Source: Eledone cirrhosa
Lineage: Eukaryota
Assembly: GCA_964016885.1 (NCBI GenBank)
Contig: OZ024749.1
Coordinates: 14,570,001 to 14,634,000 of the forward strand
Length of the DNA: 64,000 bases
Direction: 5' to 3'
The number at the start of each line of letters is the position of its first letter. Within the stretch, counting starts at the first letter, position 1. The translations under genes were made by a program, and so were the position numbers. The notes beneath the pieces were generated by a model. The model ran no database searches, was not told where the DNA came from, and was given only the letters and a program-made list of their open reading frames with translations. This document shows positions 1 to 64,000 of the stretch, piece by piece.

Positions 1-3000
1 GCTTGGTGGTTAGAAGGTGCAGGGCTGGTGGTTAGAGGGTGCACGGCTTGGTGGTTAGAAGGTGCAGGGCTGGTGGTTAGAAGGTGCAGGGCTGGTGGTT
101 AGAAGTTGCAGGGCTGGTGGTTAGAAGGTTCAAGGCTCGGTTGTTAGGTGTATGGCTTGGTGGTTAGAAGGTGTATGGCTTGGTGGTTAGAGGGTGTATG
201 GCTTGGTGGTTAGAAGGTGCAGGGCTGGGGGTTAGAAGGTGCATGGCTTGGTGGTTAGAAGGTGCAGGGCTGGTGGTTAGAGGGTGCAGGGCTTGGTGGT
301 TAGAAGGTGCAGGGTTGGTTGTTAGAGGGTGCAGGGCTTGGTGGTTAGAAGGTGCAGAGCTTGGTGGTTAGAAGGTGCAGGGCTGGTGGTTAGAAGGTGT
401 ATGGCTTGGTGGTTAGAAGGTGCAGGGCTGGTGGTTAGAATGTGCAGGGCTGGTGGTGAGAGGGTGTATGTCTTGGTGGTTAGAAGGTGCAGGGCTGGTG
501 GTTAGAGGGTGTATGTCTTGGTGGTTAGAAGGTGCAGGGCTGGTGGTTAGACGGTGCATGGCTTGGTGGTTAGAGGGTGTATGGCTTGGTGGTTAGAAGG
601 TGCAGGGCTGGTGGTTAGAGGGTGTATGGCTTGGTGGTTAGATGTATGGCTTGGTGGTTAGGTGTATGGCTTGTTGGTTAGAAGGTGCAGGGCTGGTGGT
701 TAGAAGGTATATGGCTTGGTGGTTAGAAGGTGTATGGCTTGGTGGTTAGAAGGTGCAGGGCTGGTGGTTAGAAGGTGCAGGGCTGGTGGTTAGAAGGTGT
801 ATGGCTTGGTGGTTAGAAGGTGTATGGCTTGGTGGTTAGAAGGTGCAGGGCTTGGTGGTTAGAAGGTGCAGGGCTGGTGGTTAGAAGGTATATGGCTTGG
901 TGGTTAGAAGGTGTATGGCTTGGTGGTTAGAAGGTGCAGGGCTGGTGGTTAGAAGGTGTATGGCTTGGTGGTGAGAAGGTGTATGGCTTGGTGGTTAGAA
1001 GGTGCAGGGCTGGTGGTTAGAAGGTGTAGGGCTTGGTGGTTAGAAGCTGTATGGCTTGGTGGTTAGAAGGTGCAGGGCTGGTGGTTAGAAGGTGCATGGT
1101 TTGGTGGTTAGAAGGTGTATTGCTTGGTGGTTAGAGGGTGCTGGGCTGGTGGTTAGAGGGTGTATGGCTTGGTGGTTAGAAGGTGCAGGGCTGGTGGTTA
1201 GAAGGTGTATGTCTTGGTGGTTAGGTGTATGGCTTGGTGGTTAGAAGGTGCAGGGCTGGTGGTTAGGTGTATGGCTTGGTGGTTAGAAGATGTATGGCTT
1301 GGTGGTTAGAAGGTGCAGGGCTGGTGATTAGAAGGTGCATGGTTTGGTGGTTAGAGGGTGTATTGCTTGGTGGTTAGAGGGTGCTGGGCTGGTGGTTAGA
1401 GGGTGTATGGCTTGGTGGTTAGAAGGTGTATGTCTTGGTGGTTAGAAGGTGTATGGCTTGGTGGTTAGAAGGTGTTTGGCTTGGTGGTTAGAAGGTGCAA
1501 GGCTGTTGGTTAGAGGGTGTATGGCTTGGTGGTTAGGTGTATGGCTTCGTGGTTAGAGGGTGCAGGGCTGGTGGTTAGAAGGTGTATGGCTTGGTGGTTA
1601 GAAGGTGTATGGCTTGGTGGTTAGAAGGTGCAGGGCTGGTGATTAGAGGGTGTATGGCTTGGTGGTTAGAAGGTGCAGGGCTGGTGGTTAGAAGGTGTAT
1701 GGCTTGGTGGTTAGAAGGTGCAGGGCTTGGTGGTTAGGTGTATGGCTTGGTGGTTAGAAGATGCAGGGCTGGTGGTTAGAGGGTGTATGGCTTGGTGGTT
1801 AGAAGGTGTATGGCTTGGTGGTTAGAAGGTGCAGGGCTGGTGGTTAGAGGGTGTATGGCTTGGTGGTTAGAGGGTGCAGGGCTGGTGGTCAGAAGGTGTA
1901 TGGCTTGGTGGTTAGAAGGTGCAGGGCTGGTGGTTAGAAGGTGTATGGCTTGGTGGTTAGAAGGTGTATGGCTTGGTGGTTAGAAGGTGCAGGGCTGGTG
2001 GTTAGAGGGTGTATGGCTTGGTGGTTAGAAGGTGTATGGCTTGGTGGTTAGAAGGTGTATGGTTTGGTGGTTAGAAGGTGCAGGGCTGGTGGTTAGAGGG
2101 TGTATGGCTTGGTGGTTAGGTGTATGGCTTGGTGGTTATAAGGTGTATGGCTTGGTGGTTAGAAGGTGCAGGGCTGGTGATTAGAGGGTGTATGGCTTGG
2201 TGGTTAGAAGGTGCAGGGCTTGTGGTTAGAAGGTATATGTCTTGGTGGTTACAAGGTGTATGGCTTGGTGGTTAGAAATTGCAGGGCTGGTGGTTAGAGG
2301 GTGTATGGCTTGGTGGTTAGGTGTATGGCTTGGTGGTTAGAGGGTGCAGGGCTGGTGGTTAGGTGTATGGCTTGGTGGTTAGAAGGTGTATGGCTTGGTG
2401 GTTAGAAGGTGCAGGGCTGGTGATTAGAGGGTGTATGGCTTGGTGGTTAGAAGGTGCAGGGCTGGTGGTTAGAAGGTGTATGGCTTGGTGGTTAGAAGGT
2501 GCAGGGCTTGGTGGTTAGAAGGTGTATGGCTTGGTGGTTAGAAGATGCAGGGCTGGTGGTTAGAGGGTGTATGGCTTGGTGGTTAGGTGTATGGCTTGGT
2601 GGTTAGAAGGTGCAGGGCTGGTGGTTAGAGGGTGTATGGCTTGGTGGTTAGAGGGTGCAGGGCTGATGGTCAGAAGGTGTATGGCTTGGTGGTTAGAAGG
2701 TGCAGGGCTGGTGGTTAGAGGGTGCAGGGCTGGTGCTTAGAGGGTGTATGGCTTGGTGGTTAGAAGGTGCAGGGCTGGTGGTTAGGTGTATGGCTTGGTG
2801 GTTAGAAGGTGTATGGCTTGGTGGTTAGAAGGTGCAGGGCTGGTGGTTAGAGGGTGTATGGCTTGGTGGTTAGAAGGTGTATGGCTTGGTGGTTAGAAGG
2901 TGTATGGTTTGGTGGTTAGAAGGTGCAAGGCTGGTGGTTAGAGGGTGTATGGCTTGGTGGTTAGAAGGTGTATGGCTTGGTGGTTATAAGGTGTATGGCT

Positions 3001-6000
3001 TGGTGGTTAGAAGGTGCAGGGCTGGTGATTAGAGGGTGTATGGGTTGGTGGTTAGAAGGTGCAGGGCTTGTGGTTAGAAGGTATATGGCTTGGTGGTTTC
3101 AAGGTGTATGGCTTGGTGGTTAGAAGGTGCAGGGCTGGTGGTTAGAGGGTGTATGGCTTGGTGGTTAGAAGGTGCAGGGCTGGTGGTTAGAAGGTGTCTG
3201 GCTTGGTGGTTAGATGGTGTATGGCTTGGTGGTTAGAAGGTGTAGGGCTGGTGGTTAGAGGGTGTATGGCTTGGTGGTTAGAAGGTGCAGGGCTGGTGGT
3301 TAGAAGGTGCATGGTTTGGTGGTTAGAGGGTGTATGGCTTGGTGGTTAGAAGGTGTATGGCTTGGTGGTTAGGTGTATGGCTTGGTGGTTAGAATGTGCA
3401 GGGCTGGTGGTTAGAAGGTGCAGGGCTGGTGGTTAGAAGGTGCATGGCTTGGTTTGGTAGAAGGTGTATGGCTTGGTAGTTAGAAGGTGCATGGCTTGGT
3501 GGTTAGAAGGTGCAGGGCTGGTGGTTAGAGGATGTATGGCTTGGTGGTTAAAAGGTGCATGGCTAGGTGGTTAGAAGGTGCATGGTTTGGTGGTTAGATG
3601 GTGTATGGCTTGGTGGTTAGAAGGTGCAGGGCTGGTGGTTAGAAGGTGCATGGCTTGATGGTTAGAAGGTGCAGAGCTGGTGGTTAGAAGGTGTATGGCT
3701 TGGTGTTTAGGTGTATGGCTTGGTGGTTAGAAGGTGCAGGGCTGGTGGTTAGAAGGTGCATGGCTGGTGGTTAGGTGTATGGCTTGATGGTTAGAAGGTG
3801 TATGGCTTGGTGGTTAGAAGGTGTATGGCTTGGTGGTTAGGTGTATGGCTTGGTGGTTAGAAGGTGCAGGGCTTGGTGGTTAGGTGTATGGCTTGGTGGT
3901 TAGGTGTATGGCTTGCTGGTTAGGTGTATGGCTTGATGGTTAGAAGGTGTATGGCTTGGTGGTTAAAAGGTGTATGGCTTGGTGGTTAGGTGTATGGCTT
4001 GGTGGTTAGGTGTATGGCTTGGTGGTTAGGTGTATGGCTTGATGGTTAGAAGGTGCAGGGCTGGTGGTTAGAAGGTGTATGTCTTGGTGGTTAGAAGGTG
4101 CATGGCTGGTGGTTAGAAGGTGTATGGCTTGATGGTTAGAAGGTGTATGGCTTGGTGGTTAGGTGTATGGCTTGGTGGTTAGAAGGTGTATGTCTTGGTG
4201 GTTAGGTGTATGGCTTGCTGGTTAGGTGTATGGCTTGATGGTTAGAAGGTGTATGGCTTGGTGGTTAGAAGGTGTATGGCTTGGTGGTTAGGTGTATGGC
4301 TTGGTGGTTAGAAGGTGCAGGGCTTGGTTGTTAGAGGGTGCAGGGCTTGGTGGTTAGAAGGTGCAGGGCTGGTGGTTAGAAGGTGTATGGCTTGGTGGTT
4401 AGAAGGTGCAGGGCTGGTGGTTAGAGGGTGCATGGCTTGGTGGTTAGAAGGTGCATGGCTTGGTGGTTAGAAGGTGCAGGGCTGGTGGTGAAAGGGTGTA
4501 TGTCTTGGTGGTTAGAAGGTGCAGGGCTGGTGGTTAGAGGGTGTATGTCTTGGTGGTTAGAAGGTGCAGGGCTGGTGGTTAGAAGGTGCATGGCTTGCTG
4601 GTTAGAAGGTGCTGGGCTGGTGGTTAGACGGTGTATGGCTTGGTGGTTAGAAGGTGTATGGCTTGGTGGTTAGAAGGTGCAGGGCTGGTGGTTAGAGGGT
4701 TTATGGCGTGGTGGTTAGAAGGTGCAGGGCTGGTGGTTAGAAGGTTCAGGGCTCGGTTGTTAGGTGTATGGCTTGGTGGTTAGAAGGTGTATGGCTTGGT
4801 GGTTAGAGGGTGTATGGCTTGGTGGTTAGAAGGTGCAGGGCTGGGGGTTAGAAGGTGCATGGCTTGGTGGTTAGAAGGTGCAGGGCTGGTGGTTAGAGGG
4901 TGCAGGGCTTGGTGATTAGAAGGTGCAGGGCTGGTTGTTAGAGGGTGCAGGGCTTGGTGGTTAGAAGGTGCAGGGCTGGTGGTTAGATCCTGTATGGCTT
5001 GGTGGTTAGAAGGTGTATGGCTTGGTGGTTAGAAGGTGCATGGCTTGGCGGTTAGAAGGTGCAGGGCTGGTGGTTAGAAGGTGCAGGGCTTGGTGGTTAG
5101 AAGGTGCAGAGCTTGGTGGTTAGAAGGTGCAGGGCTGGTGGTTAGAAGGTGTATGGCTTGGTGGTTAGAAGGTGCAGGGCTGGTGGTTAGAATGTGCAGG
5201 GCTGGTGGTGAGAGGGTGTATGTCTTGGTGGTTAGAAGGTGCAGGGCTGGTGGTTAGAGGGTGTATGGCTTGGTGGTTAGAAGGTGCAGGGCTGGTGGTT
5301 AGAAGGTGTATGGCTTGGTGGTTAGGTGTATGGCTTGGTGGTTAGGTGTATGGCTTGGTGGTTAGAAGGTGCAGGGCTGGTGGTTAGAAGGTATATGGCT
5401 TGGTGGTTAGGTGTATGGCTTGGTGGTTAGAAGGTGTATGGCTTGGTGGTTAGAAGGTGCAGGGCTGGTGGTTAGAAGGTGCAGGGCTGGTGGTTAGAAG
5501 GTGTATGGCTTGGTGGTTAGAAGGTGTATGGCTTGGTGGTTAGAAGGTGCAGGGCTTGGTGGTTAGAAGGTATATGGCTTGGTGGTTAGAAGGTATATGG
5601 CTTGGTGGTTAGAAGGTGTATGGCTTGGTGGTTAGAAGGTGTATGGCTTGGTGGTTAGAAGGTGCAGGATTTGGTGGTTAGAAGGTGCAGGGCTGGTGGT
5701 TAGAAGGTATATGGCTTGGTGGTTAGAAGGTGTATGGCTTGGTGGTTAGAAGGTGCAGGGCTGGTGGTTAGAAGGTGTATGGCTTGGTGGTGAGAAGGTG
5801 TATGGCTTGGTGGTTAGAAGGTGCAGGGCTGGTGGTTAGAAGGTGTATGGCTTGGTGGTTAGAAGCTGTATGGCTTGGTGGTTAGAAGGTGCAGGGCTGG
5901 TGGTTAGAAGGTGCATGGTTTGGTGGTTAGAGGGTGTATTGCTTGGTGGTTAGAGGGTGCTGGGCTGGTGGTTAGAAGGTGCAGGGCTGGTGGTTAGAAG

Positions 6001-9000
6001 GTGTATGTCTTGGTGGTTAGGTGTATGGCTTGGTGGTTAGAAGGTGCAGGGCTGGTGGTTGGAAGGTGCATGGTTTGGTGGTTAGAGGGTGTATTGCTTG
6101 GTGGTTAGAGGGTACTGGGCTGGTGGTTAGAGGGTGTATGGCTTGGTGGTTAGAAGGTGCAGGGCTGGTGGTTAGGTGTATGTCTTGGTGGTTAGAAGGT
6201 GTATGGCTTGGTGGTTAGAAGGTGTTTGGCTTGGTGGTTAGAAGGTGCAGGGCTGTTGGTTAGAGGGTGTATGGCTTGGTGGTTAGGTGTATGGCTTGGT
6301 GGTTAGAAGGTGTATGGCTTGGTGGTTAGAAGGTGTATGGCTTGGTGGTTAGAAGGTGCAGGGCTGGTGATTAGAGGGTGTATGGCTTGGTGGTTAGGTG
6401 TATGGCTTGGTGGTTAGAAGGTGCAGGGCTTGGTGGTTAGAAGGTGTATGGCTTGGTGGTTAGAAGATGCAGGGCTGGTGGTTAGAGGGTGCAGGGCTGG
6501 TGGTCAGAAGGTGTATGGCTTGGTCGTTAGAAGGTGCAGGGCTGGTGGTTAAAAGGTGTATGGCTTGGTGGTTAGAAGGTGTATGGCTTGGTGGTTAGAA
6601 GGTGCAGGGCTGGTGCTGAGAGGGTGTATGGCTTGGTGGTTAGGTGTATGGCTTGGTGGTTAGAAGGTGCAGGGCTGGTGGGTGGTTAGAGGGTGTATGG
6701 CTTGGTGGTTAGAAGGTGTATGGCTTGGTGGTTAGAAGGTGTATGGCTTGGTGGTTAGAAGGTGTAGGGCTGGTGGTTAGAGGGTGTATGGCTTGGTTGT
6801 TAGAAGGTGCAGGGCTGGCTGTTAGAAGATGCATGGCTTGGTGGTTAGAGGGTGTATGGCTTGGTGGTTAGAAGGTGCAGGGCTTGGTGGTTAGAAGGTG
6901 TATGGCTTGGTGGTTAGAAGGTGTATGGCTTGGTGGTTAGGTGTATGGCTTACTGGTTAGGTGTATGGCTTGATGGTTAGGTGTATGGCTTGGTGGTTAG
7001 AAGGTGTATGGCTTGGTGGTTAGGTGTATGGCTTGGTGGTTAGAAGGTGCAGGGCTTGGTGGTTAGGTGTATGGCTTGGTGGTTAGAAGGTGTATGTCTT
7101 GGTGGTTAGGTGTATGGCTTACTGGTTAGGTGTATGGCTTGATGGTTAGGTGTATGGCTTGGTGGTTAGAAGGTGTATGGCTTGGTGGTTAGGTGTATGG
7201 CTTGGTGGTTAGAAGGTGCAGGGCTTGGTGGTTAGGTGTATGGCTTGGTGGTTAGAAGGTGTATGTCTTGGTGGTTAGGTGTATGGCTTGCTGGTTAGGT
7301 GTATGGCTTGATGGTTAGGTGTATGGCTTGGTGGTTAAAAGGTGTATGGCTTGGTGGTTAGGTGTATGGCTTGGTGGTTAGGTGTATGGCTTGGTGGTTA
7401 GGTGTATGGCTTGGTGGTTAGAAGGTGCAGGGCTGGTGGTTAGAAGGTGTATGTCTTGGTGGTTAGAAGGTGCATGGCTGGTGGTTAGAAGGTGTATGGC
7501 TTGATGGTTAGAAGGTGTATGGCTTGGTGGTTAGAAGGTGTATGTCATGGTAGTTAGAAGGTGCATGGCTTGGTGGTTAGAAGGTGTATGGCTTGGTGGT
7601 TAGAAGGTGTATGGCTTGGTGGTTAGAAGGTGTATGGCTTGGTGGTTAGGTGTATGGTTTGGTGGTTAGAAAGTGTATGGCTTGGTTGTTAGAAGGTGCA
7701 GGGCTGGCTGTTAGAAGGTGCATGGCTTGGTGGTTAGAGGGTGTATGGCTTGGTGGTTAGAAGGTGCAGGGCTTGGTGGTTAGAAGGTGTATGGCTTGGT
7801 GGTTAGAAGGTGTATGGCTTGGTGGTTAGGTGTATGGCTTGGTTGTTAGAAGGTGTATGGCTTGGTGGTTAGAAGGTGAAGGGCTTGGTGCTTAGAAGGT
7901 GCATGGCTTTGTGGTTAGAAGGTGCATGGCTGGTGGTTATGTGTATGGCTTGGTGGTTAGAAGGTGTATGGCTTGGTGGTTAGAAGGTGCAGGGCTGGTG
8001 GTTAGGTGTATGGCTTGGTGGTTAGAAGGTGCAGGGCTGGTGGTTAGAAGGTGCATGGCTTGGTTTGGTAGAAGGTGTATGGCTTGGTAGTTAGAAGGTG
8101 CATGGCTTGGTGGTTAGAAGGTGCAGGGCTGGTGGTTAGAGGATGTATGGCTTGGTGGTTAAAAGGTGCATGGCTAGGTGGTTAGAAGGTGCATGGCTTG
8201 GTGGTTAGAAGGTGTATGGCTTGGTGGTTAGAAGGTGCAGGGCTGGTGGTTAGAAGGTGCATGGCTTGGTGGTTAGAAGGTGCAGAGCTGGTGGTTAGAA
8301 GGTGTATGGCTTGGTGGTTAGAAGGTGAAGGGCTGGTGGTTAGAAGGTGTATGGCTTGGTGGTTAGAAGGTGCAGGGCTGGTGGTTAGAAGGTGCAGGGG
8401 TGGTGGTTAGAAGGTGCATAGCTTGGTGGTTAGAAGGTGCAGGGCTGGTGATTAGAGGGTGCAGGGCTTGGTGGTTAGAAGGTGCAGGGCTGGTGGTTAG
8501 AGGGTGCAGGGCTTGGTAGTTAGAAGGTGCAGGGCTGGTGGTTAGAAGGTGCAGGGCTGGTGGATAGAAGTTGCATGGCTTGGTGGTTAGAAGGTGCAGG
8601 GCTGGTGGTTAGAAGGTGCAGGGCTGGTGGTTAGAGGGTGCAGGGCTTGGTTGTTAGAGGGTGCAGGGCTTGGTGGTTAGAAGGTGCAGGGCTGGTGGTT
8701 AGAAGGTGTATGGCTTGGTGGTTAGAAGGTGCAGGGCTGGTGGTTAGAGGGTGCATGGCTTGGTGGTTAGAAGGTGCATGGCTTGGTGGTTAGAAGGTGC
8801 AGGGCTGGTGGTGAGAGGGTGTATGTCTTGGTGGTTAGAAGGTGCAGGGCTGGTGGTTAGAGGGTGTATGTCTTGGTGGTTAGAAGGTGCAGGGCTGGTG
8901 GTTAGAAGGTGCATGGCTTGCTGGTTAGAAGGTGCTGGGCTGGTGGTTAGACGGTGTATGGCTTGGTGGTTAGAAGGTGTATGGCTTGGTGGTTAGAAGG

Positions 9001-12000
9001 TGCAGGGCTGGTGGTTAGAGGGTTTATGGCGTGGTGGTTAGAAGGTGCAGGGCTGGTGGTTAGAAGGTTCAGGGCTCGGTTGTTAGGTGTATGGCTTGGT
9101 GGTTAGAAGGTGTATGGCCTGGTGGTTAGAGGGTGTATGGCTTGGTGGTTAGAAGGTGCAGGGCTGGGGTTAGAAGGTGCATGGCTTGGTGGTTAGAAGG
9201 TGCAGGGCTGGTGGTTAGAGGGTGCAGGGCTTGGTGATTAGAAGGTGCAGGGCTGGTTGTTAGAGGGTGCAGGGCTTGGTGGTTAGAAGGTGCAGGGCTG
9301 GTGGTTAGATCCTGTATGGCTTGGTGGTTAGAAGGTGTATGGCTTGGTGGTTAGAAGGTGCATGGCTTGGCGGTTAGAAGGTGCAGGGCTGGTGGTTAGA
9401 AGGTGCAGGGCTTGGTGGTTAGAAGGTGCAGAGCTTGGTGGTTAGAAGGTGCAGGGCTGGTGGTTAGAAGGTGGATGGCTTGGTGGTTAGAAGGTGCAGG
9501 GCTGGTGGTTAGAATGTGCAGGGCTGGTGGTGAGAGGGTGTATGTCTTGGTGGTTAGAAGGTGCAGGGCTGGTGGTTAGAGGGTGTATGGCTTGGTGGTT
9601 AGAAGGTGCAGGGCTGGTGGTTAGAAGGTGTATTGCTTGGTGGTTAGGTGTATGGCTTGGTGGTTAGAAGGTGTATGGCTTGGTGGTTAGAAGGTGCAGG
9701 GCTGGTGGTTAGAAGGTATATGGCTTGGTGGTTAGGTGTATGGCTTGGTGGTTAGAAGGTGTATGGCTTGGTGGTTAGAAGGTGCAGGGCTGGTGGTTAG
9801 AAGGTGCAGGGCTGGTGGTTAGAAGGTGTATGGCTTGGTGGTTAGAAGGTGTATGGCTTGGTGGTTAGAAGGTGCAGGGCTTGGTGGTTAGAAGGTGCAG
9901 GGTTGGTGGTTAGAAGGTATATGGCTTGGTGGTTAGAAGGTGTATGGCTTGGTGGTTAGAAGGTGTATGGCTTGGTGGTTAGAAGGTGCAGGATTTGGTG
10001 GTTAGAAGGTGCAGGGCTGGTGGTTAGAAGGTATATGGCTTGGTGGTTAGAAGGTGTATGGCTTGGTGGTTAGAAGGTGCAGGGCTGGTGGTTAGAAGGT
10101 GTATGGCTTGGTGGTGAGAAGGTGTATGGCTTGGTGGGTAGAAGGTGCAGGGCTGGTGGTTAGAAGGTGTATGGCTTGGTGGTTAGAAGCTGTATGGCTT
10201 GGTGGTTAGAAGGTGCAGGGCTGGTGGTTAGAAGGTGCATGGTTTGGTGGTTAGAGGGTGTATTGCTTGGTGGTTAGAGGGTGCTGGGCTGGTGGTTAGA
10301 AGGTGCAGGGCTGGTGGTTAGAAGGTGTATGTCTTGGTGGTTAGGTGTATGGCTTGGTGGTTAGAAGGTGCAGGGCTGGTGGTTAGGTGTATGGCTTGGT
10401 GGTTAGAAGGTGCAGGGCTGGTGGTTGGAAGGTGCATGGTTTGGTGGTTAGAGGGTGTATTGCTTGGTGGTTAGAGGGTACTGGGCTGGTGGTTAGAGGG
10501 TGTATGGCTTGGTGGTTAGAAGGTGCAGGGCTGGTGGTTAGGTGTATGTCTTGGTGGTTAGAAGGTGTATGGCTTGGTGGTTAGAAGGTGTTTGGCTTGG
10601 TGGTTAGAAGGTGCAGGGCTGTTGGTTAGAGGGTGTATGGCTTGGTGGTTAGGTGTATGGCTTGGTGGTTAGAAGGTGTATGGCTTGGTGGTTAGAAGGT
10701 GTATGGCTTGGTGGTTAGAAGGTGCAGGGCTGGTGATTAGAGGGTGTATGGCTTGGTGGTTAGGTGTATGGCTTGGTGGTTAGAAGGTGCAGGGCTTGGT
10801 GGTTAGAAGGTGTATGGCTTGGTGGTTAGAAGATGCAGGGCTGGTGGTTAGAGGGTGCAGGGCTGGTGGTCAGAAGGTGTATGGCTTGGTGGTTAGAAGG
10901 TGCAGGGCTGGTGGTTAAAAGGTGTATGGCTTGGTGGTTAGGTGTATGGCTTGGTGGTTAGAAGGTGCAGGGCTGGTGCTGAGAGGGTGTATGGCTTGGT
11001 GGTTAGGTGTATGGCTTGGTGGTTAGAAGGTGCAGGGCTGGTGGGTGGTTAGAGGGTGTATGGCTTGGTGGTTAGAAGGTGTATGGCTTGGTGGTTATAA
11101 GGTGTATGGCTTGGTGGTTAGAAGGTGCAGGGCTGGTGGTTAGAGGGTGTATGGCTTGGTGGTTAGAAGGTGCAGGGCTGGTGGTTAGAAGGTGTCTGGC
11201 TTGGTGGTTAGAAGGTGTATGGCTTGGTGGTTAGAAGGTGTAGGGCTGGTGGTTAGAGGGTGTATGGCTTGGTGGTTAGAAGGTGCAGGGCTGGTGGTTA
11301 GAAGGTGCATGGTTTGGTGGTTAGAGGGTGTATGGCTTGGTGGTTAGGTGTATGGCTTGGTGGTTAGGTGTATGGCTTGGTGGTTAGAATGTGCAGGGCT
11401 GGTGGTTAGAAGGTGCAGGGCTGGTGGTTAGAAGGTGCATGGCTGGTGGTTAGGTGTATGGCTTGATGGTTAGAAGGTGTATGGCTTGATGGTTAGAAGG
11501 TGTATGGCTTGGTGGTTAGAAGGTGTATGGCTTGGTGGTTAGAAGGTGTATGGCTTGGTGGTTAGGTGTATGGCTTGGTGGTTAGAAGGTGCAGGGCTTG
11601 GTGGTTAGGTGTATGGCTTGGTGGTTAGAAGGTGTATGGCTTGGTGGTTAAAAGGTGTATGGCTTGCTGGTTAGGTGTATGGCTTGGTGGTGAGGTGTAT
11701 GGCTTGGTGGTTAGAAGGTGCAGGGCTGGTGGTTAGAAGGTGTATGTCTTGGTGGTTAGAAGGTGCATGGCTGGTGGTTAGAAGGTGTATGGCTTGGTGG
11801 TTAGAAGGTGTATGGCTTGGTGGTTAGAAGGTGTATGTCATGGTAGTTAGAAGGTGCATGGCTTGGTGGTTAGGTGTATGGCTTGGTGGTTAGAAGGTGT
11901 ATGGTTTGGTGGTTAGAAAGTGTATGGCTTGGTTGTTAGAAGGTGCAGGGCTGGCTGTTAGAAGGTGCATGGCTTGGTGGTTAGAGGGTGTATGGCTTGG

Positions 12001-15000
12001 TGGTTAGAGGGTGTATGGCTTGGTGGTTAGAAGGTGCAGGGCTTGGTGGTTAGAAGGTGTATGGCTTGGTGGTTAGAAGGTGTATGGCTTGGTGGTTAGG
12101 TGTATGGCTTGGTTGTTAGAAGGTGTATGGCTTGGTGGTTAGAAGGTGAAGGGCTTGGTGGTTAGAAGGTGCATGGCTTTGTGGTTAGAAGGTGCATGGC
12201 TGGTGGTTAGAAGTTGTATGGCTTGGTGGTTAGAAGGTGTATGGCTTGGTGGTTAGAAGATGCAGGGCTGGTGGTTAGGTGTATGGCTTGGTGGTTAGAA
12301 TGTGCAGGGCTGGTGGTTAGAAGGTGCAGGGCTGGTGGTTAGAAGGTGCATGGCTTGGTTTGGTAGAAGGTGTATGGCTTGGTAGTTAGAAGGTGCATGG
12401 CTTGGTGGTTAGAAGGTGCAGGGCTGGTGGTTAAAGGATGTATGGCTTGGTGGTTAAAAGGTGCATGGCTAGGTGGTTAGAAGGTGCATGGCTTGGTGGT
12501 TAGAAGGTGTATGGCTTGGTGGTTAGAAGGTGCAGGGCTGGTGGTTAGAAGGTGTATGGCTTGGTGGTTAGAAGGTGCAGGGCTGGTGGTTAGAAGGTGC
12601 ATGGCTGGTCGTTAGGTGTATGGCTTGATGGTTAGAAGGTGTATGGCTTGGTGGTTAGAAGGTGTATGGCTTCGTGGTTAGAAGGTGTATGGCTTGGTGG
12701 TTAGGTGTATGGCTTGGTGGTTAGAAGGTGTATGTCTTGGTGGTTAGGTGTATGGCTTGCTGGTTAGGTGTATGTCTTGATGGTTAGAAGGTGTATGGCT
12801 TGGTGGTTAAAAGGTGTATGGCTTGGTGGTTAGGTGTATGGCTTGGTGGTTAGGTGTATGGCTTGGTGGTTAGGTGTATGGCTTGGTGGTTAGAAGGTGT
12901 ATGGCTTGGTGGTTAGAAGGTGTATGTCTTGGTGGTTAGAAGGTGCATGGCTGGTGGTTAGAAGGTGTATGGCTTGGTGGTTAGAATGTGTATGGCTTGG
13001 TGGTTAGAAGGTGTATGTCATGGTAGTTAGAAGGTGCATGGCTTGGTGGTTAGAAGGTGTATGGCTTGGTGGTTAGAAGGTGTATGGCTTGGTGGTTAGA
13101 AGGTGTATGGCTTGGTGGTTAGGTGTATGCTTTGGTGGTTAGAAAGTGTATGACTTGGTTGTTAGAAGGTGCAGGGCTGGCGGTTAGAAGGTGCATGGCT
13201 TGGTGGTTAGAGGGTGTATGGCTTGGTGGTTAGAAGGTGCAGGGCTTGGTGGTTAGAAGGTGTATGGCTTGGTGGTTAGGTGTATGGCTTGGTGGTTAGG
13301 TGTATGGCTTGCTGGTTAGGTGTATGGCTTGGTTGTTAGGTGTATGGCTTGGTGGTTAGAAGGTGAAGGGCTTTGTGGTTAGAAGGTGCATGGCTGGTGG
13401 TTAGAAGCTGTATGGCTTGGTGGTTAGGTGTATGGCTTGGTGGTTAGGTGTATGGCTTGGTGGTTAGAAGGTGTATGGCTTGGTGGTTAGAAGGTGTATG
13501 GCTTCGTGGTTAGAAGGTACAGGGCTTGGTGGTTAGTAGGTGCAGGGCTTGGTGGTTAGAAGGTGTATGGCTTGGTGGTAAGGTGCAGGGCTTGGTTGTT
13601 AGAAAGTGCAGGGCTTGGTGGTTAGAAGGTGCAGGGCTTGGTGGTTAGAAGGTGTATGGCTTGGTGGTAAGAAGGTGCATGGCTGGTGGTTAGGTGTATG
13701 GCTTGGTGGTTAGGTGTATGGCTTGGTGGTTAGAAGGTGCATGGCTTGGTGGTTAGGTGTATGGCTTGGTGGTTAGGTGTATGGCTTGGTGGTTAGAAGG
13801 TGCATGGCTTGGTGGTTAGAAGGTGTATGGCTTGGTGGTTAGAGGGTGCATGGCTTATTGGTTAGAGGGTGTATGGCTTGGTGGTTAGAAGGTGTATGGC
13901 TTGGTGGTTAGAAGGTGTATGGCTTGGTGGTTAGAAGGTGTATGGCTTGGTGGTTAGAAGGTGCAGGGCTTGGTGGTTAGAAGGTGCATGGCTTGGTGGT
14001 TAGAAGGTGCATGGCTATTGGTTAGAAGGTGTATGGCTTGGTGGTTAGAAGGTGTATGGCTTGGTGGTTAGAAGGTGTATGGCTTGGTGGTTAGAAGGTG
14101 CATGGCTTGGTGGTTAGGTGTATGGCTTGGTGGTTAGGTGTATGCCTTGGTGGTTAGGTGTATGGCTTGGTGGTTAGAAGGTGTATGGCTTGGTGGTTAG
14201 AAGGTGCATGGCTTGGTGGTTAGAAGGTATATGGCTTGGTGGTTAGAAGGTGCAGGGCTTGGTGGTTAGAAGGTGCATGGCTTGGTGGTTAGAAGGTGCA
14301 TGGCTTGGTGGTTAGAAGGTGCATGGCTGGTGGTTAGAAGGTGTATGGCTTGGTGGTTAGAAGGTGCAGGGCTTGGTGGTTAGAAGGTGCATGGCTTGGT
14401 GGTTAGAAGGTGCATGGCTTGGTGGTTAGAAGGTGCATGGCTTGGTGGTTAGAAGGTGCAGGGCTTGGTGGTTAGAAGGTGCATGGCTTGGTGGTTAGAA
14501 GGTGCATGGCTGGTGGTTAGAAGGTGTATGGCTTGGTGGTTAGAAGGTGTATGGCTTGGTGGTTAGAAGGTGCATGGCTTGGTGGTTAGAAGGTGCATGG
14601 CTGGTGGTTAGAAGGTGTATGGCTTGGTGGTTAGAAGGTGCATGGCTTGGTGGTTAGAGGGTGCATGGCTTGTTGGTTAGAAGGTGCATGGCTGGTGGTT
14701 AGAAGGTGTATGGCTTGGTAGTTAGAAGGTGTATGGCTTGGTGGTTAGAAGGTGCAGGGCTGGTGGTTAGAAGGTGCATGGCTTGGTGGTTAGAAGGTGT
14801 ATGGCTTGGTGGTTAGGTGTATGGTTTGGTGGTTAGGTGTATGGCTTGGTGGTTAGAAGGTGCAGGGCTTGGTGGTTAGAAGGTGTATGGCTTGGTGGTT
14901 AGAAGGTGCAGGGCTGGTGGTTAGAAGGTGCATGGCTTGGTGGTTAGAAGGTGTATGGCTTGGTGTATAGAAGGTGCATGGCTTGGTAGTTAGGTGTATG

Positions 15001-15995
15001 GCTTGGTGGTTAGAAGGTGCAGGGCTGGTGGTTAGAAGGTGCATGGCTTGGTGGTTAGAAGGTGTATGGCTTGGTGGTTAGGTGTATGGTTTGGTGGTTA
15101 GAAGGTGTATGGCTTGGTGGTTAGAAGGTGCAGGGCTTGGTGGTTAGAGGGTGTATGGCTTGGTGTATAGAAGGTGCATGGCTTGGTGGTTAGAAGGTGA
15201 AGGGCTGGTGGTTAGAAGGTGCAGGGCTTGGCGGTTAGGTGTATGGCTTGGTGGTTAGAAAGTGTATGGCTTGGTGGTTAGAGGGTGTATGGCTTGGTGG
15301 TTAGAAGGTGTATGGCTTGGTGGTTAGGTGTATGGCTTGGTGTATAGAAGGTGCATGGCTTGGTGGTTAGAAGGTGCAGGGCTTGGTGGTTAGAAGGTGC
15401 AGGGCTTGGCGGTTAGGTGTATGACTTGGTGGTTAGAAAGTGTATGGCTTGGTGGTTAGAGGGTGTATGGCTTGGTGGTTAGAAGGTGTATGGCTTGGTG
15501 GTTAGACGGTGTATGGCTTGGTGGTTATAAGGTGTATGGCTTGGTGGTTAGATTGTGCAGGGCTGGTGGATAGAAGGTGCAGGGCTTGGTGGTTAGAAGA
15601 TGCATGGCTTGGTGGTTAGGTGTATGGCTTGGTGGTTAGAAGGTGTATGGCTTGGTGGTTAGAAGGTGCATGGCTTGGTGGTTAGAGGGTGCATGGCTGG
15701 TGGTTAGAAGGTGCATGGCTTGGTGGTTAGAGGGTGTATGGCTTGGTGGTAAGAAGGTGCATGGCTTGGTGGTTAGAGGGTGTATGGCTTGGTGGTAAGA
15801 AGGTGCATGGCTTGGTGGTTAGAGGGTGTATGGCTTGGTGGTTAGAAGGTGCAGGGCTGGTGGTTAGAGGGTGTATGTCTTGGTGGTTAGAAGGTGCAGG
15901 GCTGGTGGTTAGAAGGTGCATGGCTTGGTGGTTAGAGTGTGTATGGCTTGGTGGTTAGAGGGTGTATGGCTTGGTGGTTAGAAGGTGCAGGGCTT
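1..15995. repeat. Giant G-rich satellite of 20-23 bp units (gaaggtgtatggcttggtggtta / gaaggtgcagggctggtggtta) with ~4.3-4.6 kb higher-order duplications
   Basis: Continuous tandem units from base 1 to ~15995. Rare variants recur at ~4.3 kb spacing (gatcc at 4986 and 9308; aggttc..gctcgg near 126, 4742, 9065; identical ORFs at 6021 and 10387). Confidence 0.97.
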
Positions 15996-16269
15996 GCAAT
16001 CATGAGGTTCTAGAGAAAACCTTTGACAGAGTTGACATACACATGTACTAATTTGCATATAACTATCAACAGAAGCATTAATATGCAAATTAGTAGATCT
16101 GTTTCAGAATACTTCTAAGAGTGAATGGGTGTATAAAACTATTAAATATGAGTTTCCTTGTGGTTGTTTACCTGATCCACACACGTCTTCTGATGAATAC
16201 CCAACTAGGTCTGAAAATCAGGGAAATACAGGGAAATTCGTATTTTTTGGCATAAGAACATGTCTACAT

Positions 16270-16590
16270 GAAAGCGCATGGCTTAGTCATTAGGACATTG
16301 GGCTTGAAAACGGAAGGTTGTTAGTTCGATACTCCGACCGGGTGATGTGTTGTGTCCTTGAGCAAGACACTTTATTTCAAGTTGCTCCAGTTGACTCAGC
16401 TGCAGGAATGAGTTGTGACGTCACTGGTGTCAAGTTGTATCAGCCATTGCCTTTCCCTTGGACAACATTGGTGGTGTGGACAGGTGAGGCTGGTATGTAT
16501 AGGTGCCTGCTGGTCTTCCATAAACAACCTTGCCTGGACTTGTCCCTCGGAAGGGCACTTTCTAATGGTCATTTGTGACAGAAGGGTTTT
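16270..16590 (+). mobile_element. tRNA-derived SINE, family B
   Basis: A-box-like tggcttagtca, B-box-like agttcgatact, then gtgtccttgagcaagacactt central motif. A related copy lies on the minus strand at ~47830-48060. Confidence 0.75.
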
Positions 16591-18269
16591 TTTACGCCTT
16601 TTTTTTTTTATTGTAATAAGGTTTTTGTCTGTCACAATATGGTTTTTATGTACCACAAAAAGGGTTTTGTGTGTGTGTGTTTCATAGTAAGTCTCATAAT
16701 ATGGTTTTTATGTCATAATATTGTTTTATGTGGGTCGTAATACTGTTTTTATGTGTGTCACGATGTTCTTTTGTGTGTGTGTGTCATATAGTATATATGT
16801 GTATCATAATATTGTTTTTAATGTGTGTGTGTGGATGTTGTCATATGGTTTTTATATGGGTCATAATATTGTTTTTAGGTGTGATGTAATATGGTTTATA
16901 TGTGGGTCATATAGTTTTAGTGTGTGGTGTGTGATGTAATATGGTTGTCATCCCTTCTGTCTAAGAAACTTGATTCCTGGAGGGTGGAGACAAAACAGAT
17001 GAGACAAGATGTGATGTGATGGAGTCAGTCACTGCTCTGAATATATTGGAGGGGTGATGGGGCTTTAGTAAAGTATCTAGAATACAAGAGATATTGAAAG
17101 AAGGGAGAGGGAGAAGTGGTGATGAGAGGTGGTGGTGAGAGGGGGAAGAGGAGTGAGAGACAGAGGACAAGGAATGAGAGAAGAAGGCGGAGGAATGAGA
17201 AGGAGAAGAAGGAGGATGAGGAGAAGGAAGAGAGAACAGAGCAACAAAAACAATCCCCTCTCACAGTTATGAGACAGTTTAGAACTGCAACAGGGGTCCA
17301 CCCCAATTTGTAGTTCTACTGGGGTAGATGACAGGTATATGGAGGGGTGTTGGTACCAGCACTACCTCCACTGTAACATGAGATGGTTCACCACCACCAC
17401 CACTACTACTACTATCACAACCACTCCACCACCACCACCACCACTACTACTACTACTATCACAACCACTGCACCACCATTACTACCATCATCAAGCCCCC
17501 CCCCCATCACTAGCATCATCAACAACACATCACAACCACTACCACCAGCTTCACCACCACCACCACCACTACCACCATTACTACCGCCATCACCACCACC
17601 ACCCTCGCTAGAATATGAGATAAATGTAAAAGGGGTTTACCACCACCCCACTACCACCACCATCACCTCCTACAGGAACAAGATGAATGTAGAGGAGGAT
17701 AGGGGGGGGGGGGGTTAAACCCTACCCACCTCCCTACCTCACCCCTGCAGGGACCCTCAGATGAATGTAAGGAGGAATTGGTTTTAAATGATGCAATCTG
17801 TTGGCTTGTCATCAGATGTCTCCAGGAATTGTCACCGCCACCACCACCCCACCCTACACCTACTCCACCCCTCGGGTGGGGTAGGATGGGGTGGGGGCTT
17901 GTTGTAGAGTGCTGATAGCGGTGGGGGGAGGGGAGCCTGTCATCAGATGTCTTCAGAAATTATCACCGGCTACCTACCTACCCACTGCATGTTACACCAC
18001 CCCCACCACACGCAACACCCTCCATCGCCCACCTACCCCACCCCTGGGGGTGGGGCTTGGTGTAGGGTAGGTAATAGAAAGGGACGGAAAGCTTGTCATC
18101 AGATGTCTCCAGAAATTGTCACCATCTACCTCATCCCCCTACACTACACTTACCCCTCCCTGCATCGTTTATCAGGGTGTGGTGGGGGTGTGGTATGGTG
18201 GGGTGTGGGGCAGGGAAGTAAATGGTAAACATTGACTGAACTCTTAAAGAATTAGGACAAACAACAGGA

Positions 18270-20125
18270 ATAACAATAACACAACTACTACCACCACCAC
18301 TGCCATCACTGCCACCACCACCACCACTGCCACCACCACTACTGCCATCACCACCACCACTCCCACCACTACCACCACCACCGTCACTGCCACCACCACC
18401 ACCACATCCACCACCACAACACCACCACACCACCACGCCACCACCACCACACACTACTACCACACCACCACCACCACACCAGCACCATCACCACACCACC
18501 ACCACAACAAAACCACCACCATAACGAAAACAACATTACATCATTGCCACCACACCACCACACCACCACACCACCACCACCACCACCATCACACCACCAC
18601 CACCACACCACCACCACCACCACACCACCACCACCACCACAACACCACCACCAACACCAACACCACACTACCACACCACCACACCACCACCCCACCATCA
18701 CCACCACCACACCACCACCACCACCACCACCACAACACCACCACCACCACAACACCACCACAACAACACCACCACCACAACAACACCACCACAACAACAA
18801 CACCACCACCACGACACCACCACCACAACAACACCACCACCACAACAACACCACCACCACAACACAGCAACACCACCACCACCACACCACCACCACCACA
18901 CCACCACCACAACACCAACACCACCACAACACCACACCACCACCACCACCACCACCACAACACCACCACAACACCACCACCACCACAACACCACCACCAC
19001 CACAACAACACCACCACAACAACACCACCACAACAACATCACCACCACCACGACACCACCACCACAACAACACCACCACCACAACAACACCACCACCAAA
19101 ACACCACCACCACCACAACACCAGCACCACCGCAACACCACAACACCACCACCACGACAACACCACCACCACGACAACACCAACACCACCACCACCAACA
19201 CCACCACACCACCACAACACCACCACACCACCACCACACCACCACCACACCACCACCACCACCACACCACCACCACCACCACCACCACCACGACAACACC
19301 ACCACCACCACCACACGACACCACCACACCACCACACCACCACCACCACACCACCAACACCACCACCACAACACCACCACCAACACCACCACCACACCAC
19401 CACCACACCACAACACCACCACCACAACACCACCACCACAACACCACCACCACAACACCACCACCACACCACCACCACCACAACACCAACACCACCACTC
19501 ACACACCACCACAGCACCACCACCAACACCACCACCACACCACCACCACCACCACCACCACAACACCACCACCACCACTCACACACCATCACAACACCAC
19601 CACCAACACCACCACCACACCACCACCACCACACCACCACCACACCACCACCACACCACCACCACCACCACCACAACACCACCACCAACACCAACACCAA
19701 CACCACACCACCACCACCACAACACCAACACCACCACCACACCACCACCACCACCACCACCACCACCACCACCACCACCACCACACCACCACCACCACCA
19801 CACCACCACCACCACACCACCACCACCACCACACCACCACCACACCACCACCACCAACACCACCACCACACCAACACCACACCACCACCACCACAACACC
19901 ACCACCACACCACCACCACACCACCACCACCACACCACCACCACCACACCACCACCACACCACCACCACCACAACACCACCACCACCACCAACACCACAA
20001 CACCACCACCACACCACCACCACAACACCACTACCACACCACCACCACACCACCACCACACCACCACCACACCACCACCACCACAACACCACCACCAACA
20101 CCAACACCACACCACCACCACCACA
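18270..20125. repeat. (CAC/CAA)n low-complexity tract
   Basis: Uninterrupted cac/caa triplet mosaic; source of the spurious His/Pro/Thr and Val/Trp/Gly ORFs. Confidence 0.97.
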
Positions 20126-20292
20126 ATTTGATATTTTACACAGCTCTTTATATTCTTGAGTTAACTGAAGCTTTGATATTTGGAAGGCATAAACTATGTG
20201 GAAGCCCAACACTGAATATATCTTTGTGTGTGTGTAAAGTTGTATGCCTCTGTATCTACATGTGTGTGTATAGATCTAATGTGTGTGTAGTA

Positions 20293-22540
<2,248 letters not shown>

Positions 22541-22899
22541 AAATCTTCTCATCAGTCTCCCCTCCCATGTCCCACTACTAACATTTCTAGAGCAGTTTTG
22601 AAACTCTACACTTGAGAAACAAATTTCATTTTATTTCATTTTCTTATATAGTATTATTGTTAGTAGTATTAGTATCTTTGTTAGTAGTATTGTTAGTAGT
22701 ATTGTTAGTACTAGCAGAAAAACCAGCCTTTGGGTAGTTTTCTGCTAGCATGTGTAGTGTGTATATTGATATTATACGCAAGTATATATACATGTAGATA
22801 TGATACATCAAATAAAATCGTAATTGACAATATAAACAGAAATAAGACGTTATTACACTGTCTTATGTAATCAGTTGATTACACTGTCTTATGTAATCA

Positions 22900-23035
22900 A
22901 CATATGTTGATGCCCTAAGGACAGACACTGGTCTGTTGGGGATGCAGGATATGGCAGCGATAATGGACAGAGACCGCTGGAGAGAACTCGTCCATGGATC
23001 TCGGGAATTTTACCCGCCTTAGATAGATAGATGTA
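22900..23035 (+). mobile_element. 3' end fragment of an RTE-like LINE with (AGAT)n tail
   Basis: Translates as ...DMAAIMDRDRWR..., resembling an RTE C-terminus, followed by tagatagatagat. A short inverted copy of the same segment lies at ~26348-26393. Confidence 0.55.
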
Positions 23036-23312
23036 ATCAGTAACGTAATAAATGATACATTAAAAAAAGACGATATTATATATAAACTGCATTAGGAGAA
23101 AATTAGTGATAGAAAATAAGTATGTTTATTTAAGTGATCGCCACCGGAAGTGTTGACATCACACACTCTTTCTTTCTATATATATATGGTAGTTGAAGTG
23201 GTGGTGGTGGCAACGATATACCGGATGTGCAACTTTGAAAAGAAGTCAATTTTAAATTATTTATTTTTACGAAATTATTTTTTGTTTACGAAATTTAGTA
23301 GATATGTATTCG

Positions 23313-23505
23313 ATTGGCGGTGGATTGGCAGTATCGGTAGAGGGTCGGACACCATGCTTTCCAGCATAGTTACGTCCCTTTACGATCTGAGTTCAAATCC
23401 CGCCGAGGTTAACTTTGCCTTTCATCCTTACGGGGTCGATAAAATAAATTACCAGTAATGCACTGGGTATTTGCTGGCCGTGTGCCTAAAGTAGAAACAA
23501 TTATT
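23313..23505 (+). mobile_element. tRNA-derived SINE, family A
   Basis: A box tggcagtatcgg, B box gagttcaaatcc, body gccgaggttaactttgcctttcatccttacggggtcgataaaataa, (ATT)n tail; about 10 copies in the window. Confidence 0.85.
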
Positions 23506-23589
23506 TATTCAAAGTAATCCAACTTATTTTACTAACGGGATAAAAGAAAAAAAACGTACGCAGTCCCGCAGACCTTCCTTTATTATAGT

Positions 23590-24640
23590 TTAGATTATGC
23601 TTCCTTGACGGTGAACAGGTGTGGTCGCCGTTTGCCAGACACGCTTTTCCCCAGCTCATCTCCTTGACGGAGCTGCAGTCCTGGATCAGAAAAAGACCGA
23701 GGGATAGCGCTTGGAAGCTGGAGTGTCTCCAGGCGCTCACCACCCTCTACCAGCTGGGCACTGATATCGGTGGAACATCCACCTTGGCGTTCTATACAGG
23801 GCTAGTGGAGGGGAAGAGCGACGACGTTCTCGAGGAGACCCTGGGCGTCGAAGACAATCAGCTGTTTGCTCTCTTCAAGAGAACTTTCAGCCCGGGACCT
23901 ATGGACAATTTCCAGAAATCCCTGGCCTGGCAGTGCTACCGAGGAGCATTGCCGGTTCGGTGCTGTCAGCCGAGCCTGTCCGAGATGCGCGCAGGACGAC
24001 GAAACTGTACTACACGCACTCGTTCAGTGCCTGAGGATTACTGACTTGTGGAGCTATGTAGGACAGATCCGGTTATCGACTGAATCCATTGTGGAAATAG
24101 CCCCGCCATCCTCATTTAAAGAGGAGGAAGGGCAAGCAGTCTTCATCTGCCTGGTGGCCATGACGAAAGAGATTGTGTGGTGGACAAGGTTGAAAGGGTC
24201 GAAGATGGACACTTTCTTCTCCGGCCAATCCCTGATTAACTTTTTCCAGTTTCACTTGAAGAGGAAAATAAGGGTGGAAAGGCAAGGGCTGTCTTCTAGT
24301 AAGTTTGTTGAAAGGTGGGTGAAAGTGGAGAATCTGGTCCGAGTGAACGGAGTATGCGCCTGTAGACTGAGGAGTGGGAAAACTGAGAGAGGGCGCCTGC
24401 CCTGGTGGTCAGGGTGCTCTTGGTCTTTTGTGTGGTTTTCGCTATGAGTGACCCTCGGAAGCTTCCCCCCTATTGGGGAATTTTTGTTGTTTGAATTTTA
24501 ATTTATTTTACACGTTTCTGTCTTTTATAACCTTTTTACACGGCCAAAAGCCACTTTGTATCGTCCTGTGCCGTCTCTAATGTTTTTCTTCATGTTAGCC
24601 CTTGTGGCCAATAAAGAAACCATTATTGTTAGTATTATTA
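23590..24640 (+). mobile_element. 5'-truncated, frameshifted L1/Tx1-like LINE (zf-RVT region and 3' UTR)
   Basis: Overlapping ORFs 23619-24044 and 23866-24447 give LAWQCYRGALPV... and CPRCAQDDETVLHALVQC (zf-RVT CCHC motif). Ends with aataaa and (ATT)n. A related 3' end occurs at ~52655-52760. Confidence 0.75.
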
Positions 24641-24654
24641 TATAGTAGCATTGT

Positions 24655-24850
24655 GACGGTGGATTGGCAGTATCGGTAGAGGGTTGGACGCCATGCTTTG
24701 ACACAGAGTTACAGCCCTTGCCATTCTGAGTTCTAATCCCGCCGAGGTTAACTTTGCCTTTCATCCTTACAGGGTCGATAAAATAAAGTACCAGTAATAC
24801 ACTGGTTTATTACTGGCCTTGTGCCAAACTGTAGAAACAATTATTACTAT
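24655..24850 (+). mobile_element. tRNA-derived SINE, family A
   Basis: Same A/B boxes and body as the 23313 copy; tail runs into a (GTT)n tract. Confidence 0.85.
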
Positions 24851-25914
24851 TATTGTTGTTGCTTTTGTCATTGTAGTAGTTGTTGTCGTTATCATTGTTG
24901 TTGTTTTTGTTGTTGTTGTTGTTGGCCCCACTATTGTTGTTGTTGTTGGCCCCACTATTGTTGTTGTTGATGTTGTTGTTGTTGGCCCCACTATTGTTGT
25001 TGTTGATGTTGTTGCTCTTGTCATCACCAGCATTGTTGCAGTTGCTCTTGTTGTTGTTGCTGTCATCACAATTGTTGTTGTTACCACTACTGTTGTTGTT
25101 GTTGTTGTTGTTGTCAGCACCGCTGCTGCTGTTGTTGTTGTTGTCAGCACCACTGCTGCTGCTGTTGTCAGCACCACTGCTGCTGCTGTTGTTGTTGTCA
25201 GCACCACTACTGTTGTTGTTGTTGTTATTCTAAAGCCTGTCTCAGTAACTCCACCCTACGATATATAATCCACACAGCATATGTCATACTTTGGGGTGGG
25301 ACATTGACTCCATTGCCTGGTTTAACACTAGCCTCCACTTGGGAGGGATGTACTGGGACACCCCTTTGTTGTAAGTATCCACTCCAGTATCCCAGGGTGG
25401 GGATTGGGGTAGCTATCTTTCTACATACCTCCTTATCCCCCGGGGAGGCTCTTAATTGAGGTATGGGCCCTGTCATGGATGCTGTCCCTCCCTCGCACCA
25501 CTCATAAAGGCGCCTCCCATCAGTTATAAAGACCCTAAAAAGGTACATAGGTCCTGTCCTTCCAAACCAGATACCCTGAAAAGCATCATGGACTCTTCCT
25601 TTCCCTTGCCAACTAAATAGTAATATATATATATGTATATATGTATATATGTCTTTAAGACTATACAAAGCATTTGAAGTTTTTCCAAATTGAAGGATGA
25701 GTATTTTAAACTTTATTTTACCATGACTATTGATTTTTCCCTGGATTTCACTAAATTCTGGGGATCAATTTATATCTTGATTCTCTTTGAGATGAGTTTG
25801 AATTATTTTTCCCACATCTTACGTTAACTATTTTTCCCATTTTGACGCAATAGTCAAATATATATGGGCTACTGTTGGCTTTTCGCTGCAATGTTTTTCT
25901 ATACCTTTCATTTA

Positions 25915-26257
25915 TATATGTATATATATATGTATATGTATATATGTATATGTATATATGTATATATGTATATATATATGTATATATATATATGTATATG
26001 TATATATGTATATATGTATATATGTATATGTATATATATATATATGTATATATATATATGTATATGTATATGTATATATATATGTATATATATATATATA
26101 TGTATATGTATATATATATGTATATATGTATATATATATGTATATGTATGTATGTATATATATATATATATGTATATATATATGTATGTATGTATATGTA
26201 TATATATGTATATATGTATATATGTATATGTATATGTATATATGTATATGTATATAT

Positions 26258-26289
<32 letters not shown>

Positions 26290-26308
26290 GTATATATATA
26301 TGCATATG

Positions 26309-26340
<32 letters not shown>

Positions 26341-27171
26341 TGTATATGTCTCTGTCCCTCATTATCGCTGCCATATCCTGCATCTCCAACAGAAATATAC
26401 ATATATATATATATACATATATATATGTATATATGTATATGTATATATATATATATGTATATATATATATGTATATGTATATATGTATATATATATATAT
26501 GTATATGTATATATGTATATATGTATACATATATGTATATGTATATATGTATATATGTATACATATATGTATATATATATATATGTATGTATATGTATAT
26601 ATGTATATATGTATACATATATGTATATATGTATGTATATATGTATATATGTATACATATATGTATATATGTATATATGTATGTATATATGTATACATAT
26701 ATGTATATATATATGTATATATGTATACATATATGTATATGTATATGTATATGTATATATATGTATGTATATATATATGTATATGTATATATATGTATAT
26801 ATATATATGTATATGTATATATATGTATGTATATATATATGTATATGTATATATATGTATATATATATGTATATGTATATATATGTATATATATATGTAT
26901 GTATATATATATATGTATATGTATATGTATGTATATATATATGTATATGTATATATATGTATATATATGTATATATATATGTATGTATATATATATGTAT
27001 GTATATATATATGTGTGTATATATATGTATGTGTATATGTATGTATATGTATCTATGTATATATATATGTATGTATATATATATATGTATGTATATATAT
27101 ATATGTATATATATATATGTATGTATATATATATGTATGTATATATATATATGTATATATATATATGTATG

Positions 27172-27202
<31 letters not shown>

Positions 27203-27327
27203 GTATGTATATATATATGTATATATATATGTATATATATATATGTATATATATATATGTATATACATATATATATGTATATATATATATGTATATATAT
27301 ATGTATACATATATATATGTATATATG

Positions 27328-27360
<33 letters not shown>

Positions 27361-28050
27361 GTATATATATATGTATGTATATGTATATATGTATATATAT
27401 ATGTATGTATATGTATATATATATATGTATATATATATGTATATATATATATGTATATATATATGTATATATATATATGTATATATATATGTATATATAT
27501 ATATATGTATATATATATGTATGTATATGTATATATGTATATATGTATGTATATGTATATATGTATATATATATGTATGTATATGTATATATGTATATAT
27601 ATATGTATATATATATGTATGTATATGTATATATATATATGTATATGTATATGTATATATGTATATATATATATATGTATATATATATGTATGTATATGT
27701 ATATATATATATGTATATGTATATGTATATATATATATGTATATATATATGTATATATATATGTATATATGTATATGTATATATTTATATGTATATATAT
27801 GTATATGTATATATATATATATTTATATGTATGTATATGTATATATATATATATTTATATGTATGTATATGTATATATATATATATTTATATGTATGTAT
27901 ATGTATATATATATATATTTATATGTATGTATATGTATATATATATATTTATATGTATATATATGTATATATATATATTTATATGTATATATATGTATAT
28001 GTATATATATATATTTATATGTATATATATATATATATATATTTATATGT

Positions 28051-28101
<51 letters not shown>

Positions 28102-28160
28102 TATATGTATATATATATATATGTATATATGTATGTATATATGTATGTATATATGTTTAT
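25915..28160. repeat. (TATG/TA)n microsatellite
   Basis: About 2.2 kb of tatg/ta units. Confidence 0.97.
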
Positions 28161-28559
28161 GTCAGGTCACCAGTTGGTGCTACTGGTAACATGTATCCCA
28201 GTACAACCTGTCCCATGGTCGGGTCGTTGGCGACTAAACTGGCAACCCCACCAAGGTTTCTTGGTGAGGAGGGTGACTTTGGACATCCTGCAGGACTAAA
28301 AACAAAACCTGTCAAAGGGCAAAGGAGCTCTTAAGAGTCAATGGCCATCCAAAATCACCGGGAGAGATGACCCCTTAGCCTTTGTCAAGGCAGAATTCTA
28401 GGAGAAGGAAAACTCTGATATAACACCTGCAACCCTGATGGTATCCAATGATGTTGACTTGTTCTTCTTTTTGGTAAATATCATCTTGGTTAAGAGAGTG
28501 GGACTGGCTTTGTGCAGTGCCTTTGCTCACTATAAAAGCTTCACAGCACAGGCATTGCT

Positions 28560-28770
28560 TTATATCTGGAGATCTCTCTGCACTTGTCGTCACATGGTAC
28601 CATGGGCCCAGCACTATGTGTCAGTAATTGTCACAAGTGTAGTGTTTGTACCAGAGTTTTCAAGTCGCTGGCTGGACTAAAAAGTCACACTCGTTCAGCG
28701 CATCGGTAGGGGTTCTCCTACATGGATATAAAGTAGTGGCCGTACTCGAAAACGAGTTGGCAGCCACCAT
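28560..28770 (+). mobile_element. 3' end of an RTE-like LINE with C-terminal C2H2 zinc finger
   Basis: 28629-28709 translates [26 protein letters not shown], followed by a short UTR and a (TATG)n tail. Confidence 0.6.
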
Positions 28771-29273
28771 GTATATATGTATGTATATATGTATGTATAT
28801 ATGTATGTATATATGTATGTATATATGTATGTATGTATATATGTATGTATATATGTATGTATATATGTATGTATGTATATATGTATGTATGTATATATGT
28901 ATGTATGTATATATCTATATGTATATATATGTATATATATGTATATGTATATATATGTATATGTATATATATGTATATATGTATATATATGTATATATGT
29001 ATATATATGTATATATGTATATATGTATGTATATATGTATATATGTATGTATGTATATATATATGTATATATGTATATATGTATATATATGTATATGTAT
29101 ATGTATAAATGTATATATATAAATACGTATATATATATAGGTATATGTATATGTATATATAGGTATATGTATATATATGTATATGTATATATGTATATAT
29201 ATATATATATATAGGTATATATATATGTATATGTATATATGTATATATATATGTATATGTATATATGTAAATG

Positions 29274-29319
<46 letters not shown>

Positions 29320-29340
29320 CATTTACATATATATATATAC
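28770..29340. repeat. (TATG/TA)n microsatellite
   Basis: Direct inspection. Confidence 0.95.
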
Positions 29341-29613
29341 AAAAGGTTTAAAACTCGAATGTAAGGAACAGCTGTTACATCAGCCAAATGCCATCAATGA
29401 CAACAGCACGGAATTTGGGTAAGAATACCCCCAAAGGACAAAAAACAGGGTCACTTGTATCCGACTTACATGCAGTCATCATTAAGGGCATTCAGCTGAT
29501 TCAACAGCTGTTCCTTGTGTTCGTGTTTACAAATTTCAAATATCCTCAATACTGCGTTCTGATAATTTTCAAAACACCCAATGTTTGTTTACATGGATAG
29601 ATATATATACATT

Positions 29614-29661
<48 letters not shown>

Positions 29662-29810
29662 AAAAAACATGATTTAATTTTATAATATTATATTATAAAA
29701 TTAAATCAAATTATTTAGAACTACAAGTGATGTCATTCTTTTCCTTTTTTTTCAAATATACCTAACTGTACCAAGGATCTCACACATATATATATGTATA
29801 ATAAATTTGA

Positions 29811-29857
<47 letters not shown>

Positions 29858-30456
29858 GGAGGCCATATAGGCAGGCGCCTATATGTGTGAGAGAGTGTGT
29901 ATGTATATGTATGCGGGTGTATATTCGTACATATGTGCGTGTACATATGTGTATGCGTATATATGTACGTGTGCACGTGTGTGTATGTGTATATATGTGT
30001 GTGTGTGTATGTGTGGGTATATATGTGCGTGTGAGCGGACTTGTGAAATACCAAACCCAGCATGAGTCCATTGAAGTGTGTTGGACAGAGAGTAGCTGTT
30101 AGACAGTTTGGCAGCAAATATTGACCAGAATTTATGATGACGTAGAAAAACAACAGCCAATAGCAAGAGAGGAAGGAAGATGTTCTTTGAAGCTAACACC
30201 CCAGTGAGAAAGTTTGTTCCGAAAGTATTGTATGTGTCCGCAGTATCTGCAGATCTAGAATCAGACAGATCCATATAATGATCCTGTCTCCAGCTATCTG
30301 CCAGCGAAACAATTATAACACACAATAAACTTATTCCAGGTGCATCACTGATTTTTCGTTTTATATTATATATATATAATAAATTTGTGTGTGTGTGTGT
30401 ATATATGCAGAGGTTATATTTAATTTGTTGGGATTCAACAAGCTTAAAAATATATT

Positions 30457-31025
30457 ATGGTTCGCTCTCTCTCTATGAATTTAGCACAGAATATTAATAG
30501 AATTAATAATAGAAACTTAAAACCTAACCAGAATACCATTAATACCCCTAGCAATATCCAATATAATGGTACGGCTCCTAGAAATTTACATTTAGATAAA
30601 TGTAACTGTAGAAATAAATCTAACTGTCCTCTAAATAATAATTGTTTAGTTAAAAACATAGTATACAATTGTAATGTAAAAACTAATGTAAACTCCTTTA
30701 ATTATGTAGGCTCTACCTCCACAGATTTTAAGTCCCGTTTTAATAACCACAAATGCTCTTTTATGAATATTAGTAAAAAAATCTTCAACTTCTCTATCTA
30801 ACTTACTATGGGACCTGAAATCAAAGAACATTAACTATTCTTTACTTTGAAATATTATCTCCAAAGCTCCTTCATACACTGCTTTATCCGAAAATTGCGC
30901 TCTTTGTATAGAAGAAATATTCTTTATATTAAAAAGTAAGAACTCTGTTAATTTAAGGAATAATTTATTCAGTTCTTGCAAACATCGGTTAAATTCAACT
31001 TTTAAATATATATATAAAATGTAAT
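30457..31025 (+). mobile_element. Penelope-like element remnant: frameshifted GIY-YIG endonuclease domain
   Basis: CNCRNKSNCPLNNNCLVKNIVY...YVGSTSTDFKSRFNNHKCSF, continuing after frameshifts as ..LWDLK..NIISKA..CALCIEE..SCKHR, as in PLE GIY-YIG C-termini. Confidence 0.8.
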
Positions 31026-31929
31026 ATATAACTTATCTCTTTTACATAATGTCCTCTATATCCATATATGATTCATATACTTAACTTATTTTCTACTATC
31101 TCTACTTCACACACATATATATTATTACACCTATCGATAAATCATTAAATTCCTTTATATGACTGCTTGAAACTCCTTTAAGGAAAATTTTTTCTTGATA
31201 AACTTACTGAAGGGTTTAAGAAAATCTTTTGAAAATTCCTTTGAAGGATATAGAAAAACTATATTTTTATATTTTTATATTCATGTTATAATGTTTAAAT
31301 GTTATAACTTTATAACAAGTAAATTTAACTTCATAACCTTATAGCATATAATCCTTAAATAAATCATTTATAACTTCCTTTATGCTTTACTGTTATTATA
31401 ATACAAATAAGTGGTTATTCTTTTATAAACTCTTGGAATTTCCATAAATTTAGAATTATTTGAATATTTTAAATTTTGACTTACAATTTTTTAATAATTA
31501 ATAATATATATATAATATATATATATATATCTTTTAATAATATATAATAGTTTTTTTTATATTTTTTAATAATCTATAATATTCTAATAATCTATAATCC
31601 TTAACAGACACATTTAAACTAATTATTAAATTATTAATTAAACATTTAATCAAATCTATTAATTAAACTTTTAATCAAATTTTTTCAACCTATCATTCTG
31701 CTTTATTATTCATCCACGCTATATTCGTTTCTTCGGTTCTTCTTCTTTCCTCTCACGTAAACACACTTACGCTATATTTGTCCTTTATAACTAATATTTT
31801 CTCTCACTTAAATATAATCACTCTTCTCACACTATTCCACTGGCAAAATATATATAACCAGTTCTTCTTTTTCTCTTTCTTTCTCTCTCCCTCACAATAT
31901 CACCTTCTTCCAACAGTTTAATTTAAATA

Positions 31930-32100
31930 TACCACACTGTAAATGTGGTTGGTGTTAGGAAGGGCATCCAGCTGTAGAAAACCCGCCAGATAGTCCTATG
32001 CGAGCAAGATAACCACTCTTGCCTCAAGTGGGAAAACCCTCCGTCCAAACCCATGCAAGCATGGAACACGGACGTTAAACGATGATGATGATGATGATAC
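31930..32100 (+). mobile_element. SINE fragment with RTE-type 3' tail, family C
   Basis: ggttggtgttaggaagggcatccagctgtagaaa...ccatgcaagcatggaa..cggacgttaaacg(atg)n. Related copies at ~37160-37330, 48220-48440 and 42935-42990. Confidence 0.75.
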
Positions 32101-32214
32101 CGTTATTTAAACTTTTCGGACACTCATTTGCATACTCAATCATAACTTTATATCACCCTCAATAAATCTAGTAACTCCACTATCCAGGAAGCTCCAACTG
32201 TTAAGGTTGTCTTT

Positions 32215-32356
32215 TTTCAGGGTATGTCAATATTTATAAAACTAATTCTGTATTGTATTTTATCTGATGAAAGTGCACCATAATTTGCCTTGGTGGCCCT
32301 TGAAATATGTATAAAATAAATATGGTTTTATAAATATAGTTTCCATTTGTTAATAT

Positions 32357-32362
<6 letters not shown>
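32215..32362 (+). mobile_element. Penelope pLTR-like segment with degenerate hammerhead ribozyme
   Basis: tattttat-CTGATGA(32264)-stem II-GAAA(32302)-tatgt-ataaaata. Homologous to the arm of the 56034-56389 palindrome; stem III is shortened. Confidence 0.65.
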
Positions 32363-32395
<33 letters not shown>

Positions 32396-32474
32396 AATTT
32401 GTATGTGTGTATATATATATACATATACACATTTGTATGTGTGTATATATATATATATATTTATATATACATTT

Positions 32475-32520
<46 letters not shown>

Positions 32521-32627
32521 AATTTGTGTGTATGTATATATATATATACATATACACATTTGTATGTGTATATATATATATATATATATATACATTTGTA
32601 TGTGTATATATATATATATATACATTT

Positions 32628-32660
<33 letters not shown>

Positions 32661-32843
32661 CATTTGTATGTGTATATATATATATATATATATATACATT
32701 TGTATGTGTATATATATATATACATACATTTGTAAGTGTGTATATATATAATACATTTGTATGTGTGTATATATAATACATTTGTATGTGTGTATATATA
32801 TATATATATACATTTGTATGTGTGTATATATATATATACATTT

Positions 32844-32899
<56 letters not shown>

Positions 32900-32990
32900 T
32901 ACATTTGTACGCGAGTATATATATAATAAATGTATGAGTCAACTGATTGAAGCAATAGCAGTCTTATATATTTATTCATTTTACTTGCAG

Positions 32991-33155
32991 AGAAATGGCT
33001 CCTCTGATAAGAAATGGAATGGCATGATTGGGGAGCTGGTGTCAGGAGAAGCAGACATGATCATGGCTCCTCTCACTATTAACCCAGAGAGGGCACAACA
33101 CATTGACTTCTCAAAGCCTTTCAAATATCAAGGCCTTACCATTCTAGTAAAAAAG
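32991..33155 (+). CDS. GRIN1: NMDA receptor GluN1 exon: end of S1 ligand-binding segment
   Basis: ttgcag|AGA...AAG|gtaaga, 165 nt, phase 0-0. [55 protein letters not shown] matches GluN1, including the PLTINxER glycine-binding motif. Confidence 0.97.
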
Positions 33156-33621
33156 GTAAGAGCATCTCTTGTCTAGAAGAAACCTTTCATTGAATGTTCT
33201 TCTTTTTCTTTATTTTCATCACATTCTGAGCCATATGTATTCTGTGGCAGATTTAGGGGCCACACAATATTTAAAGCGTCTCAAATTCATTATTTTTTTT
33301 TTGCTGCCATAAATAATAGGCAAGGGCCATGATGAAATTTTCTACTAGGGGCCCAATACAAGCTTAATCCACCCATTTATATACAGTACATCCCTGTAGA
33401 TATGTCATGGATGTTTTACTAAAAATACATGCAACTTATCTGCTGAACCTTGCCTTGGGCTTGAAATTATTGGCTAAGCAATAGCCCACCCCACCACCCC
33501 AACAGTCCAGCAGGCCCACCCACCCAATAGACCAGCAGGCCCACCCACCCAATAGACCACCAAAGCAGTTTCCCAGCAGGCCCATACTTTAAGGCAACAT
33601 TAGACAAAAACATCAAAGCTC

Positions 33622-35695
33622 TATAGCGAGATTGACAATGTTTGTGTATATAATATTTAATTAACGGTAGATAGAATACTTGACATGTCAAAGATAGATG
33701 TTAGAATGAAACAAAGTTAGTAGTTACCGTTTTGATTGCCAGGCAAACGCGGCTGGCAGAAGGCGCCTGGCTAAGGCCAGGCGCCTGTTGGCCAAATTAA
33801 TGGCAGAGCCAAATGAGAGGCTCTTCGACCTGGTGCCGAAAAGGCAAAGAGAGAGGAAGGAAGCTTAACGTTGTTAGTTTTATAGGGCTCTGACCGGAAG
33901 TTGCAGAAAGGGTTCCACTTCCCGTCTAGATCCTAATCAAAACAAGGGAGACAACCGCTACATAACCTCCCGCCAGAATTTTAGTGTATAAAAATCGAAA
34001 TGAAAATATGTAGCAAGTTGGCGAGAATGTTGTAACAGGCATGAAAATTACGACAAAAGAATGTTTGGAAAAATCAATGATAGATATCAAGGTAGCCAAC
34101 CGCTCTTGGCCAGAGAACGACTGGACATCCATCTATCCATCACCCAAAGATACAATGTAATAAAGTAAAAGTAATAAAAGAGCTCAAAGTTCAAAATATA
34201 GTTCACAGGTGTGCAATCACATGACAGCAGGAAAGAAAGTGTGTTCCAGAGAATGAATGCAGGTGGTTTCTGTTCTGTGGTACATCGTGAAATTTCCAAC
34301 CTCCGAATGGATTTTCTCACAGGAAGAGTGCTGCAAAAATAAATTCTCTGGCTTTGGTGAAGCTGTGTTGATGTATTGCTGTTGCTGTTATATTGCTGTT
34401 GCTGCTGCTGTTGTCTCGCTGAGTGAGCGTATTCGGTGTTTAAATTCACAGTAAAAAAATTTTTTTTTAGAAAAAAATGAGTTGCGCAAAGTGCTAGAAA
34501 TAGCAGCCGAAGTTGATGGTCGATGTTGAGAATGCGTTGACCTGGAAGGGTCAAGAGGCCAGCGACCAGAGAAATAAGCATTCCTAATAAATGCGCGGTT
34601 ATCAACGGTAAATTTACATTGTAAATTTATAAACCGGCAAATAGAAGAATATAGCTTAAGGCTGAAGAATCCCTGGTGATAAATGGCGTGCGGCTGTCTG
34701 TGAGTAAAGACATCTCAGTGAATCGAGAATTTATGCTGCCTACACGTGCCAATACAAGGTTGAAAAAAAAATATTTCTAACGCGCGAGAAAATGATAGTG
34801 CAATTTTGAAAGTGACAATGATGAAAAAGAAAGGCTTCAATCAGCATAATTATAGGTGTGAACTTTTGGAAAAAAAAAAAAACTTGAACGATGAAGAAAA
34901 CGAAGAACAAAAGGCAATGGTTCATCGAAAATAAATGTTCCTGTTGAAATGTTTTTTAAAGAATATCAAATTTCTTTTTTTTTTGTGTGTTTTGAAAGAG
35001 TTCGTTGTAAGAAACGAGAAACATATATATATATCGTGAAATGTTTTTTTTTGTTTTGAAAGTGTTCGTTGTAAGAAACGAGAAACATATATATATATAT
35101 TGGTGAAATGCGACAGTTAATTGATGCGTGAGAGAAAAAGTATGTCTGTGCGAATTCCACATGTGCGTGTGTGCGTGTCCTTGAGTATTTTCATAGTTTG
35201 TCGCTAAATTTGCTGTGTATTCGTAATGTTACTCACAAAACCAGATGTGCTATTTTTTTCTTTTTTTGGGGGTGACCACTTATAGCGATGAACGGCTGCG
35301 TGTTCGTATCACGTCAGGGTTACCAATATAGCGGAAATACTGAGTTGCATGAATGTAACAAAACGAGACAATGTTTGTGTATATAATATTTAATTAACGG
35401 TAGATAGAATACTTGACATGTCAAAGATAGATGTTAGAATGAAACAAAGTTAGTAGTTACCGTTTTGATTGCCAGGCAAACGCGGCTGGCAGAAGGCGCC
35501 TGGCTAAGGCCAGGCGCCTGTTGGCCAAATTAATGGCAGAGCCAAATGAGAGGCTCTTCGACCTGGTGCCGAAAAGGCAAAGAGAGAGGAAGGAAGCTTA
35601 ACGTTGTTAGTTTTATAGGGCTCTGACCGGAAGTTGCAGAAAGGGTTCCACTTCCCGTCTAGATCCTAATCAAAACAAGGGAGACAACCGCTACA
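33622..35695 (-). mobile_element. Non-autonomous LTR retroelement (TRIM/gypsy-derived), ~2.07 kb
   Basis: Direct repeats 33622-33962 and 35327-35695, apparently identical over ~325 bp. Termini tatagcg...cgctaca; 4-bp TSD GCTC (33618-21 and 35696-99). Minus-strand PPT ggcgggagg next to the left LTR and tRNA-Trp PBS next to the right LTR. No recognisable gag/pol ORF. Confidence 0.9.
35293..35325 (+). other. 3' portion of mature tRNA-Trp including CCA (extended PBS of the LTR element)
   Basis: ggctgcgtgttcgtatcacgtcagggttacca versus metazoan tRNA-Trp ggctgcgtgttcgaatcacgtcggggtca+cca (recalled, not searched). T-stem gcgtg/cacgt is intact. Confidence 0.85.
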
Positions 35696-36730
35696 GCTCT
35701 TTCATTTATTCGTAACATCATCAAACATGTTACAACTGTTTCTCCATTCCATGCTGGGGTTTATTCTCAACACAGATTCTCTTCTCTTGAGGCATCCTTT
35801 GTCATCTCCCTGCAGTAATACAGAAAAGCCGCCTTCCCATGGGCACAGACTGAAGCTATAGCATACATACATATATATAGTGTGTACCACCTCCACTCCA
35901 CCCTGTCATACATCTCTCATGAGGATAGGCTGTAGCATACACCCAGGGAAGCACCCAGCCCACACTGTAAGGGCATCCAGCCATATAAAACAAGCCAGAA
36001 ACAGTTCTGTGTGAGCAAGACATTGTCACCTGACCTAACTTGCTTCAAACGGGATAACCCATCTAAACCAATAAGTTGACGTAACCAGCATAGGTATCAC
36101 TGCCAGGACCAGTTGCAGCTCAGTGTACTCAATAAGTAATGTTAAATAAACTGCCAGGGTATACACATAGTTATTCGCCGCTTCAACGCAGCGCACGTAA
36201 ATGGGTACCTTCAATTGCTCCTGGACTCGAGTTTCAGCCACACTTAATGCAGCAGTAGAGTGCACAGCACCCACTGTCCGCATATATTATGCAACAATGC
36301 ACAATCAGCGTATGTGGCTTTATCAGCGAGTTTCGCCTAATCAATAACCAATCAATCGACAGAATTTGACTCCAGTCTGTGCCGGCTATCACTGTATGTG
36401 ACGGCCAGCACAGTAAAACATTGGTAACTGGAATCTCTCCACGTCACAATGCTGTCTCCTGATTGGCTACGGATTTATAAATTTATGTGATGACAGGAGA
36501 CGAAATTCAAATAGTTCCACCCCGCCATAAGCACTCAGCCAACAAATCTCAAACACAAATAAATTGGTTACTAGAGAAATTCAGTCTCCAATCGCTGTAC
36601 AATAGAATGGTAGAGACTCTAGTCTCCAAGTCCTATGGCGAGAAATGGTGCGATAGTAACAATGGTAGGGCCAATATATATATATATCATCATCATCATC
36701 GTTTAACGTCCATCTTCCACGCTAGCATGG

Positions 36731-36799
<69 letters not shown>

Positions 36800-38409
36800 T
36801 TATCTTTCTCTCTTTCTTACTTTCTCTATCTATCTCTCTCTCTGTTTTGGAAATATATACAATGTCACTGGACCGAGATCTTTGGCGCCACGCAGTAATA
36901 CAGAAGACCCGCCTTGCCTAAGTACAAAGCGAAACCTACAGTCAGTAGGCACCTCTTAATCAAATATACACCCTCATCTCACTACCCCTACCCTATCCTC
37001 CCACCAACACCACCCTCTCTCTGTACAGTTGGTACTACAACATCCAGTCCAAATTAATGAGATAATGAGATCGAGATCGTGTAGGTGTTCCGACACAAAA
37101 ACTACTCACAGTCCACGCTGTAATGTGGTCGTGTAGCTAACACGGTAAACAGTTACCAGTTCCACACTGTAAACGTGGTTGGTGTTAGGAAGGGCATCCA
37201 GTCGTAGAAAACCTGCCAGAGAGTCCTATATGAGCGAGACACGGTCACCCGACCAACCTTGCCTCAAGTGGGACAACTCCCGTCTAACCTATGCTAGCAT
37301 GGAAGATGGACGTTAAACGATGATGATAATGATTGATTAGGAAGTCTTTGTGTATCAGGGGCTGGGCAGAGGGTGGGGAAGGTTTACATTCCTTAACTTG
37401 GGTATATGTGTGGTTGGTTAGGCTGAGAGGTGGTTACAGCCCTTCTCTGGTGTGAGGTAGTGAGGATGGGGGAGGGAGAATGAGGTGGGGGTTGCAGGTG
37501 AGGAAGTAGTGGGGAGGAGGGGAGCTACATTCCTTCATCTCACCCCTCCATATCACCCCACCTGGCCCCACTCCATGGCTCTATTTCTCTTAGGGGGTGG
37601 AGGAGAGTATACTATACCTGTCCCTCCATCCCACCTGCTCCCATCTTCCACATGGCCCCCACCCCAAGGTTCTGTTTCACTGAGGGAGGGTGGGGTAGAT
37701 GGAAGGAGAGAATACTACATTTGCCCTTCCTCCATCTCACCCAGTCCCACTCAGCCCCATCCCATGGCTCTTTTACCCCACCACACCCCCAACTGCAACC
37801 TTGACCCACTGAAATGTAAGGAAAACTAGTTCAATCTCCTGGCTTCTTCCTTCCTGCAGATCACTTCCCAAACCTGGCTGTGTTTCCCACAGAAAATTGG
37901 TGGGTTGGGGGTAGGGTAGGGTGGCATGTATGGGAACGGGGGGGGGGGGGGGGGGTAAGGTGATGTTGTTTACAGATGACTTCACCTGCCAGGGTAGAAA
38001 GGATGCAGCTTACCTCACACCATCATCTTAGCAACGACACACCCACCCTCCGCCGCCACCACCTCACCATCTGCTACCACTGCACCCTTCGTAGCCACCT
38101 CACCCTAGGCCACCACCACCTCACCTCCACACCCTCCATCACCACCATACACTCTGCCACCACCACCACCACCCCCTCCTCTGCCCACCACCCCCTCCTC
38201 CACCACCACCTCAGCCTCTGCTACCACCTCACCCTTCATCGCCACCTCACCCTAGGCCACCCCCCCCCTATGCCCCCCCCCCCCCTCTACCACCACCACA
38301 CCTTCCCCCTTTCCCCACACCCCTTCCCCCATGAGAGGATGTGGAGATGTTTGTTCTCCCCTGCAGGATATGAACTTTAGGGAGTAATTTAAGAATGTTT
38401 GCTGAGAGA

Positions 38410-38910
38410 AAGAATATTGATGTTACATTGTGTTGCTCTGAGTTACACTCTATTACTTCTGCTACACTCTGTTACAGTGTGTAACATGCTGCTACATACC
38501 ATTACACTGAGGTTGACTGTGTTACTCTCTGGTAGACTGTTACATTCTGTCATCTCTGTTACACTCTAGGAGACTGTGTCACATTCTATCATCTGTGTTA
38601 CACTGTATTACACTCTACCATCTGTGTTACATTATGTCATCTGTTACACTGTGTTAGACTGTTACACTGTCGTTGACTGTGTTACATTATGTCATCTCTT
38701 ACACTGTTAGACTGTGTTACATTGTCGTTGACTGTGTTACATTTTGTCATCTGTTACACTGTTACACTGCTGTTGACTGTTTTACATTGTCATTCGTTAG
38801 ACTGTGTTACACTGTCATTTACTGTGTTACATTTTGTCATCTGTTACACTGTGTTAGACTGTGTTACATCATGTTACATTCTTCCATCTGTGTTACACTC
38901 TGTTACAGAG
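38410..38910. repeat. Degenerate tgttacac/tgtcatc minisatellite
   Basis: Recurrent ctgtgttacatt..gtcatctgttacac units. Confidence 0.85.
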
Positions 38911-38954
38911 ATGTCACAGGATATATTCTAGTCAGAACAACTCATATTTCTATT

Positions 38955-39587
38955 TCATCCTCTCTTCTTATTCCTCCTCCTCTTCTGCCTCCTCCTTCTC
39001 CTCTTCTACCTCCTTCTCCTCTTCCTCCTCCTTCCCTTCTTCCTCCTCCTTCCCTTCTTCCTCCTCCTTCCCTTCTTCCTCCTTCCCCTCTCTTATTCTT
39101 CCTCCTCGTCTTCCTCCTCCGTCTTCTCCCCTTTCTCCTCCTTCCACTCTTTTTCCCTTTTTTCTTTTTCTTCTTTCTCTTCCTCCTTCTCTTCCTTCTT
39201 CATCTCTTTTTTCACCTTATTCTTTTTTTTTCTTCTCCTTTGTCCTCCTCCTTCTCTCCTTCTTCTTATTCTTCTTCTCCTCCTTCTCCTCTTCTTTCTC
39301 CTCCTCCTTCTTCTCTCTTTCTCTTCTTCTTCTTATTATTATTCTCCTCTTCTTGCTCCTTCTCCTTCTATCTTTCTCTCCTCCTTCTTCTTCTTCTTCT
39401 TCTCCTCTTCTTTCTCCTCTTCTTTCTCCTTTTCTTTCTCCTCCTCCTTCATCTCATTCTCCTTATTCTCCTTCTCTTCTCATTCTCCTCATTCTCCTTC
39501 TCTTCTTCTTTCTCCTCCTCTCCTTCTCTCATCCTCCTCCTTCTTCTTCTCCTTCTTATTCTTCTTCTCCTTCTCCTTCTATTTCAG
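38955..39587 (+). repeat. ~630 bp (TCC/TTC)n polypyrimidine tract abutting the exon acceptor
   Basis: Almost purely C/T up to atttcag at 39587. Confidence 0.95.
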
Positions 39588-39822
39588 ACAAGAAAAGACT
39601 CAAGCTTGGCATCGTTCCTTCAACCATTTCAAGATACTTTGTGGATCTTAGTGGGATTATCGGTGCACGTGGTGGCACTGGTTCTTTATCTCTTGGACAG
39701 GTTCAGCCCATTTGGCCGATTCAAGCTGGCCAAAAGTGATGACACAGAGGAAGATGCTTTAAATCTGTCCAGTGCCATGTGGTTTGCTTGGGGTGTTTTA
39801 CTCAACAGTGGAATTGGAGAAG
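39588..39822 (+). CDS. GRIN1: NMDA receptor GluN1 exon: pre-M1, M1 and M2 pore loop
   Basis: tttcag|ACA...GAA G|gtaaat, 235 nt, phase 0-1. [46 protein letters not shown]...[19 protein letters not shown]; N-site Asn present. Confidence 0.98.
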
Positions 39823-39869
39823 GTAAATACATACAGCTCTAGCGCTCATCTCGGGGGGGATATTGTACG

Positions 39870-42015
39870 CTGGGTGTCGTTCGTTGTCGTTGTCGTTGTT
39901 GCTGTTGTTGTTGTTGTTGTCATTGCTGTCGCTGTCGTTGGTGTTGGTGTTGTTGTCATCGTAGTTGTTGTTGTTGTCATCATAGTTGTTGTCATCGTAG
40001 TTGTTGTTGTTGTCATCATAGTTGTTGTCATCGTAGTTGTTGTTGTTGTCATTGTTGTTGTTGTCATCATAGTTGTTGTTGTTGTTGTTGTCATCGTAGT
40101 TGTTGTTGTCATTGTTGTTGTTGTCATCATAGTTGTTGTTGTTGTCATTGCTGTTGTTGTTGTCGTCATCAACATCATAATGAGGATCATAATTATCACT
40201 GCCACCATTACACTAAATGTGATAACTATGTTAATTAATATATCTAATGAGGTTAATTTTGATTTAATTTTGATTTAATTGATGATGATGATGGTGGCAG
40301 TGGTGATGGTGGTGATGGTGATGGTGGTGATGATGTTGGTGGTGATGGTGGTGATGATGATGTGATGGTCTTAATGATAATGAGGAATGGTGATGATGGT
40401 GGTGCTGAGGGTGGCAGTGGTGATGGTGGTGATGATGTTGGTGGTGGTGATGATGATGTGATGGTCTTAATGATAATGACGATGGTGATGATGGTGATGA
40501 TGGTGGTTATGATGGTGCTAATTACAGGGGTTATTAATATAACTAACGAAGGTAATTGTGATGATGCAACTGATGAGAATCGTAAGGAAGATGGTGCTGA
40601 TGATGATAAGGAGGATGATGGTGATGATGATGGTGATAAGGAGGATGATGGTGATGATAAGGAGGATGATGGTGATGGTGATGATAAGGAGGATGATGAT
40701 GATGATAAGGAGGAAGATGGTGATGATGGTGATGATAAGGAGGAAGATGGTGATGATGGTGATGATAAGGAGGAAGATGGTGATGATGGTGATGATGATA
40801 AGGAGGATGATGGTGATGATGGTGATGGTGGTGATGATGATTACAGGGGTTATTGACACATCTAACGAGGGTAATTGTGATGTAAATGATGAGGTAAATG
40901 ATGAGATGTTTACAGGGGTCATTAACATATCTAACGAGGGTAATTGTGATAATGATGTAATTGGTGATGTTGATGGTGATGATGGTGGTGCTGGTGGTGC
41001 TGGTGGTGCTGGTGGTGATGATGGTGATGATGATGTCAAGGATGAGGTAAATGATAACGGTGATGATGATGGTGATGATTAAAGGGTTTATATATTCATC
41101 TAATGAGAGTAATTGTGATGATGTAACTGATGGTGGTGATGATGATGGTGGTGGTGGTGGTGACGGTGGTGGTGATGGTGATGGTGGTGATGACGGTGGT
41201 AATGGTGGTGGTGGTGGTGATGACGGTGGTAATGGTGGTGGTGGTGGTGATGACGGTGGTAATGGTGGTGGTGGTGGTGATGACAGTGGTAATGGTGGTG
41301 GTGGTGGTGATGACGGTGGTAATGGTGGTGGTGGTGGTGATGACGGTGGTAATGACGGTGGTGGTGGTGATGACGGTGGTAATGGTGGTGGTGGTGGTGA
41401 TGACGGTGGTAATGGTGGTGGTGGTAGTAGTGTTGAGGGGTTCCAACAATGATGATGATGATAATCTAGATAATAATAATGGTTTCTTTATTTTACTTTC
41501 TTTATTATTTATACAAACAATAATGGTGGTGATGGTGGTGGTGGTAATGGTGGTGGTGGTGGTGGTGGTGGTGATGGTGGTGGTGGTGATGGTGGTGGTG
41601 ATGGTGGTGGTGGTGGTGGTGGTAATGGTGGTGGTGGTGGTGGTGATGGTGGTGGTGGTGGTGGTGATGGTGGTGGTGGTGATGGTGGTGGTGGTGGTGG
41701 TGGTGATGATGGTGGTGGTGGTGGTGGTGGTGGTGGTGGTGATGATGGTGGTGGTGGTAATGGTGGTGGTGATGGTGGTGGTGGTGGTAATGGTGGTGGT
41801 GGTAATGGTGGTGGTGGTGGTAATGGTGGTGGTGATGATGGTGGTGATGGTGGTGGTGATGATGGTGATGGTGGTGGTGGTGGTGGTGGTGGTGGTGGTG
41901 GTGGTGGTAGTGGTGGTAATGGTGGTGGTGATGATGGTGATGGTGGTGATGGTAATGGTGGTGGTGGTGGTGGTGGTGATGGTAATGGTGGTGGTGGTGG
42001 TGGTGGTGTTGATGA
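39870..42015. repeat. (GTT)/(GAT)/(GGT)n trinucleotide-derived low-complexity block
   Basis: Direct inspection; includes 27-30 bp sub-repeats. Confidence 0.93.
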
Positions 42016-42059
42016 TTTCTTAAATAAGATGGAGGTGATAATAATGTTGATGTAGATAA

Positions 42060-42282
42060 TTAGGGTTTCTGATGTAGGCACAAGGCCAACAATTCTAGAG
42101 GAGGGGAAAGTCAATTAAATCGACCCTGGTGAATTACTGGTACTTTATTTCATTGACCTCGTAAGGATGAAAGCCAAAGCCGACCTTGGTGGGATTTGAA
42201 CTCAGAATGTAAAGGACCATAAATCTATTCTGCAAAGCATGGTGTCCAATGCTCTACCGATTCTTCCAATCCACCGCCCTTA
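42060..42282 (-). mobile_element. tRNA-derived SINE, family A (antisense copy)
   Basis: Reverse complement of the family A consensus (ggatttgaactcaga...ctctaccgattcttccaatccaccgccc). Confidence 0.85.
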
Positions 42283-42442
42283 ATTATAATAATACTGGTG
42301 ATGATGATGATGATGATGATACCTTTAAACAATTTCAGAAAAAGAAAAGCAAAAAAAAAAAAATAAATTAAAAAAAAACTGTGTTTCTAGGTCAGAGTTA
42401 ATTTCTGTTCCAAATTCCTGAGTAAATTGGAGTGGGTCTGGC

Positions 42443-42725
42443 AATGGAGGGCATGGAAGGAGGGCTGGGAATGGAGGGCATGGAAGGAGGGCTGGGAATG
42501 GAGGGCATGGAAGGAGGGCTGGGAATGGAGGGCATGGAAGGAGGGCTTATTAATATATTTACCCCAAGACACCACCAGGAATGGTTCAATGCTAGCTACA
42601 CCACCACCACCAGTTCAATGCTAGCTATACCACCACCACCAGTTCAATGCTAGCTATACCACCACCACCAGTTCAATGCTAGCTACACCACCACCACCAG
42701 TTCAATGCTAGCTATACCACTACCA
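42443..42725. repeat. Two short minisatellites (27 bp x ~4; 25 bp x ~5)
   Basis: aatggagggcatggaaggagggctggg and gttcaatgctagctataccaccacc(a) units. Confidence 0.9.
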
Positions 42726-42998
42726 TTTCTAACTCTTCTATTTACCATATTCATCATGAAACACACAAACACACATGCACACGCACTCACACAGATACAG
42801 ACACACTGACTGTCATCTGTATTTTAATTAATTTTGAGGGAAATATTGAATTTTTAGAGGTTTTTTTTATAAATAATATCTATGGTCTTAGATATATGAG
42901 TATTATTTCTTTGAAATTACATCATCACCAACAACCCGTCTAACCCATGCTAGCGTGGAGGAACGGACGTAAAACGGTGATGATGATGACCACCATCA

Positions 42999-44855
42999 CT
43001 ATCACCAACCAGTTTCTATATGTTTCCCATAAAATACATCCAGCCCCTATCACTAACCAGTTTCTATATTTTTCCCATAAAATACATCCAGCCCCTACAG
43101 CTAACCAGTTTCTATATTTTTCCCATAAAATACATCCAGCCCCTACAGCTAACCAGTTTCTATATTTTTCCCATAAAATACATCCAGCCCCTATCACTAA
43201 CCAGTTTCTATATTTTTCCCATAAAATACATCCAGCCCCTACAGCTAACCAGTTTCTATATTTTTCCCATAAAATACATCCAGCCCCTATCACTAACCAG
43301 TTTCTATATTTTTCCCATAAAATACATCCAGCCCCTATCACTAACCAGTTTCTATATTTTTCCCATAAAATACATCCAGCCCCTATCACTAACCAGTTTC
43401 TATATTTTTCCCATAAAATACATCCAGCCCCTATCACTAACCAGTTTCTATATTTTTCCCATAAAATACATCCAGCCCCTATCACTAACCAGTTTCTATA
43501 TTTTTCCCATAAAATACATCCAGCCCCTATCACTAACCAGTTTCTATATTTTTCCCATAAAATACATCCAGCCCCTATCACTAACCAGTTTCTATATTTT
43601 TCCCATAAAATACATCCAGCCCCTATCACTAACCAGTTTCTATATTTTTCCCATAAAATACATCCAGCCCCTATCACTAACCAGTTTCTATATTTTTCCC
43701 ATAAAATACATCCAGCCCCTATCACTAACCAGTTTCTATATTTTTCCCATAAAATACATCCAGCCCCTATCACTAACCAGTTTCTATATTTTTCCCATAA
43801 AATACATCCAGCCCCTATCACTAACCAGTTTCTATATTTTTCCCATAAAATACATCCAGCCCCTATCACTAACCAGTTTCTATATTTTTCCCATAAAATA
43901 CATCCAGCCCCTATCACTAACCAGTTTCTATGTTTTTCCCATAAAATACATCCAGCCCCTATCACTAACCAGTTTCTATGTTTTTCCCATAAAATACATC
44001 CAGCCCCTATCACTAACCAGTTTCTATATTTTTCCCATAAAATACATCCAGCCCCTATCACTAACCAGTTTCTATATTTTTCCCATAAAATACATCCAGC
44101 CCCTATCACTAACCAGTTTCTATATTTTTCCCATGAAATACATCCAGCCCCTATCACTAACCAGTTTCTATGTTTTTCCCATAAAATACATCCAGCCCCT
44201 ATCACTAACCAGTTTCTATGTTTTTCCCATAAAATACATCCAGCCCCTATCACTAACCAGTTTCTATGTTTTTCCCATGAAATACATCCAGCCCCTATCA
44301 CTAACCAGTTTCTATGTTTTTCCCATGAAATACATCCAGCCCCTATCACTAACCAGTTTCTATGTTTTTCCCATGAAATACATCCAGCCCCTATCACTAA
44401 CCAGTTTCTATGTTTTTCCCATGAAATACATCCAGCCCCTATCACTAACCAGTTTCTATGTTTTTCCCATGAAATACATCCAGCCCCTATCACTAACCAG
44501 TTTCTATGTTTTTCCCATGAAATACATCCAGCCCCTATCACTAACCAGTTTCTATGTTTTTCCCATGAAATACATCCAGCCCCTATCACTAACCAGTTTC
44601 TATGTTTTTCCCATAAAATACATCCAGCCCCTATCACTAACCAGTTTCTATGTTTTTCCCATAAAATACATCCAGCCCCTATCACTAACCAGTTTCTATG
44701 TTTTTCCCATAAAATACATCCAGCCCCTATCACTAACCAGTTTCTATGTTTTTCCCATAAAATACATCCAGCCCCTATCACTAACCAGTTTCTATGTTTT
44801 TCCCATGAAATACATCCAGCCCCTATCACTAACCAGTTTCTATGTTTCTTTCCAG
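42999..44855 (+). repeat. 48-bp minisatellite (~38.5 copies) ending in the 3' splice site of the M3 exon
   Basis: Unit actaaccagtttctatatttttcccataaaatacatccagcccctatc; the last unit reads actaaccagtttctatgtttctttccag|exon. Confidence 0.97.
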
Positions 44856-45004
44856 GTACACCCCGCAGTTTTAGCGCCCGTGTTCTAGGAATGGTCTGGG
44901 CAGGTTTTGCTATGATAATAGTTGCCTCCTATACTGCTAACTTGGCTGCATTCCTTGTATTAGATCGACCCGAAGCTTCCATTTCTGGAATTGATGATCC
45001 CCGT
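44856..45004 (+). CDS. GRIN1: NMDA receptor GluN1 exon: M3 gate
   Basis: ttccag|GT ACA...CGT|gtaagt, 149 nt, phase 1-0. (G)[49 protein letters not shown] with the SYTANLAAF motif. Confidence 0.98.
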
Positions 45005-45042
45005 GTAAGTACCACAAATCTCTCTTTTGTTATTATTATTAA

Positions 45043-45270
45043 GGGTGGTGGGTTGGCTGTAATCGGTAGAGTGTCGAACAACATGCTTTGTGGCTTAGAG
45101 CTATGGCCCGTTACATTCTGATTTCAGAACACACCGAGGTTAGCTTTGCCTTTCATTCTCACAGGGTTGATGAAATAAAATACCAGTAATACACTGAGGT
45201 TGATTTAATTGACATTCCCCTCCCCTAAAATTGTTAGCCTTGTGCCTAAACCAGAAACTATTATTATTAT
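45043..45270 (+). mobile_element. tRNA-derived SINE, family A (diverged)
   Basis: Aligns by eye to the family A consensus; starts ~40 nt after the splice donor. Confidence 0.8.
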
Positions 45271-46924
45271 TGTTGTTACTACTATTACTACTACCATCAC
45301 CACTACTACTACTACTACTGCAACTACCATTAATACTACTACCACCACCACTACTACTAATACACTGTAACTGCTGTGTTGTAAAACTGTGTAAGGATTA
45401 AAGGGGGATTAACTCTGGAGACAACTGGAGACATGTTAATCCCTGCTTGTATATCTATAGGTGTGTTGGGGTGTGTGTATCCGTGTGTTGGTATGTGTGT
45501 ATATTTGTGTGTGTTGGTATATGTGTGTGTTTGTGTGAGTGTGTATTTCTGTATGTGTGTGTATGTATATATATATATATATATATACGTGTGTGCGTAT
45601 ATATGTGTGTGTGTGCTGTATGTGTGTGTGTGCCGTATGTGTGTGTGTGCTGTATGCGTGTGTGTGAGCCATGCTAGACAGAGAGAGAGAGAGAGACGAG
45701 CTATCACTCTGCTCCCAAAGCTGTCAAGTTACCATGGAAATGAGATATAGAAAAGAACAGACGATGGGGGGGGGGGGGGGTAGTGAGGTACGAGGGAGAA
45801 ATGGATGAGGTAAGTTGAGGCCAAAGTGGTGAGAGAGACGGGGGTGATGGTTGCAGTAGTAGTAGTGGCGGTGGTGTGGTATAGAGAGAAGGTGGTGTAA
45901 TGACATGTGATATTTTTGTAATAATTCATCATTGTTGCTCTTTCATTTAACATCATCATCATCGTCACCACCATCACCATTATCATTTACATCATCATCA
46001 TCATTTTCATCACCACCACCACCATCATCATCTTCATCTTCAATATCATCATCATCATAATTATCAACTTTTCAGTATCATCATCATTATCATCATTGGT
46101 TCCATCATCATCATCATTATATTTGATTCAATCAATGTCTTGTGTCTGCCTAATGCAAGACACACACACACTCACAAATACATACACTCACACAAACACA
46201 TGCTCACTCATACAAATACACACTCATACACATACACATGTGCCCACACACTCACACAAATGCTCAACTCACATATATTGTCACACATACCTCACCACAC
46301 ACACACACCACTTACACACATACTCACACACAAACACACTGCTTACATATATAGTCACATACACAAACACACCTGCACATTCACCACTCGCACACATACG
46401 CAACACCGCATTACAACACACACCACACAACACCACACAACACCACACATACACACAACACAACACCACACATATACACACCACACAACACTACACACCA
46501 CACAACACTACCCACCACACAACACCACACAACACCACACATACACACCACACAACACCACACATACACACCACACAACACCACACATACACACCACACA
46601 ACACCACACATATACACACCACACAACACCACACAACACTACACACAACACTACACACCACACCACACAACACCACACACCACCACACATACACACCACA
46701 CATACACACCACACATACACACCACACATACACACCACACATACACACCACACATACACACCACACATACATGCCACACTCATACACACCACTCACACAC
46801 TACACATACACACACCTACATACACACATATATACATGTAAGGTGTGTGTATGTATATATATCGCTGTCTAAACTTGTATTTATCCTCTTGTATATATTG
46901 TTGTTGTTATTGTTGTTGTTTCAG

Positions 46925-47082
46925 CTTCGAAATCCACAAGAAAACTTTAAATACGCCACAGTAAAGAAGAGTGCTGTGGAGATGTACTTCAAGAGACAGG
47001 TGGAGTTGTCTACCATGTATCGCACCATGGAGACGCGCAATTACAACACAGCCGAGGAAGCCATTGAAGATGTGCGACAAGG
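46925..47082 (+). CDS. GRIN1: NMDA receptor GluN1 exon: S2 part 1
   Basis: tttcag|CTT...CAA GG|gtatgt, 158 nt, phase 0-2. [53 protein letters not shown]. Confidence 0.97.
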
Positions 47083-47104
47083 GTATGTATGTTGCCATGG
47101 TAAC

Positions 47105-47565
47105 AGATGTCTGTGGCTGGGTGCCCTTCCTATTACAACCCATTTTACAGAGTGTACAGGGTGTATTTTATGGCACCAGCACTAGGGAGGTTGTCATGCC
47201 TTGGCCACAACTTAAGTGTTCTCTCAATACTTTAATACTTTGTTTGGCAAATTTTCAATAGGTTGATACTCTACCTATTATCAACCATTTTACAGAGTGT
47301 ACAGGGTGTATTTTATCATGGCCCCAGCACTAGGGAGGTTGTCATGTCTTTGACACAACTGAAGAGTCCTCCAAAGCAATAGTTTGGCAAATGTTCAATG
47401 GCTGGATTCCCTTCCTATTATCAACCACTTTACAGAATGTACAAGGTGTATTTTATCATGGCCCCAACACTAGGGAGATTGTCATGTCTTTGCCACAACT
47501 GAAAAATCTTTACAACCCTTTGTTGGCAAGTTTTCTATGGCTGGATTCCCTTCCTATTATCAATC
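47105..47565. repeat. Diverged ~135-150 bp tandem repeat (~3.3 copies) just after the exon donor
   Basis: Recurrent cttcctatta..caaccattttacagagtgtacagggtgtatttta..ggc.ccagcactagggaggttgtcatg. Confidence 0.85.
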
Positions 47566-47829
47566 CTGCTGAGGTCAACTTTGTATTTTATCCTTCCAAA
47601 GTTAATAAATAGTATAACAATAAAGGAAAAGGAGATTGGCAGAACTATGAAGAGTATTAGGTGAGATTCTCCATCCCAGATCTGTGTATTGTGAGTTCAA
47701 ATCCCACATCCTATCACTGGAAGGAAGTGATACTTCTACCAGGTGTATTAACAATGGCAAAGACCAATGGAGACATAGATTCCATGCTTCAGTTTGGAGT
47801 CTAAAGTCTATCTTAAGCCAGAAGGCACA

Positions 47830-48060
47830 TTAGGCTGGTGTTTATCCCAGTTTCATGGCTTCAGGTGAGTGAGAGTACAAGACTTCCCCCTGGACATGAT
47901 GCCAGTCCATCACAGGGTTAAACTCCCAGCTATTGCTGGTACTCATTTCCAGCTGAGTATACTGGAACAACGTGAAATGAAGTGTTTTGCTCAAGAACAC
48001 AACACGCAACCCAGCCCAGGAATCGGACGTAAGTCCAACATCCTTACCACTAGGCCACCA
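47830..48060 (-). mobile_element. tRNA-derived SINE, family B-related
   Basis: Reverse complement begins ggtggcctagtggtaagg... and contains gtgttcttgagcaaaacactt. Confidence 0.7.
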
Positions 48061-48661
48061 TCAACAATATATTCTAATTCCGACCGTGACCTCTGGCGTC
48101 ACGCAGTAATACAGAGTACCCGACCTCCCATGGGTACAAGCTGAAGCATATAGACAATATGCCCCCACACCCCCCACCGCAAGGTGGTCGTGGGGGTGCC
48201 ACGGCAAAAAAGCACCCAGCCCACACTGTAAAGTGGACGTGTAGGCGCCACGAAAAAGCACCCAGCACTCACTGTAAATGAGGTTGGTGTTAGGAAGGGC
48301 ATCCAGCTGTAGAAATCAAGCCAGATCAGTTCCTGTATGAGCAAGGCATGGTCAGCCGACCAGACACTGCCCACAACAGCACAACCCGTCTAACCCATGC
48401 TAGCGTGGAAGAACGGACGTAAAACGGTGGTGATGATGATGGAAATACAGATGTTAAAATGATAATGATGCTATACATACATGTGTGTTAGTGAGTCTGT
48501 CACCATTATCAACATCATCATTTAATGAGTTTTTCCATGCTTGCGTGTGTTAGATGGGTTGTCACACTATAAGTCAGGTTCAGAGATCATGTCTTACTGA
48601 TATAGATCTGTATTTTAGCTTCATTTCTACAGGTGGATGCCCTTCCTCACATGTGTATGTA

Positions 48662-48722
<61 letters not shown>

Positions 48723-49029
48723 TTACTTCTGTGAATAAGATATCTTAACAATCTCTTTTTATTGAGATGTTAGGTATATTCATGACATATTTTAATTATG
48801 TATAACATATATATATATCATCATCAGCATCGTTTAACGTCCATTTTCCATGCTAGCATGAGTTATATATATATAAAGATGGTGTTGTGTATACATTGGG
48901 GGGGGGGGGGGGGGGCATCCTGTGTGTATATATATATATATAAGGTTGTGGCAATTATATACTATATACTACTATCATATATAATTCTCCACATACTTTT
49001 GATCTTTGTATATTTAGTTTTACCTTTGC

Positions 49030-49061
<32 letters not shown>

Positions 49062-49062
<1 letters not shown>

Positions 49063-50618
49063 CATCATCATCATCATCATCATCATCATTTTACGTCCGC
49101 TTTTCCCTGCTTGCAAGGGTGGGACGGGTCTTATTCAGCACAGCATCTCTCCACTCGTCACGGTCCCTCGTCATCTCCACCGTGAGCTTCAATGATCTGA
49201 GGTCTGTTCTCACCACCTCCGCCCATGTTTTTCGTGGTCTACCTCTACCACGTCTTCCTTCAACTGGCATTTCCTGGCACTTCTTCACCCATCGGTCATC
49301 CTCCATGCGCATCACATGTCCATACCACCTCAGTCTCCTCTCCCGTACACTACATTCTATCCCTCTCAGACACAGTTTCTCTCTCAACACATTTATGCTG
49401 GGTCGTTCACGCACATTTACACTGCACATCCAACGGAGCATGCTTGCCTCATTTCTCTCCAGCCGTCGCATATCTTCTGCGGTAGCTGCCCATGTCTCAC
49501 TACCATGCAGCATCGCGCTCCTCACACAGGCATCATACAACCGGCCTTTCGTACGCAGGGAGAAACCCTTCTTCGTCAACAGAGGAAGCAGCTCCCTAAA
49601 CTTCTTCCAACCCGTCCTTATTCTAGATACTATGGCCTCGGAACACCCTCCTCCCATGCTAATCTGATCTCCTAGGTACCGGAAGCTATCCACCACTTCT
49701 ATAGCGCCCTCTCGCATTTGAAAAATGTGTCTATCAGTGCGACTTCTACTGTCTAATTTCCCTGTACATCTACTGCATACATATTTCTCCCTACCTGTTA
49801 GTTTGCCTGCTATCCCGCTACATCTCTTGTGTACCCAGGACCTACATTGTGTGCATTTTATAGAATTTATGCCAGTTCCTTTTCTGCATATCGAACATGG
49901 CCATTTCCCTGACGGAATCAGGGTTTTGTCCTCTTTTCTACTCATCAACACTTTTGTCTTAGCTAGATTTACTCTCAGTCCTCTTGCTTCCAACTGCTGT
50001 TTCCATAGCCGGAATTTATTCTCTAGCTCCTCTACTGATTCTGCCATAAGAGCCAGATCGTCAGCATAGAGAAGTTCCCATGGACAGCCAGTCTTAAACT
50101 CCTCTGTTATGGCTTGGAGGACTATAATGAACAAGAGCGGGCTGAGGACCGAACCCTGATGTACTCCTACTTGTATCTGGAATTCCTCACTAAACTCCAT
50201 TCCTACCCTGACTTTACTGAGAGTACCTCTGTACAAAGTTTGCACTGTCCTTACAAGCCATTCCTCAACACCCAGCTTCCTTAGGGACCACCAGATGACA
50301 GATCGGGGTACCCTATCAAAGGCCTTCTCTAGGTCAACAAAGGCTAAGTATAGTGGCTTATTCTTCTCTAAGAACCTCTCTTGCATTTGTCTCACCAAGA
50401 AGAGGGCATCTGTTGTACTCTTCCCAGGCACAAAACCAAACTGCATCTCATCTAGTTTGACCCTTTCTCTAATTAGTTGTGCTAGAATCCTTTCTGCCAC
50501 TTTCATAACCTGATCTATCAGTTTTATACCCCTATAATTGCTCCTCTCCAAAGCATCCCCTTTACCTTTGTAGCAATTTATGAGAATACTGCTGCACCAG
50601 TCTTTGGGTATGACAGTC
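49062..50618 (-). mobile_element. 5'-truncated RTE-clade LINE with uninterrupted RT ORF (49091-50551) and (ATG)n tail
   Basis: NYRGIKL, QFGF, FVDLEKAFDRVP, GVHQGSVLSPLLF, YADD, FRYLG, RRLRWYGHVMR, GRGRPRKTW, RDRDEWR motifs; (cat)n on the + strand at 49062-49089. Confidence 0.95.
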
Positions 50619-50637
50619 TATATATATATATATAGAA

Positions 50638-50815
50638 AGCTTCTACAGGACTAGAACTGTTTCATTCATGAGAAATCATCAGGAAGCTTCCTGATGATTT
50701 CTCATGAATGAAATGGTTCTAGTCCTGTAGAAGCTATTCTATATTAAAACATTTATACTCTGCTATGTATTGAGTACCTTACTTACTGTGGTTACCCCCA
50801 ATTGAACCCGGGATA
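50638..50815. mobile_element. Penelope pLTR-like insertion with hammerhead-type palindrome (50638-50735)
   Basis: 49-bp arms centred on aagctt, each with CTGATGA-hairpin-GAAA..GTC. The downstream gtattgagtaccttacttactgtggtt...gaacccggga is shared with 57079-57257. Confidence 0.7.
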
Positions 50816-51298
50816 ACTTATATATATATATATTTCGTTTCTGAATCCCCAGTCACAATGTGTGACGAAAGAACTTTGACAATATATGAACAATCATCTG
50901 GTTGTGGAACCAACCAACCAACCGGAAATTTATAAATTCCTAAATTTATAAATTTAATTTATAATAAATTGAAGTGAAAGCAACTGGGCGTGTGTTTCTT
51001 ATTGGCAACATGACCCTCCCAAAGTATAACAATATATATATATATATATATATATAAATTAAAGGAGAAAAAACTCTAATTACGAAAGTATAAACTTCAC
51101 TCATATATAGTACTCCCTACCACGGTTTCATTTTTTCTATTTTCTTATTTAATTTTAATATATAATATTGCTTCTCTAGGAGATTTCTTTCATTGAGATG
51201 TTTGGATATTAGTGACTAATTAACCTTTAATTAACATATATTTAAAGAACATTCTACTTTAGGGTGACTAAAATATGATCTCCTTTGTTTTTTTTCAG

Positions 51299-51471
51299 AA
51301 AACTTCAGGCTTTCATTTGGGATTCGTCCCGTTTAGAATTTGAAGCTGCCAATGACTGCGAATTGGTCACTGCTGGAGAACTGTTTGGACGTTCTGGCTA
51401 TGGCATCGGTCTGAGAAAACATAGTCCCTGGACACAGGAGATCTCACTTTCCATACTCAGCTTTCATGAAA
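51299..51471 (+). CDS. GRIN1: NMDA receptor GluN1 exon: S2 part 2
   Basis: tttcag|A AAA...GAA A|gtaagt, 173 nt, phase 2-1. [57 protein letters not shown]. Confidence 0.97.
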
Positions 51472-51774
51472 GTAAGTGTTGGTAACTATAGTAACTTGAT
51501 ATGTTGTGGTCAGTTTTCAGGTGTAACCACTGTTATGTTGTGGTCAGCAATGTCGTTGCAGCATTACATATGTTGTGGTCATTGTTGTGGTTTGACCTTT
51601 AGATATGTTAAGGTCAGTGTTGTGGTTTAACCACTGTTATGTTGGAGTCAGTGCTGTTGTTTTGACCAATGTTATGCTGTGGTCACTCTGCTGCTGTTAT
51701 GTTGTGTGTAGTTACTATTCAGGACTGACTGCAATATGTTGTGGTCAGTACTAAAGTTTGACCATTATATATAG

Positions 51775-53075
51775 GGCGGTGGATTGGCGGTATCGGTAAA
51801 GGGTCGGACGCCATGCTTTGCAGCATAGAGTTACGGCCCTTTATGGTCTGAGTTCAAATCCCGCCAAGGTTAACTTTGCCTTTCATCCTTACGGGGTCAG
51901 TAAAATAAAGTACCAGTAATGTACTGAGGTTGATTTAATCAACTTTCCCCTTCCCACAAAATTATTGGTTTTGTACCTAAATTAGAAACCATTATTATTA
52001 ACAAGGTGGTGGATTATTATTAATAGGGCGGTGGATTATTATTAATAGGGCGGTGGATTGGCAGAATCGGTAGAGGGTCAGAGGCCATGCTTTGCAGAAT
52101 AGAGTTACGCCCCTTTACGGTTTGAGTTCAAGTCCCGCCGAGGTTAACTTTGCCTTTCATCCTTACAGGGTCAATAAAATAAAGCACTAATAATGTACTG
52201 GGGTCGATTTAATCGACTGTCCCCCCCCCCAAAAAAAAAATAATTGTTGGCCTTGTTCCTATAACAGAAATCATTATTAACAAATGAGTCATCAGTTCCC
52301 AAAACTGGTACTGTAGTAATATATAGAGGGCAAGGCATGACAAATAAAAGAAAACAAAGTAAATTTTTACCCAGTGTATTTCAACATTATATTTCAGGAT
52401 TAATACCCCCTTTTGAAATGTGAAAAGGAAATTCAAAATAAAAATTAATAATCAATGTGTTCTTCGTTAACTTCTCTACATGTCTGAGATACACATATGT
52501 GGAGTTGTTATCGTAGACAATCTGCTTCGTCAGTTTTCCAATCTATCATTAATCTCTGGTTTTTTCTTGTCGATGGTAATTGCCTCATTGATTTTGAAAT
52601 CAACTATGCTACATTATTATTTTTTTCTTTTTCGTTTCTTATATAAATAATAAAAATCTTTACACGCACAAAACCCACATCATACCATCCTGTACCGTCT
52701 GTAATGTTTTTCTTAATGTCAGCCCTTGTGGCCAATAAAGAAATCATTATTATTATTATTGAATTGGCAGTATCGGTAAAGAGTCGGACGCCATGCTTTC
52801 CAGCATAGTTACGTCCCTTTACGATCTGAGTTCAAATCCCGTCGAGGTTAACTTTGCCTTTCATCCTTACCGGGTCAATAAAATAAAGTACCAGTAATGT
52901 ACTGGGTAATTGTTGACCTTGTGCCAAAAGTAGAAACAATTATTATTATTATTATCCCGCCGAGGTTAACTTTGTATTACATCCTTACAGGGTCGATAAA
53001 ATAAAGTACCAGTAATGCACTGGGTAATTAATTGCTGGCCTTGTGCCAAACATAGAAACAATTATTATTATTATT
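51775..53075 (+). mobile_element. Cluster of family A SINEs (51775-52010, 52045-52280, 52762-52950, partial 52955-53075)
   Basis: Repeated A box, B box and body; head-to-tail insertions into (ATT)n tails. Confidence 0.85.
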
Positions 53076-53091
53076 ATTATCTTGTGTGTGT

Positions 53092-53125
<34 letters not shown>

Positions 53126-53258
53126 GTATTCTATATGAATATGTGTGAATATATATGTGTGTGTATATATATATATATATGTGTATTCTATTTGAATGTG
53201 TGTGTGCATATATATATATATATTCTACTTGAATGTATTGTTTTCTTTCCTCTAACAG

Positions 53259-53363
53259 GTGGTTATATGGAAGACTTAGACTCAAAGTGGATCTTAGTAG
53301 AAAGTCACAACTGTCCAGAGAGGGACTCATCACCTGCCACCCTGGGGCTTACCAACATGGCAG
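53259..53363 (+). CDS. GRIN1: NMDA receptor GluN1 exon: S2 end and pre-M4
   Basis: taacag|GT GGT...GCA G|gtagat, 105 nt, phase 1-1. (S)GYMEDLDSKWILVESHNCPERDSSPATLGLTNMAG. Confidence 0.97.
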
Positions 53364-53524
53364 GTAGATATAACAATGTTTTGATCATCTTAATTGTAAT
53401 TATGTGTGGGTGGATGTCTATATCTTGCTGTGTGTATGTGTGGTCAGCAATATGTTGTTGTGTGGATGGTTGCTGGAGGTGTTTACTTGTTTTTATTGTT
53501 GTTGTCTCTGTACAGGTGTATTTA

Positions 53525-55020
53525 ATAATAGTAATGAAATTATTGTGTACAGTGCTCAGGTGCGCAACAACTCATCAAAGGTGCATGTATAGAACATAGA
53601 ATAATGTTCAAATGTCAGGAAAATGAACAGTGTATGAGTCATGAAATACATGTGTGCGTGTGTATGGAGGGGAATATCAGGTGTAGTGTTGGCGAATCTC
53701 TGGAAACATGGAGGTTTTAAAGGATGCAGTGTCTCGGCAGCTAACAACTGATGCAGGTAGTTTTGTTCCATGCTGCAGCAAGTCTCAGCGTGAAAAAATG
53801 TTTCCGAAAGTCATGGGAGCTGTGCTGTTTTTTTACTTTGTAGGCATGCCCACGTGGAAATCAAAAATGTACCCAGGGTTGTTGTTAAGATGTTTAATAA
53901 TTTGGTGGGTGTTTACCAAGTCAGACATTGGAGCTTCAATGCCCAGGGAAGCAAGGCGTTCTGAGTATGGTAGATGCCTGATGGAGGGTATTCACTTGGT
54001 TGCATGTTTCTGAACAGTTTCTAAGAGGTCAGTGTTCTGAGCCAGACTGGTGATACAAATTCTAAGTGTGGCCGCACCATAGCTATATACAGTTTTAAAT
54101 AGATAGCTGGAGAGCGGCTGACAAAGGTGTTGCTGAGTGATGCTAAGACACCCTCTCCCTTCTTGACAATTTTAGAAACGTGCTTCATCCAACGCAAATC
54201 GCTGCTGACAGTAATGCCCAGGTCACGTTCACAAGAAGACTTCTTGATATTAGAGTTGTGGAGGGAGTATGTGGAATCTGGGTTTTTACTCCCAAAATGC
54301 ATGGTGGTACACTTGTCCACAGCCAACTTGAGTTGCCAGTTCATGATCCATTGTTGCATGGTGTCCCGGTCTGATTGCAGGAAAGATCTATAGTGTTCAG
54401 GATCTGTCCTTTTTATCTCAAGGTACAGCTTGATGTCATCTGCATATTTCAGTACTGTGACATTCTTTAAGTTGGCATCTATGTCATTAATATATGCCAC
54501 AAACAAAAGTGGTACACCAGATGACATCTCATACAGTGAGAAATGCTGTCCCAGAACCATGACTACCTCTCTTCGACTGAGAATGAAGGACTTCAACCAG
54601 TTAAAAAGATCATCCTTCACACCCATTGCAGAGGGTTTTGCCATAAGTCTTTTGTGTGGCACAGAATTGAAAGCTTTAGCAAAGTCAAGGTAGACAACAT
54701 CGACCCATGAGCCGCCATCAGTGATGCGAGTGATGTCTTCAAGAAACTCGATAAGTTGATCACAGCAGCTGGAGTTGGGGATAAATCCAAATTGCGAGGG
54801 CCAGATAAGACTGTGAGAGTTCCAGAAGTTCCAAAGTGTTTCTCTGACACAGGATTCCATCAGTTTGGCAATGCAGCTAGTAAGACTGACTGGACGATAG
54901 TTGACAGGTGATGTGTGGTCACCCTTTTTGAACAGAGGAATGACATTGGCAGTTTTCCACTGCTCCGTTTTCCAACAGTAGCACCATTGTTCAGACAGAA
55001 TTAAAAGAAGAGTGATAGCC
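53525..55020 (-). mobile_element. 5'-truncated, degenerate CR1-clade LINE (RT)
   Basis: ORF 54021-54860: QFGF, VDVVYLDFAKAFNSVPH, YADDIKLY, ERDLG, VRPHLEF. The QGSVLGP motif is deleted (SGVP|LLF), and stops/frameshifts are present. Confidence 0.9.
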
Positions 55021-55670
55021 GGAGATATTTACCTGTTTTTATTGTTGTTGTTGTTTTTGACTCTATATAGGTGTAGGTATGATGGTTACTGGAGATATTT
55101 ACCTGTTGTTGTCTCTGTACAGGTGTATTTATGATGGTTGCTGGAGGTATTTACCTGTTGTTGTCTCTGTACAGGTGTATTTATGATGGTTGCTGGAGGT
55201 ATTTACCTGTTGTTGTCTCTGTATAGGTGTAGTTATGATGGTTACTGGAGATATTTACCTGTTGTTGTCTCTGTACAGGTGTAGTTATGATGGTTACTGG
55301 AGGTATTTACCTGTTGTTGTCTCTGTACAGGTGTATTTATGATGGTTGCTGGAGGTATTTACCTGTTGTTGTCTCTGTACAGGTGTATTTATGATGGTTG
55401 CTGGAGGTATTTACCTGTTGTTGTCTCTGTACAGGTGTAGTTATGATGGTTACTGGAGATATTTACCTGTTGTTGTCTCTGTACAGGTGTAGTTATGATG
55501 GTTACTGGAGGTATTTACCTGTTGTTGTCTCTGTACAGGTGTATTTATGATGGTTGCTGGAGGTATTTACCTGTTGTTGTCTCTGTACAGGTGTATTTAT
55601 GATGGTTGCTGGAGGTATTTACCTGTTGTTGTCTCTGTACAGGTGTATTTATGATGGTTGCTGGAGGTAT
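55021..55670 (+). repeat. 52-bp minisatellite (11 regular copies plus 1 degenerate) made of the M4-exon acceptor and the first 28 exon nt
   Basis: Unit acctgttgttgtctctgtacagGTGTATTTATGATGGTTGCTGGAGgtattt at 55101, 55153 ... 55621; the last copy continues into the real exon. Confidence 0.97.
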
Positions 55671-55788
55671 AGTAGCTGGAGTACTACTGATCTTTGTGGA
55701 AATATTATACAAACGGCATCGGGGCATGAAGGAGAAAGAGCTGGAGTTAGCACGCAATGCTGCAGATCGGTGGCGTGGGAATATTGAG
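55643..55788 (+). CDS. GRIN1: NMDA receptor GluN1 exon: M4 and C0 region
   Basis: gtacag|GT GTA...GAG|gtcagt, 146 nt, phase 1-0. (G)VFMMVAGGIVAGVLLIFVEILYKRHRGMKEKELELARNAADRWRGNIE. Confidence 0.96.
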
Positions 55789-56033
55789 GTCAGTTCTCTC
55801 TCTCTCTCTCACTCTTTCTCTCACTCTTTCTCTCACTCTCTCTCTCTCTATACATATATATATATGTGTATATATATATGTATATGTACATATATATACA
55901 TACATATATATTTATATATTTATATGTATATATATATATATAGTAGAAGTTGTATTTAATTTGTTGGAAGTCCGACGAACATAAATGTTTATACCTGATT
56001 TAGAGCACTCAACAGATTTCTGGAGTAAATATT

Positions 56034-56384
56034 CAATGATATTAAATAAATGGAAACTATATTTATAAAACCATATTTATTCTATTATATATATTTCAAG
56101 GACAACCAAGACACACTGGTACGCTTTCATCAGATAAAATACAAAGTTTGTTTTATAAATAGAGACATACCCATGAAAATCATACCTTATCGGTTGAAGA
56201 TTCACTGGATAGTATCAGTGAATCTTCAACCGATAAGGTATGATTTTCATGGGTATGTCTCTATTTATAAAACAAACTTTGTATTTTATCTGATGAAAGC
56301 GTACCAATGTGTCTTGGTTGTCCTTGAAATATATATAATAGAATAAATATGGTTTTATAAATATAGTTTCCATTTATTTAATAT

Positions 56385-56389
<5 letters not shown>
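56034..56389. repeat. Near-perfect 174-bp-arm inverted repeat (inverted pLTR duplication)
   Basis: Arms 56034-56207 and 56216-56389, one mismatch seen, 8-nt loop. Confidence 0.95.
56282..56345 (+). ncRNA. Minimal type I hammerhead ribozyme motif (mirror copy on - strand at ~56078-56141)
   Basis: Stem I tattttat/atagaata; CTGATGA 56290-96; stem II aag..accaa/ttggt..ctt; GAAA 56326-29; palindromic tatata stem III; UA cleavage site 56336-37. Confidence 0.8.
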
Positions 56390-56438
<49 letters not shown>

Positions 56439-56684
56439 CCCGTCCCACCCTTGCAAGCAGAGAAAAGCGGACGTAAAAATGATCATCATCATCATCATCA
56501 TCATCATTTCATTTTACGTCCGCTTTTTCCCTGCTTGATATAACCAAATGAAAAAGATATATATATATAGAGAGAGAGAGAGAAAGAGCCATATATCATA
56601 TAAGAAACACAGTATATTGTATATATACCAAATAGAAGAATATGTACACAGGTGGAATCATATTTCCCTTAGAATGGTGAGACT

Positions 56685-56839
56685 AAACCTCTGAAGAATA
56701 TCTGAGTCTCATGTGGTTTAATCATAATCGATAGTTTGTCTTCGATAATCGATTATATTGATTGATTTTTTTCGATGATCGATTACATAGATATATTTTG
56801 AGCTACACTCTCCAGGTATGAAATAGCACTATAAGGTTT
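56685..56839 (+). ncRNA. Hammerhead ribozyme motif with ~105-nt loop II, inside a foldback (arms ~56541-56663 / 56844-56946)
   Basis: aaacct-CTGAAGA(56691)-atatctg...caggtat-GAAA(56820)-tag ca cta-TA-aggttt. Confidence 0.75.
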
Positions 56840-57030
56840 CTCTTATGATTCCACCTGTGTACATATTCTTCTATAGAATATGTATTTGATATATATACAA
56901 TATACTGTGTTTCTTATACAATATATGGCTCTTTTGCATTTGGTTTTTATGGCTCTAGATAAAGTCTATTGAGCTTGCTTATAAAAACACAAAATTCTTA
57001 ACATATTTGATATGTTTTGAATCATTATTA

Positions 57031-57063
<33 letters not shown>

Positions 57064-57078
57064 GTTTAATAAAGCAAG

Positions 57079-57257
57079 GGCTTCTACAGGACTAGAACTG
57101 TTTCATTCAAAAGAAATCATAGGGTTTTGTTTTCCTGATTATTTCTTTTGAATGAAACAGTTCTAGTCCTGTAGAAGCCATTTCTATATCAAACATGATA
57201 TTTATTATGTATTGAGTACCTTACTTACTGTGGTTGCACCCGATTGAACCCGGGATT
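57079..57257. mobile_element. Second copy of the pLTR-like hammerhead palindrome family seen at 50638
   Basis: Inverted arms 57079-57120 / ~57138-57179. Core mutated (CTGATTA); GAAAC..GTC retained. Confidence 0.7.
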
Positions 57258-57497
57258 CACACACACACATACGCATATATATATACATACATATATATAT
57301 AATCAGAAATATAGATAAGGTCTAAGTGTACCATATCTCGTAATATTGATTGTTTTCATTGATTATGATAATTAATATTGTTGTTGTGTTGTGAAACTGC
57401 AGTAAGGGAAATTAATGTCTGTAATTATCTTTATTTTAAACTTATTTTGCTCACATCTCCCTTGTTTTGGAATTCAAAGCATAAATCTATTAAATTG

Positions 57498-57543
<46 letters not shown>

Positions 57544-57690
57544 CAAATATAAATTTAACATATATATATATATATATATATATAAATATAAATATAAATG
57601 AAGTATGTCCGTCGGAAAGGTACAGGAAAAAAGAGTGCTCTATGTAGGCTACAGAGCTTATTAGTTATGTAATAAACAACATAAGATAAT

Positions 57691-57759
57691 TATTTTATTT
57701 ACCAGTGGTTTCTTGAAGGCAGATATTTATATCTGTCTTCAGTCGTCAGAATGAATAAA
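57691..57759 (-). ncRNA. Hammerhead ribozyme motif (antisense to the gene)
   Basis: Minus strand: att-CTGACGA-c tgaag a cagatat aa atatctg c cttca a-GAAA-cca c tgg-TA-aat. Confidence 0.7.
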
Positions 57760-57956
57760 TAACATGGTGTTTTTATTAAATATGGATTTGAAAACAAAAT
57801 TTAGGAAATATGAAAGTGAGGCTGAAAAAACGGGCAAAAAGGGTTAAGGGGAAAAAATATATAAATAAATATCCTATATATAAATAAATATCTTATATAT
57901 ATAGTATATAGGAGGAATTTGTAGTTTACTTGAAGCATTGCATATGGTATATAGAA

Positions 57957-58179
57957 TTTGAAGTTTGAAAGCCTCGGCAATACAAAATGGACAAATAAAA
58001 GAAATGAAACAAAACTTGGTGTCGTGTTTTACCTTAATTTATTCATGTCTTGATAGAAGAGATTTTGACCTCTAAGTATCAGAACATATAAATAAATTAA
58101 GGTAAAACATACAATACCTTGTTTCATCTCATTTCTTTATTTGTCCATTTCACATTGTCGTGGCTTTCAAACTTCAAAT
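57957..58179. repeat. Diverged ~100-bp-arm foldback
   Basis: tttgaagtttgaaagcc/ggctttcaaacttcaaa, atggacaaataaa/tttatttgtccat, ttttaccttaatttatt/aataaattaaggtaaaa. Confidence 0.85.
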
Positions 58180-58859
58180 ATAATATATGTATACATATAT
58201 ATATATATATGTATATATTCAGAGTGGCACAAAAGTCATGCATTACCCTTATCACAAGAAAAATCGTTTCTATAAAAGAGATAATAATAGTTTCAATTCA
58301 ACATATTCTCTTCATAAAATTGCATAACATGTGTTTCACAAGAGGCCAGCTTAGAGCCTTACTCGGTTACATAACATCAGCTCAACTCTAGGACCAAATT
58401 GCTCATCAGGTGCATTGGAGATTAGAATCGGCTTACGTTCATCTGTGTAAGGCATCAAACTTTCCTAAATACAGAGTCAAGTTGATAGTAATCAATTAAG
58501 GCTCATATTTTATTCATAATTATACATGTTATGTATAATTATGAATAAAATATGTTAACCAAAAACTTCAACCTCTCTGTCTTAATATAATGACTCTGCA
58601 TATTATGCCAATAACAAACAGATGTCAATGTTAATCTACATTTTTAACAGAGAATATCCAGTTCATGCAAAAGCACTGAATGCTGAAACAGGTACCGCCT
58701 GTTGTAAATAGTATTACTCACTAACTGGCACTATATATATATGAGGGTCCACTGAAAGGTTCATAGGCTGACCAAAATACCCTCATGGAATGACCAAATT
58801 TGCTGGAGCACTACCTTTAAAAGTTTAGTTGATCATATCAACCCTCATACAAATATATC

Positions 58860-59068
58860 AGCGTGCCCAGGGCCGACTGGGGGGCCCCGCAGTGCGGCGG
58901 TTGGACGTCGCGTTCCTCGATCTAGTGAAGGTGTTCGATACCGTCCTCCACCCGCTAGTTTTTGCTGGAATGGAGAGAATGGGATTTTACGACCACCTTG
59001 TGGGGATCTTGACCGATCTATACTCCGGAGCTGCCACCAGATTCAGGACATATATTGCAGAGTCGGGC
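58860..59068 (+). mobile_element. Short GC-rich non-LTR reverse transcriptase fragment
   Basis: [20 protein letters not shown]...G...LVGILTDLY resembles the RT FLDxxKAFDxV motif region. Confidence 0.65.
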
Positions 59069-59079
59069 ATATATATATA

Positions 59080-59152
<73 letters not shown>

Positions 59153-59165
59153 CTATACTTTTCAT

Positions 59166-59265
<100 letters not shown>

Positions 59266-60269
59266 ATGCCTGCAATACAATGATACCTAAAGGTTGGGTC
59301 CCTTCCATCTACACCCCCCCCCCCCCCCCGCTCCCTGCATGCACAATGGTGACTGATGTGGTGGTGATGATAGTGGTGGTTGTGACGCTATTGATAATGG
59401 TGGTGGTGGTGATTGTGACAATGATTATCATGATCATCATCATCATCAGATGCTAGCATTTATCACCATCACCACCACCACCACCACCATCAGATGCCAG
59501 TACTTCTTACTAATTATTGCATTTCCATTCAGTTTTAAAACAAGGCCACGCCACCCTTACCAAACACCACCAACACCACCCCATCCCTACCAAACACCAC
59601 CAACACAACACCACCACCACCACCCATCCACGCACCACCAACACCACCCTAACCTTACCAAACACCAACAACACCACCACCCATTCACCACCCACCTACC
59701 CACCACCACCAACCATCCACTCACCACCACCACAACCCTACAACCCCCCCCCCCCAAACATAACCCCCCCCCCCCCCACATCAACCCCCCACCCACCACC
59801 ACCACCACAACCCTACCAAACACCCCCACCCCCACCACAACCCTACCAAACACCACCACCACCACCACCACAACCCTACCAAACACCACCAATGCCACCA
59901 CCACAACCCTACCAAACACCACCAACACCACCACCACAACCCCCCTACCAAACACCACCAACACCACCACCACAACCCTACCAAACACCCCCACCACCAC
60001 CACAACCCTACCAAACACCACCAATGCCACTAACCATTCGCCACCCATTTACCCACAATTCCCCACGATATCATATTTAGGGATTAGTTTGAAGGAAGTA
60101 GGTTCTAACAGGAAGTATTTTATATCCTCTGGGGTGTACTGCTGGTGGTGGGAGTTTCTGTTATTGCTAGGTGTTCCAGATGTATGAAACTACTCCAACA
60201 GATGACAGTTGATGGCCAGATGTGACAGTTCCTTCTGGAAACTGTCTTCACAGATAAAGTAATGGTGGT

Positions 60270-62250
60270 AAGAGTTGTTAGTGGTATGGTGGTGTGGTGG
60301 TAGTGGTGGTGATATGGTAGTGGTGTTCTTGTGGTGGTGGTGGTGTGGTGGTGTTGTTGTTGTTGTTGTGGTGGTATGGTAGTGGTGTTCTTGTGGTGGT
60401 GGTGGTGTTGTTGTTGTGGTGGTATGGTAGTGGTGTTCTTGTGGTGGTGGTGTTGTAGTGGTGGTGGTATGGTAGTGGTGTTCTTGTGGTGATGGTGGTG
60501 TGCTAGTGGTGGGGGTATGGTAGTGGCGTTCTTGTGGTGGTGGTGTTGTGGTGGTACGGTAGTGGTGTTCTGGTGGTGGTGGTGGTGGTGGTGGTGGTGG
60601 TGGTGGTGGTGGTATGGTAGTGGTGGTATGATAGTGGTGTTCTTGTGGTGGTGGTGGTATGTTAATGGTGTTCTTGTGGTGGTGGTGGTATGGTAGTGGT
60701 GTTCTTGTGGTGGTGGTGGTATGGTAGTGGTGTTCTTGTGGTGATGGTGGTGTGCTAGTGGTGGGGGTATGGTAGTGGCGTTCTTGTGGTGGTGGTGTTG
60801 TAGTGGTGGTGGTATGGTAGTGGTGTTCTTGTGGTGATGGTGGTGTGCTAGTGGTGGGGGTATGGTAGTGGCGTTCGTGTGGTGGTGGTACGGTAGTGGT
60901 GTTCTGGTGGTGGTGGTGTTGTTGTAGTGGTGGTGGTATGGTAGTGGTGGTATGGTAGTGGTGTTCTTGTGGTGGTATGATAGTGGTGTTCTTGTGGTGG
61001 TGGTGGTATGTTAATGGTGTTCTTGTGGTGGTGGTGGTATGGTAGTGGTGTTCTTGTGGTGGTGGTGGTATGGTAGTGGTGTTCTTGTGGTGATGGTGGT
61101 GTGCTAGTGGTGGGGGTATGGTAGTGGCGTTCTTGTGGTGGTGGTATGGTAGTGGTGTTCTTGTGGTGATGGTGGTGTGCTAGTGGTGGGGGTATGGTAG
61201 TGGCGTTCTTGTGGTGGTGGTACGGTAGTGGTGTTCTGGTGGTGGTGGTGGTGTTGTAGTGGTGGTGGTATGGTAGTGGTGGTATGGTAGTGGTGTTCTT
61301 GTGGTGGTGGTGGTATGTTAATGGTGTTCTTGTGGTGGTGGTGGTATGTTAATGGTGTTCTTGTGGTGGTGGTGGTATGTTAATGGTGTTCTTGTGGTGG
61401 TGGTGGTATGTTAATGGTGTTCTTGTGGTGGTGGTGGTATGGTAGTGGTGTTGTTGTGGTGGTGGTGGTATGTTAATGGTGTTCTTGTGGTGGTGGTGGT
61501 ATGTTAATGGTGTTCTTGTGGTGGTGGTGGTATGGTAGTGGTGTTCTTGTGGTGGTGGTGGTATGTTAATGGTGTTCTTGTGGTGGTGGTGGTATGGTAG
61601 TGGTGTTCTGGTGGTGGTATGGTAGTGGTGTTGTTGTGGTGGTGGTGGTATGTTAATGGTGTTCTTGTGGTGGTGGTGGTCTGGTAGTGGTGTTGTTGTG
61701 GTGGTGGTGGTATGTTAATGGTGTTCTTGTGGTGGTGGTGGTATGGTAGTGGTGTTGTTGTGGTGGTGGTGGTATGTTAATGGTGTTCTTGTGGTGGTGG
61801 TGGTATGTTAATGGTGTTCTTGTGGTGGTGGTGGTATGTTAATGGTGTTCTTGTGGTGGTGGTGGTATGGTAGTGGTGTTGTTGTGGTGGTGGTATGTTA
61901 ATGGTGTTCTTGTGGTGGTGGTGGTATGGTAGTGGTGTTGTTGTGGTGGTGGTGGTATGTTAATGGTGTTCTTGTGGTGGTGGTGGTATGGTAGTGGTGT
62001 TCTTGTGGTGGTGGTGGTATGTTAATGGTGTTCTTGTGGTGGTGGTGGTATGTTAATGGTGTTCTTGTGGTGGTGGTGGTGGTATGTTAATGGTGTTCTT
62101 GTGGTGGTGGTGGTATGGTAGTGGTGTTCTTGTGGTGGTGGTGGTATGTTAATGGTGTTCTTGTGGTGGTGGTGGTGGTCTGGTAGTGGTGTTGTTGTGC
62201 TGGTGGTGGTATGGTATTGTTGTTATTATTGTAGTTGTGGTGGTATGGTA
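60270..62250. repeat. (GGT)-based ~28-31 bp minisatellite
   Basis: ggtggtggtatggtagtggtgttcttgt / ggtatgttaatggtgttcttgt units. Confidence 0.95.
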
Positions 62251-62659
62251 CTGAGGTGTTGGTGATGGTGGTGGCATGGTGTTGTAGTGGTCATGTGGTG
62301 GTGTTGTACTGATAGGGGGTGATGGTGACAGTGGTCTGATAGTATTATGATGATGGTGGTCCTATTCTTGGGTTGTGGTTAGTGGTGATGGTCATGGTGG
62401 TGGAAGTTATACAGTAGGGGGGGGGTGCTAATAGGATTGGGTGATGTGTCTTGCTTTACTCCCCACCGCCACCACCATTCACTCCACCCAATACTCTTAC
62501 ACAGCTTAACTCTTCAATCTGGGGGAAAAGGAGAGGAAGTTGGGGGAGGAGATGTCTAGGGTGGGTGGGGTGTATTCTCAAGGTCAAACGTGTTAAAAGG
62601 TCACCTATTGAATACCTGTCTGTCTGTTTTAACACACACACACACACACACACGTATAT

Positions 62660-62695
<36 letters not shown>

Positions 62696-62894
62696 GAAGT
62701 TATAATAATCTAGGTATGTGTGTATGTGTGAGTGTGTGGCTCTGTGAGAGAGTGAGTGTGTGGCTGTGTGTTGGGGGAGTGTGTGTGTGAATGTGTGGGG
62801 GGAGTGTGTGTGTGTGAATGTGTGGGGGGAGTGTGTGGCTGTGTTGTGGGGTGGGGGGGGGGGGGGGGGGGGGGCTCTGTGACAGTGTGTATTG

Positions 62895-63100
62895 ACAGTA
62901 ATCGGTAGAGCATCAGACAACATGGTCTGTGGCATAGAGGTACAACTCCTTTTGTTCTGAATTCCAATCCCACTGAGGTTAGTTTCATCAATTTAGCGTT
63001 GATAAAACCAAGTACCAGTAATGCACTGGGGTAAATTTAATTGACTTTCCTCTTCGCTTCAAATTGCTGTCCTTGAGCCAAAAGTAAAGACAATTATCAT
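62895..63100 (+). mobile_element. tRNA-derived SINE, family A (diverged)
   Basis: cagtaatcggtagag...aatcccactgaggttagttt...gtaccagtaatgcactgggg. Confidence 0.7.
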
Positions 63101-63227
63101 CATTAGTCTTAATTTTATTGCATCTTGTCACTGTTTTACGGACCACAGCTCTGTGGGCCTCAGGCATTTGCAGAAGGGTTTTTATGATATGTGTACAGTG
63201 CCTGGTAGTGTTGTTGTCTGTATGGTG

Positions 63228-64000
63228 TGTGTATATATGTCTAGTAATATTCTACATAAAGTGTGCTGTCCCTAGTAATGCTAGAGTATGTATATATGTC
63301 TAGTAATATTCTACATAAAGTGTGCTGTCCCTAGTAATGCTAGAGTATGTATATATGTCTAGTAATATTCTACATAAAGTGTGCTGTCCCTGGTAATGCT
63401 AGAGTATGTATATATGTCTAGTAATATTCTACATAAAGTGTGCTGTCCCTAGTAATGCTAGAGTATGTATATATATATGTCTAGTAATATTCTACATAAA
63501 GTGTGCTGTCCCTGGTAATGCTAGAGTATGTATATATGTCTAGTAATATTCTACATAAAGTGTGCTGTCCCTGGTAATGCTAGTGTATGTATATATATAT
63601 GTCTAGTAATATTCTACATAAAGTGTGCTGTCCCTAGTAATGCTAGAGTATGTATATATGTCTAGTAATATTCTACATAAAGTGTGCTGTCCCTAGTAAT
63701 GCTAGAGTATGTATATATATATGTCTAGTAATATTCTACATAAAGTGTGCTGTCCCTGGTAATGCTAGAGTATGTATATATGTCTAGTAATATTCTACAT
63801 AAAGTGTGCTGTCCCTGGTAATGCTAGTGTATGTATATATGTCTAGTAATATTCTACATAAAGTGTGCTGTCCCTGGTAATGCTAGAGTATGTATATATG
63901 TCTAGTAATATTCTACATAAAGTGTGCTGTCCCTGGTAATGCTAGAGTATGTATATATGTCTAGTAATATTCTACATAAAGTGTGCTGTCCCTGGTAATG
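63228..64000. repeat. 59-63 bp minisatellite (~13 copies, running off the window end)
   Basis: gtctagtaatattctacataaagtgtgctgtccct(a/g)gtaatgctagagtatgtatatat units. Confidence 0.97.

Follow-up and report, generated by a model that had tools for sequence, protein, structure and literature searches.

In the cephalopod Eledone cirrhosa, the exon that encodes the M4 helix of GluN1 is preceded by a tandem array in which the splice acceptor of that same exon recurs many times. Which of these acceptors are used, and could the repeated units act as small exons? We analyzed a window of 64,000 nt around the array (assembly GCA_964016885.1, contig OZ024749.1, positions 14,570,001 to 14,634,000, forward strand); coordinates below are positions in this window unless the contig is named. 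An initial annotation of the window had offered two options: either the spliceosome skips the extra acceptors, or the array yields pre-M4/M4 isoforms of variable length. By analogy with published repeats at intron-exon boundaries, skipping appears to be the likelier of the two. As judged from sequence comparisons, the array is probably a "mirage" minisatellite that is removed whole with the intron, with only the last acceptor in use. Repeats of this type, a class that the initial annotation did not recognise in the feature, have been described before from lancelets and humans; the present one lies in a cephalopod neural gene.

The GluN1 gene and the repeated acceptors

The initial annotation identified the gene and the helix correctly, and its geometry holds as well. 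The M4 exon matches residues 816–863 of human GluN1 (there are also matches to GluN1 in the PDB) and includes the C0 domain. Orthology and the order of M4 followed by a calmodulin-binding C0 domain support the assignment to GluN1. The seven exons in the window splice to an open frame of 377 residues, of which 374 are identical to GluN1 from Argonauta and Octopus vulgaris. The exon upstream of the array (53259–53363) has AG and GT borders and an open spliced frame. In RNA contigs from relatives it is joined to 55643, and both borders of the M4 exon (55643–55788) are present as well. Since the match to the human protein begins at V816, the codon that is split by the intron is the equivalent of G815. 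This conserved glycine of M4 is critical for gating: in the data given in PMC6138751, single substitutions there cut the open probability to 0.02 or less. After 55788, RNA contigs from two relatives enter different next exons, and these two continuations match the longer and shorter C-terminal isoforms of GluN1 among Octopus proteins.

Tandem Repeats Finder reports the array at 55052–55670, with a period of 52, 11.9 copies, and 96% matches. If a degenerate copy is included, the whole 52-nt array extends over 55023–55666, with about 11 head-to-tail copies ahead of the M4 exon (Table 1). In each 52-nt unit, 28 nt from the end of the intron are joined to 24 nt from the start of the exon at 55643, and the last copy of the array is the authentic intron-exon boundary. 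The ten extra acceptors that the initial annotation counted before the real one are all present, as clean sites at 52-nt intervals from 55123 to 55591. In eight of these copies, the 24 nt are followed by GTATTT, as had been stated; six of the eight encode VFMMVAGG and two encode VVMMVTGG. The two copies said to have lost the GT are those at 55227 and 55435, which have ATATTT instead. Two further acceptors had been overlooked. One belongs to an eleventh, degenerate copy (acceptor at 55071, no GT). The other is a relic at 53516 that is followed by 9 exon-derived nt and lies to the left of a LINE. A 14-nt exon-derived fragment (53465–53478) is also left of the LINE and is likely to be the oldest unit.

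Table 1. Features of the intron before the M4 exon and of its flanking exons (window coordinates).
Position	Strand	Feature	Evidence
53259..53363	+	GluN1 exon for the last part of S2 and the pre-M4 linker, with its 3' end in phase 1	tblastn, 97% to Octopus GluN1
53465..53478	+	Decayed exon fragment, 14 nt identical to the start of the M4 exon, without an acceptor	Pairwise alignment
53479..53524	+	Relic unit interrupted by the LINE: intron end with a long spacer, AG at 53514–53515, and 9 nt from the start of the exon	Genome match at 82%
53525..55022	-	5'-truncated, frameshifted antisense LINE with RT domain, about 1.5 kb, most likely inserted inside one unit	RVT_1, E 4.9e-27
55023..55094	+	Degenerate unit with a long spacer and an acceptor at 55071, lacking GT	
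55095..55614	+	Ten clean units of 52 nt, each with 28 nt of intron end and 24 nt of exon start; GT follows eight and AT follows two	
55615..55642	+	Authentic intron end, homologous to the single acceptor of relatives	Ends of relatives' DNA contigs (X1, X9)
55643..55788	+	Authentic M4 and C0 exon, 146 nt	100% to Octopus and Argonauta GluN1; CaM_bdg_C0 (PF10562)

All 11 upstream copies in the array keep the AG, and 8 of 11 keep the GT, which a linked change abolishes in the other three. The inner units differ from each other at just 0–3 of 52 positions; the edge unit with its acceptor at 55071 has diverged, has a longer spacer, and has variants in common with the B-type units. Three positions are substituted in the 24-nt part, and all of the changes alter a residue (F>V, V>G, and A>T). 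Within 55095–55614 there is a higher-order repeat of four units, as identity is 98.9% at a period of 208 nt versus 97.1% at 52 nt. The array is the sole multi-copy match of its stretch in this genome, which excludes a chance origin, and the locus is single. As in a mirage, the unit spans the boundary, AG and GT are found in many but not all units, and the interior is homogenised with diverged units at the edge.

Origin of the array and the LINE insertion

In both of the relatives whose DNA was compared (contigs X1 and X9), the exon has a single acceptor and there is no array. The intron of these relatives ends in a sequence that matches the 28-nt spacer, first bases (GTATT) included; the sequence ahead of this match is not exonic. 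The GT in the units therefore needs no selection to account for it. The normal exon reads GGAG-GTAT at the end of the unit, so GTAT is common to the exon and the ancestral intron, exactly at the unit junction. The apparent GT donor is likely just a microhomology of the duplication. We propose that a tandem duplication brought together GGAG-GTAT from the exon and GTAT from the ancestral intron end, in which case the duplication itself would have left every exon copy with a GT behind it. Later, an antisense LINE would have inserted within one unit, and the units to its right would then have expanded and been homogenised, including a block duplication of four units.

The LINE is 84–91% identical to each of the nine other genomic copies that we fetched, and we take it to be CR1/L2-like from the look of its protein. 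Homology to the other copies stops at 55018–55022 and at 53520–53533, with short microhomologies at both junctions, and DNA from relatives has a high-copy edge at 53523–53525. (Over the stretch 53235–53600, the alignments of three DNA runs from relatives were confined to the upstream exon and the end of the LINE.) Both of the units that flank the LINE have a longer spacer that is absent from the inner units, and hence the LINE most likely landed in a boundary that was already duplicated. A less likely alternative is that the LINE struck the real exon and that a long target-site duplication rebuilt the acceptor. The exon-derived sequence at 53465–53478, to the left of the relic, indicates an earlier duplicate, and a target deletion of 8–13 nt within an existing array fits the junctions equally well.

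Other loci of this genome also have boundary duplicates, which favours the reading as a mirage. We used 90 exon loci, 30 each from searches with GluN1-like, myosin, and kinesin proteins (the best 30 of 37, 72, and 107 matches, respectively); the set may include redundant loci, and 13 loci have matches of over 450 nt and may be single-exon genes. A scan with exact 15-mers flagged 3 of the 90 loci, and a blastn-short scan flagged 7. Overall, 3 of 90 exon loci had a boundary duplicate within 1.5 kb, this array included, and only the M4 locus among the three is an array. Another is a single diverged copy of a different GluN1 acceptor (L030:971–995, contig positions 14561540–14561564, about 8 kb upstream of the window). 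It comprises the acceptor and about 18 nt of exon and is identical at 23 of 25 positions; a CT-rich repeat lies in the 530 nt between it and the real exon downstream. The remaining one (L046:1392–1414) is a 23-nt copy, with 22 identical positions, of a probable myosin donor region whose boundary was inferred from the reading frame; it lies 110 nt into the intron. Four other candidates were rejected, two because they are purely intronic (L007 and L009) and two because they are short matches away from the boundary (L064 and L079).

Other repeats are present in and around the introns of this gene. At 42999–44847, 38.5 copies of a 48-nt unit (99% matches) form an array whose end lies in the polypyrimidine tract that precedes the GluN1 exon at 44856. 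Its units hold a branch-point consensus, a pyrimidine run, and CAG, and no exon sequence. The donor at 47082 is followed, after about 30 nt, by a 140-nt repeat of 3.2 copies (47114–47563); within each unit, a short stretch looks like the junction at the M4 acceptor, perhaps through chance. A G-rich unit of 23 nt makes up a 16-kb array (1–15996, 717 copies) in a GluN1 intron, with the exon at contig positions 14563951–14564079 on one side and window position 32991 on the other. In the intron after the M4 exon, we saw by eye a long and near-perfect inverted repeat (56088–56380) that is perhaps MITE-like.

Which acceptors are likely to be used

Microexons are up to about 27 nt long. Eight of the units are 24-nt cassettes that run from AG to GT in phase 1/1, so they have the structure of microexons, and because the exon at 53259–53363 ends in phase 1, a 24-nt cassette keeps the frame. 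The initial annotation also held that read-through from any upstream AG shifts the frame or runs into a TGA and that only non-adjacent units could be joined. Both statements stand up: a stop is reached in 12 of 12 cases (including 55071 and 53516), and adjacent units are separated by spacers of 28 nt, while the gaps between non-adjacent units are at least 80 nt. With just 28 nt between the cassette at 55591 and the real acceptor, no more than seven cassettes are usable; seven lie at a distance of 80 nt or more from that acceptor. A transcript could include four at most if joining is limited to non-adjacent units.

Each unit has the same acceptor and the same predicted branch site as the authentic boundary. 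To describe the donors, we used the energy of the duplex with U1 as the measure of strength. Pairing of the pseudo-donor is -5.8 kcal/mol, as compared to -6.5 to -11.6 kcal/mol for 13 of 13 real GluN1 donors. The pseudo-donor has T at +5, where the real GluN1 donors have G (11 donors) or A (2 donors). The corresponding GTAT site inside the real exon pairs at -8.0 kcal/mol, yet it is read through in RNA contigs of two out of two relatives. By consensus matching, the pseudo-donor has 6 of 9 positions, which is within the range of the real donors (5–8), and none of 54 unused exonic GT sites reaches 6. The pseudo-donor also overlaps the only branch-point-like motif of the spacer, at -22 of the next acceptor, and because of this overlap it would be expected to compete with that acceptor. 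In the authentic intron end (55615–55642), a motif scan places the predicted branch point at TTTAC, at -22, where it overlaps the last pseudo-donor.

Among the 24 sequencing runs that a search listed, the best share was 0.47 of 15 words, which points to relatives only, and no DNA run of this species was among them. RNA contigs from two relatives (X7 and X2) join the upstream exon straight to 55643 and read through the exon's GGAG-GTAT. Since the DNA of the relatives that we compared is without the array, their RNA supports the gene model only, and for the same reason neither their RNA nor their proteins inform on how the array is spliced. Reads were compared over 53235–53600 and 55591–55800, and joints between distant units fall outside this view. 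Another run (X21, listed as "same sample", RNA by guess) had no contig on the exon at 53259–53363 and bears neither way. A doubled motif was found in none of 103 homologous proteins, of which 65 span the junction and none is known from this species. M4 is invariant across these 65 homologues.

These observations suggest how the array might stay silent. The last acceptor alone precedes a full exon of 146 nt with a good donor; for the 24-nt copies, the donor would be weak and would coincide in part with the branch point predicted for the next acceptor; and any read-through product would meet a premature stop and would be cleared. Exon definition would probably account for the success of the last acceptor. 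Two published results weigh against silence. When human 3' splice sites compete, the overall preference is for the upstream one, and long introns do no more than lessen it (PMC9225289, section 9); and in a minigene described in PMC3265369, duplicated AGGT motifs were spliced at 6–16%.

The first of these results, together with the finding that the pseudo-sites of F7 are functional when tested (PMC1557585), would fit an array that leaks, with upstream acceptors or cassettes used at a low and unregulated rate, so that alleles with arrays of different length would differ in how much intact GluN1 mRNA they give. Every unit does have the acceptor and the predicted branch site of the real one, and with 12 of 12 read-throughs stopping early, the products would be lost. 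We nevertheless think that such leakage is unlikely: the relic that the LINE split off suggests that the array has been tolerated for a long time, and in the accounts of mirages in PMC3087553 and PMC3902484 they yield no aberrant mRNA. Far less probable is that the cassettes are functional alternative microexons, which would add 8 to 32 hydrophobic residues after the hinge glycine of M4 and give GluN1 isoforms with altered gating. The symmetric in-frame cassettes with AG and GT in eight units, the donor with its 6 of 9 consensus matches, and the gaps between non-adjacent units, which exceed the minimum of about 60 nt (PMC3265369), all allow for this, and recruitment of exons from mirages has been proposed as a hypothetical model (PMC3087553). 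But microhomology explains the GT, the array is absent from both of the relatives compared, and the variants look unselected: substitutions in the cassettes are all non-synonymous or destroy the donor, which is lost in 3 of 11 copies. M4 is also invariant in the homologues that span the junction, and given the effect of single substitutions at G815, an insertion of eight residues there would more likely be harmful than useful.

That at least one of the seven usable cassettes reaches a measurable share of GluN1 mRNA seems quite improbable to us. If it were so, this would be the birth of a microexon in progress, with M4 lengthened by 8n residues after the hinge glycine and a range of isoforms set by the repeat allele, and a working example of the exon recruitment that is only a hypothetical model in PMC3087553. 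We see hardly any chance that the array is an assembly artefact with an inflated copy number or invented copies. The number of copies is that of the assembly, but linked variants form the four-unit higher-order pattern (98.9% at a period of 208 nt), diverged copies flank the LINE with ordinary junctions, and the locus is single in the genome.

If the array is indeed a silent mirage, it is a natural series of acceptors that are all identical and of which the last has to prevail, and its in-frame cassettes and marker variants would reveal which unit was used. Amplicon sequencing could therefore measure acceptor choice and test the model that leads from mirage to exon. The array can also mislead gene prediction and the mapping of short reads at M4 of GluN1.

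Comparison with known boundary repeats

A literature search, which is a weak test, found no mirage from a cephalopod. In amphioxus, mirages are tandem copies of an intron end and an exon start with many AG and GT sites; they are unstable in length, and splicing was undisturbed as judged by RT-PCR (PMC3087553). Mirages in amphioxus Adh, TnC, and PGBD5 are reported without aberrant mRNA in PMC3902484. The Eledone array resembles the mirages of Adh3, the globins BflGb6 and BflGb9, troponin C, and PGBD5 in that an intron's 3' end and an exon's 5' part are repeated within the intron before the authentic exon, with AG and GT kept in many, though not all, units and with more diverged units at the edges. 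Its 52-nt unit falls within the 10–72 bp given for amphioxus Adh3. It differs in being from a cephalopod, in that every unit with a GT is an in-frame cassette of 24 nt, and in being split by a LINE. Length polymorphism and neutrality for splicing have been shown for amphioxus, whereas the Eledone array is known from assembled sequence.

Three human and related cases are also informative. In CBS 844ins68, as in Eledone, an intron/exon junction is duplicated at the start of an exon, and the distal site is strongly favoured, giving normal mRNA (PMC2630376, PMC4479818). Unlike the 11-copy array of Eledone, the CBS duplicate is single, 68 bp long, and polymorphic. The 37-bp VNTR in IVS7 of human F7 likewise spans an exon-intron boundary, and its pseudo-sites are identical, functional, and normally silent (PMC1557585). 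F7 repeats donors, whose silence is attributed to 5'-to-3' scanning; Eledone repeats acceptors, of which the last must win, so scanning alone would be insufficient. Finally, intron gain at AGGT in ATP2A1 is similar in that AG|GT motifs that were duplicated can be recognised as splice sites (PMC3265369). In ATP2A1, however, a purely exonic duplicate gave rise to a new intron, whereas the duplicate in Eledone straddles an acceptor that already existed.
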